From: Clostridia bacterium
GTDB lineage: Bacteria > Bacillota > Clostridia > Oscillospirales > UBA644
Length of the DNA stretch: 32,698 nucleotides
Direction: 5' to 3'
Assembly: GCA_017424085.1 (NCBI GenBank)
Contig: JAFPBP010000267.1
Coordinates: 1-32,698 of the forward strand
This document shows positions 1 to 32,698 of the stretch, in pieces (positions within the stretch are counted from its first letter, which is position 1; every line of letters begins with the position of its first letter). The position numbers were made by a program, and so were the translations under genes. The notes beneath the pieces are model-generated. The model was given only the letters and a program-made list of their open reading frames with translations, ran no database searches and had not been told where the DNA came from.

Positions 1-773
1 AAGCCGGTATCGTACTCGGTGCCCTGCAGGGCGGCGACCATGACCTCGGTGGAGGGCTGAGAGGTGCCCATGGACAAGGGGGACAGAGCGGTGTCGATGA
101 TATCGACACCTGCCTCCACTGCCTTCATAAGAACCATGGAAGCCATACCGGTGGTGTAGTGGGTGTGAAGCTCGATGGGGATCTTGACGTTCTCCTTCAG
201 AGCCTTGACCAGATCGTATGCGGTATAAGGAACCAACAGACCTGCCATATCCTTAATACAAATGGAAGAAGCACCCATGTCCTCCATCTGCTTTGCGAAG
301 GTGACAAAGGATTCGGTATTGTGGACGGGGCTGAGGGTATAGCTGAACGCCGCCTGAACGTGACCGCCTTCCTTCAGCGTTGCCTTCACGGCAGTTTCCA
401 GATTACGGATATCGTTCAGCGCATCGAAGATACGGATGATGTCGATGCCGTTGGCAACCGACTTCTGAACGAAGTATTCCACAACGTCATCAGAATAGTT
501 GCGATAGCCCAGAATGTTCTGACCGCGCAGAAGCATCTGCAGCTTGGTATTTTTCACGTGGTCACGAATGATCCGAAGTCTCTGCCAGGGATCCTCGTTC
601 AGAAAACGCATGCAGGAGTCGAAGGTAGCGCCGCCCCATGCCTCCAGAGCATTGAATCCAACCTGATCCAAAAGGGTCAGAGCGGGGAGCATCTGCTCGG
701 TGGTCATACGGGTGGCAACCAGAGACTGGTGTGCGTCACGGAGAATGGTTTCGGTAATTTTAACTTGACTCAT
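1..773 (-). CDS. Biotin-dependent carboxyltransferase of the pyruvate/oxaloacetate type (OadA / transcarboxylase 5S / PycB-like). Only the N-terminal part is present; the C-terminus lies beyond the left edge.
   Basis: It is absent from the ORF track because it runs off the edge. My translation of the reverse strand from the ATG at 771-773 reads MSQVKITETILRDAHQSLVATRMTTEQMLPALTLLDQVGFNALEAWGGATFDSCMRFLNEDPWQRL...IELHTHYTTGMAS. The LRDAHQS and HTH motifs are typical of this TIM-barrel carboxyltransferase domain. The gene lies 22 nt downstream of the beta-subunit gene, with a GAAGGG purine run before the ATG. Confidence 0.85.
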   Translation of the reverse strand, partial: MSQVKITETILRDAHQSLVATRMTTEQMLPALTLLDQVGFNALEAWGGATFDSCMRFLNEDPWQRLRIIRDHVKNTKLQMLLRGQNILGYRNYSDDVVEYFVQKSVANGIDIIRIFDALNDIRNLETAVKATLKEGGHVQAAFSYTLSPVHNTESFVTFAKQMEDMGASSICIKDMAGLLVPYTAYDLVKALKENVKIPIELHTHYTTGMASMVLMKAVEAGVDIIDTALSPLSMGTSQPSTEVMVAALQGTEYDTG

Positions 774-795
774 ATCGTACATACCCTTCTTTCTG

Positions 796-1980
796 TCAGT
801 TGCCGAACATATTCAGGAAAACGCCTGCCGCAACGGCAGAGCCGATCACGCCTGCAACGTTGGGACCCATGGCGTGCATGAGCAGGAAGTTGCCGGGGTC
901 TTCCTCCTGTCCGACGGTGTTTGCCACACGTGCCGCCATAGGAACGGCGGAAACGCCTGCGGCGCCGATCAGAGGATTGATCTTTCCTCCGCTGAAGAAG
1001 CACATGACCTTTCCCAGAAGAACGCCGCCCGCCGTAGCACAGGCAAAGGCAAAGAGACCCATGCAGATGATCAGCAAAGTATCCAACTTCAGGAAGTTCT
1101 CCGCCGTGGCGGTGGCACCAACGGTCAAGCCGAGGAAGATCGTAATAATGTTCATCAGTTCGTTTTGCGCGGTTTTGCTGATCCGATCCACAACGCCGCA
1201 TTCCTTTGCCAGATTGCCCAGCATCAGCATACCGACCAGAGGACCCGCATCGGGAATCAGCAGGGTTACGATGATCGTAACGGCAATGGGGAAAACGATT
1301 CGTTCCAGACGGGAAACCGAACGGAGGTTTTCCATGCGGATCAAGCGCTCTTTTCTGGTGGTCAGTCCCCGCATGATGGGCGGCTGAATGATGGGAACCA
1401 GCGCCATGTAGGAATACGCCGCAACGGCAATGGGACCCAGCAGATCGGGAGCAAGGCTCTTGGTTACCAGAATTGCCGTGGGACCGTCCGCACCGCCGAT
1501 GATGGCGATGGCGGCGGCTTGCGCCGCGTCAAATCCGAAAATCAGAGCCAGAATAAAGGTGATGAAAATACCAAACTGCGCCGCCGCACCCAAAAGAATG
1601 CTCTTGGGATTCGCGATCAGCGGGGAAAAATCGGTCATGGCGCCAACCCCCAGGAAGATCAAGGGAGGATAAATTCCCAGCTTGACCCCCAGATACAGGA
1701 AGTCGAACAAACCGCCCTTGGAGATCACCTCGGTGATGTCAAAGGTTCCTCCGTCAAACAGCTCCATATGCATGAGGTTTGCGAAGGGAAGGTTGGTCAG
1801 AAGCATGCCGAACGCAATGGGCAACAGGAGCAGAGGCTCAAACTTGCGCCCGATGGCAAGGTAGATCAGGAAGCAGGAGACCCCGATCATAATCAGATTC
1901 TTCCAGCCTCCTGCCTCGAAGAATGCCGCAAAACCTGAGTTTTGAGCAAAATCCGCGAGGACGTCAAAGATTGCATTCAT
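796..1980 (-). CDS. Na+-translocating decarboxylase, integral membrane beta subunit (OadB/MmdB/GcdB family)
   Basis: This is a 394-aa polytopic membrane ORF. Its N-terminus ([65 protein letters not shown]) and internal stretches ([22 protein letters not shown]) match the family as I recall it. A GGAAGAGGG RBS lies upstream, and the gene sits in an operon with a biotin carrier and carboxyltransferases. Confidence 0.9.
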
Positions 1981-2006
1981 ATTGATTTACACCCTCTTCC
2001 GAGAAC

Positions 2007-2357
2007 TCAGGAAAGAGAAACCAACAGATCGCCCGTATTAACGGTTGCACCCTGAGACACGTGAACGGCAGCAACGGAGCCGTCACGGCTTGCCTTGATA
2101 TCGTTCTCCATCTTCATGGCTTCCAGAACGCAGAGGGTATCGCCCTTCTTCACGGTGTCTCCGACCTTAACGTTGACCTTCATGATATTGCCGGGCATGG
2201 GAGCCTTAACGCCTTCTGCATTGGCAGGAGCGGCGGCAGCGGCAGGAGCAGCAGCAACGGGAGCGGGAGCGGCAACGGGCGCAGAGGCAACCACGCCGAC
2301 CTCTTCCACGGAAACTTCATAGGTGGTACCGTTTACGGTGATGTTATACTTTTTCAT
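2007..2357 (-). CDS. Biotin carboxyl carrier protein (biotinyl domain subunit, MmdC/GcdC/1.3S-like)
   Basis: The ORF is 116 aa, has an Ala/Pro-rich linker (APVAAPAPVAAAPAAAAAPA) and carries the biotinylation motif EAMKMEN near the C-terminus. An AAAGGAAG RBS lies upstream. Confidence 0.9.
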   Translation of the reverse strand: MKKYNITVNGTTYEVSVEEVGVVASAPVAAPAPVAAAPAAAAAPANAEGVKAPMPGNIMKVNVKVGDTVKKGDTLCVLEAMKMENDIKASRDGSVAAVHVSQGATVNTGDLLVSLS

Positions 2358-2393
2358 AGCGATATCTTCCTTTCAAAAGATCATTTCGATAAT

Positions 2394-2753
2394 TTACAGA
2401 ATTCGACGGAAGGAGCGAATGCGGTAACGGGAGGAAGCCACGTCGCAGCCCTCGTATGCGGCAACGGCGGCGGCTAACACTGCGATCAATTCCTCCTGAT
2501 TCGTCGTTGCCACAGGGGCGACAACGGGAGCAGGCGCGGGAATCAGCTCTTCGGATTCGGAAACGGGAATCAGCTTCTTCTTCCGAGGACGCCCGAACAC
2601 CAAACGGAACAGGGAGATGATCAGCATAATCACAGCAAGAACGGCAAACACGATCAGAAGACCGATCGCCGCAACGCCCAAGCCGTAGCCCAGCTTTCCG
2701 CTCAGATCCTCGGGGATCTCAACCGCATAGGAGGCGAGAAGATGCATCATCAT
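2394..2753 (-). CDS. Small membrane-anchored decarboxylase subunit (OadG / MmdD-like)
   Basis: The ORF is 119 aa with one hydrophobic helix (LGVAAIGLLIVFAVLAVIMLIISLF), followed by RPRKKK and an Ala/Pro-rich tail. Its position between the carboxyltransferase and carrier genes matches Na+-pump decarboxylase operons. Its ATG overlaps the upstream stop codon (ATGA, 2750-2753). Confidence 0.6.
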   Translation of the reverse strand: MMMHLLASYAVEIPEDLSGKLGYGLGVAAIGLLIVFAVLAVIMLIISLFRLVFGRPRKKKLIPVSESEELIPAPAPVVAPVATTNQEELIAVLAAAVAAYEGCDVASSRYRIRSFRRIL

Positions 2754-4171
2754 ACACCGTCTCCTTCCTGCAGGAACAGATTCAGAGAGCTGATCAGCAG
2801 CTGACGGGTGGTTTCGTAATCGATAATATCGTCCACGTAGCCGCGCTGAGCCGCCTGCAAGGGAGACGCCATGGTCTCACCGTAGGAGGCGATGAGTTCT
2901 TCACGGGTCGCCACAGGATCGGCAGAATCGGAAATTTCTTTTCCGCAAAGGAAGACCGCACCCGTATCGGCGGGAAGGGCGGCGATCTGAGCGGTGGGAT
3001 ATGCAAGAACCACGTCGGCACCGGTGTGCTTGGCACCCATGGAGAGGTAGCCCGCACCGTAGGCTTTTCCGACGATCAGAGTGATCTTCACCGCATCGGA
3101 GGAGGCGTAAGCGGCAACCAGACGGGCGCTTTCGGAAATGTTTTCGCCCACCTCGGCGGCAAAGCCGTTGGTGTCGACCAGGGTGATCACGGGGATATCG
3201 TAGCTATCGCAGAATTCGATAAATTTGGCGGCCTTATCGCATGCCTTGGCGTCCAGATCACCGTTCTTCTCGGCAGGCTGGTTTGCAACCACGCCGCAGG
3301 GGGTGCCGTCCAGATGGATCAGACCCGTAACGATGTTCTTGGCGTAGCCGCCCGCGAATTCCACCATCTGACCGCAGTCGGCGATCTGACCGATGAGGGC
3401 GGAGACGTCGTAGTTTTCGGCAGAAATCAGAGCGGGAATTGCGTCGGTGAGACGGTTCACATCGTCGGCGGGCTCCACGGCTCCGAAGAAATTCAAAAAT
3501 GCCTTCACGGCACCGACGGCTTCGGCTTCGGTATCACAAACGGCGGAGGCGAGCCCCGATGCGTAGGCGGAAGCGGAATCGCCCGTAACTTCTCCGTAGC
3601 GTGCCTGAACCACGGAAGGAGCGGACAGGAACAGCTCGGCGTTTTTCAGAACCACCGTATAGTCGGCAAAGGCGGGAAGGAAGGACATGGCGCCGGCGCA
3701 TACGCCGCTGACCACGCAGACGTGAGGGATCTCGCCCTGCATTTCGCTGCAGAGAGAAAGAATTTCACCGTATCCCGCAAGGGCATCCATTCCCTCGCCG
3801 AGATTCATTCCGCAGGAGTCCAAAAAGGACACCAGAGGAGCATCGGTCTTCATCGCCATATGAACGATATTTTTGATCTTGCGGGCGTGCATTTCGCTGA
3901 TGGCGCCCTTATTGACGGCGGGATCCTGAGCAAAGGCGTAAACAAGAACGCCGTCCACGGCTCCGTAGCCGGTCACCACCGATTCTGCGGAATCGGAGCA
4001 GCCGAATTCCGTAGGACGCTGGCGGACGAAGGCACCCACCTCAACGAAGGTTCCTTCATCAAAGAGAAGCGACAGCCGTTCCCGTGCCGAGAGTCCGGAT
4101 CCGACTGCGGATTTGCGCTCGATCTCAGCCCGAAGAGCAGCGATCTGAGCGGACTTTTCCTGTGCTTTCAT
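2750..4171 (-). CDS. Acyl-CoA carboxyltransferase subunit (MmdA / GcdA / propionyl-CoA carboxylase beta / 12S-like)
   Basis: The ORF is 473 aa and shows a two-lobed carboxyl-transferase pattern (VVTGYGAVDGVLVYAFAQD, SGVCAGAMSFLPAFADY, GVVANQP, PVITLVDTNGF, IVGKAYGAGY). An AGGAGGA RBS lies before the ATG at 4171. It is the first gene of the operon. Confidence 0.85.
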   Translation of the reverse strand: MKAQEKSAQIAALRAEIERKSAVGSGLSARERLSLLFDEGTFVEVGAFVRQRPTEFGCSDSAESVVTGYGAVDGVLVYAFAQDPAVNKGAISEMHARKIKNIVHMAMKTDAPLVSFLDSCGMNLGEGMDALAGYGEILSLCSEMQGEIPHVCVVSGVCAGAMSFLPAFADYTVVLKNAELFLSAPSVVQARYGEVTGDSASAYASGLASAVCDTEAEAVGAVKAFLNFFGAVEPADDVNRLTDAIPALISAENYDVSALIGQIADCGQMVEFAGGYAKNIVTGLIHLDGTPCGVVANQPAEKNGDLDAKACDKAAKFIEFCDSYDIPVITLVDTNGFAAEVGENISESARLVAAYASSDAVKITLIVGKAYGAGYLSMGAKHTGADVVLAYPTAQIAALPADTGAVFLCGKEISDSADPVATREELIASYGETMASPLQAAQRGYVDDIIDYETTRQLLISSLNLFLQEGDGV

Positions 4172-4246
4172 GAATATATCCTCCTAAAGATTTAATAGAC
4201 GATTCGTTCCTTGCGGACACAGATTCCACAAGTTACTCCATTGTAT

Positions 4247-4275
4247 ATTATACTACAATATCTCTTTTTTTTCAA
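4247..4275 (-). promoter_or_regulatory. SigA-type promoter of the decarboxylase operon
   Basis: The reverse strand reads TTGAAA, then 17 nt, then TATAAT (-35 at 4270-4275, -10 at 4247-4252). It lies about 75 nt upstream of the ATG at 4171, in an AT-rich intergenic region. Confidence 0.7.
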
Positions 4276-4337
4276 GTGCATACGGGAAGGAAAATTATTA
4301 CATTTTTGCAAACTTCCTCCAACCCCGTTTCTTATGT

Positions 4338-4393
4338 AAAAAAATCCCCGAAAAGCGTGACGTACCTCATCTGAGAGATCACGCTTTGCGGGG
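4338..4393 (-). terminator. Rho-independent terminator after the 4405-5136 gene
   Basis: The inverted repeat ccccgaaaagcgtga (4346-4360) / tcacgctttgcgggg (4379-4393) has one mismatch. On the minus strand it is followed by a T7 run (the A run at 4338-4344). It starts 12 nt after the stop codon. Confidence 0.6.
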
Positions 4394-4404
4394 GTGAGAG
4401 AAGG

Positions 4405-5136
4405 TCATCGACGTTTCATAAACCAATATACGGCAAGAAGGACCACGGCAAGCACGAGAATGATCACGAACAGCCACGTTCCCCACATGGGAGCGGTTTC
4501 TTCCACGTCGGATACGACGTCGGAGATCATTTGGGAGGGCGACGAGACCTTATCGGTGGACGAATCGGTCAGGTTGGTGGTGGCGTCGGTCACCGTATCG
4601 GTCATGCTGTCCGTAGTAGCGGAGGAATCGGAAGCGGGCAGGTCGGTGGCAGTCCCGTCGGTTCCCACGCGGGAGCCGCGCACGAAAGACACCCTTCCGT
4701 CGTCGCCCACGGTGGCGTAGCCGTTCTTAAAGTTCTGATACCAGGTTCCGTTGACCTGATAGGCGTCGGATTGGGGATGTCCCAAGGTTCCAAGTCCGCC
4801 CAACGATTCCAGCCCCTCATAGATGGGTCCCCGCATCACGTAGGGCGTGTAGTCCGACCCAACGAAAATAGCGGCACCGTTGTTATCGGGATCGGAATAG
4901 GGCTGCCAATAATAGCCGTCCCGCTGGGTCACGTAGCCCGAGGGAACCCCCTCGTACATCCACTCGGAAAACCGATCTGCAGCGGAGCGGAAGGCATCGG
5001 CGATCCGTCCGTCGGTGAGAAGCCCACCCTCCGACGCACCGATCTGATATTCGGTGGTTTGTGCGGAAAGGGGAAGCGCGGCAAAGACAAAGAGAAGCGC
5101 CAGCGCAAGAGTCACGGTAATAAGCGTTTTTTTCAA
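4405..5136 (-). CDS. Secreted protein with a C-terminal membrane anchor, a possible LGFP-like repeat and a Ser/Thr/Asp-rich stalk
   Basis: The ORF is 243 aa and starts at a TTG 8 nt after GGAGG. It has a signal peptide (MKKTLITVTLALALLFVFAALPLSAQ). The segment LGHPQSDAYQVNGTWYQNFKNGYA resembles the LGFP repeat pattern. A T/S/D-rich linker follows, then a terminal TM helix (WLFVIILVLAVVLLAVYWF) and KRR. Confidence 0.75.
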   Translation of the reverse strand: MKKTLITVTLALALLFVFAALPLSAQTTEYQIGASEGGLLTDGRIADAFRSAADRFSEWMYEGVPSGYVTQRDGYYWQPYSDPDNNGAAIFVGSDYTPYVMRGPIYEGLESLGGLGTLGHPQSDAYQVNGTWYQNFKNGYATVGDDGRVSFVRGSRVGTDGTATDLPASDSSATTDSMTDTVTDATTNLTDSSTDKVSSPSQMISDVVSDVEETAPMWGTWLFVIILVLAVVLLAVYWFMKRR

Positions 5137-5202
5137 GGCAAAAGCCTCCTTTCGCCCCTTATTGTTTCCGAAATTTTCCCCCTCTTTCCTGCCATTTTTT
5201 AC

Positions 5203-5237
5203 AAAAAAACCGCCCCGCCGCAGAAGCGGCGGAGCGG
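5203..5237 (-). terminator. Rho-independent terminator after the oxidoreductase gene
   Basis: On the minus strand a GC-rich stem (ccgctccgccgc/gcggcggggcgg, one G-U pair) is followed by TTTTTTTGT. It begins 9 nt after the stop codon at 5246-5248. Confidence 0.8.
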
Positions 5238-5245
5238 CACGAGAA

Positions 5246-6337
5246 TCAGTTAAAATAGATGGTTTTTCCGGTCTTGTAAGATTCGTAGATGGCTTCGAGG
5301 ATCTGAGAAACCACCAACGCCTGCTCGGGAAGAACGCAGGGAGCGGTGCCCTCCCGCAGGCTCTTCAGCCATTGACGGGCTTCCGCCAGCGCGGGGCTGT
5401 CTCCCGCGGATCCATCGTAGAAGGCGACGCCGCCCTTCTTCAGATCAACGTTCTTCGTGTACAGACGGGAATACTCTTCCCCATTGATGCGAACGCCGTC
5501 CACAAAGTCCACGCCCGCCTCAGTGCCTGCCAGCACGTACTGTGCCTCGCGGGTATCCGCCAGATTGATCGCCCAAGACGATTCGAGAATGATGGTGGCG
5601 CCGTTCTTCATCTTAATGAAGCCGAAGGCGGAGTCCTCCACCGTGTACTTCGCGGGATCCCAGGGACCCCAAGCGTTTGCGGCATTTTCTCTGCCACGAA
5701 GCTCGTAATGTACGTTACCCGTAACCGATTCCACCTCGTAGTTGTTCATGGTCCAGAGGGTCAGGTCAAGCGCATGGGTTCCGATATCGATCAGAGGACC
5801 GCCGCCCTGCTCCTCTTCGTTGAGGAAAACGCCCCACGTGGGTACGGCGCGGCGACGGAGCGCCAAAGCCTTACCGTAATAAATTTTGCCGAAAACGCCG
5901 TCCTCCGCCATCTTCTTCACCAGCTGCATGTTCGTTGCCTGGCGGTTCTGATAACCGATGGTGAGGGTCTTACCCGTGCGCTTTGCCGCTTCCAGCATCT
6001 GCTTGGCTTCGGCGGCGGTTTTTGCCATGGGCTTTTCGCACATGACGTTCTTTCCTGCCTCCAGAGCGGCGATGGAAATGGGGGCATGGGACTTGTTGGG
6101 AGTACAAACGTGAACAACGTCAATGGTCTCGTCCTTCAGCAATTCACGGTAATCGGTATAAACCTTTGCATCGGGGGTACCGAAATCTGCTTTTGCCTTT
6201 TCGGCGCGTCCGATGATCAGGTCACAGAAGGCGACCATTTCGCATTCGGAGCTCAGCGCCTTCAGAGAAGGCATATGCTTACCGTTTGCAATACCGCCGC
6301 ATCCGATGATTCCGATGCGAAATTTTTTCTGTTCCAT
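5246..6337 (-). CDS. Gfo/Idh/MocA family NAD(P)-dependent oxidoreductase
   Basis: It has the Rossmann motif FRIGIIGCGGIANGKH and the family EKP motif (VMCEKPMA). I moved the start to the ATG at 6335-6337 (MEQKKF), which has AAAGGAG 7 nt upstream. The track start at 6382 would overlap the upstream gene. Confidence 0.9.
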   Translation of the reverse strand: MEQKKFRIGIIGCGGIANGKHMPSLKALSSECEMVAFCDLIIGRAEKAKADFGTPDAKVYTDYRELLKDETIDVVHVCTPNKSHAPISIAALEAGKNVMCEKPMAKTAAEAKQMLEAAKRTGKTLTIGYQNRQATNMQLVKKMAEDGVFGKIYYGKALALRRRAVPTWGVFLNEEEQGGGPLIDIGTHALDLTLWTMNNYEVESVTGNVHYELRGRENAANAWGPWDPAKYTVEDSAFGFIKMKNGATIILESSWAINLADTREAQYVLAGTEAGVDFVDGVRINGEEYSRLYTKNVDLKKGGVAFYDGSAGDSPALAEARQWLKSLREGTAPCVLPEQALVVSQILEAIYESYKTGKTIYFN

Positions 6338-6374
6338 AACGAATCTCCTTTTTATTAACACGGAAACTTCCGCT

Positions 6375-7325
6375 TTATTCACTTAATTCGGATCTGCCGC
6401 CCCGCTGGATCACGACAGAGTCTCCTGCCTTGGAATCCTTGACGACCTTCTTCTTGCGAAGGAAAGAAATTTCACGGTAGCCCATTTCGTAGCCCACCTG
6501 CGCAGCAACGCAGAGCACCAGCAGGCACAGACAGTAGATCACCGAGCTGAGCACGGGGTTGGCGTCGCCTGCAAAGATGGCGCAGAAATACTGAAGGGCG
6601 ATGACGCAGATCGACTTGACCACCGTCAAAGCCACCTGCCAGCCGGGGTAGCTGCCCATAACGTCGTTGATATCGTCCACGGCGTTTTTGCATTCCTCGA
6701 ACGCCGCGATCTGATCGTCGGTCAGATTTGCGTCGTCGGTATAATAAACCATTACGGTTTCGCCCGCCTCGTTCACGGTCTCAACACCGTAGACCTTGCC
6801 TGCGTCGGACGCCTTGCCGTCGCAGATCACGCGGACACCCTTGGAGGTGACGTAGGTAATGTTGGTAATGACCGCGTCGGTGCCGAAGCGGATCTCGGAA
6901 ATATACCCCTCCTTGCCCGAATGCTCCCGCAGGGAAACGTTGAAGTTGGAGTCTTTTTCCAGAGTCGTGACCTCACCCGTGAAATACGCCTTGTATTCGT
7001 CGGGGACGGGATCGGGGAAGAAATTGGGAATGATGTTTACGATCATCAGAGGAATCACCAGGATCAGAGCGCAGACCGCACCCTTCCAGCGGAAGAAGGG
7101 CATCTGCCCGATCTTGACACGGTTCACGTCCAGCCCGCCCTCGGTCTTCATGGTAAACCAGAAATAATAAATCAGGGCAATGAAATAGAAGACGCCGAAC
7201 AGGGGGCCCAAAAGATCCGACGATGTGGCGATGATAACGATGCACATAAAGACGAATACGCAGATCATCAGATACCGCAACGCCAGATCGCGGACGTTTT
7301 TCCAGATATTAAGCTCTTTCATCAT
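6375..7325 (-). CDS. Hypothetical polytopic membrane protein with a central soluble domain of about 130 aa
   Basis: The ORF is 316 aa with hydrophobic helices at both ends and a hydrophilic middle (EYKAYFTGEVTTLEKDSNFNVSLREHSGKEGY...). The start codons ATGATG lie 3 nt after the upstream stop, with GGGAGAAG before them. I recognise no family. Confidence 0.7.
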   Translation of the reverse strand: MMKELNIWKNVRDLALRYLMICVFVFMCIVIIATSSDLLGPLFGVFYFIALIYYFWFTMKTEGGLDVNRVKIGQMPFFRWKGAVCALILVIPLMIVNIIPNFFPDPVPDEYKAYFTGEVTTLEKDSNFNVSLREHSGKEGYISEIRFGTDAVITNITYVTSKGVRVICDGKASDAGKVYGVETVNEAGETVMVYYTDDANLTDDQIAAFEECKNAVDDINDVMGSYPGWQVALTVVKSICVIALQYFCAIFAGDANPVLSSVIYCLCLLVLCVAAQVGYEMGYREISFLRKKKVVKDSKAGDSVVIQRGGRSELSE

Positions 7326-7328
7326 AAG

Positions 7329-7922
7329 TTATTCTTCTCCCTCGGTGAGTTGTTTTGCTCCAAGATAGGTCCGCAGGATCTCCCGCACAGACGTAAGGAT
7401 CATGGCAAGGGTCACAACGCCCTCCACGAAATGAAAGTCCTGCAGAACGGTTCCGTCCAGATAATTGCTGATGGCAGAGCCATAGATGGCATAAGACAAC
7501 AGATAGGTCAATACAATGCCCAAAAAGCCCGCCCCCGTAAAGATCACAAGCGTGCGGATGCCCCGATGCAAAAACGCCAGCTCGGGCTCGTCCTCTATGG
7601 GCAAATTCAGAAAGCATTGCCCCAACAAAATCACGGACAACACCAAAAGCACCGAAAGAGGGGACGTATCGTTGGCGTACCCCGAAAGACTTGTCATATC
7701 GAAAAAGGAGCCTACGGCGCAAACAACAAGGATCAGCAGACTGATGACCCCCAGCCCCACGGAAAACGCAACCCCCTTGAAACGGGCGCGCACGGAGCAG
7801 CAGGCGGCAAGGGAGATCATGCAAGCCCCCAGAGAGGGAAGCACCGAGCCTCCCAAAAGACTGCCCACGATCATCACGGCGATCCCCGCAAGCAATTCGA
7901 TCCACAGACAGCGCTTGAGCAA
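7329..7922 (-). CDS. Hypothetical integral membrane protein (about 6 hydrophobic helices)
   Basis: The ORF is 197 aa. The track start is a TTG at 7920-7922, but the strong AAAGGAGG lies 17 nt upstream of it, so the true start is uncertain. An in-frame CTG 8 nt after the RBS is an alternative. I recognise no family. Confidence 0.6.
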   Translation of the reverse strand: MLKRCLWIELLAGIAVMIVGSLLGGSVLPSLGACMISLAACCSVRARFKGVAFSVGLGVISLLILVVCAVGSFFDMTSLSGYANDTSPLSVLLVLSVILLGQCFLNLPIEDEPELAFLHRGIRTLVIFTGAGFLGIVLTYLLSYAIYGSAISNYLDGTVLQDFHFVEGVVTLAMILTSVREILRTYLGAKQLTEGEE

Positions 7923-8016
7923 ACGATCCAGAACGGATTCCTCCTTTGAAACAACGACCGCACCCGTCTCTCACGGGAAAGACGGGTCACGAGCCGACGA
8001 ACGGTTATAATATACT

Positions 8017-8044
8017 ATTATACAATAATAAAACGGCGTATCAA
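8017..8044 (-). promoter_or_regulatory. SigA-type promoter for the 7922-to-5246 operon
   Basis: The reverse strand reads TTGATA, then 16 nt, then TATAAT (-35 at 8039-8044, -10 at 8017-8022). The predicted leader contains an 8-bp hairpin (acccgtct 7962-7969 / agacgggt 7980-7987). Confidence 0.6.
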
Positions 8045-8061
8045 GAAAAAATTTGCGACAT

Positions 8062-9018
8062 TTATGTAAAGATTGTCTCAATCAGGCGGGAAGAGGAGGG
8101 CGGAGAGTACACAAAACGGTCCAGATGAGGTGCGGAAACCGTATACCGAAGTTCGCGGGACACCTCTCCGTCAAAGGCATCGATAAGGTTCAGCTTGACC
8201 TTCATCTTTTCGGGAATGATGTTTTTGATGTATACCGTGGCAAGTTGCCCCGGACGAACGTTCTCACGGCATTCCGCCAATCCTGCAAGATTGGGAGCCA
8301 GCTCCACGAAGATCCCATACTCCTCCACCGAGCGGACAATGCCGCCCACCGTCTGCCCTACGGAAAACCGCGCGGCGTTTTCCTCCCACGTACCCAAAAG
8401 CTCCTTATGGGACAGGACGAACCGATTCTTTTCCCGATCCACGTCCCGCACCACAACCTTTACCGCCTGATCACGCACAAAGCGGTCGGCGGGATGGGAA
8501 ATGCGGGAAACCGAAATATTCTCGATGGAGATCAAGCCCACGATGCCGCATCCGATATCCGCAAAGGCACCGAAGGATTCCAGATGGGTGATACGGGCAT
8601 CCAGAACGTCGCCGGGTCTCACCCGTGCCAGCAGCTCCTCCTGTGCCTGCTGTTGAGCGGCGCGGCGGGACAGGAGCACCACGGGGTCGGACAGAACCGT
8701 CCCTCCTCCGTCACAGCAGGTGCTGCGCATGACCTGATCCCGACGGAGCAGGTCGGTGACCTTGAAGCAGACTGCCTTATTGACGCGGGAGAGGATGGCG
8801 ATATCCTTCACCGTTCCCTCCCGAATGCCCAGCGCCGCCTCGCCCCGCGGGATCACCCCGCGAATTCCGCCCAGATCCACCACCAGATTGTGGCTGCTGT
8901 CGCACAAGATCGCCTTTGCCTCCAGAATCTGTCCCGAGGCGCGCGCCCGCTCCAAGGTTGCAAGCGAATGCTCTGTTTTCCCCGAAGCACCTTCGGGGTA
9001 ATATTGTTCTTTATCCAT
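8062..9018 (-). CDS. S1 RNA-binding domain protein (ribosomal protein S1-like, multiple S1 repeats)
   Basis: It shows S1-type repeats, for example GDVLDARITHLESFGAFADIGCGIVGLISIENIS and GQTVGGIVRSVEEYGIFVELAPNLAGLAE. I chose the ATG at 9016-9018 (MDKEQYYPEG), which is preceded by AAAGGAAA. The track start is a TTG at 9045 with no RBS. Confidence 0.8.
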   Translation of the reverse strand: MDKEQYYPEGASGKTEHSLATLERARASGQILEAKAILCDSSHNLVVDLGGIRGVIPRGEAALGIREGTVKDIAILSRVNKAVCFKVTDLLRRDQVMRSTCCDGGGTVLSDPVVLLSRRAAQQQAQEELLARVRPGDVLDARITHLESFGAFADIGCGIVGLISIENISVSRISHPADRFVRDQAVKVVVRDVDREKNRFVLSHKELLGTWEENAARFSVGQTVGGIVRSVEEYGIFVELAPNLAGLAECRENVRPGQLATVYIKNIIPEKMKVKLNLIDAFDGEVSRELRYTVSAPHLDRFVYSPPSSSRLIETIFT

Positions 9019-9099
9019 TCCGAACCATTTCCTTTCCCATGCCAATGCCTGTAGTCTTGATTCACCATATGCGAAAGGAGGGATCGATATGCATGCCGA

Positions 9100-10005
9100 T
9101 CATTTTCCCATGGAAAAGCGGTGCTTCCCGATGGTCATCTTCACGGGGAGAGTGAAGATCCACTGGGAGGTGGCGGTCGCAGGATTATAATAGTAAAGAC
9201 ACCCGCCCGTGGGATCCACGCCGCTCAAGGCTTCCCGCGCCGCACGGTAGGCGGAATCGGCGATGGGCTGATTGAACTGTCCGTCGTCGATAGCTGTAAA
9301 AGCTCCTCTTTGATAAATAACTCCGGCAAGGGTGTTGGGAAACTGCGAGCTTTCTACCCGATTCAGCACCACCGCCCCCACGGCGACCTGCCCCCGATAG
9401 GATTCCCCCCGCGCCTCGGCGGAGATGATCCGAGCCAGAAGATACACGTTGGAATTGTTGGCGGACACGGAATGAGAGGCGGAGGATTGGGAGGTCAAGC
9501 CCAGGGCTGACAGGGTCCGCACCCCGCAAATGCCGTCCACAGTCAACCCCTTGGCGGATTGGAATTTCTTCACGGCGGCTTCGGTACCCGATCCGTAGAC
9601 CCCATCCACCGCGCCGCTGTAATACCCCAACGATTTCAGCTTCTGCTGAACCTGCGACACGCGACTTCCCGCAGACCCCTTCCGCAGGGAGGTGCTCGTG
9701 CCGCCGATGCCCATGGCGGACAGAGTGTTTGCCCCGCAGATACCGTCCACCGTCAAGCCCTTCGCCGCCTGAAATTTCCGCACGGCGCTTTGGGTCGCCG
9801 ACCCGTAGATCCCGTCCACCGAGCCATTGTAATAGCCCTGCTGCTTAAGCACGGTCTGAATACGGCGAACCTCGCTTCCCGTGGAGCCGAACTGCGACAA
9901 CGCCTCAGAACTCTCGGGAGCGACGAAGACAGCCCCTCCGATCCCCAAAAGCACGGTCAACAACAGGGCAACGAAAACGGGCACACGTCTGTAAAATTGC
10001 TTCAA
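9100..10005 (-). CDS. sleB: Spore cortex-lytic enzyme (two PG_binding_1 repeats plus an SleB-type hydrolase domain)
   Basis: It has two peptidoglycan-binding repeats (GSEVRRIQTVLKQQGYYNGSVDGIYGSATQSAVRKFQAAKGLTVDGICG and a second copy). It also has the hydrolase core ARIISAEARGESYRGQVAVGAVVLNRV...FTAIDDG. I set the start at the TTG at 10003-10005, which has GAAAGGA upstream and gives an N-terminal signal/anchor (RRVPVFVALLLTVLLGIGG). The track ORF extends to 10242 and would overlap the pcrA start. Confidence 0.85.
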   Translation of the reverse strand: MKQFYRRVPVFVALLLTVLLGIGGAVFVAPESSEALSQFGSTGSEVRRIQTVLKQQGYYNGSVDGIYGSATQSAVRKFQAAKGLTVDGICGANTLSAMGIGGTSTSLRKGSAGSRVSQVQQKLKSLGYYSGAVDGVYGSGTEAAVKKFQSAKGLTVDGICGVRTLSALGLTSQSSASHSVSANNSNVYLLARIISAEARGESYRGQVAVGAVVLNRVESSQFPNTLAGVIYQRGAFTAIDDGQFNQPIADSAYRAAREALSGVDPTGGCLYYYNPATATSQWIFTLPVKMTIGKHRFSMGK

Positions 10006-10180
10006 AACGAAATCATCCTTTCGTGGGTTTTGTTTCAGTATTTCCCGAAAACCAAAACCTATTCCGAGGAAAGGCGAAAAAGTTCTAAAATTCGTTTCAA
10101 TTCCGCAATGCTTTTGTCCCTCGGATATATTATAATAAAATATATATGCACTATTACTTACCCCGCAAAGGAGAACCCTC

Positions 10181-12553
10181 ATGACCCAGGAATTCATTGC
10201 CCTGCGCAAAGCCCTTCTCGACAGGGAATATGAATCGCTCAACGCACCCCAACGGGAGTCGGTCTACGCCTGTGACTGCCCCCTTCTGATCCTTGCAGGA
10301 GCAGGGAGCGGAAAAACCACCGTACTCGTAAACAAATTGGGATATTTGATCAAATACGGCAACGCCTATCATTCCACCACCGTCCCCGAAGGATTGACGC
10401 GGGACGATCTGGACTATCTGAAAGGCGCCCTCAACGATCCTCAGCGCCGCAACGAGCCCCGCTATCGGGACCTGATGGCGGTGGACGCCATGAACCCCTA
10501 CAATCTTTTGGCGATCACCTTCACCAACAAGGCGGCGGGCGAAATGCGGGAGCGCATGGAGAAGAAATTCAACGTGGACGCCCACGACCTTTGGGCGATG
10601 ACCTTCCATGCGGTCTGTCTGCGGATCCTGCGCCGCTTCGGAGATCGGATCGGTTACGACAAGGATTTTACCATCTACGACGATAACGATTCCAATAAAT
10701 TGGTGGAGCGGATCCTGAAGGAAAAGAATCTGAACGAGCGCTACACCGCAAAGACCATCCGCGGCGTCATCTCCTCTGCCAAGGGAAAATACAAATCCGC
10801 TGAGGACTTCCGTGCCGAATTCAAGGATACGGAGCATCCCCGCTTGCCCGAGCTGTACGAGGCGTATCAAGCACAGCTGAGGGAAAGCAACGCCATGGAC
10901 TTTGACGATCTGATCTTCAACGCCGTTAAGCTGCTGACCGAAAACGAGGATGCGGCGCGGGCGGTGAACCGTCGGTTCAAATACGTTCTGGTGGATGAAT
11001 ACCAGGACACCAACCCCCTGCAGTACCGTCTGGTCACTCTCCTTGCCAAGGGGGGCGAGATCTGCGTGGTGGGAGACGACGATCAGAGCATTTACAAGTT
11101 TGCAGGTGCCTCCATCCGCAACATTCTGGACTTTGAAAAACAGTTCCCCGATGCCCGCGTGATCCGTCTGGAGCAAAATTACCGCTCCACCAACACCATT
11201 CTCACGGCGGCAAACAAGGTCATCGCCCACAACAAGGACCGTAAGGGAAAGACCCTGTGGTCGGACAAGGGGGAGGGCGAAAAGGTGCACTTCCGCGAGC
11301 TGGGCTCCCAGTACGAGGAATCGGCGTACGTTGCCCGCACCATTCTCTCCAAAATGTCCATGGATCGGTCGCTGAAGTATAAGGATTTCTGCGTTCTCTA
11401 CCGCGCCCATTCCCAAAGTAACCCCGTGGAAACGGCGTTGCGCGGAAACGGCATCCCCTACCGCGTTTACGGCGGACTTGCCTTCTACAAGCGCAAGGAG
11501 GTTCAGGACCTTCTGGCATACATGAACTTCATTCAGAACCCCAAGGATCGGGTTCGTCTCTCCCGTATCATCAACGAGCCCAAGCGGGGCATCGGCGATA
11601 CGTCGGTGGATCGGATGCTTGCCATCGCCGATCGGGAGGAGAAGACCCCCTACGATATCCTGCAGCATGCGGATCAATACCCCGAGCTGAGCCGTGCCGC
11701 AGGGAAAATGACGGCGTTTGCCGATCTGATCGCGGATCTGAAGGACGCCTCGGAATCCATGCCCCTGCCCGAGTTCTTCCGTTATCTGGTGGCTCGGATC
11801 CAATACAAGCAATGGCTCTTCAGCGCCTACGGAGCAAGCGATCAGGGAGAGGCACAGGATCGGTTTGCCAACGTGGCAGAGCTTCTGAACAGCATCGTGG
11901 ACTTCTCCGAGCATGCGGAGGAGGGCAAAAACACTCTTGCCGACTTTTTGGAGCAGATCGCCCTAGTCAGCGCCGTGGATAACATGGACGCCGACGCCGA
12001 TGCGGTCATTCTGATGACCATGCATTGTGCCAAGGGCTTGGAATTCGATACAGTGTTCGTCGTGGGCTTCGAGGAAGGAATGTTCCCCTCTCCCCGTTCC
12101 GTGGAAGAGCCGGGAGGTCTGGAGGAGGAGCGCCGCCTGTGCTACGTGGCGATCACCCGTGCGAAAAAGGATCTGCACATGATCTCCACCCGCTCCCGCG
12201 TCACCTTCGGACGGGCAATCAACGGAACCCCCTCCCGCTTCCTGGAGGAAATTCCCGAGGAATGTCTGGACAAGCGCCGCGAAAACATTGAAACCATCCG
12301 CAAGCCCGTGAAGGTGCCCCTCTCGGAGCGTCACATTCTCAAGGATGCGGTCACAAGCGTCCCCAAGCGCCCCGATGCGCCCGCCCGGAAGGTCTCTTAT
12401 GCGGTGGGAATGCGGATCCGTCACAAGGTCTTCGGCGAAGGCCTCATCACGGCAGTTACACCCATGGCGTCGGATTGCATGCTGACGGTGGAATTCGACG
12501 GAGTGGGACCGAAAAAACTCATGACCAATTACGTGAAGCTTGAAATTCTTTAA
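10181..12553 (+). CDS. pcrA: ATP-dependent DNA helicase PcrA (UvrD/Rep superfamily 1)
   Basis: The ORF is 790 aa with Walker A (LILAGAGSGKTTVL), motif II (VLVDEYQDTNPLQY), and the stretches QNYRST and MTMHCAKGLEFD...YVAITRAK. An AAAGGAG RBS lies upstream. Confidence 0.9.
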   Translation: MTQEFIALRKALLDREYESLNAPQRESVYACDCPLLILAGAGSGKTTVLVNKLGYLIKYGNAYHSTTVPEGLTRDDLDYLKGALNDPQRRNEPRYRDLMAVDAMNPYNLLAITFTNKAAGEMRERMEKKFNVDAHDLWAMTFHAVCLRILRRFGDRIGYDKDFTIYDDNDSNKLVERILKEKNLNERYTAKTIRGVISSAKGKYKSAEDFRAEFKDTEHPRLPELYEAYQAQLRESNAMDFDDLIFNAVKLLTENEDAARAVNRRFKYVLVDEYQDTNPLQYRLVTLLAKGGEICVVGDDDQSIYKFAGASIRNILDFEKQFPDARVIRLEQNYRSTNTILTAANKVIAHNKDRKGKTLWSDKGEGEKVHFRELGSQYEESAYVARTILSKMSMDRSLKYKDFCVLYRAHSQSNPVETALRGNGIPYRVYGGLAFYKRKEVQDLLAYMNFIQNPKDRVRLSRIINEPKRGIGDTSVDRMLAIADREEKTPYDILQHADQYPELSRAAGKMTAFADLIADLKDASESMPLPEFFRYLVARIQYKQWLFSAYGASDQGEAQDRFANVAELLNSIVDFSEHAEEGKNTLADFLEQIALVSAVDNMDADADAVILMTMHCAKGLEFDTVFVVGFEEGMFPSPRSVEEPGGLEEERRLCYVAITRAKKDLHMISTRSRVTFGRAINGTPSRFLEEIPEECLDKRRENIETIRKPVKVPLSERHILKDAVTSVPKRPDAPARKVSYAVGMRIRHKVFGEGLITAVTPMASDCMLTVEFDGVGPKKLMTNYVKLEIL

Positions 12554-12573
12554 GCTTCGGAAAGAGAGCCCCT

Positions 12574-13824
12574 ATGGAATATATTCCCTGGATCCTCAGC
12601 GCCGTCGCCGCCCTGTGTGCGGGGGCGAGCCTTGCCGTCTGTCTGACGATCCTCAAGCGAACCAAGCAAAAGGACATCTCGGACGATCTTGCCCGTCAAC
12701 GGCGGGAGATCAACGAACGGCTGGACTCCATGCAAAACACCCTGTCCTCCTCGGTAACGTCGGGGTTGAATGCGGGAAACACGGCGCAGATGAACGCCCT
12801 GTCTCAATTTTCCAAGGAGACCCAAGGCACCCTTGCGGCCTTCTCCACCCGCATTGACAACATGAACGAAACCACCGAAAAGCGGCTCCTCGCCATTCAG
12901 GAGGAGAACCGCAAAAAGCTGGACGAGATGCAGGGCGTGGTCAACGAGAAATTGGAGACCGCGCTGGAGAAGAAGGTCACCGAATCCTTCAAGCTGGTCA
13001 ACGAGCGGCTGGAATTGGTGTCCAAGGGCTTGAGCGAAATGCAGGGGCTTGCCAACGGAGTGGGCGATCTGAAAAAGATCCTGAGCAACGTCAAGACCCG
13101 CGGGGTCTTCGGAGAGATCCAGCTGTCCCGCATTCTGGAGCAGATCCTGACCCCCGATCAGTACGATACCAACGTGGCGACCATCCCCGGCTCTGCGGAG
13201 CGGGTGGAATTCGCCGTTCGTCTCCCGGGGAAGGAGGACGGGTCGGTGCTGTACCTGCCCATTGACTCCAAATTCCCCATGGACCGCTACGAGCAGCTGC
13301 TTGCCGCCTCCGAAAGCGGGGACGCCATTCTGGTGGAAACGGCGCGTAAAGCCCTTGCCGCCTTTTTGAAAGCCAGCGCAAAGGACATTCACGACAAATA
13401 CGTCCGTCCCCCCTACACCACCGATTTCGGCATCCTGTTCCTGCCCACAGAGGGGCTGTACGCAGAGGTGGTCCGCATGACCGATCTGACCGAGGCACTC
13501 ATGCGGGATTATTCCATTAACGTGGCGGGACCCTCCACCTTGGCGGCGCTTCTCAACAGCCTGCAGATGGGCTTCCGCACCCTTGCCATTGAAAAGCGCA
13601 CCAACGACGTCTGGAACGTATTGGCGGCAGTAAAGACCGAATTCGGAACCTTCGAGGGGGTTCTGGAGAACGTGAAAAAGCGGCTGGAGGGTGCCGGAAA
13701 CGATCTGGAAAAGCTGGTGGGGACCCGCACCCGAGCCATCCGCAGAAAGCTGAGGGACGTGGAGACCCTGCCCTCGGAAAGCGCACGCACCGTTCTGGGC
13801 GACGGAGAGCCCGACGAAGAATAA
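12574..13824 (+). CDS. rmuC: DNA recombination protein RmuC
   Basis: The ORF is 416 aa with an N-terminal TM helix and a long coiled-coil region. The RmuC core follows (RGVFGEIQLSRILEQILTPDQYDTNV...VEFAVRLPG...YLPIDSKFP). It starts 20 nt after pcrA, preceded by GAAAGAGAG. Confidence 0.85.
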   Translation: MEYIPWILSAVAALCAGASLAVCLTILKRTKQKDISDDLARQRREINERLDSMQNTLSSSVTSGLNAGNTAQMNALSQFSKETQGTLAAFSTRIDNMNETTEKRLLAIQEENRKKLDEMQGVVNEKLETALEKKVTESFKLVNERLELVSKGLSEMQGLANGVGDLKKILSNVKTRGVFGEIQLSRILEQILTPDQYDTNVATIPGSAERVEFAVRLPGKEDGSVLYLPIDSKFPMDRYEQLLAASESGDAILVETARKALAAFLKASAKDIHDKYVRPPYTTDFGILFLPTEGLYAEVVRMTDLTEALMRDYSINVAGPSTLAALLNSLQMGFRTLAIEKRTNDVWNVLAAVKTEFGTFEGVLENVKKRLEGAGNDLEKLVGTRTRAIRRKLRDVETLPSESARTVLGDGEPDEE

Positions 13825-13844
13825 CGACGAAAGAGGAACCCTTC

Positions 13845-14954
13845 TTGATTTATATGGATAACGCCGCCACCACGCGGGTCTTCGACCAAAGCGCCGAGGC
13901 GGCTCTTAGGATCATGACCGAGGGCTACGGAAACCCCGAATCCCTGCACGGGTTCGGGCTGGAGGCGGAGCGACAGCTGACCAAAGCCCGCGCAAGCCTT
14001 GCCGCCGCCGCAGGCGTTTCGGCGGAAGAGATCTTCTTTGCGCCCTCCGCCACCGTGGCAAGCAATACCGCCCTGCGAGGAGCCGTGGCATCCAAGCGAA
14101 GAGGACGGATCATTTCCACCGCCTTTGAGCACCCCGCCACGGAGGAAGCCCTGAAGGAGCTGGAAAAGACCTTCGAGGTGGTTCGGCTGATCCCCGATCA
14201 CGGAGTCATCACCACTCAAGCCTTTCGGGAGGCGCTGAGCGACGATACGGTGCTTATTACCTGCATGCAGGTCAACAACGAAACGGGAGCCGTAACCCCC
14301 TTGGCAGACATTGTAACGATCCTTCGCCGATCGGGCATCGACGCCCCTTTCCATACCGATGCGGTGCAAGGCTTTCTCAAGGAAGACTTCCGCTATTCCG
14401 CCGTGGATATGGCGACCTTTGCAGGGCATAAGGTCCACGCACCCAAGGGCATCGGAGCCCTGTATCTGAAAAAAAATCTGCGCCTCCGTCCCGTCATTCT
14501 GGGAGGAGGGCAGGAGAAAAACCTGTTTTCGGGAACCCACAACCTCCCCGCCGCCGTGGCTTGGGGGGTCTCCTGCGAGATCATGAAGCAGGAGCACGCC
14601 GCCGTCCGCACCCGTGTGGAAGAGATCAACCGCGCCCTGCGGGAAGGGATCCTCGCCTTGGGAGGCGAGATCAATTCCCCCGACGGAGCCTCCCCCTACG
14701 TTCTCAATGCCGCTTTCCGCGGTTATCTGGGAGAAAACATTCTCCACGTGCTGTCCCAACAGGAGATCTACGTATCCACAGGCTCCGCCTGCTCGGCGAA
14801 AAAGCCTTCACGGGTCATGACTGCAGTGGGAAAGGGAGATCTGAGCCGCTTTGCTCTGCGGTTTTCCTTCTCCCGCTACAACAGCATCGAGGAGGTCCCC
14901 GTGGTGCTGGACGCCTTAAAGCGTGCGCTGGAGACCCTCTCCCCCATCCGTTGA
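13845..14954 (+). CDS. Cysteine desulfurase (NifS/IscS-type class V aminotransferase)
   Basis: It has MDNAATT near the N-terminus, a PLP-lysine context (FAGHKVHAPKGIGALY) and an active-site Cys loop (STGSACSA). The TTG start at 13845 lies 8 nt after AAAGAGGAA. It is adjacent to thiI, which is the usual sulfur-relay pairing. Confidence 0.85.
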   Translation: MIYMDNAATTRVFDQSAEAALRIMTEGYGNPESLHGFGLEAERQLTKARASLAAAAGVSAEEIFFAPSATVASNTALRGAVASKRRGRIISTAFEHPATEEALKELEKTFEVVRLIPDHGVITTQAFREALSDDTVLITCMQVNNETGAVTPLADIVTILRRSGIDAPFHTDAVQGFLKEDFRYSAVDMATFAGHKVHAPKGIGALYLKKNLRLRPVILGGGQEKNLFSGTHNLPAAVAWGVSCEIMKQEHAAVRTRVEEINRALREGILALGGEINSPDGASPYVLNAAFRGYLGENILHVLSQQEIYVSTGSACSAKKPSRVMTAVGKGDLSRFALRFSFSRYNSIEEVPVVLDALKRALETLSPIR

Positions 14955-14972
14955 ACCGAAAGGACGATTGTT

Positions 14973-16151
14973 ATGTACGATGAAGTTTTGCTTTTGAAAT
15001 TGGGCGAAGTGGTTCTGAAGGGATTGAACCGCCGCCGTCTGGAGGACCTGCTGGTCAAAAACGTAAGAACCGCCCTGCGGGGATGCGGACCCGTGGAAGT
15101 ACGGGAAAGCCAATCCACCGTATTCGTGGAATTCGATCAGGAGAACCCCGACGTGGACGCCGCCGTGCAGGCGGCAAAGAAGGTGTTTGGCGTACTGAAT
15201 CTCTGCCGCGCCTATCGGGGAAGCTACGATTGGGAAACTCTGAAGCGGCAAACGGCGGATTACGTGGCGCCCCAACTGAATCGGGCGAAGACCTTCAAGG
15301 TGGACGCACGCCGCTCCGATAAAAAGTATCCCTTGGATACGCCGAAGATCTGCATGCTCATGGGAGAGCATCTGCTCAACGAGTTCCCCCACCTGACGGT
15401 GGACGTGAAAAATCCCCAGGTGGTCGTGACCATTGAGATCCGCGACGGAAACGCCTACGTTCATACCGCCCCCGAAAAGGCGGCGGGCGGGCTTCCCGCA
15501 GGCACGGGCGGACACGGCATGCTCATGCTCTCGGGAGGCATCGACAGCCCCGTGGCAGGGTACGTGATGGCGAAGCGGGGCTTGAAGCTTTCCGCAGTTC
15601 ACTTTGAAAGCCCTCCGTACACCAGCGAGCGCGCCAAGGAAAAGGTTCTGACGCTGGCGAAAAAAATGAGCGTTTATACGGGTCCCGTGCACCTTTGGAT
15701 CGTGCCCTTCACGCAGATCCAGGAGGAGATCCGCGACCGTTGCCGTGAGGACCTGTTCACGGTGATCATGCGGCGAGTCATGCTGAAGATCGCCTGCAAG
15801 CTGGCGCGGGAGCAGAATGCGGGATGCATCATCACGGGCGAAAGCTTGGGACAGGTAGCGTCTCAGACCCTGGGCGCAATTCAATGCACCGACGAGGCTG
15901 CGGATCTTCCCGTGTTCCGTCCCTTCATCGGAACCGACAAGCAGGAAATCGTGGATATTGCCCGCGATATCGACACCTACGATACCTCCATCCTCCCCTA
16001 CGAGGATTGCTGCACCGTCTTCACGCCCAAGCACCCCAAGACCAACCCCAAGCTGGAGGAGGTCCTGAAGGAGGAAGCCAAGCTGGATCTGGATGCGCTG
16101 ACCAAGGATCTTGCATTTGAGTTCATCCGCGTCAAGCCCTGGGATAATTAA
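14973..16151 (+). CDS. thiI: tRNA 4-thiouridine(8) synthase ThiI
   Basis: The ORF is 392 aa with an N-terminal THUMP-like region. It has the PP-loop motif MLMLSGGIDSPVAGY and, downstream, ITGESLGQVASQT. Confidence 0.9.
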   Translation: MYDEVLLLKLGEVVLKGLNRRRLEDLLVKNVRTALRGCGPVEVRESQSTVFVEFDQENPDVDAAVQAAKKVFGVLNLCRAYRGSYDWETLKRQTADYVAPQLNRAKTFKVDARRSDKKYPLDTPKICMLMGEHLLNEFPHLTVDVKNPQVVVTIEIRDGNAYVHTAPEKAAGGLPAGTGGHGMLMLSGGIDSPVAGYVMAKRGLKLSAVHFESPPYTSERAKEKVLTLAKKMSVYTGPVHLWIVPFTQIQEEIRDRCREDLFTVIMRRVMLKIACKLAREQNAGCIITGESLGQVASQTLGAIQCTDEAADLPVFRPFIGTDKQEIVDIARDIDTYDTSILPYEDCCTVFTPKHPKTNPKLEEVLKEEAKLDLDALTKDLAFEFIRVKPWDN

Positions 16152-16177
16152 ACAAGCGTAAAAAGCAGGAGGAAGGC

Positions 16178-16867
16178 ATGCGCAAAAATGCAAAATATCC
16201 GTTACGTTACCGTATAAAGTATCTGTTCTCCGGTTATAAAACGCAGAATTTGCTTCTTTCATTGCGTAAAAAAGTGCCCATTCTCGCATTGATCCTCGTT
16301 CTTACGCTGTCGCTTTGCTATATCGCGATCCATCCGCTCGACAAGATTAAACTGAAGTACTTCTTTACCCATGATTTCACGATAGAAATATCCGTGAGAC
16401 CGGCAACGCCCCTCGAGCACTCCTTCCTCAGCCATGACACAAAAATCATCATCGACGGAGACCTGATGCAGGTTCATCGGACAGATCATGTTTTTGACGA
16501 CAACACCTATTATTACAAATTGGAAGGCGATGGGATCTACCAATATTACAAGGACGCAAACGGCAGATGGCAGCACGAGCTGATCCGAACCGTCGATTCC
16601 GAGAGCATGGACTTCATTATCAACTCCGAATTGCTGGACCGCAGCAATTACAAAAGAGTCAAGGGCGAGCTGTTCGCTTGGGAGCTGAAGGAGAATGAGA
16701 AGAAGACCATTGACCGATATATCGTTTCAAATATAAAAGTCAAGCGAGTCCAAGGGAATATCGCTCTGGTCGGGGATACAACGCTCAACGGAGGAGATTG
16801 CCGCATCACCATAAGCTTTTCAAAATTCGGAAGATCTGACGTGAAGCCTCCGTGGGAAAATTCATAA
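16178..16867 (+). CDS. Hypothetical membrane-anchored protein (orphan gene, AT-rich)
   Basis: The ORF is 229 aa with an AGGAGGAAGG RBS 3 nt before the ATG. It has a basic N-terminus, one TM helix (VPILALILVLTLSLCYIAI) and then a Tyr/Asp/Lys-rich soluble domain. I recognise no family. Its GC content is much lower than that of the neighbouring genes. Confidence 0.65.
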   Translation: MRKNAKYPLRYRIKYLFSGYKTQNLLLSLRKKVPILALILVLTLSLCYIAIHPLDKIKLKYFFTHDFTIEISVRPATPLEHSFLSHDTKIIIDGDLMQVHRTDHVFDDNTYYYKLEGDGIYQYYKDANGRWQHELIRTVDSESMDFIINSELLDRSNYKRVKGELFAWELKENEKKTIDRYIVSNIKVKRVQGNIALVGDTTLNGGDCRITISFSKFGRSDVKPPWENS

Positions 16868-16916
16868 TCCAACTGCGTCTCAAAGCACCGAACAAAAAGC
16901 AAAAAGACAATAAAAT

Positions 16917-16955
16917 GCCGATATGGAAAGAAATCCATATCGGCTATTTTATATT
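16917..16955. terminator. Bidirectional Rho-independent terminator between convergent genes
   Basis: A perfect 11-bp stem (gccgatatgga 16917-16927 / tccatatcggc 16934-16944) has a 6-nt loop. It is followed by tattttatatt on the plus strand and by attttattgtcttttt on the minus strand. Confidence 0.8.
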
Positions 16956-16993
16956 GAACTGTCATAGTTTACTAAGGACGTTTGCTTTTCTCG

Positions 16994-17503
16994 TTACAGA
17001 AACAGACCGACCAACCAAGGAATGCCGTAGGACAACAGCGCCATGATCAGCGATGCCATCAGAACACCGCAGGCAACCGCCAAAAACGCCTTTTTCTTGT
17101 CGATATCCAAGAGGGAGGCAATGAGACTGCCTGTCCACGCGCCGGTACCGGGAAGGGGAATTCCGACGAAGATCAGCAAGCCCCAGAACTCATATTCCTG
17201 AATCCTCTGGCTCTTCCCCATGGATTTCGCCTCCAGACGCTCCACGATCCCACGGAACAGCTTACGCTTCTTCAGCCAGGTGAACAGGGGGGTGACGAAC
17301 ATGAGGATCAGCGGCACGGGGAGGATATTCCCCAAGATGCAGAGCCCGAAGGCTTTTACCAAAGAAAAGCGGTACAGGCTTGCAAGAATCATGCCTCCGC
17401 GCAGCTCCAGAACGGGAACCATGGAGACGATCAAAACGATCCATTCCGCGGGCAGGACCCCCGAAAGCGTCTCGTTAAACCAAGCGACGATGGTTTCGGT
17501 CAT
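16994..17503 (-). CDS. Small membrane protein of the putative small multidrug export family (COG2426-like)
   Basis: It has motifs I associate with this family (VPVLELRGGMILA and FVGIPLPGTGAWTGSLIASLL) and about 4 TM helices. I set the start at the ATG at 17501-17503 (MTETIVAW); the track start is a GTG at 17515. Confidence 0.7.
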   Translation of the reverse strand: MTETIVAWFNETLSGVLPAEWIVLIVSMVPVLELRGGMILASLYRFSLVKAFGLCILGNILPVPLILMFVTPLFTWLKKRKLFRGIVERLEAKSMGKSQRIQEYEFWGLLIFVGIPLPGTGAWTGSLIASLLDIDKKKAFLAVACGVLMASLIMALLSYGIPWLVGLFL

Positions 17504-17545
17504 AGGATAGTACACTCCGAGTAAAAATTTGTCTTGAGCCGATAT

Positions 17546-17579
17546 TACAAAACCCTGCTTCGCCGAACGAAACAGGGTT
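17546..17579 (-). terminator. Probable terminator after rpsT
   Basis: On the minus strand the stem aaccctgtttcg/cgaagcagggtt (one G-U pair) is followed by TTTTGTAAT. It begins 22 nt after the rpsT stop codon. The T tract is short. Confidence 0.5.
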
Positions 17580-17601
17580 ATGAACGGTTCAGGAACTGAA
17601 C

Positions 17602-17841
17602 TTATTCAGCAGCAAATTCAGCAGCCAGACGAGACTTCTTGCGAGCCGCGCAATTCGCATGGATCAGACCCTTGGCGGCAGCCTTGTCAACCAGAGAATA
17701 AGCCTTCTGAAGGTTTTCAGGGGACTTCTCCGCTTCGAGAGCCTTCAGCTGAGTGCGGAACGCAGACTTCTGCATCTTGTTCTCCAGATTCTTGGACTGG
17801 TTTACCAAAACGCGTTTCTTGGCAGATTTGATATTGGGCAT
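17602..17841 (-). CDS. rpsT: 30S ribosomal protein S20
   Basis: The ORF is 79 aa and begins MPNIKSAKKRVLVNQSKNLENKMQKSAFRT, the hallmark S20 N-terminus. A GGAGGTGA RBS lies upstream. Confidence 0.95.
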   Translation of the reverse strand: MPNIKSAKKRVLVNQSKNLENKMQKSAFRTQLKALEAEKSPENLQKAYSLVDKAAAKGLIHANCAARKKSRLAAEFAAE

Positions 17842-17898
17842 CTGCTTTCACCTCCGTTTATTTTTCCGGGGTTCCCCCGTAAATCATTCGTACGATAT

Positions 17899-17927
17899 AT
17901 TATATCACAATTCTGACTTTTATGCAA
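17899..17927 (-). promoter_or_regulatory. SigA-type promoter of rpsT
   Basis: The reverse strand reads TTGCAT, then 17 nt, then TATAAT (-35 at 17922-17927, -10 at 17899-17904). It lies about 55 nt upstream of the start codon. Confidence 0.7.
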
Positions 17928-17981
17928 GAGGGTTTTTGAAAGAAAAAAGGAATTCTTTGTAAACTTTTCAAAAACCGAGGA

Positions 17982-18992
17982 TCATTTTGCCTCGAAAATC
18001 TTCATATCGCCCTTTCTGACCCAATTCAGCTTGCGGAATGCGGCGTCGAAGAAGAGGGTCAAGGCGGCGGGCAGAAGGAAATGCATCAGCAGGATCTCCA
18101 CAAGGAACATCCAGAAGGACATGGTTCCGCCCATAGCATCGTAAGCGCCGAACTGCCCCACAAGCCCGCTGGTGCCCATACCTGCGCCCTGCGGCGTATT
18201 GGTCATTTTCAGAACAGCGGCGGAGACGGGGCCCAAAATGGCGGATGCCAGCGTGGGAGCCAGCCAGATGATGGGACGGCGAACGATGTTGGAGAATTGA
18301 AGCATGGAGGTTCCCAAGCCCTGAGACAAGGCGCCTCCCAGCCCGTTATCCCGCCAGGACGCCACGGCAAAGCCCACCATCTGACAGCAGCATCCTACGC
18401 AGGCGGCACCTGCGGCAATGCCGTCCAGCCCGATCATAATGCAGAGGGCGGCAGAGGAAATGGGAGCGGTCAGAGCAAGCCCGACCAGCACAGAAATCAC
18501 GATTCCCATGGGGATGGGAGCAAGCTCGGTAGCATTGTTGACCAGAGCGCCGAAGGCGGTCATGAAGCGGGAGACATAGGGGCCCACGAAAATGCCCACA
18601 AGTCCGCCCGTGATGATGGTGATCAGCGGAGTGACGACGATATCGATCTTGGTCTTCCCTGCCAGAATGTTTCCCAGCTCAGCACCCACCACAGCGGCAA
18701 TATACGCCCCCACGGGACCGCCCGCCAGATACCCCACGGCACCCACGGCGGCGGAGGAAAACATGGTCAGAGGCTTCACCTTCAAGCCCCAGGATACGGC
18801 AACGCCGATGGCGGCACCGACAACCCCGTCACTCTTCACGACGGCGGCGATCTCGTTCAAAACCGAAAGACCGGGGATCTTGGCGAACTGAGAAATAATC
18901 AGTCCGATGATCAGCGACGAGAACAGACCCAGCGCCATCGCACCCAATGCATCCACAAAATAGCGTTTCAAAATCTTTTTCACCATATCCAT
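17982..18992 (-). CDS. EIIC-like polytopic membrane permease (PTS_EIIC_2-type family). No EIIA or EIIB partner is nearby.
   Basis: The ORF is 336 aa and very hydrophobic and Gly/Ala-rich. The N-terminus (KKILKRYFVDALGAMALGLFSSLIIGLIISQ) resembles the stand-alone EIIC-like family as I recall it. This assignment comes from memory, not from a search. Confidence 0.6.
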   Translation of the reverse strand: MDMVKKILKRYFVDALGAMALGLFSSLIIGLIISQFAKIPGLSVLNEIAAVVKSDGVVGAAIGVAVSWGLKVKPLTMFSSAAVGAVGYLAGGPVGAYIAAVVGAELGNILAGKTKIDIVVTPLITIITGGLVGIFVGPYVSRFMTAFGALVNNATELAPIPMGIVISVLVGLALTAPISSAALCIMIGLDGIAAGAACVGCCCQMVGFAVASWRDNGLGGALSQGLGTSMLQFSNIVRRPIIWLAPTLASAILGPVSAAVLKMTNTPQGAGMGTSGLVGQFGAYDAMGGTMSFWMFLVEILLMHFLLPAALTLFFDAAFRKLNWVRKGDMKIFEAK

Positions 18993-19139
18993 TTCACAGG
19001 ACCTCCCATGATATTTTCCCTATTATAGCACATTTTTTTATAAAATGCAAGGGGATTTTCCCGTTTTTTCATGCTCCTTCAAAATTTCGCTCATAACGGG
19101 CTTCTTTTTGGGGAGAATAACGAAAAAAGGAGGCGTTCC

Positions 19140-20075
19140 ATGAACATCAGAACCGACCTTGCCACCGAGCAGGGAGAATTGAAGCATCTGGGAGAAAAGG
19201 ACGGATTTTATGAAACGGTCACACAGGGGGACATCCCTGTCTCCCGCGTGCGGATCGTCAACGAAAACGCCGCACAGCTGACGGGAAAGCCCATCGGGAA
19301 TTACGCCACAATATTTTTTGACGGCGCATTCTCCGATGATGCGTTGTTCGATCAAGCCGTGGAGCGAACGGCAGAGGTGATCCGCGAATTTTTGAAGGGC
19401 GCGCAAAACGTGCTTGCGGTGGGACTCGGAAATGCGGAAATGACCGCAGACGCCTTGGGGCCGAAGGTTATCGACCGCCTCGTCGTATCCCGTCATCTGA
19501 AGGACAAGCTTCCCGATCTGTACCGTCAATTGGCATTGGGAAATCTTTCCGCGCTTCGTCCGGGAGTTCTGGGGCAAACGGGGATCGAAACGGCGGAAAT
19601 GATCCGCGCCGCCGCCGACACCGTCTCCCCCGATGCCATTCTGGTCTTCGATGCGCTGGCGTCCCGTCGGGCAAAGAGGCTCTGCGCCACCGTTCAGATC
19701 AGCGATACGGGCATCGTTCCCGGCTCGGGAGTGGGAAATCACCGCGCCGCCGTCAATCGGGAGTATTTGGGGGTTCCCGTCATCAGCGTGGGCGTCCCCA
19801 CCGTGGTAGACGCGGCGACATTGGCGGTGGATACGCTGGAAAAGGTGCGGGATCGGATGGACGAGAGCGAACGGGCAATGGCGAAGGCTTGGACCGAGGA
19901 CGAGGGGGACCGCCTGCGCCACGCCATGGGGGATTACGAGAACAATCTCATCGTCACCCCGCAGGATATCGACGCTCTCATCGACCGCACGGCAAAACTG
20001 TTGGCAACGGCGGCAAATCAGGCAATTCATCGCAACGTGGACCGAGAGCAGATGGACCTGCTTTGCCGTGTATAA
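19140..20075 (+). CDS. gpr: Germination protease GPR (spore SASP endopeptidase, peptidase A25)
   Basis: The N-terminus is MNIRTDLATEQ, and it has AVGLGNAEMTADALGP and VFDALASR. The ATG at 19140 has AAAGGAGG 7 nt upstream. The track start at 19071 adds 23 unsupported residues. Confidence 0.9.
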   Translation: MNIRTDLATEQGELKHLGEKDGFYETVTQGDIPVSRVRIVNENAAQLTGKPIGNYATIFFDGAFSDDALFDQAVERTAEVIREFLKGAQNVLAVGLGNAEMTADALGPKVIDRLVVSRHLKDKLPDLYRQLALGNLSALRPGVLGQTGIETAEMIRAAADTVSPDAILVFDALASRRAKRLCATVQISDTGIVPGSGVGNHRAAVNREYLGVPVISVGVPTVVDAATLAVDTLEKVRDRMDESERAMAKAWTEDEGDRLRHAMGDYENNLIVTPQDIDALIDRTAKLLATAANQAIHRNVDREQMDLLCRV

Positions 20076-20098
20076 AACCGCACCCCAAAGCATACAAT
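20070..20098 (+). promoter_or_regulatory. Candidate SigE-type (mother-cell) promoter for spoIIP
   Basis: GTATAAA (20070-20076), a 14-nt spacer and CATACAAT (20091-20098) fit the Bacillus SigE consensus as I recall it (xxATAxx, 14 nt, CATACAxT). The site lies 62 nt upstream of the spoIIP ATG, and its -35 element overlaps the gpr stop codon. Confidence 0.45.
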
Positions 20099-20159
20099 GA
20101 CGGTATGACAGTGCGGTTTCCTTCGGGGAACCACATTCTACCGAAGGAGAAGGAAAACC

Positions 20160-21221
20160 ATGATAAAGCTGAAATCTGCAATCCTTTGTACTGCCGCGGC
20201 GGCATTGATCCCGGGGATCATCCTGACGTCTTCGGGGATGGTCCCTGCCTCTGCCCTGTCATACGGCGTGAAAGAGCCGTCGCCCGACGACTCGCTGCGC
20301 GCCCTGACGCTGTCTCTGCCGTCTTTTCCGACCGACCTTGGAATGGAGGAAGATCGATCGGAGGAGACGGAGGAGACGAGCTCGGACGGAACGTCTTCCG
20401 TTCCCGTCTTCGGAGAGGCAGACTATACCGTAACGGTTCCGTCGGCGCCGTCGAAGGCGGAGAAGATCGTCAAAAAGACCTACGCCTCCTCCCTTTCCAT
20501 CAACAATAAGACCTCCAAATCCATGTCGATCACAGACCTTCTCTCCCGCGTGCCCGACGTGGATCTGTCGGGAGACGGGCCGCAGATCCTCATCGTACAT
20601 ACCCACACCAGCGAAAGCTACAACGAAACGGGGCAGGGCTGGTACACGACCCAATCCACCCGAACCACAGATCCCACCCGCAATATGGTGCGGATGGGAG
20701 AGATTTTGGAGGAAACGCTGACGGAGGCGGGATACGGGGTGATCCATTGCCAGGTCATTCACGATGACGAATACACCGAATCTTATCCCACCTGTCGAAA
20801 AAGCGTGGAGGAATGCCTGAAAAGATTTCCGTCCGTTTCGGTGATCATCGACCTGCATCGGGATTCTCTTTTGGACGACGGAGGCACCAAATACCGCCCC
20901 GTAACCGAGATCAACGGAGTTCCCACGGCGCAGGTGATGCTTCTGATGGGAACGGGAAAATCCACGGCACCTCAACCCCATTGGGAGAAAAACCTCTGCC
21001 TTGCCGCATGGATCCAACGGGAGGGCTGTGAGCGATACCCCGGATTTTTGCGCCCCATTCTGGTGCAGGCGTTGCAGTACAATCAGGATATTTCCAACGG
21101 CGCCATTTTGGTGGAGCTGGGCGCCTGCGGCAACTCCCCCGCCGAGGCGGAAGCCGCCGCCCGACTGTTCGGAGAGATCTGTGCCCGTGCGCTGGATCGC
21201 ATCAAAGAGGCGCAGTCGTGA
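20160..21221 (+). CDS. spoIIP: Stage II sporulation protein P (engulfment peptidoglycan hydrolase)
   Basis: The ORF is 353 aa with an N-terminal anchor. It has the SpoIIP signature QILIVHTHTSESY and later IDLHRDS. A GAAGGAGAAGGAAAA RBS region lies upstream, and the gene directly follows gpr as in Bacillus. Confidence 0.9.
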   Translation: MIKLKSAILCTAAAALIPGIILTSSGMVPASALSYGVKEPSPDDSLRALTLSLPSFPTDLGMEEDRSEETEETSSDGTSSVPVFGEADYTVTVPSAPSKAEKIVKKTYASSLSINNKTSKSMSITDLLSRVPDVDLSGDGPQILIVHTHTSESYNETGQGWYTTQSTRTTDPTRNMVRMGEILEETLTEAGYGVIHCQVIHDDEYTESYPTCRKSVEECLKRFPSVSVIIDLHRDSLLDDGGTKYRPVTEINGVPTAQVMLLMGTGKSTAPQPHWEKNLCLAAWIQREGCERYPGFLRPILVQALQYNQDISNGAILVELGACGNSPAEAEAAARLFGEICARALDRIKEAQS

Positions 21222-22351
21222 AGCGATTTCTTGCGATCCTTTTGACGGTTTTCCTTCTTCCGTCCCTCTCCCTGCACGCCGCCCCCGTCTGCAACGCCAA
21301 GGCGGCAATCGTCATCGAAGCCTCCTCGGGTGCGGTTCTCTATGAAAAGAACGCCGATCTGCTCCTGCCCGAGGCATCCACAACCAAGATCATGACGGCT
21401 CTTCTGGTGCTGGAGCAGACGGATCTGTCGAAAGAATTTACCGTGTCAACGAGGGCGGCGGCAACCGAAGGTTCTCAGCTGGGACTCGCAGCGGGAGATC
21501 GGCTTTCGGTGCAGGATCTGCTTTGGATCCTCATGCTGAAATCGGGCAACGATGCGGCGGTGGCGCTGGCGGAAGGGGTCTGCGGGACGGTGGAACGGTT
21601 CGTGGTCGCCATGAATCAACGGGCAGAAGAATTGGGATTATCCTCCACACGCTTTCAAAATCCCCACGGACTTCCCGCCCAAGGGCACGAAACCACGGCA
21701 CGGGATCTGGCGGAGCTGACGGCGGCAGCGCTGGAAAACGCCGCGTTCGCACAGCTCGTAGCGACGAAAAAGGCGACGCTTACCTATAAAAAAATCGTTC
21801 TTGAAAATTCCAACAAGCTTCTGTGGTCCTGCAACGGGGTCATTGGAGTAAAAACGGGATTCACCAAGGCGGCGGGGCGCTGTCTGGTCTCGGCGGCGGA
21901 GCGAGAGGGGGTCCGACTCATCTGCGTGACCCTCAACGATCCCGACGATTGGAGGGACCATGCGGTCCTGTACGACGCCTGCTTTTCCCGTGTGGAACGG
22001 CAAATATGGCTCAAGGCGGGAGAATACCGCGGGCAGGTTCCGACCCTGGACGGGGAATCGTGGGTCACCGTTACCAACGCAGAACCGATCAGCCGTATCG
22101 TTATCGACGGGATCCCCCAAGGGGGAACCCTCGTTCAGGATACCCTTCCCCGCACCTTTGCCCCCGTCCCGCAGGGGCGACGGATGGGACGGCTTTTGCT
22201 CTGCTCGGAGCGGGGACGCACGGTCTGCGCCGTCCCGTTGGAGGCGGCAGCACGGGTGGAGCAGAAAAAAGAGGAAAGAACCCTGTTCGGCTCTTTCCTC
22301 TTGAAGATACAAAAATTGTGGCGGGCGCTTATTTCAAAAACTGCTTTTTGA
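21218..22351 (+). CDS. D-alanyl-D-alanine carboxypeptidase (peptidase S11, DacB/DacF-like)
   Basis: It has a signal peptide and the SxxK (EASTTKIMTA), SxN (LKSGNDAA) and KTG (GVKTGFT) motifs. Its GTG start overlaps the spoIIP stop codon (GTGA at 21218-21221), which suggests translational coupling. Confidence 0.9.
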   Translation: MKRFLAILLTVFLLPSLSLHAAPVCNAKAAIVIEASSGAVLYEKNADLLLPEASTTKIMTALLVLEQTDLSKEFTVSTRAAATEGSQLGLAAGDRLSVQDLLWILMLKSGNDAAVALAEGVCGTVERFVVAMNQRAEELGLSSTRFQNPHGLPAQGHETTARDLAELTAAALENAAFAQLVATKKATLTYKKIVLENSNKLLWSCNGVIGVKTGFTKAAGRCLVSAAEREGVRLICVTLNDPDDWRDHAVLYDACFSRVERQIWLKAGEYRGQVPTLDGESWVTVTNAEPISRIVIDGIPQGGTLVQDTLPRTFAPVPQGRRMGRLLLCSERGRTVCAVPLEAAARVEQKKEERTLFGSFLLKIQKLWRALISKTAF

Positions 22352-23171
22352 AGCGGCGCTCATGCTCGGACATATTGCGCTGGCGGCGGTTGCGGGATGC
22401 CGCTGCCTCCGCGGCTTTTTGTGCGGAAACCTTTTTCACCTTGCGCACGTAAGGAATGCCGACGCCGTTGAGCAGGGCTTCCTTTTCCTTTTCGGTCAAG
22501 GGACGGTATTCTCCGGGCTGCAGATGTCCCAGCGAAACCTCCCCTTCCGCGATGCGCTTCAGGAGCATGACCTCCAACCCCAAAACCTCGCAAATGCGGC
22601 GGATTTCACGGTTTTTGCCCTCGGTAATGGTCACGTGAAGGACGGTCTTCCCTTCCTGCTCCCGATGGACCTGAACCCCTGCGGGCTGGGTCTTTTCGCC
22701 ATCGTCCAGAACCACGCCCTCCCGAAAACGGGTCAGCTGATCCAGGCTGACCTCTCCGCGCACGGTAACGCGGTAGGTCTTTGCAACGGCGTGAGAGGGA
22801 TGGGTCAGGCGCTGCGCCAGATCTCCGTCGTCGGTGAGGATCAAAAGCCCCTCCGAATCACGGTCCAGCCGCCCGACGGGATAGACCCGCCCCTTGATGC
22901 CCTTGATCAGATCGGCAACCACGCTTCGGTCGTCCTGCGCCTTCATGGCGGTGATGACCCCACGGGGCTTGTAGAAGATAAAATACCGTTTTTCCGCGGC
23001 ACGGGGACGGATACGCTTTCCGTCGCAATAAACGGAATCGGCAACGGGATCCACGTCCATTCCGATCTGTGCGGGCTTGCCGTTGACGGTGATCTTCCCC
23101 TCACGGATCAGATCCTCGGCGGCACGGCGGGAGCATACGCCGCTTTCGGCGATAAATTTCTGAATTCTCAA
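22329..23171 (-). CDS. rluB: 23S rRNA pseudouridine synthase (RsuA/RluB family) with a basic C-terminal tail
   Basis: It has an S4 domain (MRIQKFIAESGVCSRRAAEDLIREGKITVNG) and the catalytic-Asp motif VGRLDRDSEGLLILTDDG. The TTG start lies 7 nt after AAAGGA. Confidence 0.85.
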   Translation of the reverse strand: MRIQKFIAESGVCSRRAAEDLIREGKITVNGKPAQIGMDVDPVADSVYCDGKRIRPRAAEKRYFIFYKPRGVITAMKAQDDRSVVADLIKGIKGRVYPVGRLDRDSEGLLILTDDGDLAQRLTHPSHAVAKTYRVTVRGEVSLDQLTRFREGVVLDDGEKTQPAGVQVHREQEGKTVLHVTITEGKNREIRRICEVLGLEVMLLKRIAEGEVSLGHLQPGEYRPLTEKEKEALLNGVGIPYVRKVKKVSAQKAAEAAASRNRRQRNMSEHERRFKKQFLK

Positions 23172-23220
23172 AATAGTATCCTTTCTGCAATGACGTCACG
23201 TCATGGCGTGAGAATGGTTG

Positions 23221-26091
23221 TTACGGAGAAACGGGAATCGGGGTTCCCGTGTTCTCCGAGGTGGTTTCGTTGATCGGTGCGGGGGTCTCTCCTCCGTTCA
23301 CGGAGGGATCGGTGGGATCTCCCGTTTCGCCGTTCTCGGGAACGGAGGGCGTCGGGGGAACGATCACCATTTCGGGGTCGGTCAGATAGTTGGGAGCATC
23401 CCCGTAATACTCATGGGTGGTGCAGACGCAGTTGGAGCGGCCGCTGCTGCTCGAGGAAACCCCGGGGAATTCCCCTTCGGGAAGCGCATAGCAGGGATAT
23501 TTTCGATCCACCAGAAGAACCATTCCCTCGGTCAGTCGGGGACAGACCGTTCCGCCGTCGCTGACCGTGATCTCGCACTTGAAGGAGCGCTGGATATCAA
23601 CGAAGGTACGAAGGACCTTCTCGGGACAACCCTCGTGGGCAATGCGGTTGGACTCGGCGCAGACGTACAGCTGATGGTGAACGTCACAGGTTTCGGTAGG
23701 CTCCGTGCCTCTCTTGTAATAGAAGGTCTGCACGCAGGATCCGCGGGGATCGGAGGAGCAGTAGGGACCGGGGAGCTTGCCGCTCTTATAACAGACGGAG
23801 CAGGAGATGATATCGGAGGGCTTATCCATGGAGGATTCGGTGATGCCCTTCATATGATGGATCTCCAGCATCACGTCGTGCCACATGACGATATGATGGG
23901 TATTGTTCAGCTCGCTGGGGGTATCGTAGCCCCACCAGATGCCCGCCAGATAATCGTCGGTATAGCCCACGAACCAGCGGTCCTTGTATTCATTGGTGGT
24001 ACCGGATTTTCCTGCCGTGTAGATATCACCCAGATTCGCCTGCCCCGCAGAAGCGGCGCTGGTTACAGCACCGTGCAGAATGTCGGTGATCAGGAATGCG
24101 GTCTCGGCAGAGAAGACCTCCTCCCGTTCCACGGCATTATCCAGCAGGATGGATCCGTCATGGGAGACCACGCGATCGTAGGAGCGGGTATAGGTGTAGA
24201 TCCCTTCGCAGGCAAAGATGGAATAGGCGGTGACCATTTCACGGACGGTGACGCCGTGCGTCAGAGCACCCACCGACAGAGGCGCAAGGGACTGACCGTC
24301 GGCAGCGACCAGATTCTTGAAATGGAGGGTGTTGACCATGAAATCGTAGGACTTGGCGATCCCAACCATCTCAAGCGCCCGTGCGGCAGGCGTATTCAAA
24401 GAACCGGACAGGGCACGGAACACAGAGATCATTCCGTTGTAGTTACGGTTGTAGTTGACGGGCCATTTATATCCTTCCTCGTCGGTCAGAACGGGGACGT
24501 CGTCAATGGCAGAGCCCAGAGTCAGGATATCGTTCTCAATGGCATAGCCGTAAACGCTCAAGGGCTTAATGGACGATCCCGGCTGACGGACGGCGTGGGT
24601 AGCGCGGTTCAGAGAGAAGGATTTCTCCTTTTCACCACGCCCGCCGATCACGGCGAGAATGGCGCCCGTGTCGGGGTTGGTGACCATCATTGCCAACTGA
24701 GGCAGCTCGACGGATCCGTCCTCCAGGGTGATGACATCCTTTTCGGATCCCTTGTACTTGAAATTATCCTCGTTGGAGAAGAAGGATTCCAGATAAGACT
24801 GAATGTCGGGATCGATGCAGGCATAGATCTGAAGACCGCCGCGGTATACCAATCGATTGGCTTCCGCCTCGGTATAGCCCTCCGCCTTCAGATCGGCGAT
24901 CACGTCGCGGATGACCATATCGGTGTAGTAGCTGTAGACGGTCTTGGTGGTTTCCACCTCTTCCTCGGTCTGCTCCCGATTCGCCACGAGATCGGGCTCG
25001 GCATTCCGATAGAGTTCGAACTCTTCCTGCGTAATGAACCCCTGCTGGTACATATACCAGAGGCAGTTTATGCGACGGGTCCGATTCCGCTCGGGATAGA
25101 GGGTCGGATCAAATGCGGTGGGGGATTTGGTGATGACGATGATGGTTGCGGCTTCCAGGGGATCCAGCTCGGAAACATCCTTGCCGAAATAAGTCTTCGC
25201 CGCCGCCGCAACACCGTTTGCACCGGAGCCGAAATAGACGGTATTCAGATAATACTCCAGAATCTGATCCTTATCGTACCGCCGCTCGATATACAGCGCC
25301 TGCAGCATTTCCTTGATCTTACGCATGGGGGTCTGATCGGCTTCCCCCGTAATGTTTTTGATCACCTGCTGGGTCAGAGTCGAGCCACCGCCAATGCCCG
25401 AGGTCGGGCGATGCGTCACGTAAGCGAAGGAATATTCCAGAACCGCACGGACCAGACGGATGGGGTCCACGCCCATGTGCTGATAGAAGCGCTTATCCTC
25501 GATTGCGATCGTAGCGTTCTTCACGTTTTGGGAGATTTCATCCCCCGAGACCCAGATACGGTTTCCCGAGGAGCTTTCCACGCTCTGATAAACGTAGCTC
25601 TCCCCCGTGGTGGGATTGGTGGCATAGATGAAGGACGTATAGTCCATATCCATGGTAGCGAACCGCTCGTCCAGCTCGGGATCGGAGAAGGAATAGATCA
25701 CCGATACCATAACGCCGAGCGCGATCACGCCGATGATCCCGCCCAGGCAGATCATATGCAGGATAAAGGTCCAGCATCCCTTGAGGAACCGAAGGATCCA
25801 GGGCTTGCGGCGGGCATAATGCATGGGGTCGGTAACCCAAAGGGGAGCATTCCCGTCGGGATATTCCGAAAGGTCGGGCAGCTTTCTCAGACGCCTGCGA
25901 TCGGGATCGACGCGGCGACGGAAGAAGGCGGCAATGGATGCCCAAAAGCCAAGATCCTCTTCCTTCTCTACCTTTCTCTTCTTCTTTTTCTTCGTGCTCT
26001 TTTCGGCTTGCTTGCGCCGCCCTGAGCGCGGACCGACGACGGGCTGCTCCAGTCCGTCGCGATTCAGGTTGTTATCGTCAAAATTACTCAC
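23221..26091 (-). CDS. Class A penicillin-binding protein (bifunctional glycosyltransferase GT51 / transpeptidase) with N- and C-terminal extensions
   Basis: The ORF is 956 aa with a GTG start 7 nt after GGAGG. GT51 motifs are present (IAIEDKRFYQHMGVD, GGSTLTQQ, RKIKE). Transpeptidase motifs are also present (SxxK in QPGSSIKPL, SxN in SGSLNTP, KSG in AGKSGTT). Confidence 0.9.
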   Translation of the reverse strand: MSNFDDNNLNRDGLEQPVVGPRSGRRKQAEKSTKKKKKRKVEKEEDLGFWASIAAFFRRRVDPDRRRLRKLPDLSEYPDGNAPLWVTDPMHYARRKPWILRFLKGCWTFILHMICLGGIIGVIALGVMVSVIYSFSDPELDERFATMDMDYTSFIYATNPTTGESYVYQSVESSSGNRIWVSGDEISQNVKNATIAIEDKRFYQHMGVDPIRLVRAVLEYSFAYVTHRPTSGIGGGSTLTQQVIKNITGEADQTPMRKIKEMLQALYIERRYDKDQILEYYLNTVYFGSGANGVAAAAKTYFGKDVSELDPLEAATIIVITKSPTAFDPTLYPERNRTRRINCLWYMYQQGFITQEEFELYRNAEPDLVANREQTEEEVETTKTVYSYYTDMVIRDVIADLKAEGYTEAEANRLVYRGGLQIYACIDPDIQSYLESFFSNEDNFKYKGSEKDVITLEDGSVELPQLAMMVTNPDTGAILAVIGGRGEKEKSFSLNRATHAVRQPGSSIKPLSVYGYAIENDILTLGSAIDDVPVLTDEEGYKWPVNYNRNYNGMISVFRALSGSLNTPAARALEMVGIAKSYDFMVNTLHFKNLVAADGQSLAPLSVGALTHGVTVREMVTAYSIFACEGIYTYTRSYDRVVSHDGSILLDNAVEREEVFSAETAFLITDILHGAVTSAASAGQANLGDIYTAGKSGTTNEYKDRWFVGYTDDYLAGIWWGYDTPSELNNTHHIVMWHDVMLEIHHMKGITESSMDKPSDIISCSVCYKSGKLPGPYCSSDPRGSCVQTFYYKRGTEPTETCDVHHQLYVCAESNRIAHEGCPEKVLRTFVDIQRSFKCEITVSDGGTVCPRLTEGMVLLVDRKYPCYALPEGEFPGVSSSSSGRSNCVCTTHEYYGDAPNYLTDPEMVIVPPTPSVPENGETGDPTDPSVNGGETPAPINETTSENTGTPIPVSP

Positions 26092-26144
26092 GGAAAAACC
26101 TCCAGAGAAAAACGGGATGCGTGTTAGTATAAGAATACAAGTAT

Positions 26145-26173
26145 ATTATACACCATTTTTTCCGAAATTGCAA
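26145..26173 (-). promoter_or_regulatory. SigA-type promoter of the PBP gene
   Basis: The reverse strand reads TTGCAA, then 17 nt, then TATAAT (-35 at 26168-26173, -10 at 26145-26150). It lies about 55 nt upstream of the GTG start. Confidence 0.65.
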
Positions 26174-26245
26174 GGGGTTTTCCCGCAGATCGGGAAAATC
26201 ACACAAAATCGTTCCATCTTTTTCCGAATTTACGGAAAAATTCGG

Positions 26246-26686
26246 TCAGACAACGCCCTTTTGAAGCATTACGTTGGCGTAAACGGCGCTCTCCCCCGTA
26301 GCAATGATGGCGTAGCAGGTGCGGGCACGGTCGTAGAACTCAAAGCGCTCCACCTGCCCCACGGCGGCGCTTCCCCGCGCATCGTGCTTGGAAACGATGG
26401 ATTCGTATTCCTTCCAAATGGGAGTTTCGATCTTTCCCACGTCCCGATCCATCAGCGCCATCAGAGACACGGGGGTGTCCACGTAGGTATCCAAAGGGAA
26501 CACCTGCAGAATGGCATCCAGAAGCTCGGGGATATTGCAGGAATCGTAGCGCAGGACGATAGCGTTCTTTCCCATACTTTCGGAGGGAAAATTTCCGTCC
26601 GCCAGCACAATGCGGTCGCTGTGTCCCATTTCACAGAGGACCTTCAGAAGCTCGGGGGAAAGGATTTTGGGAATGCCCTTTAACAT
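26246..26686 (-). CDS. fucU: L-fucose mutarotase (RbsD/FucU family)
   Basis: The ORF is 146 aa. MLKGIPKILSPELLKVLCEMGHSDRIVLADGNFP closely resembles the FucU N-terminus, including the GH-D active-site region. Confidence 0.8.
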   Translation of the reverse strand: MLKGIPKILSPELLKVLCEMGHSDRIVLADGNFPSESMGKNAIVLRYDSCNIPELLDAILQVFPLDTYVDTPVSLMALMDRDVGKIETPIWKEYESIVSKHDARGSAAVGQVERFEFYDRARTCYAIIATGESAVYANVMLQKGVV

Positions 26687-26715
26687 AACGGATACCTCGT
26701 CTCGGTTTTTCTTTC

Positions 26716-26744
26716 ATTATAGCACAAAGCCGCCGTTTTGTAAA
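26716..26744 (-). promoter_or_regulatory. SigA-type promoter of fucU
   Basis: The reverse strand reads TTTACA, then 17 nt, then TATAAT (-35 at 26739-26744, -10 at 26716-26721). It lies 30 nt upstream of the ATG at 26686. Confidence 0.55.
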
Positions 26745-26765
26745 GACCGACGGCGGCTTTTCTTG
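26727..26765 (-). terminator. Hairpin terminator after the Gfo/Idh/MocA pair
   Basis: The stem gccgccgt (26729-26736) / acggcggc (26750-26757) begins 10 nt after the stop codon at 26768. On the minus strand it is followed by TTTGTG, a short T tract. A TTTTCTT run flanks it on the plus strand. Confidence 0.5.
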
Positions 26766-26767
26766 CA

Positions 26768-27901
26768 TTAAAGTTCGACAAATTGATGGGTTTGCGCCGA
26801 TTTGCGGGCGGCAAGACACATGCGCGCGCTGAGAATTCCTTCCGACAAGGGAGAATGAGAAACGTCCTCCCCCTTCATGACAGCAATGAAGTTCTCCGCC
26901 AGACGGCGGTCTCCTCCGCTGTGGGATCCTGCGCTCTGAATGGTGATCCGATCCTCACGGTCGGACATGTGATCAAAATAGGTGACGGTTTTGGCGTTGA
27001 AATCGAATTCTACGGTGCCCTTGTATCCGATGAAGCGGGCGCCCCGCTTTCCCGCGCCCTTGCGGGCGATGAAGTTCTGGGTGTAGGTGACGCACAAGCC
27101 GTCGTCATACTGCATGAGAACGGTGGCGCTGTCGTGATTCCCCGTATCCACGGCAAAGCAACATTTCGCCGTGGGGACCGCATACTTGGAATCGTACTTT
27201 TCCAGCTGATAGGGCGACTCGGGGCAGGTGAGATATTCGGGACAATCCTTGCACGCCAGCCCTGCGGGCTTGTTGCCCTTGAAGACCATCTTGGACTCCA
27301 TGGCGCAAATGGTTTTGGGGCCGCTGCGTCCGAGAACGTAGTTGATGTAATCCAGATCGTGGGTGGATTTCTGCAGGAACAATCCGCCCGTGATCGATTC
27401 ATCCCGATACCATTTGTGATAGTATCCGCGGGCATAGTTTACGTTATTGTACGCCTGCACCTGAGCAACCTCGCCGATGACGCCGCGATCGATATAATCC
27501 TTCACCACGTCCACCAGCTTTGCCAGCCGCAAGGGGAAGGAGACCACGGTTTTCTCATTCATGAGGGGCTGAATGGTTTCCAGCGCCGTCAACTCCTCCT
27601 CGGTGATGCTGACGGGCTTTTCCAAAAAGAGAGGAAGCCCGTAACGCGCCACCAGAAGGGCGTATTTGGTATGCAGATCACAGCGCGTGCCCAACACGAT
27701 CCCGTCCAGAGTTTCGCAACGAAGCATCTCCTCCGCATCCGCGTACCAGGCACAGTTGGGAAATTCCTCTCCCCGTGCCTTTTTAATTTCCTCCCAACGG
27801 GGATCGGCGATCGCCTTCACCTCGCATTGACCGAAGGAGGCAATGCTGCTCCAGACCGAGGCAGAGCGGCTACCGAAGCCGATAAATCCGATCTTCAACA
27901 T
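26768..27901 (-). CDS. Gfo/Idh/MocA-type oxidoreductase, paralog A, with the Cys motif C-x2-C-x5-C-x20-CC
   Basis: The ORF is 377 aa with an N-terminal dinucleotide-binding start (KIGFIGFGSR) and the family EKP motif (LFLEKPVS). A GGAGG RBS lies in the 15-nt gap after paralog B. The motif cysteines are encoded at 27158-27253. Confidence 0.85.
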   Translation of the reverse strand: MLKIGFIGFGSRSASVWSSIASFGQCEVKAIADPRWEEIKKARGEEFPNCAWYADAEEMLRCETLDGIVLGTRCDLHTKYALLVARYGLPLFLEKPVSITEEELTALETIQPLMNEKTVVSFPLRLAKLVDVVKDYIDRGVIGEVAQVQAYNNVNYARGYYHKWYRDESITGGLFLQKSTHDLDYINYVLGRSGPKTICAMESKMVFKGNKPAGLACKDCPEYLTCPESPYQLEKYDSKYAVPTAKCCFAVDTGNHDSATVLMQYDDGLCVTYTQNFIARKGAGKRGARFIGYKGTVEFDFNAKTVTYFDHMSDREDRITIQSAGSHSGGDRRLAENFIAVMKGEDVSHSPLSEGILSARMCLAARKSAQTHQFVEL

Positions 27902-27916
27902 AACGAACGCCTCCGA

Positions 27917-29050
27917 TTACAGCTCCACAAAAGTATGGGTCCGGGCGGACTTGCGGGCGGCAAGGCACATCTTGGCGCTCAGAATGCCCTGAGACAGGGG
28001 GGAATGGGACACGTCCTTTCCGCTCATGACGTCAATGAAATTCTGCGCCAGATTCAGATCGCCGCCGCTGTGAGAGCCCGTGGACTGAATGGAGATGTGA
28101 TCCACACGGTCGGACATGTGATCGTAATAGGTGACGGTCTTGGCGTTGAAATCGAATTCCACGGTGCCCTTATAGCCGATGAAACGGGCGCCCCGCTTTC
28201 CCGCACCCTTACGGGCGATGAAGTTCTGGGTGTAGGTCACGCACAAGCCGTCGTCGTACTGCATGAGAACGGTGGCGCTGTCGTGGTTGCCCGTGTCGGT
28301 GGCGTAGCAGCATTTTGCGTCGGCGATGACCCGCTTGGGATCGTACTTTTCAATGTTGTACGAAGACTCGGTGCAGGTGAGATATTCGGGGCAATCGGCG
28401 CATTTCACCCCTGCGGGCTTGTCTCCCTTGAAGACAAGCTTGGACTCCATGGCACAGATCGTCTTGGGACCCGTGCGTCCGAGCACGTAGTTAATGTAAT
28501 CCAGATCGTGAGTGGATTTCTGCAGGAACAATCCGCCCGTAATGTCGGTATCGCGATACCAGCCGTGATAATAGATGCGTGCGTAATTGACGTTATTGTA
28601 CGCCTGCACCTGCGCCACCTCGCCGATGACACCGCGATCGATGATATCCTTGACCACGGTCACCAGCTGAGCAACCCGCAGGGGGAAGGAAACCACGGTC
28701 TTTTTGTCCATATGAGGAATGGATTCCAGCTGAGCAATCTCCTCATCGGTGATGCTGACCGGCTTTTCCAAAAAGAGGGGGATATCGTACTTGGCAACCA
28801 GAAGAGCGTACTTGGTATGGAGATTGCAACGGGTGCCGACGAACACGCCGTCAAGCTTCTCCTTCTCCATCATTTCCTCCGCGTTGGTATACCAGGTGCA
28901 ATCGGGAAGCTCCTCTCCCCAGACTGCCTTGATCTCCTCCAGACGGGGATCGGCGATGGCTTTCACGGTGCAAAGACCGAAGGGTGCCAGATTCACCTTC
29001 CAGAAGCCCGAGGCGCGGGATCCGAATCCGATAAATCCTACATTCAACAT
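27917..29050 (-). CDS. Gfo/Idh/MocA-type oxidoreductase, paralog B, with the same Cys motif
   Basis: The ORF is 377 aa and is collinear with paralog A. It shares long identical blocks with A, for example DTGNHDSATVLMQYDDGLCVTYTQNFIARKGAGKRGARFIGYKGTVEFDFNAKTVTY. An AGGAGGAAAA RBS lies upstream. The motif cysteines are encoded at 28307-28402. Confidence 0.85.
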   Translation of the reverse strand: MLNVGFIGFGSRASGFWKVNLAPFGLCTVKAIADPRLEEIKAVWGEELPDCTWYTNAEEMMEKEKLDGVFVGTRCNLHTKYALLVAKYDIPLFLEKPVSITDEEIAQLESIPHMDKKTVVSFPLRVAQLVTVVKDIIDRGVIGEVAQVQAYNNVNYARIYYHGWYRDTDITGGLFLQKSTHDLDYINYVLGRTGPKTICAMESKLVFKGDKPAGVKCADCPEYLTCTESSYNIEKYDPKRVIADAKCCYATDTGNHDSATVLMQYDDGLCVTYTQNFIARKGAGKRGARFIGYKGTVEFDFNAKTVTYYDHMSDRVDHISIQSTGSHSGGDLNLAQNFIDVMSGKDVSHSPLSQGILSAKMCLAARKSARTHTFVEL

Positions 29051-29184
29051 GACGTTTTCCTCCTGTTTGTTTCGATTTCGTTTGAGTTAAGTGTATCACA
29101 TCCGCAGGGCGATTGATAGGGACAAAACGCCTGAGATATGGACAAATCGATCGTCTTATCGGAAAGCTTTCTTTTGCACGGGGA

Positions 29185-29213
29185 TTGACAAGGCACTCAG
29201 AATCTGTTATAAT
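29185..29213 (+). promoter_or_regulatory. Consensus SigA promoter with extended -10 for the deacetylase gene
   Basis: TTGACA (29185-29190), a 17-nt spacer and TATAAT (29208-29213) are preceded by TGT, giving the extended -10 form TGnTATAAT. The site lies 23 nt before the ATG at 29236. Confidence 0.75.
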
Positions 29214-29235
29214 AGGGAAAAGGAGGATGGATTCC

Positions 29236-29946
29236 ATGAACTTCATGCAACGCACCGGAAAAAAGAAGGCTGTCACCTTCAGCTATGACGACGGGGTCAC
29301 TCAGGATATCAACCTCATCGAAATGATGAACCAATACGGTTTGAAGGGCACCTTCAATCTGAACTCGGAGTTATTGGGAAAGCCCGGCATTCTGATTCGG
29401 GAAAACCAAAAGATCTCCCACTATAAGATCCGCCCCGAGGACGTCAAATACGTCTACGACGGGCACGAGGTAGCGGTCCACACCCTGACCCATCCCCTGT
29501 TGACCAAGCTTTCCGACGGGGAGATCATCCGACAGGTGGACGAAGATCGGAAGAATCTGCAGGATCTGGTGGGGTACGACGTGGTGGGGATGGCATACCC
29601 CTGCGGCGGGCAGAACAACGACGATCGCGTAGCTCGGGTGATTCGGGAGAACACGCCCTTGCGCTACTGCAGAACCATCACAAACACCGACAGCTTTGCT
29701 CCGCAGAACGATCTGCATCGGTTCAATCCAAACGTATATCACGTGATGGAATTCGACCGACTCATGGAGATGGGGCGACGGTTTTTGGAGTCCGAAGCGG
29801 AGGGCCCGCAGATCCTTTACGTATGGGGGCATTCCTACGAGCTGGACTTTCATCCCGACAACCGCGTCAAAATGGAAGAATTTTTCAAGCTGATCGCCAA
29901 TCACCCCGATATTTATTACGGCACGAACGCCGAGGTTTTGCTTTGA
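29236..29946 (+). CDS. Polysaccharide deacetylase family protein (NodB homology domain, CE4)
   Basis: It has VTFSYDDG (the TFDDG-type motif 1) and VHTLTHP (the H-x3-H motif 2). I set the start at the ATG at 29236 (MNFMQRTGKK), 9 nt after GGAGG. The track start at 29113 lies upstream of the promoter. Confidence 0.8.
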   Translation: MNFMQRTGKKKAVTFSYDDGVTQDINLIEMMNQYGLKGTFNLNSELLGKPGILIRENQKISHYKIRPEDVKYVYDGHEVAVHTLTHPLLTKLSDGEIIRQVDEDRKNLQDLVGYDVVGMAYPCGGQNNDDRVARVIRENTPLRYCRTITNTDSFAPQNDLHRFNPNVYHVMEFDRLMEMGRRFLESEAEGPQILYVWGHSYELDFHPDNRVKMEEFFKLIANHPDIYYGTNAEVLL

Positions 29947-29955
29947 GAAAACAAT

Positions 29956-29993
29956 AAAAAGGACGAGGAATCCGAAAATTCCTCGTCCTTTTT
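29956..29993. terminator. Bidirectional Rho-independent terminator between convergent genes
   Basis: A perfect 11-bp stem (ggacgaggaat 29961-29971 / attcctcgtcc 29978-29988) is flanked by A5 (29956-29960) and T5 (29989-29993). Confidence 0.9.
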
Positions 29994-30023
29994 GATTGAC
30001 GGGTAACATATTAAGCAAGAAGG

Positions 30024-32225
30024 TTATGCGCGCTTACGGGAAATAAGAACCACAACGCCGCCTGCAACCACGATCACCGCGGCAATGATCGCAATGATGA
30101 TCCAGAGCGCCACGGATCCGGAGTCTCCGACGTCGGTCGCAGAACCGTTGGAATCGGTTTCGGTTTCCGTATCGGAGGGAACGGTGGTGTCGGTCTCGGT
30201 TTCCGACGGAGAAACGGAGGTATCGGTCTCGTTGGTGTCGGTCACCGTTGCAGACGAAGACACGGTGGAATCGGTCTTATCGGTGGTCGAGTCGGTCTTG
30301 GTCGCGGTATCGGAGGAAGGTTTATCGGTCACAGAATCGGTCTTCGTGGAAGTATCGGTAGAGGGCTTGTCGGTTACCGTATCGGTCTTGGTAGAGGTGT
30401 TCGTGGAAGGCTTATCGGTGATCGAATCGGTCTTGGTGGAGGTATTCGTGGAAGGCTTATCGGTGGTATCGGTGGTGGTACCCGTAGACGTGTTCGTGGA
30501 GGTAGACGTATTGGTGGAGGGTTCGTCACCCGAGGAAGCCTTCAACTGGGAAGAAAGATCTCTCTTAACCGTAAAGGAAACGATGTTCTTTTCCCCTCCG
30601 GGAGCGGCGAGAGGTCCTGTGTTATGCAGACGGAAGGTGATATGATCCTTATAGAAGTTGATCTCAAGAAGCTGAACCACCTTCAGCTCCTCAGCGCTGA
30701 GTTTACTCTGATGAGAGTTGCCGTAGAAGCCCAAAGATCCCATGAATGCGGAGATCCAGCCGTTGGTCTTATAGCTGTTATCGGACTGGACCGTGGCACC
30801 GTTTGCGGCAAAGACAAGCTCGGAGGTTGCGAACTGCGCGATGCGGGAGTTATCTCCGTGAATGTGCCCATAAGCGTAGATTGCGTTGGGGAATGCAGAG
30901 AGGACGCTGTTGATCTTATTCTGCGCGGGGCTGTTGGAGGAAACAACCTGCTTGGTGGCGCCGCCGTTGACGACGGTGGGCATGGAGGTGACGGGGTAGT
31001 GGCAGAAGACCACAACGGTCTTATCCTTGCCGATCTTGTTCAGCTGATCCTCAACCCATTCGATCTGCTCCACGTAAATGCCGTTATAGCCCGTCTGGCT
31101 GACCGCGCGGCGATCGCCGAAGGGAGTATTGATGCCGATGAAGGGGATTCCGTTGACGGTATACTTATAGCAAAGGACCTCTTCCTGATATGCAAGGGGC
31201 ACACCGGCGGTAGAAAGCTTCAGCTCGGCGTAGGATGCGGAAGCGTCGTATTTCCCGACGCCCTTTTCCATGAGGGAACCCCAATCGTTGGAGTTTACGG
31301 TAGTATATCCGCCGCTCATATGAACCGAGGGCTCGGGGTCATGGTTCCCCGTAACCACCATAACGGCGCCGTCCTTGGTTGCGGTCTGATACAAGGCATA
31401 GTTCCGATCCAGCAGAGCCTTGATCACGGCGTCGCCGCCCGTCCAGGTAAGGTTGTTGCCGCTGGAATTGTTCCGACGACCGGTCACGTCGCCGCCGATG
31501 AGCAGGACGTCAACGCCGCCCAGAATATTTTTGATGTAATCTACGGCATTCTTGGTGGATTGGCGGTAGGGGGGATTCCAATACTGAATGCCGTATTCGT
31601 GGTGCATATCCGAGAAGCAGGCAACGGAAAGGAGGGGTTCCTCCGTTTCCTCGTACTCCTTGGGAATCTCAACCGTGCTGTACAGCTTAAACTCGCGGGC
31701 ATTCAGGCTATTGCACTGATAGCGGCTGTCGTCCACGTTGGTGAAGCGGAGATATTCCTTCTGATCGTTTTCAAAGGTGACCTTCGCACCGGAGATGATC
31801 ATCTTGACCGTTGCTTTTTCTTCGGTCAAAACGATCTTTCCCTCGGTCAGATTCATATATTTTTTCTGGCTGACCGAATAAAGGGAATATTTTCCGTTGC
31901 CCTCGTCGGTGATCTTCCAAAGGAATTCATCGGTGGGGCTGGATTCGGGCATGGGAGCATAATCCAGACTGTCGTATTCGGTACCGCCCTTCTTGATCAC
32001 GGGGGTGCCGAGGACGGCGCACTTTTGGATCGTGACGTTCTGATCATCCTTGATGCTGCTCGCAGTGGCAATGACGTATTCCTTACCCGAAACGAAGTTG
32101 TTCGTCTGATCGGTCAGGCGTCCCGTGAGAGCCGCAGACGTTTTCATTCCCATAAAAACGGGCGCGATCAGGGCAACGGCAACACAGAGAGCAAGGAGTT
32201 TCTTTTTCAGGGATGTTCCGCTCAT
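30024..32225 (-). CDS. Surface-exposed calcineurin-like metallophosphoesterase with a signal peptide, an unknown N-terminal domain, a Thr/Ser/Asp-rich repeat stalk and a C-terminal TM anchor
   Basis: I set the start at the ATG at 32223-32225 (MSGTSLKKKLLALCVAVALIAPVF), 7 nt after AAAGAGG. Metallophosphoesterase motifs are present (FSDMHH, IGGDVTG, VTGNHD, YGHIHGD). The C-terminus is ALWIIIAIIAAVIVVAGGVVVLISRKRA. The track ORF (882 aa, to 32672) is an artefactual extension through non-coding repeats. Confidence 0.85.
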   Translation of the reverse strand: MSGTSLKKKLLALCVAVALIAPVFMGMKTSAALTGRLTDQTNNFVSGKEYVIATASSIKDDQNVTIQKCAVLGTPVIKKGGTEYDSLDYAPMPESSPTDEFLWKITDEGNGKYSLYSVSQKKYMNLTEGKIVLTEEKATVKMIISGAKVTFENDQKEYLRFTNVDDSRYQCNSLNAREFKLYSTVEIPKEYEETEEPLLSVACFSDMHHEYGIQYWNPPYRQSTKNAVDYIKNILGGVDVLLIGGDVTGRRNNSSGNNLTWTGGDAVIKALLDRNYALYQTATKDGAVMVVTGNHDPEPSVHMSGGYTTVNSNDWGSLMEKGVGKYDASASYAELKLSTAGVPLAYQEEVLCYKYTVNGIPFIGINTPFGDRRAVSQTGYNGIYVEQIEWVEDQLNKIGKDKTVVVFCHYPVTSMPTVVNGGATKQVVSSNSPAQNKINSVLSAFPNAIYAYGHIHGDNSRIAQFATSELVFAANGATVQSDNSYKTNGWISAFMGSLGFYGNSHQSKLSAEELKVVQLLEINFYKDHITFRLHNTGPLAAPGGEKNIVSFTVKRDLSSQLKASSGDEPSTNTSTSTNTSTGTTTDTTDKPSTNTSTKTDSITDKPSTNTSTKTDTVTDKPSTDTSTKTDSVTDKPSSDTATKTDSTTDKTDSTVSSSATVTDTNETDTSVSPSETETDTTVPSDTETETDSNGSATDVGDSGSVALWIIIAIIAAVIVVAGGVVVLISRKRA
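30285..30464. repeat. In-frame 45-bp tandem repeat (4 good copies plus a degenerate fifth at 30240-30284) encoding TDKPSTNTSTKTDS[IV]
   Basis: The protein reads TDKPSTNTSTKTDSI / TDKPSTNTSTKTDTV / TDKPSTDTSTKTDSV / TDKPSSDTATKTDST / TDKTDSTVSSSATVT. The matching DNA units (ggcttatcggtg..tcggtcttggt...) are visible on the plus strand. Confidence 0.85.
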
Positions 32226-32307
32226 AGTTTTACCTCTTTCCTTCGACGGACAGGTTTTTTGAAGAATTCCCTTAAGGGAATTTTCCATGGATCGTCCGTA
32301 TGCCATC

Positions 32308-32336
32308 ATTGTAGCATAAACCGACAGAAAAAGCAA
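32308..32336 (-). promoter_or_regulatory. SigA-type promoter with extended -10 for the metallophosphoesterase gene
   Basis: The reverse strand reads TTGCTT, then 17 nt, then TACAAT preceded by TGC (-35 at 32331-32336, -10 at 32308-32313). It lies about 80 nt upstream of the ATG at 32225. Confidence 0.6.
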
Positions 32337-32392
32337 GCCTTTTTTCGAAATGAAAAAGAAAAGCCACAACCGACGGAGGGACGACGAGCGGT

Positions 32393-32437
32393 GACGAGGG
32401 GGACGAGGGGGACGAGGGGGACGAGGGGGACGAGGGG
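32393..32437. repeat. Perfect 9-bp minisatellite (GACGAGGGG) x5
   Basis: Five identical head-to-tail units are read directly at 32393-32437. Degenerate copies (gacggaggg, acgacgagcggt) precede them at 32372-32392. Confidence 0.95.
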
Positions 32438-32440
32438 TTG

Positions 32441-32698
32441 TTCCTTTTTCTTTTCGGGTGAAAAGAAAAAGGAACCGAAAAAGAAAAGCCATGTCCGACG
32501 GATTTTCATCCGTCGGAGGAAGGTTAACACAATAAATTGACAGATCAAACGCAAGGAACATCCCTTTTCCTTTCGGGTAGAAAGAAAAGGAACCGAAAAA
32601 GAAAAGCCATAGCCGACGGATTTTCATCCGTCGGAGGAGGGTTAACACAATAAATTGACAGATCAAACGCAAGGAACATCCCTTTTTCTTTCGGGTGA
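32441..32698. repeat. Tandem array of about 118-bp units, each with two hairpins. About 2.2 units are visible and the array continues past the right edge.
   Basis: ggaaccgaaaaagaaaagccat occurs at 32471 and 32589, and ttaacacaataaattgacagatcaaacgcaaggaacatccc occurs at 32524 and 32642, so the period is 118 bp. Units differ at only a few positions. Hairpin 1 is ttcctttttctttt/aaaagaaaaaggaa (32441-32474). Hairpin 2 is ccgacgga/tccgtcgg (32494-32515 and 32612-32633). Confidence 0.9.

Follow-up and report, generated by a model that had tools for sequence, protein, structure and literature searches.

A strain-variable 118-bp tandem repeat upstream of a metallophosphoesterase gene in an uncultured Clostridia lineage, a likely promoter-region minisatellite

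Minisatellites of the MIRU-VNTR and MLVA-typing kinds are intergenic, head-to-tail arrays with units of ~40–130 bp and strain-variable copy number. NsiR1 (Nostoc/Anabaena) and LhrC1–4 (Listeria) are tandem small-RNA arrays in which every unit carries a promoter of its own and gives a proven transcript. In M. tuberculosis, promoter tandem repeats whose copy number varies between strains have been documented for dop (57 bp), lpdA, and cysG (PMC12817950). Intrastrand triplex motifs have been tied to local genomic instability, and the search criteria for them comprise three stems of 6–15 nt (Y, R, and mirror R), loops of 1–6 nt, and at most one mismatch (PMC4666352).

The array described here occupied positions 32440–32698 of the window (the whole 32,698-nt stretch of DNA that was analysed) and reached its end. 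Judged from its sequence, it displays the features of a bacterial VNTR or promoter tandem repeat, namely a non-coding head-to-tail unit, a strain-variable unit count, and a unit that belongs to a promoter region.

Organization of the array and its units

The segment 32442–32696 was reported by Tandem Repeats Finder as a repeat with a period of 118, 2.2 copies, 93% matches, and no indels (score 447), which bore out the description given by the sequence-only reading (head-to-tail units of ~118 bp, two of them plus the start of a third), and a repeat search of the window returned a 112-nt pair at a spacing of 118 with 96% identity. Exactly two occurrences each of the 22-nt GC hairpin and of a 38-nt spacer segment were counted in the window, while neither occurred in any of 100 dinucleotide-preserving shuffles. 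Three units were delimited, all on the minus strand: unit 1 (32440–32557) with a perfect type-1 AT hairpin, orthologous to the proximal unit of sister-strain contig L030 and to the sole unit of sister-strain contig L031 (see below); unit 2 (32558–32675) with an imperfect type-2 AT hairpin, orthologous to the distal unit of L030; and the beginning of a third unit (32676–32698; 21/118 nt, 95% to unit 2), which was ended by the window edge. This beginning comprised one arm and the loop of the AT-rich hairpin in a further run-length variant, T5-C-T3, and it was matched by the covariance model of the unit core, the match being incomplete at the 5′ end.

In each unit, repeated head to tail across 32440–32698, an AT-rich and a GC-rich hairpin were combined with a conserved spacer; read toward the metallophosphoesterase gene, the order was GC hairpin, three variable nucleotides plus TGG, CTTTTCTTTTTCGG, AT hairpin, and a spacer of ~48 bp. 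The spacer (32518–32560, with a second copy at 32636–32678; minus strand) read CTTGCGTTTGATCTGTCAATTTATTGTGTTAAC, aligned with the −35 element plus spacer of the real promoter as a decayed promoter copy (see below), and contained the TTGACA that had been pointed out in it before.

The AT-rich polypyrimidine/polypurine hairpin of unit 1 (32440–32475) was a perfect 16-bp stem with a 4-nt loop and the arms GTTCCTTTTTCTTTTC/GAAAAGAAAAAGGAAC. Its type-2 counterpart in unit 2 (32561–32591), delimited by inverted-repeat and folding analysis, was imperfect, with 11 pairs plus a bulge on the plus strand and, as RNA on the minus strand, 13 pairs including three G-U wobbles. An AT hairpin of 11–14 bp had been described, and such a hairpin does exist, but it is longer than that in copy 1 and imperfect in copy 2. 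The GC-rich hairpin, TCCGACGGAT-4 nt-ATCCGTCGGA, was located at 32494–32517 in unit 1 and at 32613–32634 in unit 2, with an energy of about −18 kcal/mol; it had been given as an 8-bp stem, and it was present in both units but at 9–10 bp with a 4-nt loop. The T-rich stretch said to follow it on the minus strand was likewise present (CTTTTCTTTTTC) but offset, beginning 5–6 nt past the GC stem.

The matched run-length changes in the two arms of the AT hairpin had been taken by the sequence-only reading as a sign of selection on structure. This claim was not upheld: only two hairpin alleles exist, the second of which is the weaker one (−13.3 kcal/mol for type 2 versus −21.4 kcal/mol for type 1), and a covariation statistic is not meaningful because there are just these two distinct alleles. 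Template-switch (quasipalindrome) mutation yields matched run-length changes in both arms of an inverted repeat without selection, and the changes are no proof of selection because this mutation gives the same pattern.

Unit 1 further harbored, on the plus strand at 32443–32487, a Y-R-R′ motif (CCTTTTTCTTTTC / GAAAAGAAAAAGG / CGAAAAAGAAAAG) that fits the intrastrand triplex criteria. This triplex-type motif (CTTTTTCTTTTC / GAAAAGAAAAAG / GAAAAAGAAAAG: pyrimidine stem, complementary purine stem, and mirror purine stem) had 13-nt stems, loops of 4 and 3 nt, and one mismatch; it was matched once in the 32.7-kb window versus none in 30 shuffled windows and was found in all three strains (window, L030, and L031), while unit 2 failed the same criteria.

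Directly left of the array, between unit 1 and the degenerate unit (see below), lay a G/C-rich microsatellite that was absent from the sequence-only reading: (GACGAGGGG)x6 at 32383–32437, with a period of 9, 6.0 copies, and 95%. Its counterpart in L030 (1484–1517) had a period of 10 and about 3 copies, and that in L031 (about 930–965) had shrunk to a single C9 run. A G-quadruplex pattern (at least 4 G-runs of at least 3, with loops of 4 nt) was matched in the window and in L030, in both on the strand antisense to the metallophosphoesterase gene (the plus strand of the window). The predicted non-B motifs would fit the variability at the array, but the sequences are of low complexity.

Relatives of the unit were sought widely. 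Rfam 15 gave 0 matches in the window at gathering thresholds and, within 32200–32698, sub-threshold matches at chance level only, in agreement with the earlier remark that no named ncRNA family could be recognised. The array had also been stated not to be a CRISPR, and this holds: the whole 118-bp unit repeats without unique spacers, and the CRISPR-DR matches of Rfam were below threshold and all outside the array. No further unit copy was found elsewhere in the 32.7-kb window; exact-pattern scans with three stretches of the unit, chosen where the copies are best conserved, found none in species-representative genomes, JGI metagenome contigs (two patterns), or viral contigs; BLAST of the unit against plasmids and phages gave no match; and 46 related loci (about 475 kb of 508 kb searched) contained no unit by BLAST or covariance model. 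The covariance model of the unit core matched only its training copies and the degenerate proximal copies. On the question of whether the unit is locus-specific or dispersed, raised by the sequence-only reading, the answer was that no dispersed copies were present in the window, the related loci, the plasmids, the phages, or the sequence collections scanned, and the many-loci distribution of a REP/MITE/MIRU-like dispersed family was not seen in the sequences searched.

Flanking genes and sister strains

The metallophosphoesterase gene (30024–32225, minus strand) encoded a 733-aa protein bearing a signal peptide, a linker of Thr/Ser-rich repeats, and a membrane anchor at its C terminus; its homologues carried PF00149, the nearest being 65–71% identical. 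The array had been placed upstream of the promoter of this gene, and that position was confirmed. Within the gene, coding tandem repeats (30153–30520, minus strand; 33–48 nt, 45-nt period, 4.2 copies) encoded the Thr/Ser/Asp/Lys-rich linker (..TDKPSTNTSTKTDS..) between the catalytic part and the C-terminal membrane anchor, and the other-strain contig L001 breaks at these repeats. Farther along were two adjacent paralogous Gfo/Idh/MocA-type oxidoreductase genes (26768–27901 and 27917–29050, minus strand; 377 aa each, ~78% nucleotide identity), which adjoined a polysaccharide deacetylase gene (about 29200–29946) and a glycoside-hydrolase-like gene. A look-up of the window's metallophosphoesterase found no exact record, the look-up of the oxidoreductase neighbour yielded only short contigs that end before the array, and both the metallophosphoesterase homologues, which had short upstream regions, and a synteny search with the oxidoreductase led to other genomic contexts and no array.

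The 5′ leader of the gene formed a stem-loop (32245–32299, minus strand) ending just before the ribosome-binding site; it contained the near-perfect 20-bp palindrome GAATTCCCTTAAGGGAATT (32264–32283) nested in the outer stem ACGGAC...GTCCGT, with a fold of −18.9 kcal/mol (z −1.5). The leader was kept in L030 and L031 save for two small changes in L030, where the A-run is shorter and GAAGG has become GAAAG beside the ribosome-binding site. The stem-loop may serve as an operator or in control at the mRNA level. The leader stretch TCCGTCGAAGGAA (32238–32250, minus strand), beside the ribosome-binding site, was 92% complementary over 12–13 nt to the minus-strand CCTTCCTCCGACGGA, which sits 5′ of each GC hairpin (32509–32521 and 32627–32638); this complementarity may be chance in biased sequence.

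Two of the three minus-strand frames ran across the array without a stop, which lets gene callers annotate a spurious ORF over it. One array-crossing spurious ORF translation was used as a protein-database query; it retrieved one 117-aa "protein" and thereby contig L030 (ENA ERZ27298615, 2798 bp) from a sister strain, on which the intergenic region is complete. The database entry itself (P0009; 117 aa, L030 1270–1623) was a spurious frame over array, microsatellite, and promoter. When the ORF translations were checked, no plausible coding frame was found, as expected from the earlier statement that the array is non-coding. The DUF4325 neighbour protein, used as query, led to a third strain, L031 (ENA ERZ28436048). 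Coding DNA of the same species in L001 and L002 was ~98% identical to the window, and L030 and L031 aligned at ~96% over stretches taking in the indel-rich intergenic region.

On the far side of the array was a gene for a 337-aa HTH + ATPase-like + DUF4325 protein (L030 125–1281), transcribed away from the array from a perfect TTGACA-17-TATAAT promoter. Three direct repeats (..TTATTACT) at 21-bp spacing, plus one inverted copy, overlapped this promoter, and the gene was also present in L031 and L033–L043. Together with its upstream region it was ~80% conserved at the DNA level in relatives whose genomic surroundings differ widely and whose contigs are often very short; >7800 homologues were found. 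The DUF4325 gene thus has the look of an autoregulated cassette that is widespread and possibly mobile or multi-copy. As a source of the array this cassette was rejected, its conserved upstream region ending within a few bases of the array start.

Toward the metallophosphoesterase gene, the order was thus DUF4325 cassette end ...GATTACTGTTCCCTCT, n units, C-rich microsatellite, degenerate promoter unit, structured leader, and ATG. In L030 and L031 the array was short, lying between the divergent DUF4325-regulator cassette and the metallophosphoesterase promoter, and its far-side boundary was identical in the two (...GATTACTGTTCCCTCT/CGACGG, with the slash at the boundary), while the equivalent boundary hairpin in the window was preceded by another spacer and hairpin arm. 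The locus had been suspected of being recombination-prone, and copy number did differ between three strains at one locus with identical flanks: (i) L031 had one unit core without a full spacer, (ii) L030 had two units, and (iii) the window had at least 2.2, that is, two units, after which the sequence ended within one more spacer and hairpin arm. All three sequences were short-read metagenome assemblies, with L031 at only about 2.5x coverage, and these unit counts are lower bounds because short-read assemblies can collapse repeats. Unit types were kept across strains, the perfect type 1 adjoining the microsatellite and the imperfect type 2 lying farther out; because orthologous units retain their type-specific differences, the duplication is older than the strain split, and retention of the array since before that split leaves room for a function.

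These sister strains also settled the doubt, voiced earlier, that the array might be an assembly artefact at the contig end. The array reaches the window end, and assemblers often break or duplicate sequence at repeats; however, the copies differ at several positions plus one indel, and identical unit variants were found in two independent assemblies (L030 and L031) made with other software from other samples, on the strength of which the array is taken as real and an artefact is given practically no credence. What seems to be an open-ended array where a contig stops can simply be a short repeat on which the assembly broke.

The downstream promoter and the origin of the unit

The likely metallophosphoesterase promoter (32308–32336, minus strand) read TTGCTT-17 nt-TACAAT with a TG extension (TGcTACAAT) and was conserved with other-species homologues, the comparison set being the upstream regions of L007, L003, L005, L044, and L046. 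It was missing from the promoter-scan output although 9 of its 12 positions match and it lies within the stated limits of the scan.

Overlapping this promoter was a degenerate promoter-proximal unit (32314–32377, minus strand), overlooked in the sequence-only reading, which comprised half a GC hairpin, a T-run, a short AT hairpin, and the −35 element plus spacer of the real promoter. It was matched by covariance model R1 at 32339–32393 (E 0.02) and by a repeat pair at 32347–32377. The local alignment of the unit with the proximal promoter region scored 58 versus 22.6 ± 4.4 for shuffles (0/500 reached the score) and covered the 3′ half of the GC hairpin, the T-run, and the short AT hairpin before entering CTTGCTTTTTCTGTCGGTTTAT (−35 plus spacer). 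In turn, the single-copy upstream region of L007, an other-species homologue with 73% protein identity, is a clear ortholog of this proximal region (score 61 versus 23.5 ± 4.8, again 0/500 shuffles), and the two shared a T-run, a weak AT hairpin just upstream of the −35 element, and the promoter; the AT hairpin has strengthened from about −5 to −6 kcal/mol in the proximal copy and in L007 to −13 and −21 kcal/mol in the units. As read from these alignments, the repeated unit is part of the downstream gene's promoter region, from half hairpin to −35/spacer. A duplication that takes in the 5′ leader as well was rejected, since past the −10 element the alignment is not significant (78/1000 shuffles reached the score).

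Five homologous genes each had one strong TGnTAnAAT promoter and no upstream tandem repeat. The ancestral state would therefore be a single promoter, and the array, given that state, a species-specific tandem amplification of the promoter's upstream part. Such an origin, with the unit as a decayed duplicate of the gene's own promoter-upstream DNA, was not raised in the sequence-only reading and explains the unit most simply. The distal units had TGTTAA in place of TACAAT as the −10 counterpart, the promoter scan (sigma-70 consensus only) found no sigma-70-type promoter in the units on either strand, and the perfect plus-strand TTGACA of the spacer had no −10 partner at 16–18 nt. Since the −10 element was lost, the distal copies are most likely promoter-dead.

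Interpretation of the array

The array is probably a minisatellite (VNTR) of the promoter region, peculiar to this species, that slippage or unequal recombination maintains and resizes and that exerts at most a modest effect on transcription. It would have originated by tandem duplication of ~115 bp located just upstream of, and partly inside, the metallophosphoesterase promoter, with the promoter-proximal copy keeping a working-looking promoter (TTGCTT-17-TGcTACAAT). Units would then have been gained and lost via replication slippage or unequal recombination between the 118-bp repeats, a process probably promoted by the hairpin-/triplex-prone tracts and the adjacent G/C-rich microsatellite, and such gain and loss would account for the differing unit numbers of the strains (1, 2, and at least 2.2, the last with the start of a third). 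We infer that the distal units would not fire as promoters, that any effect of the array on gene expression would come through upstream spacing or insulation, and that the array has no dedicated RNA-coding or protein-binding function.

Among the alternatives, a contingency locus, in which the copy numbers of the 118-bp units and of the 9–10-bp microsatellite set the output of the metallophosphoesterase promoter as a reversible heritable dial, was thought unlikely, yet it ranked ahead of the others. Both repeats vary in all three strains, their position relative to the promoter runs from about −50 to beyond −400, the encoded enzyme bears a signal peptide plus a membrane anchor, and there is a precedent in the M. 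tuberculosis promoter tandem repeats (PMC12817950); however, distal units without a −10 element add no promoters as in the M. tuberculosis cases, the locus has no known activator site, and 118 bp does not correspond to an integral number of helical turns. A relative of this idea, in which a non-B-DNA-driven copy-number switch would tune the surface metallophosphoesterase or, as a variant, small RNAs forming hairpins or triple helices would be transcribed by a non-sigma-70 route and act on the leader, was held to be a long shot. Equally improbable was an insulator/terminator array, one of the roles put forward by the sequence-only reading, whose GC hairpins and U-runs would stop transcripts from the DUF4325 side and so shield the metallophosphoesterase promoter. 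The stable hairpin (about −18 kcal/mol) is indeed followed by CUUUUCUUUUUC on the gene's strand, and one copy per strain was flagged as terminator-like by a scan (unit 1, minus strand, in the window), but the U-run starts 5–6 nt after the stem, whereas the DUF4325 terminator of the same organism has its U-run directly after the stem. There is also no obvious read-through to be stopped, because the upstream neighbour in the sister strains is transcribed away from the array; moreover, the promoter scan found no rightward promoter toward the array in the DUF4325 cassette end, and a single copy suffices in L031. The offset U-run and the divergent neighbour together speak against the terminator proposal.

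Tandem small-RNA genes, one per unit, had also been suggested, and pairing with ribosome-binding sites is conceivable for the C/U-rich CCUUCCUCC. Both strands of the unit fold well (z −2.1 to −6.3), and the unit has a terminator-like end on the gene strand and includes a 13-nt stretch 92% complementary to the leader/RBS region of the gene; however, low folding energy is a trivial outcome of two inverted repeats, and the 13-nt complementarity is one among many short pairs reported. With no sigma-70-type promoter detected on either strand of the units, no Rfam match, and no conservation beyond one species, small-RNA genes were regarded as very improbable. The same low standing was given to an array of regulator-binding sites, for example, for the adjacent DUF4325 HTH protein with one site per spacer. 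Of all parts of the unit, the spacer is the most alike in the copies, with 38 identical nt, it holds a small inverted repeat, TTGA-N4-TCAA, and a regulator gene is adjacent in the sister strains; however, recent duplication accounts for this likeness, the conserved operator-like repeats of the cassette (TTATTACT, 21-bp phase) are different ones that are missing from the units, and L031 does without any full spacer.

If the array is the promoter-region minisatellite that we favour, one is hereby documented in an uncultured Clostridia lineage, which is of modest value in itself. Its duplication history can be read directly, from the ancestral single promoter in related species through the working proximal copy to the decayed distal copies, and the array offers a ready strain marker. 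Should copy number be shown to alter expression, promoter-tandem-repeat phase variation, recently described in M. tuberculosis, would extend to gut anaerobes.

Comparison with known systems

Unit 1 resembled ITxF motifs in fitting the search criteria (stems of 12–13 nt with at most one mismatch) and in its predicted triplex, and it differed from TMECO, which is G/C-rich and dispersed in Enterobacteria, in that its motif was A/T-rich, confined to a single locus, and perfect in one unit type only (PMC4666352). With Rho-independent terminators the unit shared a GC-rich stem of 9–10 bp, a loop of 4 nt, and, on the gene strand, a U-rich run farther downstream, but its U-run was offset by 5–6 nt, and there was no co-oriented upstream gene to terminate. 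With the small-RNA arrays NsiR1 and LhrC1–4 it shared head-to-tail intergenic units of ~100 nt, a terminator-like hairpin in each, and a location beside a regulated gene, while a sigma-70-type promoter per unit was not detectable.

The closest matches were of the minisatellite kind. Like MLVA-type minisatellites, the array was intergenic, head-to-tail, of comparable unit length, and strain-variable; MIRUs, in contrast, are dispersed over many loci, while the 118-bp unit occurred at one locus only in the data searched. Like the M. tuberculosis promoter tandem repeats, it was a promoter-region tandem duplication directly upstream of a gene, with strain-variable copy number and a unit of tens to ~100 bp. 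In M. tuberculosis each copy is reported to be an additional promoter that may raise promoter strength (PMC12817950), whereas the distal copies of the present array no longer carry a −10 element; the array also differs in coming from an uncultured Clostridia lineage and in having a 118-bp unit with two strong hairpins. Taken with these likenesses, the array is a fairly ordinary, known kind of bacterial minisatellite rather than a new RNA or defence element.
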